A stretch of DNA of 64,000 bases from Azolla caroliniana (taxonomy: Eukaryota; Plantae; Polypodiophyta): positions 310,001 through 374,000 of the forward strand of contig JBHGNT010000027.1 of the NCBI GenBank assembly GCA_043228905.1, in the 5' to 3' direction. A program made the translations under genes and the position numbers. This document shows, piece by piece, positions 1-64,000 of the stretch. The notes beneath the pieces were generated by a model. It saw nothing but the letters and a program-made list of their open reading frames with translations, made no database searches and was not told the origin of the DNA. Position 1 is the first letter of the stretch. Each line of letters opens with the position of its first letter.

Positions 1-569
1 AGGAAGGACGGCTTAGCCCTCCTCGGTGGTGTCTCTCAGCTGATGCGAGAAAGGTTAGATTGACTCACTTGGTACGTACCTACTGCCTGAGTAAGGGCTA
101 CGTATCCCGAACAGAATACGTCAGTATGTGTGTGGCGGAGTAATCCAGGGCCCAGTTTGGGCGAAAGCCTTGACTTCCACATGAAGCGGTCAAGGTTGCC
201 GGACAGCCAGCCACAAGTAATTCCAGCATAGGAACTGACTTAAACAATCGAGCAGGTGCGCAAAGACCTGTAACCATTGGGTGCTCTGACGGGGCGAAGC
301 AGGGAAGTGCGTAGCGCTTACTCCGTCCTCGAAAGGCAAAGACACGAAAAGAGAGCAACCACGGGAAGTAACCGCTTCGCATTGTCTAGTAAACGATGCG
401 CGGTCTCAGAGGTCGCATAGTAGCGAGGGAGGAATGCCAGAAACCTGGCCGAGCCGCGAAGGCAACTAGTCAGAACAAACCTTAGTTCAACGCGGCCAGT
501 ACGTATGCGGCCGGCCGGCGTTGAGAATAAGGAACAATTCTTCGAAACGGAAGGGACGGCAATACTCTC

Positions 570-606
<37 letters not shown>

Positions 607-684
607 TTAAGGTGTTCCGAGTGAGAGCTGTATGACAAAAGATTGCCACGTACGGTTTGGAGGGCAGCATTGACTGACCCCTAT
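1..684 (+). other. group II intron nad1i258g2, 3' part
   Basis: Domain V (GAGCTGTATGAC...CACGTACGGTTT) at about 625-658 and CCCTAT end. The next exon is 136 nt, equal to nad1 positions 259-394. Confidence 0.85.
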
Positions 685-820
685 TTAAGTTTGGTTGCTC
701 GGGCTGTTACACTTTCTGATTATGGTATGGTATTGTCGGATCCAAATGTAGGTACATTCTATCTATTTGCTATATCTTCTCCAGGGGTTTATGGGATTAT
801 TACAGTGGGTCGGTCTAGTA
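685..820 (+). CDS. nad1: NADH dehydrogenase subunit 1, exon 2 (exon 1 is upstream of the window)
   Basis: Reads [45 protein letters not shown], which matches nad1 after editing. Confidence 0.93.
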
Positions 821-2336
821 GGGCGGCCGTTCAGTCACCTGTGGTACTAAAGCAGCCAGCCCGGCCCGCCCATGTGGTCAAATTGTTTGTAGTGTGGAAT
901 GATCTGCTCTATACAGGGTGTAGGGCTCTTCGACAGAACTAGTAATAGGCTTGACTCGCGATTTGAAGGGTAGGGGGGGTTCTTGTGTAGGAGGCTAAAA
1001 GGGGATAGGGATACGTTCAAAGAAGTTCAGGAAGAAAGGAAGAGCATGCCGTAAAAGCATGGTTGAAGGTCGATCCTGTCTTCCCAGGGAGTACCTAACA
1101 ACACCATGTGGAAGAACCAACCTTGTGGATCAGGATGAGGTGCCGTCCTAGCGAATTGAAGTCTCCTTGGGTAGCCAACGACCTACAGTTATCCTTGTAC
1201 CTCTGTGCCGAGCGAACGACTGTACGCTGTCTTGTTTTCTGCCAGCTGGGATTGCTTGCCGGCCAGATCGGATTGGAGCAACCATTGCATGAAGGCACAT
1301 TACCCATCCTCTTGGGGACAAGAGACTGAACGACATCCCGATTTACTGCATTCCAGGACATCTGGGATGAGAGCCGTAGGTGATACCGGCGAAACCCAGC
1401 CAGATTTTGTTCTGGCAGGTAGTCAGAGGACTCATAGTACCCGCCCCGAAAGGGGCCCCTCACGCACGCACGGGGAAGACGCTAGTTTTCAGGGAAGAGG
1501 AAAGTCTTTATTTCTTTTTCCACGTTGTTTTCTTCTAGCAGCAGGAAAGGAGTCTGGATGTCTGCCTAGCTTCGGCAGATTCTACTCAACGCAATCTGCA
1601 AACTCGAATCCCCGAAACCTGACTCAATGCGGAATAGAATTGATCGTCGTTTGGTGGATCTCCAGCAAGCAGTTTTAACTAAAAGAACAGGACATACCAC
1701 AAAATTCAGAGAGAGAACACGAAGCGATCGATCTGCTTACCGAGGGCTAAGGCTAGACCGCAGGACCTGGATTTATGACGTCCGGCCCGCTCCTCTCGAG
1801 TCCTGCCTGCTGGGAACGAACCACGAGGACGACCGCCAAGAACGGGCGTACTCGAGGGGGGCCAGAACCAAGCCCAAACGGGACGGAAGGGTACGGAGCG
1901 AGGTATTATAAAGCATTGCTTTATGGCGGCCGAAGAAAAGAAAAGAAAAGAAAAGAAGCGGTTTTCATCATCATGCATGAAGGCGCGCGCGCGCGCCGGT
2001 TCATCATGAAGGCGCTGAGTCAGAATTTTCCACTCCGCTAAACTAAAGAGGACGACAGAGAAGCAGGAGACGACGAACCCCTGCAACTACGTCGGACCTC
2101 TCGGAGTGAAAAAGAAAGCCAGATGGTGGTAGACTATCACGTACGGCTTTGCCCTCCCCGCCAACCACGTGTCAATGTGCCTCTACGGAAGGAACATCGA
2201 CGGGCGGGTTTCCCGGGCGATCTAAAGCAAGTTGTTGGGGTAGAGAGCCGTATGCGCGGCGACGTGCTCGTATGGTTCGGAGAGGACTCAGCGTACACTG
2301 ATCCTGTTGATTGGTGGAAAAGCAGCTTCACTCCTT
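821..2336 (+). other. group II intron nad1i394g2, cis-arranged
   Basis: GGGCGG start, domain V GAGCCGTATGCG...TATGGTTC at about 2245-2278, and exon-length arithmetic. Confidence 0.88.
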
Positions 2337-2670
2337 ATTCCAAATATGCTTTTTCAGGAGTATCATGATTTGCCGTCTAAATGGTTTTGTACGAAGTATC
2401 TATTGGTCCTATTATCATTACTGCACTAATTTGTGTAGGTTTTTGTAATTTTAGTGAGATTGTCATAGCGTAAGAGCAGATATGGTTTCGCATTCTCTTG
2501 TTCTCCGTATTGATTCTGTTTTCTATCTTTCGCTCAGTAGAAACTAATCGAGCTCCGTCTGATCTACTAGAAGTAGAAGTTGAATCAGTCGTGGGCTATA
2601 ATGCGGAATATCTTTTAATGGGATTTGCTCCCTCTCTTTCGGGAGAATATGCTAATACGATCTTAATGAG
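2337..2670 (+). CDS. nad1: NADH dehydrogenase subunit 1, exon 3 (introns i477 and i669 absent)
   Basis: SKYAF...ETNRAP(F)DL...GEYAN(M)ILMS, 334 nt. Internal TGA/TAA codons need U-to-C editing. Confidence 0.93.
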
Positions 2671-4128
2671 GTGCGGAGCCTTGCATCCGACATTCGTTGG
2701 GCTTCCGCTCCCTGCAGGAGCCAGCGTCCCCTCAAGGGCTTTGTGCAGTAAACTCCTCCGGGCGACGATCTGAAGACTAGTAGGTCCCGCGAAGCTTTCG
2801 AAGAGGGGTAGCCTGGTGTGTAAGCACAGCAATGAACCGCGAACCCGTCGGACGACCTATCTAAGATTAGGAGGATATCTCAGGTGGTTATCCCGCAACT
2901 CTTCCCCAGACCTATACTATCGAATGCTCATATGGGAAAGTGCGCTCTTAGGTCTGGAACCAGGGAGGGTTGCTCCGAGAAATCCCTTCTCGTTTCCTCC
3001 AGGGGGTGCGGACACACTTGCACGGATTACAGGTGACGGCTACAAAGATGGCGGGGAAGGAAACAGTACCCGACATCCAGGGATGAATGTAAACTCATTG
3101 GACAGGGGTAATCATTCTGGTCCTGGGAGAGAAGACTCACCAACAACAGTGGTAGACACTAGTCTGAAAGGCTAGCAAAACAGAATCACCGAGACAACGG
3201 CAGCCCCATGTACTCCTGTTGCGGACGAGAGACTGCTTGCTTGCTTGCTTGCTACTGGCGTCCCATGAGCAAATTGAGTCTGAACCAGGCGACTTAACCC
3301 CCAGCGAAGAGGGATTTCTGCTGAAAACTTGTTCGTTACGTTACGTTAAAGGGGATCTTTTTGGAATGGTCGGAGAAAGACTCGCTGCGCCTCTTGTCAG
3401 GCGCCTTGCTCGAGCCCGCGGGAGAAGTGATGGTACTGTTTATTTCCAAAAATTCGTTCTCGGAGTCAGAAGGTAAAGCACCGTATCTCACAGCTCCCTA
3501 CTAACGCTCCGCTATCAATTCCAAGTTAGAGGAGGGAGGAGTACCCTGGTCTGGTAGCCAACCCACTTTAATGCTATCGCATTCTCTCTGCTGGGTTAAA
3601 ACCTAAAGAAAGTGTGCTTATCAGCAGCAAGCACAAACCCGGTTGGTTGTTTTCAGCTGCCCTTTCTGTAGGTTGAGTGGCTTCAATCTCTCCCCCCGGC
3701 AGGCAGGCAGGCAGGCAGGCAGGAACTTTCTCGCTCGGCCTTTGACCACCTACCTCTCATTGTTCTCCTGGGGACTCACTCACTTTAGAGATTTTTCTCC
3801 GTCTATGCGGGCTCTAAGCCGATGAACCGGTTCATCATGAAGGCCTTCATGATGAAAAAGGGGTTGGCGGGTTTGATGAACCGCCTTGTAGGCCAGCCTG
3901 AACTGTAAGTCGATCCCACTCTGCTGCTGCTGTGCCAACCACCACCGAGACATCCATGCGAGAGAGAGATCGGATTCGAAGACCTAAACGTTGCATTGGT
4001 TGGAGAAGAGGAAACTCAATATTCCCGGGACGGAGCCGTATGACGCGAGAGTGTCACGTACGGTTCTTTGAGAAGGGTGTGGATACACCTATTGGGCTAA
4101 GGGCCACAGAGCCGCGCCCTCACTCTCC
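2671..4128 (+). other. group II intron nad1i728g2, cis, about 1.46 kb, no matR ORF
   Basis: GTGCGG start and domain V GAGCCGTATGACGCGAGAGTGTCACGTACGGTTC at about 4033-4066. Confidence 0.88.
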
Positions 4129-4387
4129 TAGTCTATGTACACCGCCTTTCCCGGGAGGTTGGCCATCCATTTTAGATCTTCCTAGTTTCCAGGGAATTCC
4201 GGGCTCAATCTGGTTTGGCACAAAGGTTATTTTCTTTCCGTTCGTATATATATGGGTTTGCGCAGCATTTCTATGACATTGTTATGATTAACCAATGAGA
4301 CTTGGACGGAAAGTCTTCCCGCCTTTATCATTAGCTCGGGTAGTTTCTGTATTCGGCGTTCCAGTAGCCTTTGACTGGCTACCTCAA
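4129..4387 (+). CDS. nad1: NADH dehydrogenase subunit 1, last exon; stop inferred from CAA to UAA (TGA follows directly)
   Basis: LCT..F.GGW..ILDLP...IPGSIWF...AAF..DWLP. Spliced total is 987 nt. Confidence 0.92.
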
Positions 4388-4849
4388 TGAATTGAGCATA
4401 CTGTGATGTTGAACGTCATAATTAATGGGGTTCTGGTCGGAAGAAAACGGCGTCCAGACCCCTCTCACGCACGCCCGCCGATGGAAATTTCGTAAACAGA
4501 ATGCCGCCTTGCGATCGTCCGATCGATGCTTCTTCGAGGGTGAGAGCACCGACCGGGAAAATAAAAGGAGGAAAGAACCGATACCCCAGCTACTACGGCG
4601 CGCGCCTCCCAGATCACAACAATATCTTCTTCTTTTGCTAGGCTTACGGCAGACGCCCTCGGCATAATCGCAATGGACGGCCCTAGGTACGGTAGTGGCG
4701 AGTCCAGGTTGCTTGACCTAAACGATTTACCGCCAACCGAAAGGTAATCGTTCGGTTATGTCAAGGGGTGAGTGCTGTGTCAAGCGGGCGGATGCATGAT
4801 GAACGCTTTTCGGGGCCGCACGCAGAAGGAAAAACACAGATTGCGAAAT

Positions 4850-5230
4850 ACGCCTACCATAAATTAATTGCTTCGTCATTGTAGAAGGGCAAAACGTCAC
4901 AAAACATGTACTTGAGCTTCGAATTAATGTCTCTAAAAGTTTGGGGTACGCCCGCGTGTTTCGACAAGAACACTAAAAAAACCTAATCTGGCTTTATGCA
5001 AGATAGCCAAGGCACGTTCAAGCAATTGAAGGAATATCATTGCTCACATCTTTGGCGAGGGTTATAATTCATAGGAGCATCCTGCGGTTACGGCTAGAGG
5101 AGGTAGAGTGAAAGATTCGTTAGGTGTGAATTATCATCGTATTCGAGGAGTTAAAGATTCGTAGGGAATCCCGGATTGAAGATGAGGCAGACTAAAACAT
5201 GGTACAGAGAAACCTAAGAATTCGATACGA
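4850..5230 (+). CDS. rps12: ribosomal protein S12 (ACG start and CGA stop made by editing; 9 internal stops removed by U-to-C)
   Basis: (M)PTIN(Q)LLRH...RVSTRT.KKPN.AL.KIAK...RGGRVKD..GV...IRGVKD..GIPD. No frameshifts. Confidence 0.93.
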
Positions 5231-5919
5231 ATAAAAAGGTCAAATCAGGGAATGGTTGCTTTTCTCGCTCATCGCCTTCAGACCGGTTTAATTTTTCGGG
5301 AAGACTTTCAGAATGACCGGCGGAAACTTTTGGAACGGAAAGCCATCCGCTTCGATCCCATTGCAAATATTTCTGCGCCCATCTAGCAGGGCTTTTGTCA
5401 CCCAGACCCAAGGGAGGCCGTGAAGGAAGCACATACAGCTGCTCGGAGAGATTAAGCTACATCTGGGGAGTGGATAATAAACAAAAAAGATTAATCAAGA
5501 AATTAGTCCACTTTTGTATGATTGATGGTAAAAGAACAAAATCTCGTGTTATTGTTTCCTAAACTTCTTCTCGTCTTTCCTGAACTGAACCCGATGTTCA
5601 TGTTATCACACTCCTGGCTAACGCCATAGAGAATGTCAAGCCTACTCGCGAAATCAAGAAAGTGAGAATCGCAGGGACTACTCGTAATGTACTCAAGATT
5701 ATTGCCAAAGAACGTTAAGAAACCTTAGCTTTTCGTCGGATCATGGAAGCAGCTGTCAAATGACGTACTATGAGCAGAAATAGCCAGAGCTTGGATTAAT
5801 GTTCATCTGCTGAGATACCGGATGCTTATCAAAGAAAGGGAAATGTTCGTAAAAGAAGGGATGATCTTCATAAACCGGCAGAGGCCAATAGAAGTTTCGC
5901 GCATTATAGGTGGCGGTGA
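5227..5919 (+). CDS. rps7: ribosomal protein S7, long form of 230 aa, ACG start overlapping the rps12 stop
   Basis: [22 protein letters not shown]...NRSFAHYRW(W)*. In frame with ACG at 5227, and rps12-rps7 synteny is conserved. Confidence 0.9.
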
Positions 5920-7319
5920 ACCATTGAAAACATGTAATGAGCTGGGGTCAAGAGCTGTTAGACACTTTAGCAGCACACACCCTACATCGCAGAATCGAGT
6001 AATTGGTAATCCATCGTTCGAATGCTTAATGATTCTAATATTGACAATGAGACCTGCCAAAAAAAAAGAAAGCGAGAATTCGATTCTGGTGTGAATTTGG
6101 TGCTACGTGAATTTAATGAAGAAAGTTCGCACTCCCTTCCCTACTGATAATTGGGGGCATCTGAGCCCGCCCCTCGGACATGGGGGCACAAAAGCAGCAC
6201 AAAAAGCACTATACCCTCCCTGTCTAACTTGTTAAAAAACAACGGAGTAAGTCTTTGCCGGCATTGTTAAGTCATTGGAAAAAGACACCTAACAACAATG
6301 AAGATTCGTTTCCAGAGAGTTTATTCACCGTTGCTCCTGGAGAATACTCTGCAAACAACAAACCGTGCGTGCCCTTTCAAGGTTAATCTCAACGATGAAG
6401 CGGCTAGCTCGACTCCATCGATCCTGTGTACAATGTCTCAGATTACAGGCCTTCGCTGTGGCGGAACTTGATGACCTGGACTGCGAAGAGCCCTATAGTG
6501 ACGGCGATAGCGAAGCAGAGGTTGAAGAATTTCTTTTGCCTGCTTCTAACTTTATTATCAAGAATAATGTTCTGGCGGTCAGCGTTAGATAAATCTCATA
6601 AGAAATATATTCAAATAGGAATTTGTACGTTCAAACCGTGCGTGTGCCAATTGCTCGAAGAAGCAAAGGTTAAGCTTGAAGCCGAAGAAAAGAGAGGTAA
6701 GGAAAGATTAATGATAAGCGATGGATTGGGCCAAACAAATTCGGCGGATTTCTTGAGAAGGAAGGAATACTTGCAAAAAATGATCGAACAATTTGTTGAC
6801 GAGAGATCAATCTATAATAACTCGCTGGACCTTTTTGATTGATAAGCTGACCAACAAAAGGCAAACCAACATGCAGGATAGGTTTATTGCGCACTTCAAG
6901 AAAGATAAAGAACTAATAGACATTTTAACGTCCTTCGATGTATATACGATTGAAATACTTACGATATTTTAGAATCTTTATTGTTAGATTGTTTATTAAT
7001 AGGGATTGCCTCTTTTCCAGAGTCTAAATTATTATTATTAAAATCTTTACCGTCAGATTGTTTATCAACAGAGATTGACCCAGACTCAGATTTTCTTGAG
7101 TCTGAATTAATCGAAAAACAAAATAGCCACGGCCTTTACCATTAAACTTACATTATAACACTTTTTTTTCAATTTCAATATCTCATTTTCTAATGCTATT
7201 GTATGACAGCAGAAAAATTGCGGTATAAATGAAAATATTATTAATACAAAGAAAACCTTGTTTTCTTCTTTGATCAAACAAACTCATATCTTTAAATAAT
7301 AAACGAATTCTAGTTTGAA

Positions 7320-7520
7320 TAGAATCTAAAGCTACTTTTGCTTTCATTCACCAAAAGCAGCTGCTTTGGTTGCGTTGGTTGTTAACCATTTTAAGAGAGT
7401 GTATAAGGACCTACCACTCTATACGGCGGTGTACGATTGCTTCATATCAAACTACAAAGTATCTTCACTATTACCAGATCTATATAAATCAACCCTGTTC
7501 GGGTCTTTAGGTTGTCCGAT
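7320..7520 (+). pseudogene. degenerate fragment of a linear-plasmid phage-type RNA polymerase C-terminus
   Basis: Frameshifted KATFAFIHQK...LPLYTAVYDCFISN resembles the NFIHQKDA and YTVHDxF motifs of T7-type plasmid RNA polymerases. Confidence 0.55.
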
Positions 7521-7898
7521 GGCAACCAAAGCGTCTTTCTATTGTTCCCCGAACCATTCGAACTCTTTTACCAGATTCTTGGCAGTCCCTTTCCCAAAGA
7601 AAGTTGGGAAGTGCAGTCTCTGCAGGCAGGCAGTTAGCCCCTCGGGTCGTTCAGTCTCGAAGGTATGGTTCGGGCTTCGTTCGTTTCTTGTGACCAGATT
7701 CATTGGTTCGAGGCTACGTACGTTGGATCGGGTTCGGGCCCTAAAATATGTGATTGGGTAATTACGATGGCTCGTATACACGTTCGAGGATCACTCTCCA
7801 GGCGACGGAGGACTGCTTAGTGATTGAAGGGAGAGAAGAAACCCATTTGATTTCTCACTAGAGGCCTAATGATTGCATAACTCTGAGGTTCCAACTGC

Positions 7899-7984
7899 TA
7901 CGGATAGAGGGATTTGAACCCCCACGACTGAGTAAGGTCACCAGAACCTAAACCTGGCATGTCTACCAATTCCATCATATCCGC
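7899..7984 (-). tRNA. trnL: tRNA-Leu(UAG)
   Basis: GCGGATATGATGGAATTGGTAGAC...CCAGG-TTTAGGT-TCTGG, long variable arm, TTCAAATCC. Confidence 0.93.
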
Positions 7985-8111
7985 ACATCGATTCTTATTT
8001 CGAAACCACCCTTTTTCACTGCTAACTGGATAGAGCTAAGAACGCCAATGGCTCGGATGGCGTAGCAATTAGAGGAAACTGAAACACCACCCCGTATTTT
8101 TCGATTCTCCC

Positions 8112-8143
<32 letters not shown>

Positions 8144-8289
8144 ACGCGCGACTTGCTCAATGGAGCCCGCTTACGACGATCCCTTTTAACCTCTCAGGCT
8201 CTTATAGAAGGCTTATAGAATGCCTATATGCTTTCCAAATCAAGTTAGGGTGATGGGAAAGTGGGAATGCTAACTTATGACCATACTCA

Positions 8290-8376
8290 CGGATGGAGAG
8301 GGATTCGAACCCCCGGTATCTCTCCGAATACTTCGGTTTTCAAGACCGACTCTTTAAACCGCTCAGACATCCATCC
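8290..8376 (-). tRNA. trnS: tRNA-Ser(UGA)
   Basis: GGATGGATGTCTGAGCGG...TCGGT-CTTGAAA-ACCGA...TTCGAATCC. Confidence 0.95.
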
Positions 8377-8594
8377 CTTTCCCGACAAGATCACGAGCCA
8401 TCAATAATCAACGGGAAAGCGTGCCAAGCTTTCAGGTCTTTGTAAATCGCACGCAACGCCTTCAGAAAACAAATAGGTTGTACCGCAGGGCCTCCTCTTT
8501 GGCCCCTCCGACCAGAAAGGTTAAGCGTGGTAATTGATCATTCTATTTTAGATTGATAGGAACTAAGGCGTCCTAATAACCAAGTTTACAACCA

Positions 8595-8667
8595 TGGGCA
8601 ATAACGGACTCGAACCGCTGACTCCCTCGGTGTAAACGAGGCGCTCTACCAACTGAGCTAATTACCC
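8595..8667 (-). tRNA. trnV: tRNA-Val(UAC)
   Basis: GGGTAATTAGCTCAGTTGGTAGAGC...CCTCG-TTTACAC-CGAGG...TTCGAGTCC. Confidence 0.95.
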
Positions 8668-8743
8668 GGAGTGCCGGCGATACTTCGGAGTCTCGCCGGC
8701 TCTGTTTTCTGTAGGTCACATAGAAATTTATCCATTCTTTCTA

Positions 8744-9401
8744 CGGCCACGTCAATCCGCTTCTTTTCTTGTTGGGCCGCGCCGCAATTGTCTAGCTTCT
8801 GCTACCAACTCCCCCATCGGGCCGTCTGACTTTACCGTAGCCGATAAGTAGCGTTAATCGTCTTCATCGCGCTGATGAAGCAGCGGGTTCATCCACCACC
8901 TTGGTTCTTCCCCGCAAGCAACTTCCGCCGTATTATCCATAGCTGTTCATCAAGAAGGCCTAGAGTTAGTTTTCCGATAAGATTCAAGCTACAATTTCAA
9001 ACAGCACCTTTTCTTCATGAAGCGCAAGAAAACTGCACTGCGGAAGAAGAAGAAGCGGTAAAAAGTGTAATATAAATGGCTACCAAAGTTCTTCTTTTGA
9101 ACTTTCAAGAAGGCCTGAATATTCATGGATTATTATACGATAATCTTTAATGCGGCTCAGATTGCGGAAAGAATTGAATGCTGGAATTTCGAAATTCCGT
9201 TGGTAAAATTCAGAAGGATCATGCAAGAAGGCAATATCATCTTCTGGCCATAATCTGCGAATCCAGCAAAGCAAAGCAAAGCAGCACTTTTCTTTTCACT
9301 TTAAACCGAGCCGGCGGCAATCTTGATGAATCACTGGCAAGAAGATGCTTTGCACTTTTCTTTCCACTTTAAAGCAGCAATCTTTTCACTCGGAAATGGC
9401 A
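8744..9401. repeat. about 660-bp repeat, inverted relative to the rrn18 upstream copies at 27049-27711 and 39233-39895
   Basis: Near-identical sequence. The same spurious ORFs recur on opposite strands in the ORF track. Confidence 0.93.
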
Positions 9402-9421
9402 AAAGAGCTTGGAAGAAGAAT

Positions 9422-9492
9422 AGGCTAGGGACGGAGTCGAACCGTCATTCCAGGATTTGCAGTCCAATACATTGCCATTATGTTACCCAGCC
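9422..9492 (-). tRNA. trnC: tRNA-Cys(GCA)
   Basis: GGCTGGGTAACATAATGGCAATGTATTGGACTGCAAATCC...GGTTCGACTCC. Confidence 0.93.
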
Positions 9493-9499
9493 AGCAGAA

Positions 9500-9574
9500 C
9501 GTTTTTCCCGCTTAAATGAAGAGAGGCGGGACTCTCATTTAAGGGGGGTGACCTTAGGCCACCCTTTGAAATAA
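9500..9574. repeat. 75-bp double-hairpin direct repeat, second copy at 10786-10860
   Basis: Identical copies containing TTAAATGA..TCATTTAA and GGGTG..CACCC stems. Confidence 0.9.
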
Positions 9575-9698
9575 TCTAAAGCCTTACAATCAATTTCTGC
9601 GATGCCATAAAATGTGAACCAACGACAACGATTTTGGGCAAAATAAGAATTAGTGATTGAAAAAGACCCGCAGCTTGCTTGTGAAGCCGACCAGCGTA

Positions 9699-9884
9699 CT
9701 GCCAACACGACTTGTTTATGCCTATTAAAGAACCTTTTAATGCTAATTCACAGAAAACTATACGAAGCATACAAAATAACTAATATACGAAACGGAAGCG
9801 ACCGATGGAAATACGTCAGTTTCTTACTCATGTAAATAAACTATTTCTTAACAACGGCGACGACTTTTCCGGAGTCTTATTTCG
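9699..9884 (-). CDS. rps14: ribosomal protein S14, exon 2 only (codons 39 to stop; CAG to UAG stop)
   Basis: RNS.FT(R)VRN(R)(C)IS.GR.R.VY...RIVF.ELA.KGSLIGINKSCW, preceded by group II domains V and VI. Confidence 0.85.
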
Positions 9885-10230
9885 GTTTTGGTCGGCCAAT
9901 CAGGTTAGGAGTTCCCTGCCTGACCGCCAATTCAGAACCGCTCGTGACAGTTTCCCGTCATACGGCTCCCCGCATCCCATCAGGTGAGGGTTCCGGAATA
10001 CGAGCTCCCCTGCCCTCTTTTGATCGTGACGATGCCCATGCAGCCAGCAACTGCCGCAAATTGGCAGCTCATGCCTCCCGGACGACGACGTAGATGCGAT
10101 CCATCTGTGATGTCCACAGGCGGCCGGCCGGCGGAAAGAACACCTACGCCGTGGTTGGAGTTCTACTTCCTTGTCGTCGCTTTAGCCCTATCGGCTAGCT
10201 AGGGCCATTGCTCAGTTTGTTTCCTCACGC

Positions 10231-10263
<33 letters not shown>

Positions 10264-10330
10264 ATAACTCCTAGACTCAAGTGAAAAACCGACCATCAGC
10301 GTATCTGATGAGAGAGGATTGAAACCTCGT
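9885..10330 (-). other. group II intron rps14i114g2, 3' part (5' boundary not found; 10330 is approximate)
   Basis: Domain V GAGCCGTATGACGGGAAACTGTCACGAGCGGTTC and an AAAC end directly before exon 2. Confidence 0.7.
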
Positions 10331-13323
10331 ATCTTCCCCATTTTCCCGCGTCTCGTGACTAATTCAAAAATTTCCTTGCATCAGCGTCGATTACGTACTC
10401 TGGCTTTCTTGTTGATAGATATGTGGATCACTCTGGTGGCGTCATGGCGGCGAGATCGACCCGAGCGAAAGTAGCTATTGGGTTCGAATCCCGCTTCTTT
10501 TCTTCCGCGGTTCGCCTTTAGGCCATGAGGGCGATCCGATCCCCAGTAGCAGGAGTCCTGAAAGGTCATGGAACTGGCCATACTTCCACTTTCACTCTCA
10601 CTTTCGCTTTTGCTTCTACTTTCAGAGGTATGTATATTCAGCAAATCGGATCAGATTGTCTATCCATGACAGAGCGAGTGCTACTCGTAGTTCAGGGGCA
10701 AGGTATTTTACGTTGCTTACTTTCCTTTTGGCCAATCTGCGCTCTTTATCTTCGAATGTTGAAGCATATTGGCTGCTCCCTTTCCCGTTTTTCCCGCTTA
10801 AATGAAGAGAGGCGGGACTCTCATTTAAGGGGGGTGACCTTAGGCCACCCTTTGAAATAACCAATTGATAAAGAACGGAAAACAAGCAAAAGTCTTTGAT
10901 GGCAACTAATAGGAAGATTCTAGGGAGAATCGAGATCCGATTTCATATGACTTCATGGTGAACATGATCTGCCGGAATCTCTTCCATTCCCACGTGAATG
11001 TACCGAAATAACAGGAGATTGAACGAAATCAAAGTGAAAACATTGGTTATGAGAAGAATTAGGACTAAACGGGCTGCAGTACTTCTTTAAGTGAGCCAAT
11101 AATTTAAGGTTTCTCTACGAGCTTCCGTTGCTTCTGCATTAGAAATATTATTTGTTCATTCATTTTCGCTCGTTTTCACGCATGAGAAAGGGAAAAGAAT
11201 TGAGAAATTTAGGACATAAAGTGAAAATTGGAGCGGAGCCCGGAAATGATAGATTATTTCCCAGCAGAACAGAAGTGCTGGATTTATGACGAAAGTGCCA
11301 GTGAAGAGACGATACCACCTTTAGAGGAGATTCCATTGCACCCCTGAACTATGAGTAATCAATACATGACCCATTAGAATAATCAGATTCATGATACTCC
11401 TAATACTCTGCTGATGAGTAGTGCTTTTATTGATATACCTGGTGAACAGCAAGCAGCAGAATCCAGGCACTGATATGAAATGATGCAAGAAGAAGCCCAT
11501 GATTAATCGTAAAGAATTTTATACGGGTACGGGCACCCTTCTCACTCCGCTCTCCATCAATCTATCCTATCAGCATCAGCCTAAACCCCATCTGAACCTG
11601 GTCGCCCACACTTTTAACAAGTATAGGAAACCGGTAAGGCTGAAGACGGCAGTCCAAGCCAGGATACACCGACACGTGTGACATAAGTTCGTAACGGAAC
11701 ATTCTCCCGCACGTACCAGACGAGCGAAGGAGCGGAAGCTGAGAAAGAGCTTTGCGCTTTATCCCAGCATCTTCCTTGGGCCCCGCAGCAAGCAGTTACA
11801 AATTGAAAGGATATGGGTGAAACATCTACACCCAAGACGTCGTTAAGACTAGCGTTAAGACAGAACAAAAGAGAACTTATAACTAGCTATCTATAGATAG
11901 ATCGAACCGTAACCGACATCCCGAAAAAAACAGACCGTAACTACGTTACCGCGCGCGTCGGGGCGGGCTTTAAGCATCTGTCTGCGACGTCTCGGTTAAT
12001 CGTTTTGGTTCTATCCACCTATCTTCGGTTACCACTAGCTAGTTATAAGCTCTCTTTTGTTTTGTGAGATGTAGCCTCTCAAGCCAAGCAAGGTATCCCT
12101 TCTCAGAATTACAAGGCCTGAGAGGTACGTATCCCTCAAAGATACGTGCCCAGCCAGCGCAAAACTGCACTTCTTGCGCTAATTTGCTGCTTTTTTTAAG
12201 CATCAATTCTTTCCCCGCTGTAAACATTTATAGCTCAGAAGGCGGATTTTTAGCTTAGCTCGGATTAAAACCATACCGCCGCTGTTAACACACGGTTGGG
12301 CTTCATCTTCCCGCTAACGCACGGTTGGTGGGGGTTTAGCCCTCCGCATAAAAAAGATGCGTTGCCGTACGCTGTTTCTCTGCTTGCTTTGCTCAGCTCT
12401 CATTGTTTAGCTCTTTCTTCGTTTGCCACCTTAAAGCAGTGGACGGGTTGTTTTTCAACCTTACGCAAATCTTTGTTTTTTTTTTGGCGGCCTGCTTCGA
12501 CTTTTAAGGTCTCTTCATTATGCCCTTCTTTCGTAGCGGCCTGTGCTACGCGTTCTTGTACCCAAAAAGAAAAGAGCGATCGCCCGCCGCTTCGGAAAAA
12601 TACAGATAAAGAGCGGTAGCAATGAACTGGAATTTGCAGAGAGGTTTGAGAAACAGCGTACGGATGCATCAACTTTAAACGGGCAAGGTTGAAACAACCT
12701 TAAAGCAGCTTGCTTGCCTGCTTGCTGTACCACAGCAGAGTCGCAGTTGCTTGCTTGCTTGCTTGCTTGCGGGTAATATAGATTTATTTTGCCCGTAATG
12801 TTTAAATTAACCTAATAATCTGCCGTTTGACACGGCCGGCGCGGCGGGTCAACTATCGTTTTTGGTCTGATCGTTGATTTAGCGGAAATGAAACGATTCT
12901 TTTTTTCGCCCTTCATGCTGAATCCGCGTGTTTACTACGAATGCAGATGCTTGTTAAAAGCAGCAGCTGCTTTCTGTGGGTTTGAACCTCTTGCTTGCTT
13001 GCTTACTTGTAAAAGGTCTGATGGTTGAAAACAGCAGCTGCAAAGCTAAGGTTTTAATTTAAAGCAGCCTACGCCACCTCTTTTTTCATGTCACCTTGTT
13101 GTTGAGTATAGAAAAAGAAATAAAATGGGCGACACACTATGAACATTCGGGTATTGGCCCCCGATATCTATGAAAGTTAGTGCGGAGACTGAACCAGTAC
13201 CCTTGGAAGAAGTTATGGTGGAGACCGGAAAGAATGAGGCTTTGGCAGCAGCCTTTCCTTTCCTTTCCTTTCCTTTCCTTTCCTTTCCTTTCCTTTCCTT
13301 TGGCAGCAAGACTTTGTATTTGT

Positions 13324-13932
13324 TTATTCTCGCGCGCGTATCTTTCCGATGGTCTTCCGAAAATCTATAGCATTCTGCTGGAACACATCCTGTCTCTTGA
13401 CCTTAGCAGTTTTATGCATAGTTGGTACTATAGCCCCGATCATGGCTACTAATAAAATCAGACTAGACACCGGGAACAAAACCAGATAGTTGGTATAAAG
13501 TAAATTGCCTGATGTTTCCAAATTAGTCCAACTTTATATTCTTTCAGCATAAACCGTATATCTCAGATAGGTTGTATTCAAATTGGTTGGTAGTATTGGA
13601 ATGTAATCATTGTCTAGAATGACAAAGATTTCCAACCAGGAAATCAGTCCAATAGTACCACCTACTGATAAATAGCGCAATATATTCTCGTGGATTTCCG
13701 CTATTTTGATATCTGGCATCATCACTACAAATGGAAGTGACACAGCAATCGCGCCTGTATAAACCACTAAGAGGATCATAGCAGAGAAGTCGGGACCTGA
13801 CAAGAGAGGTAAACCTAAAGTGTTGCAGAAAACGAGGATGAAAAAGAGAACGGAATGGACGGAGTTTTTAGCACGTATGACCGTAACAGCAGAGACTAAA
13901 GCCATGCCCGGAAAAACATCAAGGAGTAGCAT
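13324..13932 (-). CDS. nad6: NADH dehydrogenase subunit 6
   Basis: Two in-frame ORFs (VIRAKNSVHSVLF... and GNLLYT...VKRQDVF) separated by one TAA at 13534-13536 that U-to-C editing would remove. Confidence 0.95.
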
Positions 13933-14422
13933 GGTTTTATTGTTCCTTTCTCTCATTCTGTATTAGTGGCAGTTTGTCCCGACCCCATCTTGGCAATGAC
14001 GAGATGTGGAAGCTCCTAGTGCACCTGGTATTCTTCACTACAAAATACAAGAGGGAACCCACCCGTGCACCCACAAAAAATAGAATTGTGGAAAGCAGAA
14101 GATGACGATGAAGATAATTACATTCTGGAAACAAACGAGAAGCCGACGTCTAATATGGAAACTTCTAGTGCTACAGAAAAAGAACAGGCTAAAAGTCTTA
14201 TTTTTAATGTCCTCTCGATTCTCTCTACGGGACGAATATGGCATTATTGGACAGTTCATGAGGACTGAAGGATAGTTCATGGGGACTGACATGACGGGAA
14301 GTATAGCAAGCTACATCCTCATTTATATGGAAGAGAAATCGAAACACTTTGTGTTATTTTCAAAGAAGATATAGAGGGGAGGGATCGGACCTTCCCCCAG
14401 TGTTGGTTCGTATTGAAGAGTT

Positions 14423-14554
14423 CTATAGGAAGAAACTACGAACTATGAAAATGAGATACAATCAACTGTCCACCCAGAAAAGTAGAAAATCCCACGTACC
14501 GAAAGAGGTCACGAATATGGTTAATCCAAGTAACATAACGAAAGCATAATGATA
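14423..14554 (-). CDS. nad5: NADH dehydrogenase subunit 5, last exon (stop TAG at 14423, or edited CGA at 14408)
   Basis: [26 protein letters not shown] follows domains V and VI. Confidence 0.88.
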
Positions 14555-14619
14555 GTAGGGTCAAGGTCACCCTGCCCTCCGAACCGGACGTGAAGGTCTC
14601 CCCTCATCCGGCTCTCTGC

Positions 14620-14655
<36 letters not shown>

Positions 14656-15124
14656 CTTTCGAGGTAGTCCCCATCACTGCTTCCCCTAATATCCGCCACA
14701 TACCGTATAGGGGTTTACAGGAGATCCCAGAGCCGGCACTAGTAGTCGTTATGTATGGCTCTTGCCGAGATCGTTATTTTCCCGTGCTCTAGCTATTTTG
14801 CTCCCTAGACTGTTAACCGTACATGTAGTTATGGCGGCGTAGCTATTCTCGAGGAAGGGCGGCAGAGGGCTGTGATTTTCCCTGCTTTAGCGAAACCTGG
14901 CATACCGCGACCTTCGTTAGATACGCCCACCATGCCTTTATTCATTTCGACATGCCGCCTTGTGGACAAAAGGCCCGGGACTCATTAACTCACGTTCTTG
15001 CTAGCACTACACCAACTCCGGTCTTTACGCCGCCCTTACTGTCCTTCTTGGGCTCGTAGAGTCGAGTTTACCGTTTACCCACCACGGAGCTTAGGGCCAA
15101 CGGGTCGTGACGTACTCTTCGCAC
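14555..15124 (-). other. group II intron nad5i1872g2
   Basis: GTGCG start, domain V GAGCCGGATGAGGGGAGACCTTCACGTCCGGTTC, CCCTAC end. Confidence 0.9.
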
Positions 15125-15541
15125 AACAAATCCACTTTAAAGTTAACTTATTTGCTTGGCCAATTTCCGGAATGTGTACGAAATCCCGTAAGGACCTGAG
15201 ATCTCAATAGCACCCTTGTCTAAGGCTTTAAATGAGACTTCGTATCCGAAATGCAAAAACGATCTCACTAGAAAGTCATTGAAAACTTTGTCAAAGAACC
15301 GGCGCTTATTCAGAAAGCAATAAAGTCCATTACCGAAAGTACTGGTTCCGAAAGCGAAAAGGAATTCGTTCGCGAAAAGATTTACATTATACGCCGTAAA
15401 AGCCCCTAAGATGCTAAACGTAATAGGTACTGGTTTGATTGTGATTGGAGTAGCAAACTCAGATTCGGCAAGAATCTCATTTTTGGGTAGCATTGAAAGG
15501 GAATTGGCCCGAAAATTGGTGCCTAAACCAATCATCATATC
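15125..15541 (-). CDS. nad5: NADH dehydrogenase subunit 5, exon 4 (22-nt mini-exon fused; i1477 absent)
   Basis: [10 protein letters not shown](W)ANSL...[27 protein letters not shown](Q)L(Q)SGFV, 417 nt. Confidence 0.93.
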
Positions 15542-17511
15542 GGTACCTAAGCCGCTCCATTGCTGCTGGAAAGGCTCGGCTTCAAAACCGTACGTGAAGC
15601 TTCCGCCTCATACGGCTTCTCCCAGGATCGAAGATTTTTGTTGGCTTTACAGGTTCGAAGAATTCTTTTCGGTATGGCAGTGCCTGTGTAGGAGTTAAGG
15701 TTGCTGCACATGAACACCCCTCGTCAAGTCTTTGTTTCTTCAAACGATTCTATATGGATATGTAAGGCAATCTCTAGATATATGTATACTTAGATATAGA
15801 TTACCTAAACAATGGCACGTTTGGGCTGGGGCCACTTTGGCCTCTGGCCTTTGTTTGTAAAGCTTTTTCTTTGTTGTTTGTAGTTTTGTTGATTCCGGAG
15901 AAGAAAAAAACGCTTTACGTTTTATTGGGCTTCTGTCCCACCTCTATGTACTCTTAGCCAGCCATTCAACTATTCGGTCTGGCTAGGTTAGATTCCTTTT
16001 CAACTAGAAAAAGAAAGTAAAAAGAAAGAAGGGTTATATAGCTTTTCCCAGCTTTTATAGCCCCAACAGAGGGCGGGCCAAAGGCCCTACGAGTCTCCCC
16101 GTTGTCGAGTATTCTTTATTGGAAGTCACTTTTTTGTTTGTTGGCTTTACGAGCAAGCAAGCAAGCAAGCAAGCAAGCAAAGGAACCTTCAGGGCCCTCT
16201 CCGGTTCCCCTGGGGTGGGGAACCTTTCCTTATGTGATGTGTTCTCAGGGACGGGACGGGACGGGACGGGACGGGACGGGACGGGACGGGACTCGCGTTC
16301 CCATTGAATCTTCATTCGTGTGGTCAACTTCGCTAAAGGGTTCACCTCACCCCCACTTGTTAGTTTAGTGGTTGGCTTTACGAATGAAGGCTGAAGGCGG
16401 TTCATCATGAAGGCGCGCGCGCGCGCCGGTTCATCATGAAGGCGCTCAGCGGTCGCTTTCCTCTTTCTCGGCTGCTTTGGTATCCATATTTAACAAATGA
16501 GTGCTGTAGCCCTTCCACCCAACAGAAGACCTCCTCCTGCCCGCCGTCTCTATCCCGGCCCTAAGGTCACCACTCACCCTATTGTCGAGGTCTTCCCTTC
16601 CCTTCCCTTCCCTTCCCTTCCCTTCCCTTCCCTTCCCTTCCCCGGGGTGTTTGTTTTTCCCTCGGTTACCCTGTGTGACTTGTCTTACTAGAGTCTTGCG
16701 TGTATATCTTGTATGAGTCGCCTAGATTGGAGAGCACGCATCTTGCCCATATCGTTCATTGGGGCAATAAGCTTGTTGGTAAATTCCGGTCTACAACTGC
16801 CTTAGTCTTAGGCTACCACCGGGGCGGGGATTTGTTCCCACCAAGGTATTGTTTAGGTATTATCTATGTAGAACTTACTTACAATCCATTTCCCTTTCCA
16901 TTGACCATCGAGATCCTAAGTCTCCAAGTGGGCATATCCCTAGCCTTTATTCGTCAGGGCCTTCGCTTTTCGGAGAATCCTGCTCCCGTAGAGCTTGTAG
17001 CTCGGCGGCCCACCACAAGGGAACCCTATCGGGATACTCCAGTTTCGAGTGTATTGGATAGTTATAGCGGCCCGTAGGCGCAAGATGTACCTCGTGGGGC
17101 GGTCTCCCGGACATAGTCTTTTCATGCAGTGGCCGTTTCTTAGTCCATAGTCCATTGGATGTTCGGTGCAAGGCCAGAAACTGACACTGCTTGTACCCTT
17201 CGTTCTTGCCCTTTGCTCACTGGGCCTGTCCCTCAGTGTGGTCAGTACTGGATACTGTCGGGCGGCAAAGCTTACACTTGTTCACTCATGAAGGTTCGCC
17301 GGGGCCTCTTTCCTCCCTTCTTTTTTGCTTACTCGTGATTCAGAGGCTGCCAGACCTCCTACAAAGAGAAGAGAGTCGACTGAACATCTCAGCCATTGGC
17401 GGGAGTTTCGCTCGCATCCAATCCTCAATTATTGTTCACCTTGCTTAGATCGTGCTGGGTGAGCAACAGCCGCTTCGTCACGGGACTGACTTATGGGCTA
17501 ACAGGTCACAC
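15542..17511 (-). other. group II intron nad5i1455g2, cis, with maturase HNH remnant
   Basis: GTGTGA start, domain V at about 15584-15617, LLHRHCH remnant just upstream of domain V. Confidence 0.88.
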
Positions 17512-17724
17512 TTTGGCCAAGTATCCTACGAAAATGCTTCCGAAAGCCAGGAGGATTAAAGGGATGGCCATAAGAATGGGCGCATCATGGCATCGTAAGA
17601 TGTCTCGCTTGAATGAATTAGTTGATGCTGAAAATGTTAGGAAAGGTAAACGAGAAGAGTGATAGGGAGTGAAGAAGACAGAGACGCTTCCCGACCGGAA
17701 AACAAAGTTACCACTAATGGTATA
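17512..17724 (-). CDS. nad5: NADH dehydrogenase subunit 5, exon 3
   Basis: YTISGNF...[28 protein letters not shown], 213 nt. Confidence 0.93.
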
Positions 17725-18650
17725 ATCGGGATGGATAGGCTCTTTCAAGCAAGCTTTTCCCCCTCAAAGAACCGCACGTGCAAGTTTCCTCGCATACGGC
17801 TCAAGCGGCGAAGAAGAGTGACGGCTGGGCCGGCCTCAGCAGGTCACCGATGGGCCCACGTAGTGTTCTGCTATCACTCCGCCGCAAGTTGCGTATTTGC
17901 TCGTTTCCAATTTGCTCTCCCCAGTTGGTTTGTAATATTCTTCTCTCCTTTTCTTTTGGGGCACGCACGAAAGTCAAATTTTTTCCCTTCCCTCGTCGCA
18001 ACTTCGTCGTGATTGACTCATATTCACTTAGTACCGCTCGCGGTCCCGGCCGCTTCTACTCCCATGTGGTCAATAGAAGTGGCCCGGTAACAGCGTTTCG
18101 TCATCCAGGATTCGAGTCAGCACACTGGGTCGGCAAATTGTCGCCTATCTTACCTTTGTTTGAGGGTGAGCCAAAGCTTTTCGGATCGTCTTCTGTCCAC
18201 TGGACGGTATCTGATCCTACGACCAGACCTCCCGAGGGGAGCCCATTGGGTTTACCTTGTCGACATGTTGACTTTATTACAAGAAAAAGCGATCCTGTGC
18301 TATACTCCGGTGATCATTTGCCGATCGGGGCACGCAACCAAACGTCGTGTCCTAAATCACATCCCTACAGGGGCCTACTCAATTACAGCTCATAGGTGCT
18401 AGGTCGCTTTTACGAAGCGTCGTCGCACAGTTCACTGCTGCCTGCTGTGGTTGATCAAAAAGAATAGTCTCGCTTCTCTTAGCGGGTTCTATGTTGTATT
18501 GTATATTCTCCGCTTCCATGCTTCACACCCTCCCCAAAAGAACGCATGGTGGGGTAAGAGCCTCCCGCCAGGCTGGGATGGCGATATAGCCCCTTTCTCT
18601 TACTCTTATAGGAGGGCTATACACATTGTCTCATGTCCTTCAAGTCGCAC
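17725..18650 (-). other. group II intron nad5i1242g2 (fern-type)
   Basis: GTGCGA start, domain V GAGCCGTATGCGAGGAAACTTGCACGTGCGGTTC, CCCGAT end. Confidence 0.9.
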
Positions 18651-19662
18651 TTTGGTATAAGCAGGCTCCGAAATCGCATCTTTAGAATAAAATCCGGTCA
18701 AGAAAGGGAATCCAATTAAGAATAAGCTGCCTATAAGCATCATGGCATAAGTGGAGGGTAACAGAGAAGCGAGCCCTCCCATTCTACGCATATCTTGCTC
18801 ATCCGACATGGCATGAATTACTAAACCTGCGCTCGAAGGGGGTAATACTTTAAAAAAAGCGTAATTCGTTAAATAAAATACGCTAACTGAATAATCAAGA
18901 ATGCCGCGAGCAAAGATCGTATAGCCTGATTGACTACGAATTAGATAAGCTACGACCCTCTTTAAATCATTTTACAACATTCCAGTAGTTACCGCGAAGA
19001 ATAACGTCATAGCTCCCACAAAAGTAATAACAATCAAAGCATTGAGTAAATACTCGAATAAGGGGGAGCACCTCGCTATCATAAATACGCCTGCTATTAC
19101 CGTAATAGCTGCGTAAATCAAAGCGGATACTGGAGTGAGACCCTCCGTTACGTCAGGTAACCGAGTATGCAATCCCATTTATGCAAATTTTCCAATAGCG
19201 CCGACAAGGGGTGAGATACGAATAACAATTGTGGCATAAAATCCCGTATTACGAGAAAGAAAATAGTGATTGGGTTCAGAGAAAACACTAGCACAAGCGA
19301 AAGTAGTAGGAGAGTCTACTACTTAAGAGGGAGTGGAACGACCAATAATCCCGAGGGCTGATCCGGAATCACCTACTCAATTGACAAGCATAGCTTTGAT
19401 AGCTGCTTTATTAGCTTAAAGTCATGCGAACCGAAAATTAATCGACAAATATAAAACGGGACCTGCTCCCTCCCGTCCTGGAAGTAATTAAATGAAGTTA
19501 TCTCCAATAACCAACATTAGCGTAAAAGAGGTAGAGATGGGTGAATAACACATGAATCAGGGGCTATGCGGATCCTCGGACATATATGAAATGAGATAGA
19601 GATAAACCAAGCTACTGACGAATGTCACCACAATTGACATAACTACAGTCGGACTATCGAAC
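18651..19662 (-). CDS. nad5: NADH dehydrogenase subunit 5, exon 2
   Basis: FDS.TVVM...GLHT(W)LPD...[18 protein letters not shown]...GFYSKD, 1012 nt. Confidence 0.93.
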
Positions 19663-20515
19663 ACCGGGTCGGAAGTTACTTCACCGGGCCTTTCCCTCTG
19701 CAAATCAAGCGAGCTTGTTTTTTATCCGTACCACAACGCGTTCGCCCGAGTGGCATAATCAAGTGCTCTCCGAACCGTGTAAGATGGTCGCCCATCACAC
19801 GGCTCACCAACTTGGGATTACGGTTAGTAGAGGGATAACTTCTTCTTCTTCCGTGTGTCCAGGAAGAACAGGAAGGTCCCACCCGCGTCTCATTCGAGTG
19901 TACGGCATCTGCCAACTTAGGCCCCTTCCCTTCTGTTGATTCAAGCGGCGCTTCCCGGTTGGTTGTTTTTGCCGATCGAAGAGGCGGGTACTGTGGGCCC
20001 TCTGCCCCACGCATTTAACCAGCAGCTGGCGAATGTATGGTTCACCGGTTCCACCGAATACTCTCACTTGTTGAAGCACAGTGCGCTTGCCAATGGTGTG
20101 TGTGCTGTCCTTATCGGACTCAGGCCTTTCCTTGTCCAGGCATCTGCGCCCTCTTGCTGCGCATGTGCGAGGGATGCGCCTTATCCATAGCCTGTATTGC
20201 GGCCGGCGTGGAGGTGTACATATACTTTGTATATGGGACCTCGCCTGACGCTAGCCGGGATCCCTTCTCCACCGATCTGTAGTTCGTGATCCGTAAGCCT
20301 CACCTGTGTCTTGGAGACACGGTCGGGAGCCGCCAAGGGAGGGCGGGCAGTTTTCGGCGGGCGGAGTCCAGTAGGCCCCTTTCTCGACATGCTATGAGGC
20401 TCTAGGGGAGGAAATTATCCCATAGAGTGAGTCGAGCCCGTCTCGCCACGGAGCAACAGCAGCGTCCGGATAATCTATCTATCCGGCAATTCATCCGGTG
20501 GCTTCGCGGTCGCCA
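19663..20515 (-). other. group II intron nad5i230g2
   Basis: Domain V GAGCCGTGTGATGGGCGACCATCTTACACGGTTC and position arithmetic. Confidence 0.88.
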
Positions 20516-20745
20516 AGGAAGCCCCGGGAAGCATCGAACATCTCCAAGGAAATCCATGGAGCAATCTTTATATAGCAAGCACTGGCTCCCAGTGCGACTT
20601 CATGAAAGACGGTCAGGAATAAAATGAAAAAGAATGAAACGCACGTGATGGTTACTATAGCGGTTCCTTTCGACCCTGGAAAACGACCAGAAGCACCTGC
20701 TACAAAGCTACCAGGCAAGGACAACGATACTATTGGTAAATACGT
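20516..20745 (-). CDS. nad5: NADH dehydrogenase subunit 5, exon 1 (ACG start)
   Basis: (M)[24 protein letters not shown]...[19 protein letters not shown](W)GF, 230 nt. Confidence 0.93.
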
Positions 20746-21326
20746 ACTCAATGAATCCTTTCTTTCTTGTTTTTGGTATTCATGGCAGTTTGTCCAGAAT
20801 GGAAACGCAAAGCGTTTTTTCTTTTACAGAATGCGCACTTATATACAAAATTCTTTCACGTTGAACCGATAACTCGACCCTGCCGGTTACTAGAAATACT
20901 ACCGCATCCCGCCAAAGGCCCGGAAACCCGCAAAGCTCCTAAGCCCGTAAAGGCGGCATTAGGTAAAGGGAGTTCGCGCTAGTTGGTATCAAGTCCCGGT
21001 CCGCAGGGTAGCCTTAAGGGCAAGGGCGGGAATGGTTTCCTTTGGTTCCCCGCGCGCGATTGATTGATTGATTGTTGGATCCTCTTATATTGCTAATGGT
21101 GGTATCCCGAATGAATTCGGAACAAAACATATCGTCAGAAACTACCTAGCGACCTGGTTCCTGACTACGACAAGTCCTGGATATTAGTAAATGATGACCA
21201 GCTTCTTTTTTTCTAACAATAAGAAATTGGCGGACTAGTAACTAGTCTTGGCCAACAACCTAGCACGCACGATGAAAGCCCGCGGAGAACAATTTTTTAG
21301 TAATAGAAACAGCAGTGGCTATTTTG

Positions 21327-21410
21327 GCTCACGTAGCTCAAAGGATAGAGCATTCCTATGTACCACCCGGGTTGGCGGGAAACTAGCCGGTTCGAGTCCG
21401 GTCGTGGGCT
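21327..21410 (+). ncRNA. tRNA-like element with an expanded 19-nt anticodon loop (Thr-like body), 30 nt upstream of nad7
   Basis: Acceptor GCTCACG/CGTGGGC, D arm GCTC/GAGC, T arm GCCGG-TTCGAGT-CCGGT, anticodon stem TTCCT/GGGAA. Confidence 0.65.
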
Positions 21411-21440
21411 GGTGGGAGGAACAAGCAAGAATGGTTCAAT

Positions 21441-21580
21441 ACGGCGTCTAACAGGCAAATCAAGAATTTCACTTCGAATCCTGGACTTTAGCACCTTGCT
21501 GTTTATGGTGTTTCATGATCAGTATCGGAAACGAATGGAGAAGCGGTAGAACGTGCGGAACCGCATATTGGATTATTCTA
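21441..21580 (+). CDS. nad7: NADH dehydrogenase subunit 7, exon 1 (ACG start)
   Basis: (M)ASNRQIKNFT.N.G.(Q)H...ERAEPHIGL, 140 nt. Confidence 0.93.
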
Positions 21581-22713
21581 GTGCGGCATGAAGCTGCTGG
21601 CGCCGAGTCGGCCGGATGAAAGCCGTTAGCGATGCTCCGCTTGTTCCCTGGCACGGGCGGCGCGCGAAGGCAACTTCCGCGTCGTAAGCACCGAGTTCGG
21701 TTTGTCGAGCAACTCAAGTGAGGCGAACCTAAAAAGGGAAGGAAGGGAGAAGGTCGTAAAGGTGGCCTCGTTATCTGTATCAGAGGTCAGAATAAATGAG
21801 TGCGGGAGAACCTGCCGTCCTCTACTTCCGATTTTGGTTATCTCACGAGCGAGCCAACGGTTCCCCGGGGGTTCTCGGAAACAAGAACGCGTTGGCGGGT
21901 CCTGGAGTGCCCGTCAAGAGCGCACGCGCATACCCCGCGGGGTAACTATTACGACCAGCACCCTCCGCATTTCGGCACAGTGGAACGTGTAACCGGCCCG
22001 AGGTTTCGTTTCAACTTACACTTGTTTCATGTTGGGATGGGTAGACCAACTGCCTGCCCGCAAGGGACAAACTAAATCCTCAGGTCGGGTGGGATGGCAC
22101 TACTGGCAAATACTGTCTGGCAAAGACGCAGGCGCGAAGCGTGGTAGGCCCGCTAGCGTTTTTTTTGCTTGCCGAAAGCATACAAGAAAAGCCGGGACGG
22201 GAACCGACGAAACTACAGAAACGTAACCAAGCAAGCGGTCGAGCCGGGAGGGCCGGGTCATTTGACGGGAATGAGGAGGCCGATTTCTTCTGTTCAAGCT
22301 GCCTGCTGGAGAAAGGAGTGAGAATGAGGAGCCGGCCTTACCGCCGTGGCTAGGCCCACGGGTTGGTTCCTCCGGGCCCAAGGCCAGGGCCTTGGCGGGT
22401 TTACGGTGCGACGACAGGCGGCGGGCGCTGCCCACAGGGAGGATAATTTGCTTTCCCCCTCCCTCCAAGGGAAGTATCCTCTTTAACAACCAACAGAGGG
22501 ACCCTGGAAGAGAGTTACGAAACAAGGGGGCGGGCAGCAATCCAATCGTACGCGCATAAGCTACCAAACGAGATACGTTTCACCAGCGAATGAACGCTGG
22601 GCCGCTGAACCCCACCTGACCTATAAAAAATGGCGCGAGCCGTATGCGGGGAGACTTGCACGTACGGTTCCGTTGGGGGGATCCGGCCAGCGAGGGACCG
22701 ACGCCTACCCAAC
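21581..22713 (+). other. group II intron nad7i140g2
   Basis: GTGCGG start, domain V at about 22637-22670, CCCAAC end. Confidence 0.9.
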
Positions 22714-22782
22714 TAGGGGCACGGAAAAATTAATCGAGTATAAAACGTATTTCTAAGCTTTACCTCATTCTGATCGTTTGGA
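22714..22782 (+). CDS. nad7: NADH dehydrogenase subunit 7, exon 2
   Basis: RGTEKLIEYKTY.(Q)ALP..DRL, 69 nt. Confidence 0.93.
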
Positions 22783-23941
22783 GGGCGACCGTGAAAAGTC
22801 ACCGAATGAAGTCCTCCTGTGGGCACTGCAAAAACCCACGGCAGAGCGGATATTACTAATCGACGTATAGGATATGACGACGGCAACAGCATGTCATAAA
22901 AGGAGATAACCGGGAATAGCCAACTCTTAGCGTATCTCCAACTACACTCTTGAGTGGCAGTTGAACGGGGAGTATCGTGAATGCGAGATGCCAGCGGAAC
23001 GATCAGCCGGACGTGTTGGGCAGCGCCGGGCTTTCTCCCTACCGCGTCTCTCCCTGTGTGTTGAGGATCCAAAGCGAGTGCACCGGGGATAAGGGAAACT
23101 GGGATTCAATATGGGCATAGCAAACATCTGAAGCGTAACCACACACTCACACGACCTTTGCCGCTTCACCCGGATGAACCGCTAGAGAAATAGGAGCATT
23201 CGGTGAAACCGGTGAACCGCACTTCCGGATAGATGTGTGGGACAGAGGGCTCATAGTACCTGCCTACCTTCTGCTTCGGGAACCGTGTAAGCATAGGGTG
23301 CTGCTAGTGTCGCAGAAGGGAAGGGAAGGGAAGGGAAGGGAAGGGAAGGGAAGGGAAGGGGCCTAAATTGGCGGACAGACCGACGCCGCACACTTGAGCA
23401 GCGCCGGGGGAAGCGGCCGAAGAAGCGGTTTTCATCATCCGGCAGAGTTTGTGCCAGTCGGAACGGGAATTGGCCAGTCAACCCCACACCCTTCGAAGAT
23501 GTTGCCAGAATGACTTCCAGGGTCCTTCCGTCCTGGCCAGAGCACGGCTCAGCGCCTTCATGATGAACCGGATGAAAAAGGGGTTGGCGGGTTTGATGAA
23601 CCGCTTTATCTCCCTCCCAATTCTGCTGTTTGCGAGGTAAAGAAGCGCTTGCCGCGCCCCGCACTCTCCCCAGCCCTTCGGGCCTTCGACCCACGTTCGC
23701 TGCTTTTTTGTTGACTTCACAAACGAAGGCTCTAGTCCTGATGTCATCTAAATGCTCATGGGCAGGAGTTCTTTGGCGAGGCGGAAACTAAACCATGATA
23801 ACGCTTCGGGTAACTCAAGTTGGAGAGCCGTGTGATGGGTGACCATCCCGCACGGTTCAGAGAGCACTTGTGTATGTGATGCGAGTGAACGTGTGCAACA
23901 CAGCAGCAGCACAGCTGGCATCGAGTAACTTTCAACCCTAT
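22783..23941 (+). other. group II intron nad7i209g2
   Basis: GGGCGA start, domain V at about 23825-23858, CCCTAT end. Confidence 0.9.
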
Positions 23942-24408
23942 CTACGTTCCCATGATGGCCTAAGAACACGCTTATCCTTCAGCTGTAGAGAGACCTTGCA
24001 ATTGTGAGGTACCGTTATGAGCTTAATATATATGAGTGTTATTTTGTGAAACAACTTGAATCCCAAATTATTTACCTGCTTTAACTATTTATGTCATGGA
24101 CGTGGGAGCATCAACTCTGTCTCCGTGGGCTTCTGAAGAGCGAGAAAAACTTTTGGAATCCTATGAAAGGGTCTCGGGAGCTAGGATGTACGCTAGTTAT
24201 ATATGACTAGGTGGAGTGGCATAAGATCTGCCTCTGGGCTTGAGTGGAGACACTTTTTCATTCACATAGTAATTTGCTTCTCGTATTGACGAATCGGAGG
24301 AAACGCCGACCAACAACCGTATCTGGAAATAATGATTAGTGGATATCGGTACCGTCACTGCATAGTAAGCTTTGGATCGGGGATTCAGTGGTGTAATGTT
24401 AAGAGGTT
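23942..24408 (+). CDS. nad7: NADH dehydrogenase subunit 7, exon 3
   Basis: YV.MMA(Q)EHAY...[17 protein letters not shown]...GFSGVMLRG, 467 nt. Confidence 0.93.
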
Positions 24409-25091
24409 GTGCGACATGAAGACATCGATAGCAATATGGGGGAGGTTCCCATCGGGCAACGGTTCTGCCTGACCTTGCTCAAGCACGCTTTGACTGTAAA
24501 GACTTGGTGTGAAGCCTTGAGGGCAACGTCCCTCAAGATGGGGGCTGGGGTGAGCTGAAGAGGGGACAGCGTAAGCAAATGTGTATAAGCCTAGTAAAGC
24601 ATGACCGAGGCAAGGCTAGGGCCATCTTCGACTGGTTAGTCTGACGGACCGTGAACGGATTCGCCTTTGGCCTCTGGGCACGTCGAAACCGCATGGGTTC
24701 ACCGGGGTAGAGCACAGTCCGCCGAAATCGGCATAGGTTAGATGCCATTGATGGAACATGGTAAGCCCATATTCATCTGTGCGTCCGTAAGGGCTAGGCA
24801 TGTAACGAGGTATGGGTGGAGAAAGACCCGAAAAGCAAGGGCCGAGCCTGCTTAGATAAGAGTACGTGACCTGACTTTTTGAATCAAATTGAATTGAAAG
24901 GTGGTAAAGTGGCACAAATCGATTAATTGAGGGAAGCATAAAGGCTTTAAGCAGCAGCACAGAGGGGCAAAGCAGCGCTCTAAGAAAGATGAACAACCTG
25001 CCGCCTTTTTTCATAAGATTGTGACGGTACGGAAGTATGGAGATCTAGAAAGAAATTGGCGGACTAGTAACTAGTCTTGGCCAACAACCTA

Positions 25092-25122
<31 letters not shown>

Positions 25123-25518
25123 CGATGAAAGCCCTCAACCTACGCGCGCGTCGGAACTACATCCCTTTTGTTTGTTTGTTTGTTTGTTTGTTTGCTACGG
25201 ATGTAGCGCGCGTTCTGACTCCACTGGTCACGGTCGCTCTCCGCCCGCCGCGGGCCACGCGGTAAGTGGCCTGAGGCAAGCAAAAAGATTTTTCTGTTTG
25301 TGCTGGCGGAAAATGAGCCAGCCGGATCGCCGCCAATCAATCCAAAATCTGGTGCTATGGACGCTCACGCATGAACCAGGAATGCCCTTCATCTCCAAGT
25401 GCCTGCAGACGCGTTACAGGGGCGGGCCTCTGGGAATGCATTCGAGCCGTATGAAGGGAAACTTTCACGTACGGCTCAGAGGGGGGGAAAGCCCTAGAAG
25501 GGGCCTACCTATCCCAAC
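24409..25518 (+). other. group II intron nad7i676g2
   Basis: GTGCGA start, domain V at about 25444-25477, CCCAAC end. Confidence 0.9.
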
Positions 25519-26024
25519 CGGGAGTATGCTGGGATTTGTGAAAAGCAGCACCTCACGATGTTCATGACTAATCGGATTCCGATGTACTAGTGGGTACCAG
25601 GGGAGATCGCCACGATCGTTATTGTATTCGCATTGAAGAGACGTGATAAAGTATTTGAATCATCGTATAACGTCCTAATTAAATGCTCAGCGGCACGATT
25701 AAAGCCGATGATCGTAAGCCATGTCCTTCATCATGACCTTAAATGAAATAATCTATGGAATCTCCAATTCACCATTTCAAACCTTATACAGAAGGGTTTT
25801 CTGTACCAGCTTTTTCTATCTATACTGTAGCTGAAGTACTTAAAGGAGAATCTGGTGTGTTCTCAGTCAGTAATGGAACTAATCGTCTTTATTGTTGTAA
25901 AATAAGAGCACCTGGCTTCGCCTATTTACAAGGACCTGACTTTACGTTCAAAAATCACATGCCAGCAGATGTGGCCACCATCATTGGTACTTAAGATACT
26001 GTGTCTGGAGAAGTGGATAGATGA
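25519..26024 (+). CDS. nad7: NADH dehydrogenase subunit 7, last exon (i917 and i1113 absent)
   Basis: GVCWDL...[17 protein letters not shown]...IIGT(Q)D.V.GEVDR*. Spliced total is 1182 nt. Confidence 0.93.
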
Positions 26025-26156
26025 AACTACTTAAAGCAGCACGCACAAATAGGAAACCCAAAAAATAAGATGCAGGTGAGAAGAGGGATACCCTTGTAGA
26101 TCTGGGAAATAAAGATGATAAAGAAAGAAAGAATAGGTGCATGCTGGCCCAAGTAG

Positions 26157-26187
<31 letters not shown>

Positions 26188-26225
26188 CTTCGGGATGGGG
26201 GCTTGATGAATCCCCCATCCCAACC

Positions 26226-26313
26226 GGAGGTATGGCTGAGCGGCTTAAGGCATTGGTTTGCTAAATCAACATACAATCTTCTTGTATCATGGGTTCGAAT
26301 CCCATTTCCTCCG
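26226..26313 (+). tRNA. trnS: tRNA-Ser(GCU), copy 1
   Basis: GGAGGTATGGCTGAGCGG...TTGGT-TTGCTAA-ATCAA...TTCGAATCC. Confidence 0.95.
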
Positions 26314-26678
26314 AGCGAGTGCGAAGCACGAGCGATGCGACAGTGACGTGATGGAAGAAACCCATACATTGCTTTTTGGGAATGCGGCAGTGGCCTGCCG
26401 GGAGAGACCTAGCCGGTAAGGGAGTGCTAGTTTTTGCTTCTTTTCTTTTCTTTTCTTGCGCGCTTGCTGCTTTTAAGGTAACATCAATGCTGCTTTAATA
26501 ACCAGTAGTGCAAGTTCATTTGGACGGACAGCGGGAAATGCGATCAATAACACGTGGAGTTGGGTCTGCGGGCAAGCAAACATTCCCCCGCACAAGTAGA
26601 TTGAATAGGAGTTGGCCGGCTTCTTTTTTTCTAAAATAAATTCCGATTCGCTAGAGAGAGATCAATTGCTTGCTTGCT

Positions 26679-26752
26679 TGCGGGGTGGAGTAAATGGCCA
26701 ACTCGTCAGGCTCATGACCTGAAGACTGCGGGTTCAAACCCTGCCCCCGCAC
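26679..26752 (+). tRNA. trnfM: tRNA-fMet(CAU), copy 1
   Basis: GCGGGGTGGAG...TCAGG-CTCATGA-CCTGA...TTCAAACCC, plant mitochondrial initiator type. Confidence 0.9.
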
Positions 26753-27304
26753 TACATGTTGTCAACAGTAAAAAAGCAAATGAAGATTATTGTATAATAA
26801 TCCATGCTTAAGAATGGGAAACTAACGTGACTATTCATATTGTCAATTCGTTATCATTCGTGTTGTCAATGAGACGGTGACATTCCAATGAAGCGGTTTT
26901 CATCATCATGAAGGCCTTCATGCATGCATGAAGAACCTGTTTGGTTTGATGAACATGCCGGTTCATCATGCTTGCTGTTTAAAATACTCGTTAGGTGGTT
27001 CCGCTTTTCTTTTGGGGAAGGCGTGCGTTTCAGGCTTGCAGGGAAAAGTGCCATTTCCGAGTTCAAAGATTGCTGCTTTAAAGTGGAAAGAAAAGTGCAA
27101 AGCATCTTCTTGCCAGTGATTCATCAAGATTGCCGCCGGCTCGGTTTAAAGTGAAAAGAAAAGTGCTGCTTTGCTTTGCTTTGCTGGATTCGCAGATTAT
27201 GGCCAGAAGATGATATTGCCTTCTTGCATGATCCTTCTGAATTTTACCAACGGAATTTCGAAATTCCAGCATTCAATTCTTTCCGCAATCTGAGCCGCAT
27301 TAAA

Positions 27305-27326
27305 GATTATCGTATAATAATCCATG
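27305..27326 (+). promoter_or_regulatory. candidate CRTA-type promoter ATTATCGTATAATAA upstream of rrn18
   Basis: Related motifs recur upstream of several genes (see findings). Confidence 0.4.
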
Positions 27327-27927
27327 AATATTCAGGCCTTCTTGAAAGTTCAAAAGAAGAACTTTGGTAGCCATTTATATTACACTTTTTACCGCTTCTT
27401 CTTCTTCCGCAGTGCAGTTTTCTTGCGCTTCATGAAGAAAAGGTGCTGTTTGAAATTGTAGCTTGAATCTTATCGGAAAACTAACTCTAGGCCTTCTTGA
27501 TGAACAGCTATGGATAATACGGCGGAAGTTGCTTGCGGGGAAGAACCAAGGTGGTGGATGAACCCGCTGCTTCATCAGCGCGATGAAGACGATTAACGCT
27601 ACTTATCGGCTACGGTAAAGTCAGACGGCCCGATGGGGGAGTTGGTAGCAGAAGCTAGACAATTGCGGCGCGGCCCAACAAGAAAAGAAAAGAAGCGGAT
27701 TGACGTGGCCGCAGTCATTCGACCTCCCCATGCTATCTGAGTGGATGCACCTCACCCTTCCACTGGCTATGCGGGGACTGGACCAATGTGATCTCGCCTT
27801 GACGTTGGCGGTCCGGCTTATGGAGAAGAGACCAACTGTGGTGTGGCCTTCTCCAACCAAGAGTCACACCAAAATTCAAATATTGCACATGAATTCATCA
27901 ACCTGCCTCGTATGGCAGAAATTGACC

Positions 27928-28101
27928 AAAAAACCGAGTTTGATCCTGGCTCAGAATGAACGCTAGCGATATGCTTAACACATGCAAGTCGAACGTTGTT
28001 TTCGTCTATAGAACAGTTGAAGACAAAGTGGCGAACGGGTGCGTAACGCGTGGGAATCTGCCAAACAGTTTGGGCCGAATCCCAAAGAAACGAAAGCAGC
28101 T

Positions 28102-28137
<36 letters not shown>

Positions 28138-28245
28138 GCTTTTCGATAAAGCTAAAAAGCGCTGTTTGATGAGCCTGCGTAGTATTAGGTAGTTGGTTGG
28201 GTAAAGGCTGACCAAGCCGCAGATGCTTAGCTGATCTTTTCGGAC

Positions 28246-28283
<38 letters not shown>

Positions 28284-28439
28284 GTAGGGAGGCAGCAGTG
28301 GGGAATATCGGACAATGGGCGAAAGCCCGATCCAGCAATATCGCGTGAGTGAGTGAAAAACGTCGCGTTAGCGAGGAAGGGCAATGCCGCTTGTAAAGCT
28401 CTTTCGTCGAGTACGCGATTATGACAAGACTCGAAGAAG

Positions 28440-28475
<36 letters not shown>

Positions 28476-28715
28476 GACGGGGGGGGCAAGTGTTATTCGG
28501 AATGACTGGGCGTAAAGGGCACGTAGGCAGTGAATCAGGTTGAAAGTCAAAGGCGCCAGCTCAACTGGCGGAATGCTTTCAAAACCAATTTACTCGAGTG
28601 GGACAGAGGGGAGTGGAATTTCGTGTGTAGGGATAAAATCCGGAGATATACGAAGGAACGCCGAAGTAGCGAAGGCAGCTTTCTGGGTCTCTACTGACGC
28701 TGAGGTGCGAAAGCT

Positions 28716-28751
<36 letters not shown>

Positions 28752-28871
28752 TGCCGTAAACGATGAGTGTTCGTCCTTGGTCCGCGGATCGGGGGCCCAG
28801 CTAACGCGTTAAACACTCCGCCTGGGGAGTACGGTCGCAAGACTGAAACTCAAAGGAATTGACGGGGGCCT

Positions 28872-28904
<33 letters not shown>

Positions 28905-29011
28905 ACAACGCGCAAAACCTTACCAGCCCTTGACATATGAACACTTGACGTATGAACACTTGACATATGAACCGGTGTGCTTGTCCTTAACGGGATGAAA
29001 CGAAAATTCAT

Positions 29012-29050
<39 letters not shown>

Positions 29051-29486
29051 CGTTTTTGGTTAACTCCTATAACGAGCGAAACCCTCGTTTTGTGTTGCTA
29101 AGATATGCTGCTCCCAGAGGATCAATGTCATCATTCACCCTCGGCAAGCAGGAACATAGAACATGGGCTGGCTTCCGACGAACTTGAGGTTCCGACGAGC
29201 GAGCCGGTGGTAAGTGAGCCGCTTCATCGGTACCTGCCCATGAATCTGTGTTCAGTCAGCGGTTAGCCAGGATTGATGACACTCCCTCTGTGCCGATGTT
29301 GCACTCACAAGAGACTGCCCGTAGTTCTACTATGGAGGAAGGTGAGGATGACGTCAAGTCCGCATGGCCCTTATGGGCTGGGCTACACACGTGCTACAAT
29401 GGCAATTACAATAGGAAGCAGGGCCGTAAGGCGGAGCGAATCCAGAAAGATTGCCTCAGTTCGGATTGTTCTCTGCAACTCGAGAA

Positions 29487-29536
<50 letters not shown>

Positions 29537-29755
29537 TGTACTCGGGCCCCGTACACACCGCCCGTCACACCCTGGGAATTGGTTTCGCCCGAAGCATCGA
29601 CCAGAGATCACCCATTACTAAAGTGTTCCATGCCGCCGTTGAGTGTGGCCCATTTTGGTATTGGTGGTCTTCTTGGCGCATATCACGGTTGGGTCAGTGA
29701 CTGGGGTGAAGTCGTAACATGGTAGTCGTAGGGGAACCTGTGGCTGGAGGGAATC
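27928..29755 (+). rRNA. rrn18: mitochondrial small-subunit rRNA, copy 1 (ends approximate)
   Basis: AGTTTGATCCTGGCTCAG, GTGCCAGCAGCCGCGGTAA, AAACTCAAAGGAATTGACGG and AAGTCGTAAC, with a plant-mitochondrial V7 expansion and no anti-SD tail. Confidence 0.97.
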
Positions 29756-30110
29756 TCAAAGGGAAGCGCCAGCGTCCTTTCGTTAACTGTACTGACTTGA
29801 TGAAGTTAATTCCAAGTTGGGTAAATGCCGGCCCGGCCCGGCCCGGCCCGGCCCGGCCGGATGAAGCGCTATGCGCGAGGAGGAAGCGCTTCTTCATGAA
29901 GCGCATGAAGGGATTGAAACCGTAGACCAATCGCGGATGAAGCGGTTAACAGTTGAGCTACCAGCGCGGGAAGGGAAAATGTACGGTTAGTATCATATAC
30001 ATTCTTTGACTTTCGAGCCGCCTCATGACCTGTGAGACGTTAACTATTCAAAGACCCCAGCTGCTTGCTGCTTTCTTCGAGATTTCATGAACCTCGCTAA
30101 AGCCTAAAGC

Positions 30111-30143
<33 letters not shown>

Positions 30144-30554
30144 TGGAGTTCGAAAAACGTATAGATCGAAAGACGACGACAAAGCGAAGGCCTTCATTGC
30201 ATTGCTGCGACTTGCTTGCTGCAAGGACATAAGACTTTCTTTCTAGGCCCTTTTCCCTTCCCGCTACATCCTTCTTTGTACCTGTAGAGGCAGGGTCGAA
30301 TGGTGGCTCTGCAGTTTGGCTTGATTGCTCTTGAATTGGAGAGATACGAACAGAAAATTTTCATCGATAGCGTTCCATGAATTATCGTATATGAAACGAA
30401 TTGAACACAAATGATCCATCACTCGCATTCTACTAGGTGCTTGAGCGGGGCAAAGTCTTTGCGCGCGCATAGAAGGCCCCGCGCTTCGGCCGATTTGTAT
30501 TATAGGAATGATCTCTTTCTTCATAATACCCCTCCTTTCGGAAACGAAACTTAG

Positions 30555-30625
30555 GCGGATATAGATTAACGGTAGATTATCTGCCTTCCAAGCAGAGGAT
30601 ATGGGTTCGACTCCCGTTATCCGCA
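30555..30625 (+). tRNA. trnG: tRNA-Gly(UCC)
   Basis: GCGGATATAG...TCTGC-CTTCCAA-GCAGA...TTCGACTCC. Confidence 0.93.
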
Positions 30626-31639
30626 ACTGACAAATAGGACAAAGGATGGCTACAGATCATGGCTATGGGAAAACCAAACCCATTTCTACCGAGGGACTGC
30701 GGTCAAGCGAAGGCTTACGAATTGGGACGAAGGTTTGGACTGAAGGGAGGAGTTACGTAGCTTAGACTGAAGAGAACAAGCACAGGAAGAAAGGAAGAGC
30801 ATGCCGTAAAAGCAGCATGGTTGAGGGTCGATCTTGTCTTCCCTTTAACTGGTTCAATTGGCGTGGGAGGGGGCGGACCCCGCCCCGACGTATAGGATAA
30901 AAAATGACTTAATTGAAGACAATTTTCCATAACCAAGTTGTTGTTACTTTTAGCCCTCTACATCCCCAGGAGCTGAGCCAACAGATGAATTCTCAGAACA
31001 AAATGATAATTCATTCTCGCTCGAGATCAGACTCATCAAACCGTAAGCGGTATGCTTTCGTGGTTGCCTTAATGGGGTTAATTCATTCTCCACAATATTG
31101 CATTGCGGACTTTCCTGTAGTCCCATTGGGATAGGGGAGCGCCTCGCGATAGTGCCTGCTACCCTATCCCAGTATCATATTTCCTGCTAGCTGAACTGAG
31201 GTCACTAATTGCTTGCGGCGTTGTTGACTTGATTTCGGTTTTGTAGGACGTTAGAAGCGCCTGAGAGCATAGGTTTGATCTAACGTCATCTTCTAGGACA
31301 GAGGAGATTTCTGTTAGCTGCGAAAGTTAAAGTTGTTGCAGAAAACTCCCTCCAACTTACCGCCCAGCCGCTCTCTGCGGGTGTGACTGTTTATAACCTC
31401 CCAGTGTATCAAGCCCAAATTCCAGGGCTGTGCTGGGCTCTTTTTCTCATCTGGAGCCGCTTTCGCCATCGCAAAGAATGGCAAAGGGACGCATAGTAAG
31501 GTGACGAATAATACTGGTTCTTGCTTGATTTCTGGTGCCGCTCTGAAGAGGTGAGAGACAGCAACTAGCATCCTTTCTAGTGGGTATTCTTTTTTCTTTT
31601 TTGAATTTTCCTTATTTTACTGGCTTTTCTGCTGGGTTC

Positions 31640-32317
31640 TCAAGCCTTTTTCGAATGAATGACTATTTTCGTGACCAATTAGCAAAATGGATTTGTGAAC
31701 CACACGGAATCATTATTTACCAGAATGAGATAAATAACTAACCTATGTAATCCCTCTAGGAGAGTAGAATCCACCAGGAATGCAATAAATATTCATGATC
31801 AATTAGCTTCAAATATAGCTATGAAATCTTTACGTGCATTCGGTATAACTAAACTATCTGAAATTTAGCATGTTATCAGTCCTTCGAAATATCTTTACAT
31901 CTTTAAAAAACGTAGACTAGAATGCCGCCACGTGGATGAATACTTAAAGCGTTCTTCATGTTTCATATGTTCCCAATTGATTAAGAAACCACCAATCCAT
32001 TTGGAATTGATATGACTTTAATTGGTCCTTCTCGCCATTTTTTTCATTGTGTCATCGTACAAAAGATCAATATTCACCAACAATAAATGGCCCTCCTTAC
32101 GAATGATAGATCCAATCGCATTACAAGCAATCTTCAAGAATAAAAGTGTTTTTTCCAAATCAATAATAGCCCTTCCGCGTCTAAATCCGTATAAATATCT
32201 TTAATAATATGGAGTTGGGGGTCCCTAATAGCCCGAATGTGCGCTTGTATTCGGTAATCTTTAAAAAATGACTTTCTTTTCCTTTTTGGAATAATACTCT
32301 TTCTTTCCTTTTTCCAT
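31640..32317 (-). CDS. rps2: ribosomal protein S2 (possible chimeric upstream start at 32431; 3' end approximate)
   Basis: AH.G.(Q)...YLYGFRRGRAIIDLEKTL...KWIGGFL.NW.HMK...EAN....I.FLVDS...NNDS. Confidence 0.88.
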
Positions 32318-32467
32318 TTCATACGGTAGAGCGGCGCATAATATGCTTTCTTTCTTCGATGTTCAAAATCTATGTATCCGTTTGAAAACTGATAGAACAG
32401 TAGCAAATTATTCAAGTGGACTGCAAGCCATGATAAAGTTCAGTTCAGGCAGGGTTTCATAAAAATC

Positions 32468-33453
32468 TGAGATTGGTTCTTTATAATCATGGCTGTTTAA
32501 AAAGAAGTGAAAAGGGGCAAGTAATCCCATATACCAATATAGCGAAAAGTGACCGAAGCATGATGCAGGTTCGGTTGAAAGGAAGAACCCGCTAGCCCGC
32601 CCTGAACAAGGGCAAAGCATTCCGTAGGTATATAATCTAATGTGCACTTTCCGCATCCTACAGGACTTGAACCTGTGACCTTCAACTTAGAAGGTTGTTG
32701 CTCTATCCGACTGAGCTAAGGATGCTGTGCATTACAAACACTTCTAGGCTTTTCAGTTAAGTCAGGTAAAACTTGCTTGCCTTTTCGCCGAAAAAGCAAT
32801 AGAAAAAAGTTATGAATACAAGAAAGAAGAAACCGCAACCGCAGCCCTGGATGATTCTTCCTGAAGTAAGTTCTAAAGAATGCCCTAACCAGATTGATTT
32901 ATCCATTTCACGTAATTCGGTCGGTTACGTGTTTTTCATAGCACCTTTCATGTCGTGCCACATAAAGATGGATTACCTAAAATCAGTTGAATTCCTAAAT
33001 CATGAAAACAACTTTCACACGACGGCATCAAACGGGGCAAATCATCCATCTAGGAAGAACAGGATGTGGTTCCCAAAGAATGCTTTGACACCAGTGTTTC
33101 CTTCCTGTACTCCAGTGTTTTCGGAGCATCCTAATGGTTACACAAAATGGTCAAAACCTTAAAGACTTTGGGATTATTAGAAACGAATACTTCCCACACG
33201 TGTTCTCTAGGAGAGATTAGTCTCCCGCGAGTGCCTAAAGAATAGACAATCGACACTTTCTTTTTCAACGAAGGGAGTCCTTCACATTCCCATAGCCCTT
33301 TCTCTCTAGCTTTCTCTTGCTATACCGTCGCCGTTGCTGTTCTCAACCCTTTCATAATGTTACGCGGGCAGGAGAGCACTGAGGTAAAGTAACGGACGAG
33401 GGGGCACTATGATGGGTGGAAGGGGCGGGCCGGTGATTTTCAAGAGCGGATAC
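32468..33453. repeat. 986-bp inverted repeat, partner at 55806-56791
   Basis: Contains trnR(ucu) and an identical 116-aa ORF on opposite strands. Confidence 0.95.
32652..32725 (-). tRNA. trnR: tRNA-Arg(UCU), copy 1
   Basis: GCATCCTTAGCTCAGTCGGATAGAGC...CAAC-CTTCTAA-GTTG...TTCAAGTCC. Confidence 0.93.
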
Positions 33454-35907
33454 GGAAGGAGAAAGGATGCGACTCCTCTCCTGCGTCGTCCATTCGAAAT
33501 GATCGTTTAGTCAAGGTGTAGGGAGAATTTCACTAAATCCCGGGCTAGGTGATGAGGAAATAAAAGTTCAATACTCCAACACCCCAAAAAGAAAGCATAC
33601 AACGTTTAAGACCCGTAAAATCTATCACTAGCTAAACAATCATTCGGTCATGTCACTCGTTCCATCAGTCTTTCACGATCCGATTCTGGTTCTATCTGCT
33701 TTAGGGGTGGCCTACAGCACAGGTCCTGCAGGGGTCGCCCCCCACGGTTTCATAGCTGCTTTCGAGACTCGATTCAAAGGCAAAGGGAAAGGCAAAGCCA
33801 CGGCAGGTTTGGTCCGCCGGAACGGCGATCCGACCGGCATGGCCTGCGGAAACTAAACCGACATTCTATCATCGAAATGTTTGTTCTGTGCCGGCACTTA
33901 ACCGCAGGCAGTTTCCGCCACGTTTACAGTAATGGGGAATCGACCGAAAGTCAAAGCCAGAACTGTACGGTGCAGGCAAACCAGCTATTCAGCAGTTCTC
34001 AACCCCATTCTTTTCGTTGTCGAAGGATCTGGAAAACGACCTGTCTCTCCTCCTATAACTTAGATAGAATTTATAGATTACTTTGCTGCTTGCTTTTTGG
34101 TAGAAATTGAATGACCAGAAAGGGACCCTCTTTACCTTCCACCTAAGCCGCCCGCGCAAGAAAGAAGAGCTCGAAGCCAATCCCACAGCGGGAACAGTGA
34201 AGCAGGTCTTTCCGTCCAAAAAGAATAATACGGCTATTCTCACAAACGAATTGTTCCCTTTTAGAGAAAAGAAGTTAGTAGAAGTCTACTCAGGGGAGGA
34301 TAAAAGAATATGAGACGAGCGGCGCTTCGCCCAGGAAGAATATGAGCTAAAAATGAGCTGCTTTATCAGATGCTTCACCAGGTTTTTTGCCTCGCAGGAC
34401 ATTTATAATCTAAAGGGATTCCCATTCACTAAACCCTAAAACCTTACTTGAAACAAAATCGTTATGGATACGAAGAACGAGCAGGAGAGGGACGTCTGAC
34501 CTCTTCGGGCAGGTTAACGCCTAGCCTACTAATTAGACCTAAACACTAAATAAAAAAGCACATGCAAAGGCTCAATAACTATCTATTCGTTAATTTTACC
34601 AACATCGTCAGTAGAAGAGGAAGTGCTGCAAGCACAGCAGACACCGCTGAAGCATTAGATCAACCGCACATCAATGAGCGTGTAACTCAGACTGAGGGTA
34701 CGGAAGATATTGAGCGGATTGAAGAACTCGACTCCCTGATGAAGGGAGCTTACGCTAAATACGAATGGCGCAGAGCTATACAATTAATGCGGCGTTTTAT
34801 AATCCAATAAGATTATTTCGGCCGAAGAATCCTTACCTATATCGCAGTATACCATAGAACACAACTCACCCTACGAGGATGCCGCAGAAAGCAGCAACGC
34901 GCCTATGATGCGGGCCGCCGCAGAAGACGACAATTTACCGCCCATCGATTCACCTACGAGGGCAGAGGCGGAAAGCTGAATTTCCACGTTCGCCGGCATA
35001 CTATTTTTAGTGTAAATGAGGCGGAAGTAGCAGGTGGGTGCTTCTAAAATAAAGCAAAGTAGAAGAAAGAGGAAGAACCAGATAGAAGTCAAAGGTCTAG
35101 CTCTAGTAGATACAAGACCCTACCGGGTGCTTCTAAAGTGAAAGAAATGGAAAGAGAAGAATTGGATCAGTAAGGTAGGATATTAATCGTAAAAGATAAC
35201 ATGAATAATTTCCAATATTAAAGTTTACCTTGTTTTTTGTGTTTTAGGCAAGCAAGAGCTCTACTTACTTTACTGATTTCTTTTGATGTACTGAGAGCTA
35301 ACGGAGCTCCTTGCATAAGGTTCAACTCCTCATCAGTGCATGTTAGCTTCGGCAACGAGCAGGGATGAGCACGGTCTTGGTTCGTAGTTTAGCTTCCCGG
35401 TTGGCTGGCTTGGCTGGCAAATCGTCTCTGTGGTTCATCGTTTCATGCCGCATCACAGCAAGCAGAAAAAACGGATTGATATACGCGGGCACAGCCAACA
35501 GCTGAACCTAATCATCGGGGTTTACTAATGGCTTGTAGTCTAGCTTCACTGTAGTCTGTTAGCTGCCGCTTTACGTTTGTCTCGCAGCTCCACCAAAGGT
35601 GCGCAGCATGGCTGCAGTCCGGCTGGCTGCTTTTCGTGTTCGTAATTCTGATACTTGGTGTAACAGATTCTTCCCGAATTTCACAATTCTTCACGCTCCG
35701 TCCGCAGTTCAGCTCTACACCGCATCTTCCTGGAAGTGGCTTCTGCTATATGCAGCTGTTTTTTTTGTAGAAACAGGTCATCCGCTGCTTCTGGCGGCTT
35801 CTGCTATACCCTCTGTTGGCCGTGTTCATATCTGCTCGTTTGTCCTTTTCTTTTTTTTTGCTCGTCTTTGGTTTCTAGGTCTGGCGCATTTTTGTTGCTG
35901 GCTGCAT

Positions 35908-35940
<33 letters not shown>

Positions 35941-36454
35941 CTGTTGGCAGCTTTCTGCCGGCCGGTTCTAGCTTTCTAGCTGGCTGCAACTTTCAAGCAA
36001 GGTCTGGTGCATCTCTTCTCTGCGGTTCCTCCGGGATGAACCGGCGCGCGCGCGCGGCGGAAGAAGCGGGCACGCACGCCTTTGTATCTCTGGGTCTGGC
36101 ACGTCTTCTCCATGTGTGATTGCTGCTTAGCTGCCGGCTAATGAGCTCACAGTCAATGCGCAGCCGCGTGCAGCGGTAGTAATAAGGACTTGAACCCCAG
36201 CGAATCAGCAAGAAGGGCAACAACTCTTCCTCGGGAAATGAAAGAAGCCTCAGCGCGGCACCACCACCTTCGGCCCGGGACCACCATCTTCGGCCTCGAC
36301 GGGACCACCATTATCTTCGGCCCCAGCGACGGTCTATCCGTAGCGGGCTTCTGATCAGTTCGCGCTAGAAATGAAATCCTGCCTGAGAAATTCAAGATTC
36401 TCTTCGCCGATTCTTGGGTTTCAGGATACGAAGCATAGCCTCGACAAAAAACCA

Positions 36455-36569
36455 TGCTAGGCTTTGATTTTGTCAATTCGAACTTGCGTACAATGTTGTA
36501 GTCCCTACAATGCTGCAATAGCGTTCTCCGCTCCTATTGCCATTTCCGTCTCTGTATTCTTAATATACC

Positions 36570-36572
<3 letters not shown>
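36455..36572 (+). pseudogene. psbD: plastid-derived psbD fragment
   Basis: QFELA...[23 protein letters not shown] matches D2 [34 protein letters not shown], with indels. Confidence 0.8.
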
Positions 36573-36606
<34 letters not shown>

Positions 36607-36859
36607 GCCAAAAAGCTATCGACTTGAAGGGGTCCCTGCCAATGCTAGGCCATGTAGTTAATCTGTGTTTGCGGTCCACTAACGCATGAACCGCCGGCTT
36701 CACCCGGCCGCATTTGGTCCCTGTGACGCTGTTAGCGCTAGGTAAGCTTCTAACCACCGGCGGAGGTCTGAATTATTCTAAATTTGTTCTATAACCCGAA
36801 ATTTCGTATATAGAAAGATCGTTGGCAATTGCCTTTGTTCCATGGCTTTCTCTCTCTGA

Positions 36860-36946
36860 GGAAGGGTGGCCGAGCGGTTTAAAGTGTAGCACTGGAAATG
36901 CTATGTAGACTCTTGTTTACCGAGGGTTCGAATCCCTCCCCTTCCT
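36860..36946 (+). tRNA. trnS: tRNA-Ser(GGA), plastid-type
   Basis: TAGCA-CTGGAAA-TGCTA followed by TGTAGACTCTTGTTTACCGAGGGTTCGAATCCC, as in plastid trnS-GGA. Confidence 0.9.
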
Positions 36947-37605
36947 TGCCATGAATACCCCATCCACGATTTGATCGAAAAAAAAACCTAAAGCCGCCGC
37001 CTTCAGCAGCAAGTCGACAATTAATTTGGTAAATGAATTCACGATTCTTCAATACTTTCACCCGCCCTATTGACTGGCTCGTTCAGGCATGATTCATCCG
37101 GAAACGGTGGCTTTGCGATTCGCACGAGTGATGCAAGGATTATCGTATAATAACAATCCCTGGGATGCCCGTGATGAGAACCTTGGCTTGCTCCTTTCTT
37201 TTGGTGTAGGAATGGCTTTAGAGCAAACCCCCCCAGCCGCCGTACTCGGGTATGCGATCTTCCAACGTTGTGAATGAGAAGTTTGCTTCATATGCACAAA
37301 ACTAGTTGAGAAGATTGGCCCATCAATCGAACCCACCACGGCCCCAGAACCTTTTCGCTTTGGCGCGGATGAAGCGGTTGCCAGCACGCATTCCAAAGCC
37401 GCCCATCAAGGAACCCTAACGAAAAGCATATAGAATCTTTGGGTAGGGATCCTTAATTGATGATAAGGCTGCCGGGATACGGCGGAATCTCATGACCGGC
37501 CTCGACGCGGTTTCGCTTAAGGTTTCAGCCCTCCGATTAAACAGCCATGATTATAAAGAATCAATGCTCACTACGATTTTTATGAAACCCTGCCTGAACT
37601 TTATC

Positions 37606-38241
37606 ATGGCTTGCAGTCCACTTAAATAATTTGCTACTGTTCTATCGGTTTTCAAACGGATACATAGATTTTGAACATCGAAGGAAGAAAGCATATTATG
37701 CGCCACTCCGGACTATCCATTTTAATTCCTGTGGTTTTCGAGGTATCATATCAATATACGTCTTGGAATTCCGATCGATACTCGCGGAGTTGATTATCCT
37801 TCTCAAAAATGAAGATTCGGAGTAGTCTATAACTCACCAAGCATTTGATATAACCCATGCATTCGTGTACGAATTGGTGTAGATGAAATCACTTCTGCAA
37901 GTTTGGTAATCAGTATATCCCTATCAGCCGGCCGGTGGGAGCGAGAAGTGCGGGATACGTCTGGTTTACATTCTCCTAATTATCCTGATTTACGCCGTAC
38001 ATTAACCGATTACGGTTTCGAGGGTCATTTATTATGAAAAGACTTCCTCTTAAGTGGATACGTGGAAGTACGTCACGATGATCTGGAGAAATGTGTGGTT
38101 CCTGAACTGATGGAGATGGTTCAAGAATTTTGCTATTCTGATTTGGCCAGTCCTTGGCGACTAATGCCGCCCAGATCCTTTTGTAATTTTGCCAGTCCTT
38201 GGCGACTAACGCCGCCCAGATCTTTTAGTACTAACCGCCGA
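37606..38241 (+). CDS. nad9: NADH dehydrogenase subunit 9 with an atp6-like N-terminus (stop by CGA edit at 38239 uncertain; genomic TAG at 38340)
   Basis: K(W)IHRF...GVDYPSQK(R)RF.VVYN...WEREV.D...DLRR.LTDYGFEGH.L(R)KDF.LSGYVEVR...ASPW. Confidence 0.9.
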
Positions 38242-38340
38242 GGCGGCTCGGAAGCCCTCCGAATCCGAAATCAGTTCATTGTAAACCGACGAGCGGTCGG
38301 GATAAAGAAAGAAAGAATAGGTGCATGCTGGCCCAAGTAG

Positions 38341-38371
<31 letters not shown>

Positions 38372-38409
38372 CTTCGGGATGGGGGCTTGATGAATCCCCC
38401 ATCCCAACC

Positions 38410-38497
38410 GGAGGTATGGCTGAGCGGCTTAAGGCATTGGTTTGCTAAATCAACATACAATCTTCTTGTATCATGGGTTCGAATCCCATTTCCTCCG
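38410..38497 (+). tRNA. trnS: tRNA-Ser(GCU), copy 2
   Basis: Identical to 26226-26313. Confidence 0.95.
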
Positions 38498-38862
38498 AGC
38501 GAGTGCGAAGCACGAGCGATGCGACAGTGACGTGATGGAAGAAACCCATACATTGCTTTTTGGGAATGCGGCAGTGGCCTGCCGGGAGAGACCTAGCCGG
38601 TAAGGGAGTGCTAGTTTTTGCTTCTTTTCTTTTCTTTTCTTGCGCGCTTGCTGCTTTTAAGGTAACATCAATGCTGCTTTAATAACCAGTAGTGCAAGTT
38701 CATTTGGACGGACAGCGGGAAATGCGATCAATAACACGTGGAGTTGGGTCTGCGGGCAAGCAAACATTCCCCCGCACAAGTAGATTGAATAGGAGTTGGC
38801 CGGCTTCTTTTTTTCTAAAATAAATTCCGATTCGCTAGAGAGAGATCAATTGCTTGCTTGCT

Positions 38863-38936
38863 TGCGGGGTGGAGTAAATGGCCAACTCGTCAGGCTCATG
38901 ACCTGAAGACTGCGGGTTCAAACCCTGCCCCCGCAC
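38863..38936 (+). tRNA. trnfM: tRNA-fMet(CAU), copy 2
   Basis: Identical to 26679-26752. Confidence 0.9.
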
Positions 38937-40111
38937 TACATGTTGTCAACAGTAAAAAAGCAAATGAAGATTATTGTATAATAATCCATGCTTAAGAATG
39001 GGAAACTAACGTGACTATTCATATTGTCAATTCGTTATCATTCGTGTTGTCAATGAGACGGTGACATTCCAATGAAGCGGTTTTCATCATCATGAAGGCC
39101 TTCATGCATGCATGAAGAACCTGTTTGGTTTGATGAACATGCCGGTTCATCATGCTTGCTGTTTAAAATACTCGTTAGGTGGTTCCGCTTTTCTTTTGGG
39201 GAAGGCGTGCGTTTCAGGCTTGCAGGGAAAAGTGCCATTTCCGAGTTCAAAGATTGCTGCTTTAAAGTGGAAAGAAAAGTGCAAAGCATCTTCTTGCCAG
39301 TGATTCATCAAGATTGCCGCCGGCTCGGTTTAAAGTGAAAAGAAAAGTGCTGCTTTGCTTTGCTTTGCTGGATTCGCAGATTATGGCCAGAAGATGATAT
39401 TGCCTTCTTGCATGATCCTTCTGAATTTTACCAACGGAATTTCGAAATTCCAGCATTCAATTCTTTCCGCAATCTGAGCCGCATTAAAGATTATCGTATA
39501 ATAATCCATGAATATTCAGGCCTTCTTGAAAGTTCAAAAGAAGAACTTTGGTAGCCATTTATATTACACTTTTTACCGCTTCTTCTTCTTCCGCAGTGCA
39601 GTTTTCTTGCGCTTCATGAAGAAAAGGTGCTGTTTGAAATTGTAGCTTGAATCTTATCGGAAAACTAACTCTAGGCCTTCTTGATGAACAGCTATGGATA
39701 ATACGGCGGAAGTTGCTTGCGGGGAAGAACCAAGGTGGTGGATGAACCCGCTGCTTCATCAGCGCGATGAAGACGATTAACGCTACTTATCGGCTACGGT
39801 AAAGTCAGACGGCCCGATGGGGGAGTTGGTAGCAGAAGCTAGACAATTGCGGCGCGGCCCAACAAGAAAAGAAAAGAAGCGGATTGACGTGGCCGCAGTC
39901 ATTCGACCTCCCCATGCTATCTGAGTGGATGCACCTCACCCTTCCACTGGCTATGCGGGGACTGGACCAATGTGATCTCGCCTTGACGTTGGCGGTCCGG
40001 CTTATGGAGAAGAGACCAACTGTGGTGTGGCCTTCTCCAACCAAGAGTCACACCAAAATTCAAATATTGCACATGAATTCATCAACCTGCCTCGTATGGC
40101 AGAAATTGACC

Positions 40112-40285
40112 AAAAAACCGAGTTTGATCCTGGCTCAGAATGAACGCTAGCGATATGCTTAACACATGCAAGTCGAACGTTGTTTTCGTCTATAGAACAG
40201 TTGAAGACAAAGTGGCGAACGGGTGCGTAACGCGTGGGAATCTGCCAAACAGTTTGGGCCGAATCCCAAAGAAACGAAAGCAGCT

Positions 40286-40321
<36 letters not shown>

Positions 40322-40429
40322 GCTTTTCGATAAAGCTAAAAAGCGCTGTTTGATGAGCCTGCGTAGTATTAGGTAGTTGGTTGGGTAAAGGCTGACCAAG
40401 CCGCAGATGCTTAGCTGATCTTTTCGGAC

Positions 40430-40467
<38 letters not shown>

Positions 40468-40623
40468 GTAGGGAGGCAGCAGTGGGGAATATCGGACAAT
40501 GGGCGAAAGCCCGATCCAGCAATATCGCGTGAGTGAGTGAAAAACGTCGCTAACGCGAGGAAGGGCAATGCCGCTTGTAAAGCTCTTTCGTCGAGTACGC
40601 GATTATGACAAGACTCGAAGAAG

Positions 40624-40659
<36 letters not shown>

Positions 40660-40899
40660 GACGGGGGGGGCAAGTGTTATTCGGAATGACTGGGCGTAAA
40701 GGGCACGTAGGCAGTGAATCAGGTTGAAAGTCAAAGGCGCCAGCTCAACTGGCGGAATGCTTTCAAAACCAATTTACTCGAGTGGGACAGAGGGGAGTGG
40801 AATTTCGTGTGTAGGGATAAAATCCGGAGATATACGAAGGAACGCCGAAGTAGCGAAGGCAGCTTTCTGGGTCTCTACTGACGCTGAGGTGCGAAAGCT

Positions 40900-40935
<36 letters not shown>

Positions 40936-41055
40936 TGCCGTAAACGATGAGTGTTCGTCCTTGGTCCGCGGATCGGGGGCCCAGCTAACGCGTTAAACAC
41001 TCCGCCTGGGGAGTACGGTCGCAAGACTGAAACTCAAAGGAATTGACGGGGGCCT

Positions 41056-41088
<33 letters not shown>

Positions 41089-41195
41089 ACAACGCGCAAA
41101 ACCTTACCAGCCCTTGACATATGAACACTTGACGTATGAACACTTGACATATGAACCGGTGTGCTTGTCCTTAACGGGATGAAACGAAAATTCAT

Positions 41196-41234
<39 letters not shown>

Positions 41235-41670
41235 CGTTTTTGGTTAACTCCTATAACGAGCGAAACCCTCGTTTTGTGTTGCTAAGATATGCTGCTCCCA
41301 GAGGATCAATGTCATCATTCACCCTCGGCAAGCAGGAACATAGAACATGGGCTGGCTTCCGACGAACTTGAGGTTCCGACGAGCGAGCCGGTGGTAAGTG
41401 AGCCGCTTCATCGGTACCTGCCCATGAATCTGTGTTCAGTCAGCGGTTAGCCAGGATTGATGACACTCCCTCTGTGCCGATGTTGCACTCACAAGAGACT
41501 GCCCGTAGTTCTACTATGGAGGAAGGTGAGGATGACGTCAAGTCCGCATGGCCCTTATGGGCTGGGCTACACACGTGCTACAATGGCAATTACAATAGGA
41601 AGCAGGGCCGTAAGGCGGAGCGAATCCAGAAAGATTGCCTCAGTTCGGATTGTTCTCTGCAACTCGAGAA

Positions 41671-41720
<50 letters not shown>

Positions 41721-41939
41721 TGTACTCGGGCCCCGTACACACCGCCCGTCACACCCTGGGAATTGGTTTCGCCCGAAGCATCGACCAGAGATCACCCATT
41801 ACTAAAGTGTTCCATGCCTACGTTGAGTGTGGCCCATTTTGGTATTGGTGGTCTTCTTGGCGCATATCACGGTTGGGTCAGTGACTGGGGTGAAGTCGTA
41901 ACATGGTAGTCGTAGGGGAACCTGTGGCTGGAGGGAATC
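40112..41939 (+). rRNA. rrn18: mitochondrial small-subunit rRNA, copy 2 (ends approximate)
   Basis: Same conserved motifs as copy 1. Differs at 40551-40554 and 41819-41820. Confidence 0.97.
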
Positions 41940-42294
41940 TCAAAGGGAAGCGCCAGCGTCCTTTCGTTAACTGTACTGACTTGATGAAGTTAATTCCAAG
42001 TTGGGTAAATGCCGGCCCGGCCCGGCCCGGCCCGGCCCGGCCGGATGAAGCGCTATGCGCGAGGAGGAAGCGCTTCTTCATGAAGCGCATGAAGGGATTG
42101 AAACCGTAGACCAATCGCGGATGAAGCGGTTAACAGTTGAGCTACCAGCGCGGGAAGGGAAAATGTACGGTTAGTATCATATACATTCTTTGACTTTCGA
42201 GCCGCCTCATGACCTGTGAGACGTTAACTATTCAAAGACCCCAGCTGCTTGCTGCTTTCTTCGAGATTTCATGAACCTCGCTAAAGCCTAAAGC

Positions 42295-42327
<33 letters not shown>

Positions 42328-42546
42328 TGGAGTTCGAAAAACGTATAGATCGAAAGACGACGACAAAGCGAAGGCCTTCATTGCATTGCTGCGACTTGCT
42401 TGCTGCAAGGACATAAGACTTTCTTTCTAGGCCCTTTTCCCTTCCCGAGATTGAGTGATGAGAGATCGGGTGCCAACCAAGCGGCTTAGGCGCTAATCGA
42501 TAGCTTACGCCGGCCCTCAACCATTACTGCTGGGGATGGCCCACGC

Positions 42547-42582
<36 letters not shown>

Positions 42583-42656
42583 CGAGGTGTAGCGCAGTCT
42601 GGTAGCGCATCTGTTTTGGGTACAGAGGGCCATAGGTTCGAATCCTGTCACCTCGA
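42583..42656 (+). tRNA. trnP: tRNA-Pro(UGG)
   Basis: CGAGGTGTAGCGCAGTCTGGTAGCGC...TCTGT-TTTGGGT-ACAGA. Confidence 0.95.
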
Positions 42657-43022
42657 TTATTGCCGTGTACTGGGCGGGTAACCTTTCGCTCCGTCCTTTT
42701 TCCACGTCTTTCTCTGCGCTTCTTGCGGCTTCTTGTGGCATAACTCTGTCCACGGATCAAACAAGCATTGTAACCTGCCTGCCTGAAACTTCTCTGAAGA
42801 CATGACCTTCTGAGTCATCTAGGCATTCATTTTGAAACCCGGAAATTTCGTATATAGAGTTGTGAAGACTATGCCTCCTATAGATAGTAGGAAATGGTTA
42901 ACCCGAAGGTCCTAGGATTGAGAGGAGGTACTACAGATCGTAGTGCTTTAACCTCTTGCCATAAGCATCTGGCTGGGTGTAGAGTTGATTCAAGCACGTC
43001 TTCATCAGGTTTTCAAAGCCAA

Positions 43023-43094
43023 GTCCCTTTCGTCTAGTGGTTAGGACATCGTCTTTTCATGTCGAAGAAACGGGTTCGATTCCCGTAAGGGATA
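43023..43094 (+). tRNA. trnE: tRNA-Glu(UUC)
   Basis: GTCCCTTTCGTCTAGTGGTTAGGACATCGTCTTTTCATGTCGAAG..., native mitochondrial type. Confidence 0.93.
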
Positions 43095-43099
43095 ACTTT

Positions 43100-43135
<36 letters not shown>

Positions 43136-43686
43136 GGGAGGCTAGCAAAAGGTCCCTAGCCTCTTCGTTAGAGGGTTGAGCAAGAGGTCCACAGGACCCC
43201 AAGGTCCCGTAGTCCCCACGATGAGTGAGGGCTGGTTTCTCGTGGTTCAGAATGTAAACATCCCCCGCTGAACCCACCGCATCGTCTCATGTGGGTGTCT
43301 TAACACTTTCTGAATTGCCGACGACAAGACAATCTGTTCGTTGATCGAAGTCTTGAGCGATTGGGGGGTTCAGTTGAAATTTTGCTTGCCGGCTGACTGA
43401 CGTTCTCAACAACCAACCAACGATGGGCCAACGAACGAACGAGACCATATGCACCGCGGCATTCCCCTTCCCCGCGCGCGAGCCTTTTCATCCGGATGAA
43501 CAAATTCGTCACTCAACGGCGGGCGGTCAATTCGCGTAGTTTTTATTTTGTGCACAATCTAACTCTTGTGACCGAAAGCGTGCTCATGTCAACGAGACAA
43601 GTGCGCCGGAAGAGTCACTGGAGGAGTAGCGAAGGTGCGTGCCGGAGATCCCCCTTCGACTGATGAGAGCGAATCAAACTCTGACG

Positions 43687-43719
<33 letters not shown>

Positions 43720-44260
43720 ACCTAGGACTTGTAAGGGACGAGAGGGGAGACTTCACATGGAGCGCCCAGGCTTACCGCCTAGAAGCCGGTTCATTATATC
43801 AGACCCGCTTCATCGGTTCCCCACAGCATATCAAAATCCTCATCGCCGGTCGACCCGCCAATCTCTTCTCTTGAGGAGAAAAAAAGGCAAGATAAACCCT
43901 CGAAAAGGAATGCAGATCCGCTTTCATCGAGTTAACCTTTCAGAAAGAGATCGGCGCTCGTCCCTTCAGTCGCAAACCGAAGCCAAAAGTGGGTGGAGAA
44001 CTAGAATGGAAATCGACATGTTGAACGATGAACAGGCTAGAGAAAGTGCGTGCAAAGAAAGAGAGATTCAGCCGAACTACATACATAGCCTGCGTAAAAA
44101 GAAGAAAGAGAAACCCTGCCTGCCTGAAGGTAGAGCCAAGGAACCTCCGTAAAGCAAAAGGGAAGCAATGCGGACTGCCTATTTACTAAATTTCCAGATG
44201 TTCCCGTCACCTGTTATTTGGAGTCGATAGCCAATTCTGCCAGGGACAACTATTTCACCC

Positions 44261-44298
44261 GCAAACCAATGCCTTAAGCCGCTCAGTCATACCTCCGG
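44261..44298 (-). pseudogene. 5' half fragment of trnS(gcu)
   Basis: CCGGAGGTATGACTGAGCGGCTTAAGGCATTGGTTTGC, truncated at the anticodon. Confidence 0.7.
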
Positions 44299-44443
44299 CT
44301 GGCTCCCCGTTCATCATGAACCGGTTCATCATGAAGGCCTTCATGATGAAAAAGGGGCGGGTTTGATGAACCGCCTTGTAAGTGACCCTTGGCAGCGCAT
44401 TATAGTCTCTCTCGTGACCCTAACAGACACCCAATAGTTAGTT

Positions 44444-44668
44444 ACGCTAGAAGGTGCGAAATTAATTGGAGTAGGAGCGGCTATCATTGCCTCAGCGGGA
44501 GCAGTAGCAGGTACTGGAAACGTATCTAGTCCTTCGACAACCTTTGTGGCGTGAAATCTCTTATTAGCCAAATAATCATTCGGTTATGTTACTCCAGGCT
44601 TTGCCTTAACAGAAGTTATCGTCCCGTCTGCTTCGACGATGGCCTTTTCAACATCATTCGTATCTCGA
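44444..44668 (+). CDS. atp9: ATP synthase subunit 9, intronless (ACG start and CGA stop by editing)
   Basis: (M)LEGAKLIG.GAA.IA.AGA..G.GNV...VA(R)N..LAK(Q).FGY...GFALTE, 75 codons. Confidence 0.95.
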
Positions 44669-44738
44669 GAAAACAAAGGAGAACAAATAGGTTGTACCTA
44701 CGTACGGGATGGGGGGCTTGATGAATCCCCCATTTCCA

Positions 44739-44812
44739 GGGGAAATAGCTCAGTTGGTTAGAGTGCTGGTTTGTCACGCCAGAAGTCGCGGGTTCGAGCC
44801 CCGTTTTCCCCG
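44739..44812 (+). tRNA. trnD: tRNA-Asp(GUC)
   Basis: GGGGAAATAGCTCAGTTGGTTAGAG...CTGGT-TTGTCAC-GCCAG. Confidence 0.95.
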
Positions 44813-45612
44813 TTAGCATCATGCCAAGTTTGTTTTCTCAAGTCGGAGTTGATGATATTGATGGAAAAGAAGCCCGACCACCTCTGCCCTCCGAGTAGAG
44901 CATGTAGCGGAAAAACCAACCTTGTCAGTCTCTACCCTTTTTACACAGGCTATGCCTTTTCTCGTTTAGCGTAGTGTTCAAACATTAGTTTAGGTCATTT
45001 AGAGCCCATTCTGTGGCGGTTGGCTCATTCTTTGCCCCTCCGTGCTGGCTTGGCTGCTGCTTAAAGCCTTTATGCTTCCCTCAATTAATCGATTTGTGCC
45101 ACTTTACCACCTTTCAATTCAATTTGATTCAAAAAGTCAGGTCACGTACTCTTATCTAAGCAGGCTCGGCATGGAAATCATGGGTGGGGTTTTCGGCCAC
45201 GAAAGGGCAAGGCTTTGCAGTACCAGGTAGGCCTCCATGGGAGAGTGTGATGTACCAAGTCAATCGTTTGAATCCAGAAAACCTTCCAACTTGCTTGCTT
45301 GCTTGCTTGCTTGCTTGAGAATGCAATCTTTCAATTATCAGAACTCAAATGGAATGTGAAAGCCTGCCTAAGACGACGACAGAGGAATATTTTGAAAATA
45401 GCCCATGGAAAGGCGAAGAAGGGTATTAATGGTTGGCATGAAGCAAATGAAGCGTCTGAATCAAAGGATAGTTACCTATATAACATTCATTTATATATAC
45501 TAATATAATGCCATCGCGATATGCCCGGCGAACCGGGTCAGAGTTGTTCTTTTTCGTTCAATTACCACATAGAAATCTATCTTATAATTAGTAATAGTAA
45601 TACAATACATTT

Positions 45613-45685
45613 GGGTGTATAGCTCAGTTGGTAGAGCATTGGGCTTTTAATCTAATGGTCGCAGGTTCAAGTCCTGCTACACCCA
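45613..45685 (+). tRNA. trnK: tRNA-Lys(UUU)
   Basis: GGGTGTATAGCTCAGTTGGTAGAGCATTGGG-CTTTTAA-TCTAA, native type. Confidence 0.95.
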
Positions 45686-46088
45686 GACTTGAGACTTATA
45701 GTAATTACATGATTACAAAAGAAAGTGTACTTCAAAGATCACTCCGCTTCGGCCCAGTTGTGTTGTTGAAGGGGCCATCTGTAAACGTGGCTAGGCTGTA
45801 CAGTTAAGTTGCCCCTTGCACTCACCTTACGCCTCGACATCATCCATTCGAAAGCGCGCTCGCTGAACCGCTCGAGGACGAGGGAAAAAGCTGGCTTGCT
45901 TTTCCGCCCGTAGTACCCTCCTATAGAGCTAAGATTGGAGCTGCCTCTTTTTTGTTTGAAAATGTCAGAAAGGCAGAGCAAAAAAAGTTGTTGTTTTCGA
46001 AAGGAATTGACAGAAAATCTTGTAGATAGAATGGCCGCCTTGACTTCCGAGGCTCGATGAAACGGGCTGGCTGCTATGAAACTGCCCA

Positions 46089-46161
46089 ACCTACTTAACT
46101 CAGGGGTTAGAGTATCGCTTTCATACGGCGAAAGTCATTGGTTCGAATCCAGTAGTAGGTA
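46089..46161 (+). tRNA. trnM: tRNA-Met(CAU), plastid-type elongator
   Basis: ACCTACTTAACTCAG...TTCATACGGCG...GTAGGTA, as in plastid trnM. Confidence 0.92.
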
Positions 46162-47062
46162 ACTTGATTTTTCATGCATGGTTTCACTAACCAAGTACCG
46201 AGTTCCGTGTTTTCCAGCTTGCATTCGTCGTGAGCCAGAGCCAGTCCTTTGTCGATGGAAGACTCGCGGATGAAGCGGTTCATTGCTGCTGCTTTCGTTC
46301 CGATACAAATTAGATAGACCGAGCACTATACATGCCGCTATTGCTTCTATGAAATAAAGTAAATGGGGGGAAGGTCGACCCGCTTTCTACCAGGCGTGCG
46401 GAAAGCGATGAAAACCTAACTAAACTAAAGGTCCAATTTTCTGGCTGCCTTATGGTTGAAGCAATGTTCGGTGGCCCGGCGACTAGTGGATGTGGGACGT
46501 GTAACTATCCGATTCTGAAACGAACGCCGATGGTCTCATTGACCCAATTTACCGAGAGAGAATTCCGCTAACCATCGTAAGGTGATTAGGTCTGCTGGTT
46601 TTCATCGGGGCGGTCCTATGAGATGATTAGAGTGTATCTCATCACATTCCAGATCTATCAAATAATCGATTGTAAAAGAGTAATGGATACGGAGAGTTTG
46701 ACTCATTGAGAGTAGGGCGCAGAAAGTCAAGTCTTGCGATACTTCTCAAGCCAGCCCTTCGTGGTGCCTGACGGAATTGTCTAAAGCTGTTCTCGGCTCT
46801 GGTAACAGAGTTCGCTCCGAAGCTGTCTTGGCTTTTTTTTTGGCCCTCACCGCCTCATGAAGACGAATGAATGGGCCGCATAGATATTCTTCTGCTAATC
46901 TTCTCGAAAGCGGCGCAGTAGTAGCATCTAGGTGTGCAAATGGTTGTAGCGGGGGCTAGGTCAGTCAGATCATCCGCAGGTGCGCTTGAATGGAAGTTAT
47001 TGATCTGGAATTCTTTCCTATAGAGACCTGGCCGGCCGGGAAGAACCAGTTGATAACCCACG

Positions 47063-47095
<33 letters not shown>

Positions 47096-47363
47096 ACGGC
47101 CGAAGAAGCGGTTTTCATCGGCATTCTACCTGCCAAAAAGAAAGCAGAGACTTCTGATTCCGCGATTTTGGGCGAAGCGGAAGATGTTGTCAATGAATAA
47201 AGGTACAGCTTGCTCGTTGACATCTCGGAAATATTCTGCCATTGTTGGGGCTAGGTTGAGCCAACTCTCATACGAGCTCTTCAACAGAGCTAGTCCGAAA
47301 AATTGATAAACGTTAAGAACAACCCTCTTTCATGCATGTTGGAACAAAACCCTTCAATTCATC

Positions 47364-48116
47364 ACGGCTTACAGTCTACCGGAATAACCTGCCATTATTC
47401 TATCGATTTCCATCCATATAGGAAATCCGTATCTTTTATTTATCAATTCCTCTCCATCTATGTCACCCACTACCAGTTTAATCCCGCTCCTAGTTCACTT
47501 GGTGACCTCGAATGGAGGACACTTAGTACTGAATGCTTGGTAATCCCTAGTGGAGATGACTTATGATTTCGTGCCCAATCTAGTGAACGAATAAATTAGT
47601 GGCGTTTCGAAATAATAGTCTTCTCTCCCGATCCTCGTTACTTTTACCTTTCCATTATTTCGTAATTTGTAAGGTATGGTACTTTATAGTTTTATGGTAA
47701 TAAGTCATTCTATTATTATTTTGGGTTCTCTATTCTCTCTTTCTCTTGGAACTATCGTAGTGGGGTCTTAAACACATGGGCCTCATCCTTTCAGTCTCTT
47801 ATTACTGCCGGGTGTACCTCCACCGTTAGCGCCTTTCCCAGTATTTTCGGAGTTAATCCTCTATCGTTTTCGTGCACTAAGCTTAGGAATATGTTTATTT
47901 GCTAATATGATGGCTGGTTATAGTTCAGTCAAGATTTCGAGTGGCTTTGCTCGGACCATGCTATCCATGAGGGGTATCTTGCTATTAGCACATCTCGCTC
48001 TTCTTTCGATCGTATTTGCATCAACTGGTTTAGAATCAGGTGTAGTTATTTTATAAGCTTATGTCCCTATAATCCCGATTCGTATTCATTTGAATGATGC
48101 AATAAACCTTCATTGA
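47364..48116 (+). CDS. atp6: ATP synthase subunit 6 (ACG start)
   Basis: (M)AYS..E(Q).AII...IHIGN...NAW(Q)SLVEM...ALSLGI.LFANMMAG...LNDAINLH*, 250 aa. Confidence 0.94.
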
Positions 48117-48117
48117 C

Positions 48118-48693
48118 ATGGAAAGAGAAACGGTTTGGTTTCGTCACCAAACCGTTCTTTTCTATATTGCAAACAAATCTGCCACGCTTAGCTTATTGGT
48201 TCGTTGCAACGCCGTCTGCCGTTACGTATCGCACCTTACATTACATGGTGGTTTCTTTTTTGGTAAATAATTTTAGTAAGTTTCATCATCATACCTTTTT
48301 GATTTGAGGCGGTCACTTTACCTACATTGGTAAATGATTTTTGTCCTTATACTCTAACCTGTACAATTATTGTATTGAAAGGTGGTATCTCACATTCTCT
48401 TAAATGCTAAGCAAAGAATAGGTTTGTAATCAAGGGAAATATGACAGATAGTCGTGGGAAATGAAGTAATAACAGAGGAATCGAGTGTTTCATAATTAAT
48501 GAGAAAAATCATGTGTCACATCACATAAAAAATGGATTGTCTTTCTAACGGAATACCTCTGGAATACCTTACCTGAAGGGAAATAACGGTACTAGGAAAA
48601 GAGAGAGAGATCCTTGCCTGGGCTGCTGGGAGAGTTTCCCACCTATTTATTCTATTTACGCCCTATAATAAATAAGGGCATTCCGGAGATCGA
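48118..48693 (+). CDS. candidate hyper-divergent ribosomal protein L6 (ends uncertain)
   Basis: L.NGI.LEY.T(R)REITVLGKEREILAWAAGRV......TPYNK(Q)G aligns by eye to the L6 C-terminus [23 protein letters not shown]...RRPEPYKGKG. ATG lies 1 nt after the atp6 stop. Confidence 0.45.
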
Positions 48694-49261
48694 GGCACCT
48701 TGTTGTTGTTGAAGTCCTTTGACAACAATTCTATCCACGCACTGCCTATTTGTACGCCGAATAGCTAAAAACCAACAGGCTCAAGCTGCTTTCTGCCCAA
48801 CCTCTTCTTCTTCTTCTTCTTCTTCTTCCTTAAACTAAATTTAGAGATTTAAGGCGTTACGAATCAAAAAGTCAGAAAAAGATTCCGACGGCCGTAACAG
48901 CTCGCAACTACCTGGCCACCAGCTTCTAGGTTCAAAAAGTAGCGACATGAGCCCCCTAGCGTCTTTCGACGAGCTAACCAGATTTTCCTGAAGAAAAGCT
49001 AGTGAACCAAGTCCTCCTTAGGCATTAGGCCCCGAAGTCTGGAACAGCCGAGGACTGGAACCAGTAACCATCGGTATCTGGCGTATATCAAGTACTACCC
49101 TTTCCAGTGCCCTAATGATGTCTGAAAAGACAGAATAAACAGCCTTAAACTTTCAAATACTAGGTCCAAGGCCTCCATCCTGCCAAGACGACAGATTGCA
49201 CAAGAAAGGGCCGAATGATTCAATATCCGACTCTTCTTTTAATATCTCAGCACGTGACGAT

Positions 49262-49702
49262 ATGTCCAGGACGCAAGTTAGCGTGAACTTTCGGCGTGGG
49301 TATTGTACTTATGCCCAACAACCAACAAAATTGAAGATCAAATAAACTACAGCAATTAATAGCAAACATATCTAGGTTGCTTGGACTGGTTCTCGAAAGA
49401 AAATAATAGGTGACCGGAGTATAGTGAACTCCGGCCGGCCTGAAGGATCCCTAAGTGGTAGATAAGACCACGAAAATATTTTAATAGTGATTTCTAATTT
49501 ATGTCAACGCATAGTTTTCTCCTCTCCTCTCCTCTCCTCTCCTCTCCTCTCCAGCGGCTCTGTCGTCGCTACATGTAATTTGAAAGCAGCACTGTTTCAT
49601 CTTAAGATTTATGGCTTGTTTAAAGTAATCGAAATTACCGTACACTTTATCGATTACAAACCCACACAAAGATGTCACTACGACATTGTAGTGATCTACT
49701 AG
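49262..49702 (+). CDS. unassigned frame, weakly rps11-like
   Basis: ATG-to-TAG frame of 146 aa with three editable stops. Loose similarity to S11 and the expected position after rpl6-rps13. Confidence 0.22.
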
Positions 49703-51040
49703 GACTTTCCTTCGTGCGTGAAAATTACTAGCTTTCTTCGCTCCTACAATGGGGGGACAACCTCTCTTTCCACTTCTTCAAGAAAAAGGAGTGCTCAACA
49801 GGAAGGAATAGGATCCCCTTCTTTTCTTTTCTTTTCTTTTCTTGCGGCACCCAATGATACGCGTTATATATCTCTTCTTTAGGGGCCTTGAAGCCCAGCT
49901 GCTTTTCAAGATACTCCCTTGGCTCTGCTGCTGTTTCGATGTACCCGCATAATACTATACTGCATCTTAATGTCATCTACCACCTTGATGGTCTTTAGTA
50001 GCGCTAGGGTTCTATTGTCGTACAGTGAGAATATAGCTCCGCTATAAGGTTCTTGAACAGGAACTCAGGATGAACCAGCGGATGACCCAATGACTCAAAC
50101 AGGGTCTTCTTATACATATCTGATAGAGCTTTTGATACTGCGTGGTCTGAGAATCACTGTATACAGCGGCTTTTTCAGGAAAGCAAGCCTCTTCGCAGCA
50201 AGCATGGAAAACCACCTTATCACTCAGCAATGTGCATTGGTTGCTATCCGAGCAATTAGGGTTGGGTTTGACCAACTCTCTCTTGGAAAGCGAGAATTCT
50301 CGCCTCGTCACACTACACTATCAAGTCAAAGTTCCCAGACATGACCTTCCGGAGAAACTGGTAAATAGAATACGCGGTACGCCTGCGGCTCTCGGCGCCT
50401 CGACTGGATCCAGACCCCGCATTGGAACTTTCCTACGTAGGGAAATAACTATTTAGTTTGGGAGAGTGGTTCCCGGAATAATGATCTCTAAGAGCAAAAG
50501 TTGAGGGTTCGAATCCCATTTTCTCTTCTCTGAATTACGAGAGTGATACGAGTTGCTGTCTGCTGCTCTTGCCAACCCATTTCGTGAAATTCCCCTCTAG
50601 CTCAAGAAACGAGGTCATAGCCGAGCGGCAGGCCCGCCCTGCGTACTTCTCAACTCCTGAATAAGGAGCTCGAATCTACTGATCCGAGCATTCGCTCGTA
50701 TTCTGAAAGATGTGTCGTACTAGAGGTGCCAATCAAGCAAGCGCAATCAACAACCCGTCTCCTTGGGGTTCTTGCAGAGAACAGGGTAAGGCGGCCAGAG
50801 GAGCGGAATGAAGTTTCAAGATGATGAGGTAGCCGGCTCTCGAGAAAGCGACTTCTCTCTAGCGCCGATACGATCGAAGTGGTAAACCAAAAGTGAACCT
50901 GCCAACGACACACCTTTATGTATGACATAGTTTCGACAGGACGGGATGTCTTAGATAAAGCCTAAACTCTGTAAAAAGAAGAAAGGGGGGCACGCACGCA
51001 CGCACGCACGCACGCACGTATAAACAATAGCTCCTCCCGC

Positions 51041-51085
<45 letters not shown>

Positions 51086-51125
51086 TGTTTGCCCATATGA
51101 TACGTGTTGCATATGGAACGAGGAT

Positions 51126-51198
51126 GGGGGCGTAGTTCAATCGGTAGAACGCATGTTTTGCAAGTATGAAGTTATCGGTTCAAGTCCGATCGTCTCCA
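51126..51198 (+). tRNA. trnA: tRNA-Ala(UGC)
   Basis: GGGGGCGTAGTTCAATCGGTAGAAC...CATGT-TTTGCAA-GTATG...TTCAAGTCC. Confidence 0.9.
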
Positions 51199-51755
51199 TT
51201 CGTATACAGATTGGCACATTAGATAGAAATCCAGCAGATCCCCCGCCCGGTTCCCCGGGCGACATACGTGCGGACAAAGAGCTGCCTGCCCTCACGGGCA
51301 AGCTAACCCGCCGGTTCATCCGGATGAAAACCAACCGGTTCATCCGGATGAAAACCAACCGGTTCATCAAACCCGCCAACCCCTTTTTCATCATGAAGGC
51401 CTTCATGATGATGAAAACCGCACGCAGATTATGGCCGGAATTGCCAGGGCAGGCTTGTTGCCTGCGCGCACGCACCCCTTCATGCGGAATTCATTGAAAC
51501 CAGACACACACGGCACGAAGGCGAGAATTTTGATATCAGGACCAGCGAGCGTGCACTACCTCCCGACCTAACTTTTCTTTTCACTCCCGCCGGATGATGA
51601 AAACCGCTTCTTACCGCCCGCTTCTTTTCTTCGGGCACGAGTCCAGAAATGCATGCTGGTGGCGCCCGCCCTTTTGCTTGCCTGCATGAAGGCCAAGAAA
51701 CTGCCATGAATATCGAGAACAGACAAGGAAGAGCAACAGAATATAAGTACGATTT

Positions 51756-52319
51756 ACGCGCGAATTGATTTTATTTGCTATTTCAATTTCTAGCGTTTTG
51801 AGTTTGGAATGAATAATAATATATAATGAGGAAATATTAGTAGCTGTTCGTCTAGTGGGTTTTGTTTCCCTTAGTCAAAACACTCTAAGTGACATTTTCA
51901 GAGCGACTTTTAGGGCAAAAAGCGAAGCTATTTAAACAGATTTATAGCATTTTCCCAGTTCCTAGGAAGCTCTGTGGTCTGAGCCCGAGGAATGGCATGA
52001 ATTACTATTACTCAGTCTGCGTTTAAGTACGTAAATGATTGCGGAATCCTTTTTCAATGGGATAGTGGAGCGTCGCGCATTGTCGTACGAATAAACAGTA
52101 TAAGCCTCGCTGTGTTAAGAAATGGAACTTTAGTTGAAAGCACCGTTAGCCATTTGAGAGCATTCTCGCCTCTGAGAATAAGACGAGATAGTGAGTCGTT
52201 CCCGCTCTCCAGTCAGTGACGAATTTGGCGGCTTTTCCAGCAGCAGTGGAACGAAACATCAGTCCACACTGATCTAACCGAGCATGGTTTTCTTAGAAGG
52301 AGGGAAAGGGGGATTCCAG
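51756..52319 (+). CDS. atp4: ATP synthase subunit 4 (orf25; ACG start; stop probably CAG to UAG, genomic stop at 52583)
   Basis: (M)RELILFAI.I.SVLS...IIIYNEEILVA...VGFV..SQ...AKSEA...DEFG...H(Q)S.L...SMVFL. Confidence 0.88.
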
Positions 52320-52719
52320 GAGTTAGCTGACACTTCCAAAGGAGGGGAGGAAAGCCGTAGGGAAAACTGCAGCGAAAAGAGCTCGGGTCCGCCCTATGCA
52401 TGTAATAATGCTGCCCATGACTGGAGTAGCGAAATTATTGTCAAAAAGAGCAAGCAGAGCTCTTCTTTTCTTTTCTTTCCGCGCTGGCTGAGATGGATGA
52501 TAATCCTTTGGCCCTGCCTTTCCTTTCACGGTTGTCTTGCCGCTGGGTGTCCTGGCAGAACCTTGCCATTCCACTCGTGGTAGGTGGTGAAATCTCTGTC
52601 TAAATCATCGAAGAAAAGTCGAGTCGATTTTTTCGTGCGTGCTGCATCGGTAAAAAACCCCCTAGGAATATGTCGTCTATTTGCCTGCCAACAAAACGAT
52701 TACACTTCAGTCATACCTT

Positions 52720-52838
52720 TCAGTTCAGTGTTGCTCGAACTATGCTATCCATGATGGGTAGCACATCCTGCTCTTCTGTATCCACATCAATCGGTCCAGA
52801 ACCAGGTGTAGCTATTTGAAAAGTTTATGTCCTTAATC
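52720..52838 (+). pseudogene. degenerate duplicate of the atp6 3' region
   Basis: TTGCTCGAACTATGCTATCCATGA...AGAACCAGGTGTAGCTATTT resembles 47930-48070, with deletions. Confidence 0.65.
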
Positions 52839-52930
52839 TTTCAAGGAGAAAAATATGGCTGCTTTGCCCTCAACAGATCCATCGACTCCATTACTTGAGA
52901 GGGCTAACAGCCAGCCAGCCAGCCAGCAGT

Positions 52931-53004
52931 GGGCTTATAGTTTAATTGGTTGAAACGTACCGCTCATAACGGTAATATTGTAGGTTCGAGCCCTACTAAG
53001 CCTA
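52931..53004 (+). tRNA. trnI: tRNA-Ile(CAU), lysidine type
   Basis: GGGCTTATAGTTTAATTGGTTGAAACGTACCG-CTCATAA-CGGTA, native mitochondrial trnI. Confidence 0.9.
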
Positions 53005-53107
53005 TTTACTTGCCATACCTAACTCGCCAGTCTTTCACTACTTTGCTGCGCCCAGCAAGCAAATTCCGTTCTCTGAGCTTTGCTTCTCTTCCTTGGTTAC
53101 CACTGTA

Positions 53108-53179
53108 TGGAGTATAGCCAAGCGGTAAGGCATCGGTTTTTGATACCGACACGCAAAGGTTCGAATCCTTTTACTCCAG
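53108..53179 (+). tRNA. trnQ: tRNA-Gln(UUG)
   Basis: TGGAGTATAGCCAAGCGGTAAGGCATCGGT-TTTTGAT-ACCGA. Confidence 0.95.
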
Positions 53180-53933
53180 GATCCTAAGGCGGCATTCAAA
53201 GCATTGCTCATTCATAGCCTTCTTGTCTGAGTCATTCTTCTCACTCGGCTTGGAAGGCATCGCCGCCTTTCATCGGCAACGCCGCATGCCTCGCTCTTCT
53301 TTCTTGGAGAAACGTTGCCTTTACGGAACGGATACTTCTTGCATGCATTAAGCCATGCGAAGAAGGAATGAGTGCAACCAAGTGCTACCATGTGCAAGGA
53401 CTAGGCGAAGCGATGGACCCCGCACAGACAGTTAAACAAACGCCTTCAGCGATGAACCGCAGGCAGTGAGATACCAAAGATATGATCTATTGAGCAAGAT
53501 CCAAGATCGACTGAGCCTGGAGTGATGGGATCTGAAAAACCAACCTATAGAGATAGGCCCAAGGTCTGACTTGGCTAGCTGTTCTGAAAGAAATAGGTGC
53601 GGAAAATCTAATTTGGTAATGTTTCAATGGAAATCCAACTAGATAGTGGCGAAGCTACGTCATTTTACTCTGATGCGTATCCTAACATACATACATACAT
53701 AATAGTACCATGTACGGCATCGGTACTGATACCGATGGTTCTTTTGAATTATATGCCGCCTGTTCTACTCCAACATCCTCGAGATCTGGAAAGCAGAGTA
53801 TTATGGATGAGGAAGAACCCTGGCAATAGACATGTATGGACTTGGAGAGAGGCCTATTCTAGGTCGTCTCGACTATTCCGGTGATAAAACAAGGTAAAGA
53901 GACCCGCAACCTCTTCGTACCAAGCCAGGTAAT

Positions 53934-54006
53934 CAGGAGAAAAGGGATTCGAACCCTTAACCTTTGGTTTTGGAGACCATTGTTCTACCATTGGAACTAT
54001 TCTCCT
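53934..54006 (-). tRNA. trnW: tRNA-Trp(CCA)
   Basis: AGGAGAATAGTTCCAATGGTAGAACAATGGT-CTCCAAA-ACCAA...TTCGAATCC. Confidence 0.93.
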
Positions 54007-54080
54007 GAAATTAAATAATTACTTACGAGCCGGCCGGTTACTTTGCCTTTATTCCTTGGCGTTGAACCGTGCGGCTTCAT

Positions 54081-54112
<32 letters not shown>

Positions 54113-54760
54113 AAGGCGGTTCATGCGGAAGAAGCGGTTCATCGTGCTTGCTTCATGTGGATTTCTAGGCCTTCATGCGGTGATATACAACGGCAGCAAG
54201 CAAGCAAGCAAGCAAGCAAGCATGAAGGCCGATATCGTCGTTCTTTGGCTTGTGCCTGCCTTTTGGCCGGCTTCATCCGGCCGGGCCGGGCCGGGCCGGG
54301 CCGGGCCGCCGCCCCTATTTATTTGATGAATCCCGTCCCGCAGTTTATGCTAAGACAGTGTGCGAGGGGCGCATATAGTCAGCTGCTCACAACCAACCTA
54401 CTTTCGTCTTGAAATGCCTTCTTAAGGCACTTTCCTCTCACTAGGTGAAAAGAAAGGAGTTTGCAGAAACGAATTGGAAAGGACCTCAAAGAAAGCAGCA
54501 AACCAATGGTACGCTAATTTACTTGGTCCTATCGATTTCTCACGTTAATAATAACCAAACGTGAAGTGGCCCGGTTAAGGTAGGGTTGTAGCGCCTGAAA
54601 TTGCCTACCTCTATGTATGAAGAAGATAATGAACCAAATGTCATCTAGCAGCGCCATACCACTTAAATGAGATTAAGGTTTGGCTCCGACACTCCAACAT
54701 GCCGACCGAGAATTCCCGGAGAACAACACCGTTCTATGAAACATTCAAGGAAGGTTTGTG

Positions 54761-54834
54761 TGCACCGAAGGGGACTTGAACCTCTAACCACCTGGTTCGA
54801 AGCCAGGTACTCTATCCGATTGAGCTATCGGTGC
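54761..54834 (-). tRNA. trnR: tRNA-Arg(UCG), chlamydial-like
   Basis: GCACCGATAGCTCAATCGGATAGAGTACCTGG-CTTCGAA-CCAGG... Confidence 0.93.
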
Positions 54835-55172
54835 TGCCTGCTGCTTTCAGAACACGCTTTCCCTGTCTATCTTTGGTAGGCGATTTGCTGGTTTCTGGAG
54901 CACCGCTTGTTTAGCAGGTGGATCCAGAGTGCCAAAGAAAAGAAGAGCGGTTTTCCGCTTCTTCCGCCGGCCGCAGGTCAGCCTCTGAGGGCGCATCCCG
55001 GGCTTGTCCACGTCAACGCTATAGGTGACTTGTTCAGGAGGCAGCTTTTCTTTTCGGGCTGGTCCTCGTGGATGGTTCTCTAACCTTCCACACACTGTTA
55101 AGGAATGACCTAGTCATGTAATAGGGTCTCTTAAAGGAAATTATGCGGGTAGGTACTTGCAGCTCATAGAGG

Positions 55173-55207
<35 letters not shown>

Positions 55208-55805
55208 CGGGTGTTGAGACTTCGCCAGCCCAGCCCAGCCCAGCCCAGCCCAGCCAACATGGGTGCTGCTTTCGCGCTCCTATGCAGCAGCAGAAAGCCA
55301 TTCTGTTAATGAAAGCGGCGAGTCATGCCACGATGAACCGCTTCATCGAAAAGCGTTAGTGAAAAGTACAGCGCGCAGCCGGAATATTATTATTATTCGT
55401 TACTCATTTCATGACTGAAGCGCCAGCCAAAAAAACAAAACAAACAAAAAACTAGCACCTTTGAAAACAAAAGTGGTAGGGCCAGGAAGCCACCTGGCAA
55501 TAGGAAAGTGCACGAATCGAGATCCGGCCTCTCCTCATTACGAAGAACCGGCAGATTCAGGTAGCTTGCCGGCCAAGTGAAGTGGTAGCTTGCCTAAGGC
55601 AGGTTCCTGTTCTTACAAGGGGTCTTCCGGGCTTCTGACAATGAATTTTCGAGGATTCTAGGGATAACATTGTTGAGCGAACACTGGACGTTGACATTTA
55701 TAGGAAGGTACTACTTTGGGCGATCTTCAACAAAGTTGTGCTAATAGGCCTTCAAGCAAGTAGGAACCTGTATGTCGATAAGGTTTGTGCCTTGTTTAGG
55801 GATAG

Positions 55806-56791
55806 GTATCCGCTCTTGAAAATCACCGGCCCGCCCCTTCCACCCATCATAGTGCCCCCTCGTCCGTTACTTTACCTCAGTGCTCTCCTGCCCGCGTAAC
55901 ATTATGAAAGGGTTGAGAACAGCAACGGCGACGGTATAGCAAGAGAAAGCTAGAGAGAAAGGGCTATGGGAATGTGAAGGACTCCCTTCGTTGAAAAAGA
56001 AAGTGTCGATTGTCTATTCTTTAGGCACTCGCGGGAGACTAATCTCTCCTAGAGAACACGTGTGGGAAGTATTCGTTTCTAATAATCCCAAAGTCTTTAA
56101 GGTTTTGACCATTTTGTGTAACCATTAGGATGCTCCGAAAACACTGGAGTACAGGAAGGAAACACTGGTGTCAAAGCATTCTTTGGGAACCACATCCTGT
56201 TCTTCCTAGATGGATGATTTGCCCCGTTTGATGCCGTCGTGTGAAAGTTGTTTTCATGATTTAGGAATTCAACTGATTTTAGGTAATCCATCTTTATGTG
56301 GCACGACATGAAAGGTGCTATGAAAAACACGTAACCGACCGAATTACGTGAAATGGATAAATCAATCTGGTTAGGGCATTCTTTAGAACTTACTTCAGGA
56401 AGAATCATCCAGGGCTGCGGTTGCGGTTTCTTCTTTCTTGTATTCATAACTTTTTTCTATTGCTTTTTCGGCGAAAAGGCAAGCAAGTTTTACCTGACTT
56501 AACTGAAAAGCCTAGAAGTGTTTGTAATGCACAGCATCCTTAGCTCAGTCGGATAGAGCAACAACCTTCTAAGTTGAAGGTCACAGGTTCAAGTCCTGTA
56601 GGATGCGGAAAGTGCACATTAGATTATATACCTACGGAATGCTTTGCCCTTGTTCAGGGCGGGCTAGCGGGTTCTTCCTTTCAACCGAACCTGCATCATG
56701 CTTCGGTCACTTTTCGCTATATTGGTATATGGGATTACTTGCCCCTTTTCACTTCTTTTTAAACAGCCATGATTATAAAGAACCAATCTCA
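55806..56791. repeat. 986-bp inverted repeat, partner at 32468-33453
   Basis: Reverse-complement match. Confidence 0.95.
56534..56607 (+). tRNA. trnR: tRNA-Arg(UCU), copy 2
   Basis: Identical to 32652-32725. Confidence 0.93.
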
Positions 56792-56827
56792 CTACGATTT
56801 TTATGAAACGAAGAAAGACTTTTTCTT

Positions 56828-57130
56828 ACGGATCTGGTCAAATATTTGACATTTTCCATGATTTCCTCTCTTTCAGGTATTCAGGGAATTCTCTCAAATA
56901 GAAGGAATATTACTATTATGCCGACGCTAATTGAGTTAATGTTATTGGCTGTCAATTTGAACTCTCCGGTATTTTCTGTCTATTCGGATGATATGATGGG
57001 TTAATCACTCACTTTACTAGTGTTAACGGTGGCAGTTGCGGAATTCGCAATTGGGCTGGCCATTCCGGTGGTAACTTCTCGAATTCGCGGGACCATTGCC
57101 GTGGAATTTCCTAATCGCATGAAAGGTCGA
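56828..57130 (+). CDS. nad4L: NADH dehydrogenase subunit 4L (ACG start and CGA stop by editing)
   Basis: (M)[11 protein letters not shown]...NRRNI.IM...[11 protein letters not shown]...DDMMG(Q)...[10 protein letters not shown], 303 nt. Confidence 0.95.
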
Positions 57131-57192
57131 GCACCATTAAACTCATTGCACTTCGTTTTTCCTTCTTGAATACGAAGTATACTTTGGCATTA

Positions 57193-57272
57193 AGGGAGGA
57201 GATACGATTCGAATCTCTCTTTTGAAAGCGGATTTACTGAAATCAAACGCTTTTTTCATTCGGCCACTTCCC
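57193..57272 (-). pseudogene. degenerate tRNA (trnY-like)
   Basis: GGGAAGTGGCCGA...GTAAATC...TTCGAATC...CTCCC, with disrupted stems. Confidence 0.3.
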
Positions 57273-57851
57273 GCTTCGACTTTCCGAGCCAAGATTAGGG
57301 TTTATTTTGATATATGAACCCGGGCATATACGGGCTTTATGAGGTTTTTTCATAAAACGAAATACTCCCGATAGAAAAGTAGGGTCCCATTCACCTTATT
57401 CGCTTGCACCACCGGCTTGCTAGAGGCTCTACCGTTTCCGAAGTAATAACTTTTAATATATTAAGAAGAACAAAATAGAATCACCATGGCTAATACTTAC
57501 TCTTTTACAGTCTGTCAGACTTTAAACGGCTTCTTTTCTTTTCTTTTCTTTTCTTTCGGGCCTCGCCCAAGAAAGAAAGCCGGATCAAGCCAGTTATAGG
57601 CTATAAACGTAACAATTGTTATTTGGATTTTCTTATTTACACGCCTGAAGTATCAGGCAACTGTTTGAGGTCCCACGCAGCAGCAGCACGGTCTCGCTGA
57701 TTTGTTTAGTCGAACGAAAAGGTGTCGCAAAAGAGTTTGATGAGGTCCAATGGCCTCGTATATTTTGCTTATTCAACACTCACTGGAAGATCCTGCTACG
57801 CTACCGAGGCTGTGGGCATTGCTAATTCTTTGCCTCTTTGGAGTTCCCCTT

Positions 57852-57892
<41 letters not shown>

Positions 57893-58724
57893 GCGGGCGG
57901 AAGAATGGGCACATGTCATTACAGCAGCGGAAGTGAAACCGGAGACCTGGCGGGAGATTACACCCATTACTGCAAACACTACTAACGAAAAGGTTGGGCA
58001 AGAAGACTCAACGATGAAGCGGCACAAAATAACGTAACGAGGGCTACGAGCAGTACAACAGCTACAGGCTGTATACATTCTAACCATCCATAGTGTTGGA
58101 AGCAAAAACGACGACTATCTCAATTATTGGGGGGAAAGGGGGTATATTTTATTTTGCAAAAAGGGGATCACGGCTTAGCCCAACTCACTGCTGGATCTTA
58201 TAGTAGACCGCTTCTTCAGCCACAATGAATGCATAAATGATGCTGCAAACCAAACCACTGCTAGCCAATATCTTACGACATCCAGGCCGCAGGTCGATTG
58301 GGGGTAAACTTCTGTAGGTCATATCGTTGATTTCTCTAGCGGAAACGATGGCATCATTTTGAGGCTATTTCAATTCGTATTAGTAGCCTTTTGATCAATT
58401 ATTGGACTTTTCTTTTTCCGTAGTCGTCGCAACGACCGACAGCGGCGAATGACGGGCGGGAGTATTCTCACCAACAGCCAAGGGAAAGCCATGGCACTTC
58501 AAGCGCTCTTTCGCTATTGACCCTTGCCGCCAGACAAAACTGTAACTACAATAAGAAGTATTTCCGAAAAGCAAGCAGCTTTGGCCTATCAGGATCCCGG
58601 CCCTTATCTTCCGCATCTTCGGCCGTTGCACCGGCCGGGAAAGTATCCGGAATGTAGGATGATCCGCCTTGTCAGTGGCCGTTCCGCTTACGGTTATTAG
58701 CTTTGGCTAATAACTTACTAAGAG

Positions 58725-58882
58725 ATCATCAACCTGCCTCCCTCGTATGGCAGGGATTGACTAAAGAACTGGGCTTGATCTTGGCCCGGAATGAACGCTA
58801 GCAATATGCCTAACACATGCAGCAAGTTGGACGTCGTTTCTGTTCTAATTCTATGGAACAGTTGAAGACGAAGTAGCGAACG
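58725..58882 (+). pseudogene. decayed copy of the rrn18 5' flank and 5' end
   Basis: TCATCAACCTGCCTC..GTATGGCAG...AATGAACGCTAGC..AACACATGC...AACAGTTGAAGAC resembles 27895-28037. Confidence 0.8.
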
Positions 58883-59188
58883 AGAAAGCTAATACGGAAT
58901 GGATTGTCCTTCTATTTGTAGTAGTTTGTTTCGGTATTCTGGTATCTTTCCTTTGTTCTTCATTATGCGTAAAAGTTCAAGTTCTCTTCGCTGCAGGATC
59001 TGCTCGTCTTTTGCGGATGCGGACCACTTTTCTCTGCCGGTCAAGCACCAAGCTTATCATTGGGGAGGACCCGATGATGGTACGCGGCTGAACGCCAAAG
59101 TGATTTGCGTAACCAGAACTGACAGCTAAGGGCAAGGTTACAAGCGGCGAAAAATAGGAATCAGGCATGTTCCATTCGGTGGTTCCGG

Positions 59189-60368
59189 TTGCTTAAGACT
59201 GGTTTCCCTGATAGCTGAAAGTTCTCCAAAAGTATGAAAAGCTGGAGGGCTTTATACCATCCATTCGAATGTGGTTGAATTCTATTCACCAGCCCGAGGA
59301 CTTAGAGCACACTTGTTCCCACTGCTCGAAGTTTTGAAAACTACTACAAAAGAACGAGGGATCCCCGGTACGAGAACATAAGGGCCGAAACTACTTGAGG
59401 CATTCCGTCCGACGTAAGCATCTGGATAATCAGGGATGCAACATGGCATGCCCGAAGGACCTGGGAGATGCGTGAGAGAGAGAGTCAGATTCGCTCCAAG
59501 GAAAGTAATCCAAAGATAAATTTAACCCGAAGTCTCTAGGTATTAAAGACCAGGCATTTTACCTATCCGGTAGTAGAACCCTACGAATAAAGCAGAAACA
59601 GCTCCCGTAAGAAATGCATGATAGGAATATGCAGCCACGTGATAAGTATCATATAGAGCAACGTCTATCCCGAAATTAGCCGAGACTATACCAGTAAGTC
59701 CTCCTATAGTAAACGGAAAAGTAGACCCTACTGCAAATGACATGAGTGTTTTGTATTATATTGAGCCTCCCCACATGATGGCAATCCGACTAGGAACCTT
59801 GATTCCAATAAGCACGACAATAATCATGATGGCCGCCGTGAAGTAGGCACGTGTATCCACGTCTGAGCCTACAGTAGACGTATAATAAGCCCGAGCAGTA
59901 AATCCAGGAACTCCAATACTGATCATGGCATACACCGTGCCTGAATAACCGAAGACAGGTTTTCTGGGGAGAGTGGAGACGATATAACTAATGATACCAA
60001 GTCCTGACGGAATAAAAGTATGAACCTCTAGATAACCGGGGAGCCGAGAAGGATGCTAGTATAAGATAGGGTCCCCTCCTCCAGCAGGGTCAGAAGAGAT
60101 GATATTAGAGTTTCAATCGGTTGATGACATGGTAATTGCACCCGCCGGTACGAGAGGAGGTGGTAAAGGTAGGAATGCTGTCACTGAAACGAACCGAACG
60201 GATAGGGATAATCTATGCATGGTCATTCCGGGTCCGCGCGTGTTAAGGATAATGGTTATAAAATTAATGAAACCTAAAATAAAGAAAACACCTGATAGGT
60301 AGAGACTAGAAGTGGCTAAATCAACAGCTCCTCCGGAATGACTGGTTATACTACTCAGAGGGGGATAG
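59189..60368 (-). CDS. cox1: cytochrome c oxidase subunit 1, exon 2 (stop probably CAA to UAA; genomic TAA at 59138)
   Basis: [18 protein letters not shown]...GGGDPILY(Q)H...[10 protein letters not shown]...[11 protein letters not shown]. Confidence 0.94.
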
Positions 60369-61449
60369 CACATATGTTAAATAGCCTCAGGTTGTGTTTG
60401 CCTAATGCTATACGCCATATGTCTCTGTATGGATCGGACTGTACCTTTATCTATCATCCTGTCATGAAGCCTTTCCTTTAGAGAATCCCTCAGGTCTACT
60501 CGAACTTTTCCCGATTATTCTTATGGCGGATGGCCCTTGACCGGAGCTTCAGCTCTAGTGATTTTATACGAATCGCTTTAGAAGAGCTAACTTGTACCAA
60601 GCACTGTCCCACTGTAGACAGTCTTGAATCAATAAGGGCGCGCAAGAAAGAAAAGAAAAGAAGCGGCTTCAGCATGAAGGGCGGGCGGCTGAGTAAGAAT
60701 ATGTGGCCTTCGTCCCATAGCCCCTGATAAAGGCCAATTCGGCCAACCGCTTCTTCTTCTTCGGTTCGGGAAGCGCCTTGTTTTCTGCCCTTCCTGTATG
60801 AGGTCTCTCTGCCTCTATAAAGCCGGTAAGCCGATCAAGGTCAGCGGCCATACCTCCGAGATTGACACAAGTCTCTAGAAGAGTAGCACCCCTTGAATCT
60901 TTACGGATGTAGCACTTGTGCCCTATTGAGAGCTGCTGCTTTGGATCTTTTAATACCTGATGGGCTGGCTTTACGAACTCCCTCGCAATAGAAATGCTTA
61001 CTAATCAAGTATGGATATTGACCAAATATAAGAAAAAGCTAGCATCTTTCGATCTGATACACTCCCATGATCTTATGCGCCGCATTGACAGACCTTACAT
61101 TAAGCATCTTCCTGACGTAGTAAAGGATCTGTAGATTGTATTTGCCTTGGGCAAGCAATAGGGAGACTCAGGTTGTACTCGCGTCTTAGAGCACGATGCT
61201 GCCTGCTGAAGCAGCTCACACCCACAAGCTATCCGCAGAGTGATAGATATTCCGCATTGAGTCTCTGATGGGAGGGAAGATTCGCCCTCCCAGGCAGGTT
61301 GTCCCCTTGTGGGAAAGGTTTTTGCATATAGCAGTTTGGATTTTGTTGAAGGCCTGCGGCCCGGCTTAGCCTTTTTTTCTGTAGCGAGGACGTTCCTGCA
61401 TCGAGCGGAATTACTGTTCCCTATGTCTCCACAGGGCACGGCCTTTTTA
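60369..61449 (-). other. group I intron cox1i395g1 with a decayed LAGLIDADG endonuclease
   Basis: Exon ends in U and intron ends in G. R element TCAGAGACT, S element AAGGTACAGTCC, and an RLTGFIEAE remnant at about 60805-60835. Confidence 0.85.
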
Positions 61450-61844
61450 ACCGTCCACCCAGTGCCACTACCCACCTCTACTGAGGCTAAACTTGATGAA
61501 AGCAACAGCAAAGATGACGACAACCGAAATAGAATATTATTTAATCATAGAAATGCCGTGTCAGGTGCACCTGTAAGAATCAGAACGAACCGGTTACCGA
61601 ATCCACCTGTCATCGCCAGCGTAACCGGAAGGGATGTCGTTAAAGAAGCGTAAGCGATTATTAACACATTATAAGGTTAATGATTTCCACCAGGAATTTA
61701 ATGGCCGGGTTATGCTGATTCCATACAGATTAGTACTAAGAGGCGTGTGCCCATTACTCCAGCCGTGACACCAAAGATTGAGTGTAGAGTACCTATATCT
61801 TTGTAGTTCGTAGAAAATAGCCATCTTTACACGAAACGGTTTGT
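61450..61844 (-). CDS. cox1: cytochrome c oxidase subunit 1, exon 1 (canonical start position is ACA; possible upstream start at 62126)
   Basis: (Q)RWLFSTN.KDIGTL...LYNVLI.A.A...[11 protein letters not shown], 395 nt from the canonical position. Confidence 0.92.
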
Positions 61845-62237
61845 ACATGAAAGAGTCTTGGCTACTATAATCAATGTAAGGGAGATGAATCCTATTGCAA
61901 ATACAATCGGAATGAAGAAATCCTAAAATCCAATAATCAGTTCCACAACCGAAGAGACTTCTAGATCTTTCAGGATTTCTAGGCCACCCGAAAGATCGGG
62001 TAGTGTATTCTACGACAGATTGAGGAGCACCTGCGGGAACAACTCTTCGTTGTTATTTTAAAGAGTTGCGATGTCCTCGTGCAATTCGGTCTATAATCTT
62101 TCTAAGCTGTTTATGACTATGGGCATGTCTTATCCAATCTGTTTCTTTTCCTCGGTGCTTTATACCTAGGGCAGTCTCCTGCATTCATGGCAGTTCCTAT
62201 GGTTGCAAAAACAACAAGGAGTCGGTTCCCGTATATA

Positions 62238-62374
62238 CCCGGCTTTTCTTGTATGCTTTCGGCAAGCAAAAAAAACGCTAGCGGGCCTACCACGCTTCGC
62301 GCCTGCGTCTTTGCCAGACAGTATTTGCCAGTAGTGCCATCCCACCCGACCTGAGGATTTAGTTTGTCCCTTGC
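62238..62374. repeat. inverted copy of the nad7i140g2 segment at about 22060-22197
   Basis: The same peptide KGQTKSSGRVGWHYWQ...RKAG appears in both ORF-track entries. Confidence 0.9.
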
Positions 62375-62730
62375 TAAAATATCTTTGAAGAACTTGTACT
62401 GATTTTCCAGGTCGGTCCTCGCGAGCGGATATGGGCCCTAGAGGATGGTGTAGAAACTCTCTGCCCGTAAGTCGTGCCTGAAAGCGGTTCATCCGGGTGA
62501 AGCCGGCGGCGAGGAATTGACTGGTGCTGCGTTCACTGCTTGCTCGAAGGCCCGTATCCGCGCAGGCAGTAAGCAACAGATTGGTTCGTAACAAAAACAG
62601 CTTAGAAAAGAAAAAGAATAAAGTTATTTCCTATTAAACTAGTGATTGTAAAGAAAAAAATCCTTCACAACGCCAAGGTATTTTAGCAAGACACTACATA
62701 AGACTTTCGCCCTGGATGATATATGGGTTC

Positions 62731-63240
62731 TCATGAGAAAGAATGGTCGGTTTCCTTTTAATGAAGTAAAATCCACACCTTGACGCCCGGAATCCCGTAA
62801 CGAGTGAATGTTTATTAGGAACCGAACTGATGGGCTTTCCCTAAAGTAACACCAAAAGTCTACCTCCTTTCGTGCGTCCTTCGCCTCCTCCTAAATAAAT
62901 TCACTTTCTCTAAAGTAGCCCAATGGATTGTTAACAAGTTCTACGATATACTTATCTTCAAGCCAACCAAGTACTTTAGCACCTTATTGCATACATGTTC
63001 GAACTCAACTCCAGGTCGCGTATAATCACTCTCATTGCAATCAACCATGGCTACTCCAATATTAATTAATTTTGGCTTTCTTTCTATAAACTTTCGTTCC
63101 AGCCAGGGAAACGGTGAAGGATAGTGATTTACGGCATGACTGTACAGTTTAGCCGTCACCACTTGTAATTTGAGTCGATAGCCAAACACGGATTATGCCC
63201 TCTACGCAGACAGAGAACCGCCCAACCTAGCTGCGCAAAT
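62731..63240 (-). CDS. rps3: divergent ribosomal protein S3, C-terminal region (5' extent unresolved)
   Basis: In one frame: GLKISIS...FG...TRYGI(L)GVKVWI, the conserved S3 C-terminal motifs, with only editable stops. Confidence 0.6.
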
Positions 63241-64000
63241 TGCTTGCTTGCTTGCTTGCTTGCTTGCCCCCTTCTTGCGGATGCGGAAGAACTTGCTTGC
63301 TGCTAAGTTTTATTAGCGCAGGTGAAGGCCTTTCCGCTGTCTGTGAGGCGGATAACGGGCAATCTCACTCATTGCGCTGTTTTATTGACTTCGCCACGGC
63401 ACCACTTTTTTGGCGGATAAACGGCCTTCATGCTGCCGTTAGTCGAGGCGGCCCGATGAACCAGTGCAGCAGAAAAGAATTTCGGTTATAGAATGGCCGG
63501 TCTCTTTCACTTGCTTCTGATCAAAGGCCGGCAGAGAAGTAGCCGTACAGATAGCATAGGCTGCGGCCTATTCTTGCAGAGAAAACAACTTCGAGAATGA
63601 TAACCCGTAGGTACCGGTGGGTTCGATCAGTCCCTGGAGTTCGCTAGGTGATATCTATACGGCAAGGAGGATATGAAGCTATCCCTACGGAATCCAATCC
63701 CTGTGGTCCTAGATCGGTCCCGAAGCACTAGTCCGGTACCTGCTGCAATCAGTCCCTATGGTACTTGCTGCAACCAGTCCCGAACCCAAAGGTTTGCTAC
63801 GCTGCCGCTGTAGGCATAGTTGGTACCGATGTTCACTGAGATTGGGAATCCCCGCTTCGTGCTGATCGTATCGTATTCTCTTCGCTTATTGCAGCTGTGG
63901 TAATCGAGGCTTTGCTTTGTATTCTCGAAGTACGAACGCTAGCTGATCGCTTCGTATCCTTTCAACCGTTGAGGAGCTGCAACTGCTTGGCGTTGTCTAT

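Follow-up and report, generated by a model that had tools for sequence, protein, structure and literature searches.

Where does a gene begin when the front end of another gene stands before it in the same frame? The question is raised by rps2 in the 64,000-nucleotide stretch of DNA analysed here (the window). The rps2 body (31577..32317, minus strand) opens at a candidate start codon, ATG 32317, and another, ATG 32431, lies exactly 38 codons ahead of it in one frame, as a first-pass annotation had pointed out. That annotation regarded the arrangement as an editing switch between a seven-codon upstream open reading frame (uORF) and an extended RPS2. Our comparisons lead to a different account, in which rps2 probably uses the expression signals of nad9. 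We put at about 0.5 the probability that it captured the 5' end of nad9 together with the start codon, in which case its product would carry a constant N-terminal extension.

The window belongs to the mitochondrial genome of a fern: it holds group II introns, 22 tRNA genes and two small-subunit rRNA copies, and its genes are interrupted by editable stops. Many independent metagenome assemblies contain nearly identical sequence, and of the sequences retrieved, those that are closest while still distinct come from leptosporangiate ferns; the viral and bacterial sequence collections that were searched gave no match. A comparison of two samples showed that small indels are frequent in the non-coding DNA of this genome (24 gaps vs 4 mismatches over 6.5 kb), many of them in microsatellites. 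A 4.1-kb direct repeat (26117-30263 and 38301-42447, 99.9%), carrying trnS, trnM and a small-subunit rRNA gene, begins at the 3' end of the nad9 open frame.

The junction of nad9 and rps2

Between the two candidate starts the frame is interrupted only by TAA 32410 (codon 8, 32408..32410) and TGA 32365 (codon 23, 32363..32365), and the intact nad9 of this genome (37606..38340, plus strand, ATG 37606) has a TAA and a TGA at the same codons 8 and 23. An inverted duplication of nad9 stands ahead of rps2: 32329-32500 matches 37537-37708 at 91.5% over 177 nt (E 2e-67), far beyond chance. The duplicated part had been described as the nad9 leader and about 33 codons, which is confirmed as far as it goes, but the extent was understated, as the block covers at least 32739-32329 and includes trnR-UCU. 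Codons 1-34 of the rps2 copy show 4 substitutions relative to nad9 in 102 nt and no indel; the 69-nt proximal leader (32432..32500), with a motif conserved upstream of nad9 and nad4L in ferns, differs from that of nad9 by three indels (-1, -4 and +5) with a net change of zero.

Three gene sources, atp6, nad9 and rps2, are joined in one frame, as had been proposed. Codons 1-16 on the rps2 side (32384..32431, minus strand) represent an atp6-derived start inherited from fern nad9, and codons 17-34 (32330..32383) are nad9-derived; four junction codons (32318..32329) then separate the end of nad9 homology from ATG 32317, so that the non-nad9 sequence before this ATG amounts to 12 nt only. Codon 18, given as tryptophan in the earlier translation, is CGG in the DNA, a C-to-U site and no stop. 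The seven-codon uORF does exist in the unedited sequence, but the frame is also open upstream to ATG 32656, giving an 82-codon ORF as well. We considered the ATGs at 32656, 32620 and 32530, and the leader's own ATG, as conserved starts and rejected them, because their frames vary among ferns and 32656 falls within the tRNA gene. The 11-nt stretch that ends with ATG 32317 (32326-32316) equals codons 37-40 of a Ceratopteris-type nad9 and differs from the nad9 of this genome (matches at L119:4150-4165 and L120:10150-10161), which may be chance.

An assembly error at the nad9 and nad4L repeats is very improbable as the origin of this junction. It is true that none of the independent contigs retrieved runs across it, and that neighbouring short-read contigs stop inside a 1-kb repeat. 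A mis-join, however, would yield an identical copy, and the copy before rps2 differs from nad9 by the four coding substitutions and three indels. When the substitutions are polarised, two are derived in nad9 (codons 7 and 27) and two in the rps2 copy (codon 14, silent, and codon 34); the rps2 copy retains the ancestral E7 and K27, at both of which nad9 has changed. In addition, the upstream order matches that of another fern. Since substitutions fall on both branches and ancestral bases are retained, the rps2-side copy is, to judge from this pattern, an evolved locus.

Two captures in succession

The atp6 origin proposed for codons 4-16 is well supported. In Asplenium NAD9, 8-10 of the 13 residues at positions 4-16 are identical to those of four algal ATP6 starts (three of the four donors confirmed as PF00119), compared with 1-3 of 13 for canonical NAD9 (Psilotum, Lycopodium, hornwort, moss, Cycas and an angiosperm-type sequence), and from residue 17 onward the similarity switches to NAD9. 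The ATP6-start score was reached by none of 2000 shuffles. The same type of nad9 start is found in Asplenium (P0205), Ceratopteris, a long-tailed fern nad9 (L119), another fern (L123, L124) and Deparia, for which the codon-8 TAA of the genomic DNA can be read from a published nad9 primer (PMC5932399); it is absent from Psilotum and Lycopodium. As the fusion occurs in several ferns, it is old and common to the sampled leptosporangiate ferns, and the seven-codon uORF is therefore simply the unedited state of ordinary fern nad9. An earlier idea of ours, that the fusion is peculiar to this genome, came from one Haplopteris edit label and was overturned by the nad9 starts of the other ferns.

Comparison among these ferns shows that, in their ancestor, the first ~16 codons of atp6 replaced the nad9 start in exact register. 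The register was kept, as the edited codons 18 and 110 of Haplopteris nad9 have their counterparts at the same codon positions in this genome. Asplenium nidus NAD9 (P0205) reads Q at codon 8 and R at codon 23, so that both stops are predicted U-to-C sites, and 47 of the 60 differences between this protein and the nad9 of the window are repairable by C/U changes. The intact nad9, with its atp6-type start and six in-frame stops, has the same sequence in independent assemblies (L001, L081-L087). The atp6 of this genome is not within the window; a weak match at 47358-47412 was tried and rejected, since it sits in other sequence, which we take to be plastid atpB-like. A PDB search with the Asplenium NAD9 start gave no match. 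On an angiosperm-type mitochondrial contig (L003:1700-1900) an ATP6-like start motif runs into unrelated sequence; this may be a further atp6 chimera.

The nad9 gene has some further peculiarities. Near its 3' end there is a 45-nt tandem duplication (38133-38222), and editing of a CGA at codon 185 could create a stop. Conserved prolines at nad9 codon 16 (37651-37653) and at rps2 codon 177 (31789-31787) are phenylalanine codons in the DNA, each of which would need two U-to-C edits to read proline. Pteridium reads have been reported to match Azolla nad9 at the 5' end only (bioRxiv 10.1101/2022.12.23.521604, section 15), a pattern that an atp6-derived start, or a nad9 front end retained on another gene, could explain. 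We found no earlier report of an atp6-derived nad9 start in the searched literature, and it is the most solid new point of this study. Carried by an essential gene across several families, it could serve as a shared marker of leptosporangiate ferns.

The second capture concerns the DNA farther upstream. On a contig from another fern (L123), trnR(UCU) is followed by a spacer of 151 nt, the leader and a complete nad9, colinear with 32739-32329 of the window at 87%. The counterparts in the window are trnR(UCU) at 32652..32725 and a spacer from the tRNA to the leader motif at 32501..32651 (both minus strand), the latter of the same length and about 92% identical. From this colinearity, the block before rps2 is the original front end of nad9, that is, its ancestral upstream locus of trnR-UCU, spacer, leader and 34 codons. 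Intact nad9 shares only the last 69 nt of this ancestral DNA, its own leader (37537..37605, plus strand), with different DNA farther up; the homology stops at 37537, right at the 5' edge of the leader motif. The first-pass annotation had spoken of an expression cassette recruited serially. Serial capture stands, but the order of events has to be revised: leptosporangiate ferns have the first capture in common, and what stands ahead of rps2 is no recent short duplicate.

The same unit stands before a further gene. The 1-kb repeat at 32454..33453 (minus strand) recurs inverted before nad4L (55806..56809, plus strand, again with trnR(UCU); ACG 56828), 99.6% identical. In other ferns (24 contigs, some conspecific) the same leader motif stands ahead of nad4L, and contigs that extend far enough show trnG(UCC) sequence before it; here a 1-kb copy of the trnR unit takes the place of trnG(UCC). 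A single old transcription unit now fronts both rps2 and nad4L. A trnG(UCC) that, with its flanks, matches the sequence ahead of nad4L in other ferns lies at 30302-30678, downstream of rps2 and apart from nad4L. Several unannotated ORFs lie upstream of nad4L on fern mitochondrial contigs (L099:1803-4623, L098), and one upstream ORF of 252 aa presumably resembles a rolling-circle replication protein.

The leader motif itself is ~25-30 nt long and common to nad4L and nad9 across ferns (L090-L116, L120-L124), with copies in the window at 56759-56809, 37537-37589 and 32454-32500. Its distance to the start is 66 nt in the rps2 copy, nad9 and nad4L here and 55 to 66 nt among ferns, and the motif is a candidate protein-binding or processing site. 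A consensus scan across 31500-33000 found nothing above chance. The possibility that the leader was taken from nad4L within this genome was rejected, as other ferns carry the motif before both genes.

Start codon and in-frame stops of rps2

In the course of events that we propose, recombination in this lineage joined rps2 to the copy of the nad9 front end, with the break at about the site of rps2's former start, which would have been lost. The gene would then be transcribed through trnR from nad9's old upstream unit, and tRNA cleavage (RNase Z) near 32651 would probably set the 5' end of its mRNA. Codons 8 and 23 would be edited by the same factors as in nad9, as ordinary obligatory edits among the twelve stops in the frame and with no control point, and translation from 32431 would give an RPS2 with a constant 38-residue extension. 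The L123 trnR-nad9 colinearity and the four substitutions since separation, two per branch, support the capture. For annotation, it follows that rps2 may begin 38 codons earlier than expected.

Four signs favour the start at 32431, each weak and none decisive. The 102 nt of captured codons have no indel whereas the 69-nt leader has three (p ~0.07). The leader indels sum to zero, so that the 66-nt distance from motif to ATG is kept, although this may be luck given the variation in that distance among ferns. Of the nine Haplopteris rps2 edit labels, five fit a start at 32335, including both strongly predicted leucines, as against four with 32317; 32335 lies inside the nad9 piece, two codons ahead of the junction, and if the Haplopteris start maps there the break would have removed the native rps2 start. 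Finally, only 12 nt of non-nad9 sequence precede 32317. It is possible, if doubtful, that the captured block supplies only a promoter, a tRNA-defined 5' end and an untranslated leader, and that RPS2 is made from 32317 by internal ribosome entry, as has been proposed for plant mitochondrial polycistronic mRNAs (PMC6159524). The frame match would then be chance, for which the prior of an in-frame, stop-free join across the junction is ~0.28, and edits in the nad9 piece would be bystander events. ATG 32317, 18 codons ahead of the conserved S2 core, offers a start without any extension, and with two substitutions on the branch of the copy an indel-free 102 nt is not strongly unexpected. On the other hand, any native rps2 initiation signal farther than 12 nt upstream is gone, while 32431 keeps a complete nad9 context that is in use, and the start at 32431 is also somewhat favoured by the uneven distribution of indels and by the Haplopteris labels.

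These arguments presuppose a working gene, and the rps2 body might instead be dying or dead, with the junction a neutral recombination product and the real S2 coming from elsewhere. In a single frame of 246 codons rps2 has ten in-frame stops of its own before TAG 31579 (TGA 31642 may be the natural end), and the Haplopteris rps2, annotated with its own edited ACG start, needs no stop removal (PMC10027690). Just two of the ten align with Q of E. coli S2, which is a distant reference. The gene is reported absent from Blechnaceae mitogenomes and so is dispensable in some ferns, and Haplopteris has pseudo-nad9 fragments. Nevertheless, we consider decay unlikely. There is no frameshift in the 246 codons despite the frequent small indels in non-coding DNA, and a stop content of ~4% is normal for working fern ribosomal-protein genes, as in Haplopteris rpl5 with nine stops edited at 56-90% (PMC10027690). 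Against E. coli S2, rps2 aligns in one frame over 223 positions with 53 identities, and 20 of its mismatches are fixable by C/U editing where 9.8 +/- 2.8 are expected (p 0.001). A second rps2 was not found within the window, nor was rps2 found on the fern contigs retrieved.

What, then, of the switch? If U-to-C editing of codons 8 and 23 were regulated, it could in principle toggle between the short uORF and extended RPS2, or between two RPS2 isoforms; more specifically, partial editing of the rps2 copy at codon 8 or 23 would set the ratio of NAD9-tagged RPS2 (from 32431) to short RPS2 (from 32317). The anatomy permits this, with two in-frame ATGs and two editable stops between them. In ferns, stops are not always removed efficiently (one nad4L site is edited at 19%), and translation of partly edited mRNAs does occur (PMC6159524). 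Both stops indeed lie at inherited nad9 editing positions, and the sequence upstream of them is nearly unchanged: in the 25 nt before each stop the two copies differ only at -3 (first) and at -25 (second), and the difference at -3 could lower editing at codon 8 on the rps2 copy alone. Still, we give a switch of either form very little credence. The start and the codon-8 stop are not peculiar to rps2, being present in nad9 both here and in Deparia, and the two stops came with the nad9 piece. Every RPS2 also requires nine to ten other stop edits, in a group of plants where stop removal is routine and mostly efficient (233 of 530 reverse edits in Haplopteris remove stops; PMC10027690), and nothing marks codons 8 and 23 as special compared with the other ten stops or their nad9 twins. 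Because rps2 has ten more stops and nad9 has the same codon-8 stop, these two sites appear to call for routine editing and form no special gate. Neither uORF control, or editing-gated uORFs, in plant mitochondria nor a precedent for editing-gated start-codon choice in a plant mitochondrion was found in the searched literature. If real, such a choice would link the production of S2 to factors that edit the mRNA of a complex I subunit, and of the readings weighed here only this unlikely one would be a new mechanism. The rps2 and nad9 copies, nearly identical but for the single base at -3 of one site, are a natural test of whether moved U-to-C sites stay active as moved C-to-U sites do.

Comparison with known systems

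The pieces before and within rps2 stand in one frame, and the donor nad9 is still present at 37606, diverged at 4 of 102 nt, as in other chimeric genes. The closest parallel may be bobt of Silene vulgaris, an atp1-cox2-unknown chimera co-transcribed with cob, in which editing is kept in the copied piece (PMC3288002). As in bobt, a gene's front end and upstream signals are fused in frame to other sequence in a multi-part mosaic that retains its editing positions. Since editing signals travel with the chimeric pieces in bobt, we infer that nad9 factors would also edit the rps2 copy. Unlike in bobt, the partner that follows is a ribosomal-protein gene, apparently complete; the earlier of the two fusions sits in an essential gene and has become fixed in many fern families; and U-to-C editing is needed to open the frame.

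Plant mitochondrial genes with borrowed 5' leaders and N-termini were reportedly described by Hazle and Bonen in 2007 (Mol Biol Evol 24:1101). In both cases a native gene is fronted by duplicated upstream sequence of another, and several genes share a leader; here, by contrast, nad9, nad4L and rps2 all have the one leader, which brought 34 codons with it to rps2. No report of such a leader with captured codons was found for ferns in the searched literature. The tRNA-directed mRNA 5' ends proposed for Arabidopsis rps3 and ccmFC (PMC1920247) likewise involve a tRNA gene on the same strand, which here lies ~220 nt upstream of the start, although in our case the 5' end is a predicted one. In Haplopteris, reverse editing removes TAA and TGA stops where Q and R are to be read, and some of these lie near the start: rps11 has seven among its first 20 codons (PMC10027690). 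The two predicted sites are of the same sort and also close to the start, but unlike those of Haplopteris they sit in a captured piece on a second gene. The locus thus seems to be of a known kind, the capture of another gene's 5' end in a plant mitochondrion, here twice over.

Follow-up and report, generated by a model that had tools for sequence, protein, structure and literature searches.

The window analysed here, the whole 64,000-nucleotide stretch of Azolla caroliniana DNA, is plant mitochondrial DNA in which, as in ferns, in-frame stops and "wrong" codons of the type repaired by C-to-U and U-to-C RNA editing abound. Its forward strand carries nad9, with an ATG at 37606, and atp6 (47364..48116), which begins at an ACG at 47364 that needs C-to-U editing and contains many in-frame stops needing U-to-C editing. 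The copy at 37606 is the sole nad9 found in the window, and nad9 proper, from K17-W18 onward (W18 being a CGG edited to TGG), occupies 37654..38160, with candidate 3′ ends at a CGA (38158-38160) that could become UGA by editing and at a genomic stop (38338-38340). The nad9 5′ region is duplicated on the minus strand at 32329..32500, where the leader, an atp6-type module and nad9 codons 17-34 are fused in frame to rps2 (ATG at 32431). This duplication appears as inverted repeat I2 (97% over 115 nt), and in blastn positions 37537-37708 match 32500-32329 at 91.5%. The identity of nad9 was established from positions 37849-38034, which lie within its longest stop-free piece and match the Complex1_30kDa domain (PF00329; E 5.1e-8, 33.9 bits, cut-off 22.5). 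For the atp6 body, the match to PF00119 on 47772-48053 scored 32.9 bits, just below the cut-off of 33.9 for what is an unedited fragment, and the PDB entries for ATP synthase subunit a/6 were matched at E 1.4e-5; the N-terminal piece of atp6, searched in its unedited form, had no match in the PDB.

The 5′ ends of these two genes are similar. At 37606-37653, nad9 reads ATG GCT TGC AGT CCA CTT AAA TAA TTT GCT ACT GTT CTA TCG GTT TTC, followed after codon 16 by AAA CGG ATA CAT AGA TTT, and at 47364-47411 atp6 reads ACG GCT TAC AGT CTA CCG GAA TAA CCT GCC ATT ATT CTA TCG ATT TCC, both series exactly as quoted in the original prediction, which had proposed that nad9 begins with a captured atp6 start. 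The genomic translation from 37606 gives MACSPLK, a stop, FATVLSVFKRIHRF, a further stop and TSKEES, and that from 47364 gives TAYSLPE, a stop and PAIILSIS. An ungapped block of 62 nt (nad9 37593-37654, atp6 47351-47412) is identical at 45 positions with the start codons in register; within the 48 coding bases 35 are identical, and the 13 differences comprise eight C/T, four A/G and one transversion. When the nad9 5′ region was compared by blastn with both strands of the whole window, the atp6 start was the top match after the true duplicates (E 3.7e-7), and the local alignment score, 28, exceeded that of all 1000 shuffles (mean 9.9, sd 1.4, maximum 16). The leader motif AAACCCT...TTYATC, which had been described as a similar context just before both starts, occurs in the window at nad9, the rps2-linked copy and atp6 only, and hence is not a general start context. 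As also predicted, several nad9 sites already stand in their edited state, with ATG, CCA, CTT and TTT where atp6 has ACG, CTA, CCG and CCT.

The similarity of nad9 to atp6 ends after codon 16 on the 3′ side and at about -17 on the 5′ side, and upstream of -17 it does not rise above shuffled sequence. The N-terminus of NAD9 in this window is an in-frame atp6-derived segment with sharp boundaries at about -17 and +48, boundaries that are identical in all the ferns compared, so that the replacement envisaged originally, of the nad9 start by about 16 atp6 codons plus the initiation region, stands at 16 codons and about 17 leader bases. With similarity stopping at about -17, we claim no longer leader or promoter from atp6, and the probable atp6 origin of the 17 leader bases themselves rests on their contiguity with the coding part. 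In nad9, the start codon and the 16 atp6-derived codons (37606..37653) encode MACSPLK-stop-FATVLSVF in the DNA and MACSPLKQFATVPLVP after the expected editing, a segment conserved in the other fern contigs described below (L001-L005, L007 and L013). The corresponding donor-type segment of atp6, comprising 17 leader bases, the ACG start and 16 codons (47347..47412), encodes MAYSPLEQFAIIPLIP after the expected edits. The atp6-type proximal leader (AAACCCT...TTTATC), placed by alignment at 37585..37605 directly before the nad9 start codon, contains a few extra bases (the GCCTGAAC region) relative to other ferns and to atp6; the -17 limit is clean in the other ferns, and it is at this limit that nad9 of the window has its small insertion. 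Codon 8 of nad9 is an in-frame TAA (37627..37629), the same codon as the TAA of atp6 at 47385-47387, and must become CAA if nad9 is read from its ATG; another fern has CAA at this site in its DNA.

Upstream of the atp6-type segment lies a further module (37537..37588), not atp6-like, which is common to nad9, to the rps2-linked copy (32449-32500, minus strand) and to a region upstream of nad4L (56759-56809; 96% over 52 nt by blastn), and which also occurs in another fern (L001, 2568-2616). Because this 52-nt leader recurs before the rps2 copy and before nad4L, we regard the nad9 5′ region as a mosaic of at least two modules. The interval first assigned to the capture, 37541-37710, does mark a real feature, but that feature is the stretch duplicated before rps2 (37537-37708) and not the limits of the capture.

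When the N-terminal region of Psilotum NAD9 served as query, a word search recovered, from Logan and ENA assemblies, a 172-residue fern NAD9 (P0124, on contigs L001-L005) that begins MACSPLEQFAIVPSIPKWIH. This ortholog matches PF00329 over residues 34-152 (E 7.8e-28) and, in phmmer, the plant complex I chains 8e73_S3, 7ar7_C, 7a23_F and 6x89_S3 over residues 16-171 (E about 1e-60), leaving residues 1-15 unaligned to the NAD9 of solved plant complexes. The ordinary land-plant N-terminus, MDxQ(L/F)...LPKW, is absent from this mosaic NAD9, in which the first 16 residues are ATP6-like and only the PKW end is kept. Near this N-terminus, SPLEQF is genomic in P0124, while the rps2-linked copy has SPLE-stop-F in DNA and SPLEQF in RNA, and nad9's own copy has SPLK-stop-F in DNA. 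From codon 17 onward the sequence is that of NAD9, with no subunit a membrane helices; hence the gene does not belong to the atp6 family, and only the piece does.

In ATP synthase subunit a, SPLEQF is the motif of a short N-terminal helix, hN, which is ancestral across eukaryotes and has a near-invariant phenylalanine (bioRxiv 10.1101/2023.02.25.530031 / PMC10306403), in agreement with the earlier description of SPLEQF as the conserved start of mature ATP6. After editing, the first 16 residues of NAD9 (MACSPLEQFATVPLVP in the RNA contig, with K for E in nad9's own copy) match MAYSPLEQFAIIPLIP at 12 of 16 positions, the near-invariant phenylalanine among them. What follows is different: in ATP6, hN lies along the path by which protons enter and leads into the transmembrane helix h1 (PMC10306403), whereas in NAD9 the piece is succeeded by a soluble matrix-arm subunit, which makes the role of hN impossible there.

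Alignment of fern nad9 and atp6 5′ ends, proposed originally as a check, bore out the similarity in three ferns. From -17 to +49, L001 is identical to the atp6 of this window at 53 of 66 positions, or 63 of 66 when C and T are pooled (score 40; shuffle mean 10.2, sd 1.4), with 16 of the 17 bases before the ATG matching; for the nad9 5′ end of the other fern against the window atp6, E was 1e-10. Scanning for a pattern that spans the switch from the atp6-type part to nad9 yielded ten metagenome contigs, several of which are identical to the window nad9 or to its rps2-linked copy. Among the others, L007 is a much more diverged nad9 starting MTCSLLESFAIVLLVPKR (in a longer reading, MTCSLLESFAIVLLVPKRIYKF...), L009 is a matching rps2 fusion from the same assembly as L007, and L013 is a partial further variant of the mosaic nad9. 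The atp6 interval 47347-47412 was matched by every fern nad9 5′ end, at 80% for L001-L005, 76% for L013 and 73% for L007, all of these being comparisons with the atp6 of this window and not with each fern's own. Other searches supplied outgroups or little else: an angiosperm fragment retrieved 120 NAD9s, used here as outgroups, and no fern with the new start, and a word search with the longest stop-free piece of nad9 (62 aa) returned three unrelated fragments only, a poor result because the unedited fern protein has few exact words in common with others and because the length window omits full-length NAD9.

Between the three ferns, divergence at positions other than C/T exchanges amounts to 4.8%, 12.5% and 12.2% in the module and to 3.5%, 15.0% and 14.1% in the rest of nad9. 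This similarity in divergence suggests that the piece has evolved as part of nad9 since before the ferns split, and fits one old capture. By these comparisons the capture is not confined to this genome, being found in three ferns or more; the depth of their shared ancestry is estimated from sequence divergence alone.

Expression was assessed over 32250-38249 with four runs, of which X15 is DNA-like, while X17 and X19 (RNA contigs) and X21 (raw reads) come from a relative labelled organism C. The RNA runs thus carry another species label than the best DNA matches (organism A), and the DNA used for comparison is that of another individual. Over the nad9 leader (36833-37604) an RNA contig reaches a depth of 181, compared with 15-32 in a silent stretch (34324-36213), indicating that transcripts reach the module from upstream. 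In the nad9 body (37894-38029), the 15 changes listed for X17, X19 and X21 are all C/T on the sense strand, and 14 of them alter the codon, mostly restoring conserved residues (ITP, FPSAGWWEREVWDMFG, NHPDLRRIL). The module was read at the rps2-linked copy in an X17 contig of depth 268.8, with TAA>CAA at 32410, CTA>CCA at 32394, TCA>TTA at 32391, TTC>CCC at 32386 and 32385, CGG>TGG at 32380 and TGA>CGA at 32365; the T at 32410 within the TAA is a C in this contig at a depth of 268.8 of 268.8. The edited module peptide in this placement is MACSPLEQFATVPLVPKWIHRFR, also given as MACSPLEQFATVPLVPKW. The DNA-like run X15 shows none of the nad9-body or module changes. The changes in nad9 and in the module are plant organelle RNA editing: all those listed are C/T changes on the sense strand, most of those in the nad9 body restore conserved residues, and those in the module include the removal of stops.

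Over the module, relatives have the same sequence in the nad9 copy as in the rps2 copy, and Logan contigs end at 37604 and 37654, so that the module edits are seen at the rps2-linked copy, unphased with nad9's own. Leader, module and body accordingly lie on separate records, with the leader contig ending at 37604, the module edited at the rps2 copy and the nad9 body edited in its own place. X17 has no contig at 37650-37849, probably because edited RNA there falls under the 85% likeness limit, and the raw (polyA) reads are about 1-2 deep in this interval. The prediction that nad9 keeps a TAA in need of U-to-C editing is therefore borne out in that the TAA is kept and its conversion to CAA is seen in an RNA contig, but the conversion was read at the rps2-linked copy. 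The module edits at codons 8, 13, 14 and 16 fall at the codons where atp6 needs them and recreate the Q, P, L and P of ATP6. The 25 nt upstream of the four common edit sites are identical between nad9 and atp6 at 16-19 of 25 positions, and at 22-23 of 25 with C and T pooled; because these upstream sequences are alike, it is plausible that the same trans factors edit the atp6 and nad9 sites.

The distribution of the two kinds of NAD9 start bears on the direction of transfer. An ordinary start ending in LPKW is found in Psilotum (P0077, MDNQLFLKSPRATLPLWIHKF), hornworts (P0039 and P0063), a moss (P0040), algae and seed plants, in accordance with the statement, made originally for bryophytes, that nad9 normally starts otherwise (MDxQ...LPKW in Psilotum, hornworts, mosses and seed plants), and SPLEQF is missing from the NAD9 of Psilotum, hornworts, mosses, algae and seed plants. 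We take atp6 to be the donor and nad9 the recipient, because outgroup NAD9 has the ordinary start and SPLEQF is ancestral in ATP6. Within the window, tblastn with Psilotum and hornwort N-termini found no convincing remnant of an ordinary nad9 start; the best match, on the minus strand at 30273-30326 (E 0.09), has no Met-Asp before it and no WIH, and was rejected as a chance match. A further fern, Haplopteris, probably also has the mosaic nad9. The edits atp6eU2TM and atp6eU17PL reported for its atp6 indicate the same ACG start and numbering as in the atp6 of the window, and the edits reported at the 5′ end of its nad9 are nad9eC38IT and nad9eU52RW only (PMC10027690 supplement). These two nad9 edits fall at the same nucleotide positions as those edited here and make codon 18 a W, which it also is in the mosaic form, and it is this coincidence that makes a mosaic nad9 in Haplopteris probable. 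The Haplopteris mitogenome paper (PMC10027690) makes no mention of a nad9/atp6 mosaic, and no published description of one in ferns was found in the literature searched.

Taken together, these observations lead us to propose, at a probability of about 0.82, that the 5′ end of nad9 was replaced by an atp6 segment through recombination in a fern ancestor, that nad9 has since been translated from it, and that the segment was later copied to rps2. The mechanism, which we infer to have been recombination from the arrangement of the sequences, may have been a short non-homologous or microhomology-based event that, in the ancestor of this fern group, swapped the nad9 5′ end for the matching part of atp6, which extends from about 17 bases before the start codon (the proximal leader) through codons 15-16. 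Its junction with nad9 proper would lie at a proline codon common to both genes, the P of "..PLIP" in ATP6 and of "..LPKW" in NAD9, and a junction at this place would account for the survival of the NAD9 motif (V/I)PKW, as judged from the alignments. From then on nad9 would have been translated from an atp6-type AUG, giving a product in which the SPLEQF helix replaces MDxQLFLKSLIATL and is followed by normal NAD9. The captured piece would have carried its editing sites with it (in this species U-to-C at the TAA of codon 8 and at codons 13 and 16, C-to-U at codon 14, the same as in atp6), and the same site-recognition factors would probably serve both genes, given nearly alike upstream recognition sequences. 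At a later time, a copy of the complete nad9 5′ module, with nad9 codons 17-34 as part of it, would have come to lie in front of rps2.

Whether the piece is part of the working protein is the point at which this proposal is most readily challenged, since the atp6-like stretch could instead belong to the nad9 transcript and be absent from functional NAD9, being cleaved off or bypassed by a start elsewhere, with a role in the leader or in initiation only. Such a role would be compatible with the position of the NAD9 Pfam domain, which starts at residue 34 and leaves the first 16 residues outside the core fold, and with module edits read at the rps2-linked copy and unphased with nad9. The coding sequence of the three ferns argues against it. 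Upstream of the conserved KWIH the module ATG is the only in-frame ATG or ACG in all three, and both frame and length have been kept without indels over about 12-15% non-C/T divergence. Editing of the module resembles that of translated regions in removing a stop and in restoring P, L and P, and the mosaic start is nearly the same length as the ordinary NAD9 start (W18 versus W17). Translation from 37606 is thus favoured by the sole start codon, the intact frame, the similar length and the stop-removing edit, we infer that mature NAD9 keeps the piece, with N-terminal processing possible, and a purely leader-type or initiation role seems unlikely to us.

The single, old event in our proposal must also be set against the alternative that gene conversion has acted repeatedly, within each lineage, to keep the atp6 and nad9 starts alike. 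Plant mitochondria do recombine across short repeats, the module was recopied to rps2, the nad9 and rps2 copies look homogenised in relatives (contig breaks at 37604 and 37654), and the TAA of codon 8 and the CTA of codon 13 are common to atp6 and nad9 here. However, the nad9 module differs from the atp6 of its own genome at 13 of 48 positions (five of them not C/T), more than the nad9 modules of two ferns differ from each other (8 of 48); the boundaries are identical in all ferns, and the divergence of the module follows that of the rest of nad9. We therefore consider recurrent conversion very improbable. Even less credence can be given to chance or convergence, or to a transfer in the reverse direction from nad9 to atp6. 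A loosely similar hydrophobic pattern and a common proline do link the start of ATP6 (SPLEQFAIIPLIP) with the ordinary one of NAD9 (..LFLKSLIATLPKW), but the significance of the match at the DNA level, in the window and in the other fern alike, and its extension into 17 non-coding bases speak against chance, and a SPLEQF motif that is ancestral in ATP6 across eukaryotes and missing from outgroup NAD9 speaks against reverse transfer.

An old capture of the atp6 start by nad9, as we propose, matters in several respects. Few genes are known to be as conserved as those for the respiratory core in plant mitochondria, and chimeric ORFs are usually deemed recent side products of recombination, in many cases with a link to male sterility; here, an essential complex I gene has kept the start of another gene, together with its conserved helix motif, while several ferns diverged. 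Mosaics can thus become fixed in standard genes, and editing sites, including reverse edits that remove stops, can travel with a piece of DNA. The atp6/nad9 pair, or the triple with rps2, would offer almost the same editing target in two or three genes, an aid in the search for the U-to-C editing factors, about which little is known. For annotation, pipelines expecting MDNQ would see fern nad9 as "N-terminally odd" or truncated. A more tentative idea, which we hold to be doubtful, is that the atp6-type piece (-17 to +48) is a portable expression cassette, with one set of nuclear RNA-binding factors serving atp6, nad9 and rps2; this set, on the same doubtful footing, might consist of a translation activator or 5′-end stabiliser together with U-to-C and C-to-U editing factors. 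If so, ATP synthase, complex I and the mitoribosome would have their output coupled, and new reverse-editing sites could arise in parallel in atp6, nad9 and rps2, since a site that is already edited in one copy would be neutral in the others.

Plant mitochondria are known for chimeric ORFs made by recombination, among them male-sterility genes built from pieces of atp6, atp8, atp9 or cox2. One such chimeric mitochondrial reading frame made by recombination is bobt of Silene vulgaris (PMC6280394). Like nad9 of the window, these CMS-type ORFs are in-frame mosaics with a borrowed 5′ region and the start of another gene, they arise in genomes that recombine across short repeats, and their borrowed editing sites are still edited. 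They are, however, extra, young and often harmful frames that stand beside intact parents, whereas nad9 encodes an essential core subunit of complex I, its mosaic form is common to at least three diverged ferns, and the piece it received is the conserved N-terminus of mature ATP6.

Functional chimeric mitochondrial genes with swapped 5′ regions have been reported in the parasitic plant Lophophytum (bioRxiv 10.1101/2025.11.14.688545). There, too, working genes have a 5′ part of other origin than the body, and the resident editing machinery handles foreign sites. The Lophophytum chimeras differ in that they combine host and parasite copies of one gene by homologous conversion, whereas nad9 combines two unrelated genes of one genome and its N-terminus is altered. 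In flowering plants, atp6 itself has variable N-terminal extensions, in which unrelated sequence has been received and is cleaved off. This resembles the present case in that the 5′ ends of mitochondrial genes are recombination hot spots that tolerate replacement, but flowering-plant atp6 is the recipient, whereas fern atp6 would be the donor and it is its conserved part that moved. Overall, the fern nad9 belongs to a kind already known, the chimeric mitochondrial gene made by recombination; what is unusual is that the recipient is an essential core gene, that it received the conserved start of mature ATP6, that the mosaic is fixed across diverged ferns, and that reverse-editing sites moved along with it.

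A 52-nt leader element (AAACAGCCATGATTATAAAGAA...TTTTTATGAAAC) precedes three genes in the window, namely nad9 (37537-37588), an rps2 fusion (32449-32500, minus strand) and nad4L (56759-56809). In the rps2 fusion (30895-32500, minus strand, ATG at 32431), rps2 is joined in frame to a second nad9 5' module that precedes it and consists of the leader, 16 atp6-type codons and nad9 codons 17-34. Within this second module, a 5-nt duplication of CTGAA (32437-32441) is polymorphic, since the window and one further contig (L014) carry it, and three others (L010, L012 and L015) lack it, as do the contigs of a DNA-like run (X15) and an RNA run from organism C (X17).

The 3' end of nad9 (38143-38340) has an unusual structure, with a tandem duplication of about 45 nt in the coding stretch ...ASPWRL(M/T)PPRS and a first genomic stop that is not reached before 38338-38340. 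Directly after ASPW, the CGA codon at 38158-38160 could be converted to a UGA stop by editing. A metagenome contig from the same species (L008) departs from the window at around 38100, and its tail is frameshifted.

Just behind nad9 begins one copy of a long direct repeat (26117 onward and 38301 onward, spaced 12184 nt apart), whose copies show 100% identity across at least 300 nt. Because the paired positions 26736/38920 and 29079/41263 also share their sequence contexts, this repeat is probably several kb in length. A (GCAC)n microsatellite (38344-38372) lies between nad9 and tRNA-Ser(GCU) (38409-38498), and tRNA-Ser(GGA) (36859-36947) is located upstream of nad9, with three bases (36904, 36912 and 36913) that differ from the window in all runs. 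Elsewhere, 516 reads from the polyA RNA run of organism C (X21) are stacked on a 40-nt stretch alone (34162-34203), carrying a 4-nt deletion at 34186 and ends that are loose on either side; this looks like a short segment in common with some abundant RNA.

The assembly that holds the much more diverged fern nad9 also contains another variant of the nad9 5' end (JAEIGA010838280.1), which lies on the minus strand with its ATG at 1267. This variant has an atp6-type start (MTCSPLE*FAIVLLVSKR) and a 1-nt deletion behind codon 33; it could be a pseudogene, stem from another species, or reflect an error of assembly. The diverged fern also encodes an rps2 fusion of the same make-up as that of the window. 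In the other fern whose nad9 has an atp6-type start (L001), the 52-nt leader element is likewise found upstream of this gene, and this element may act as a common promoter or 5'-processing signal.
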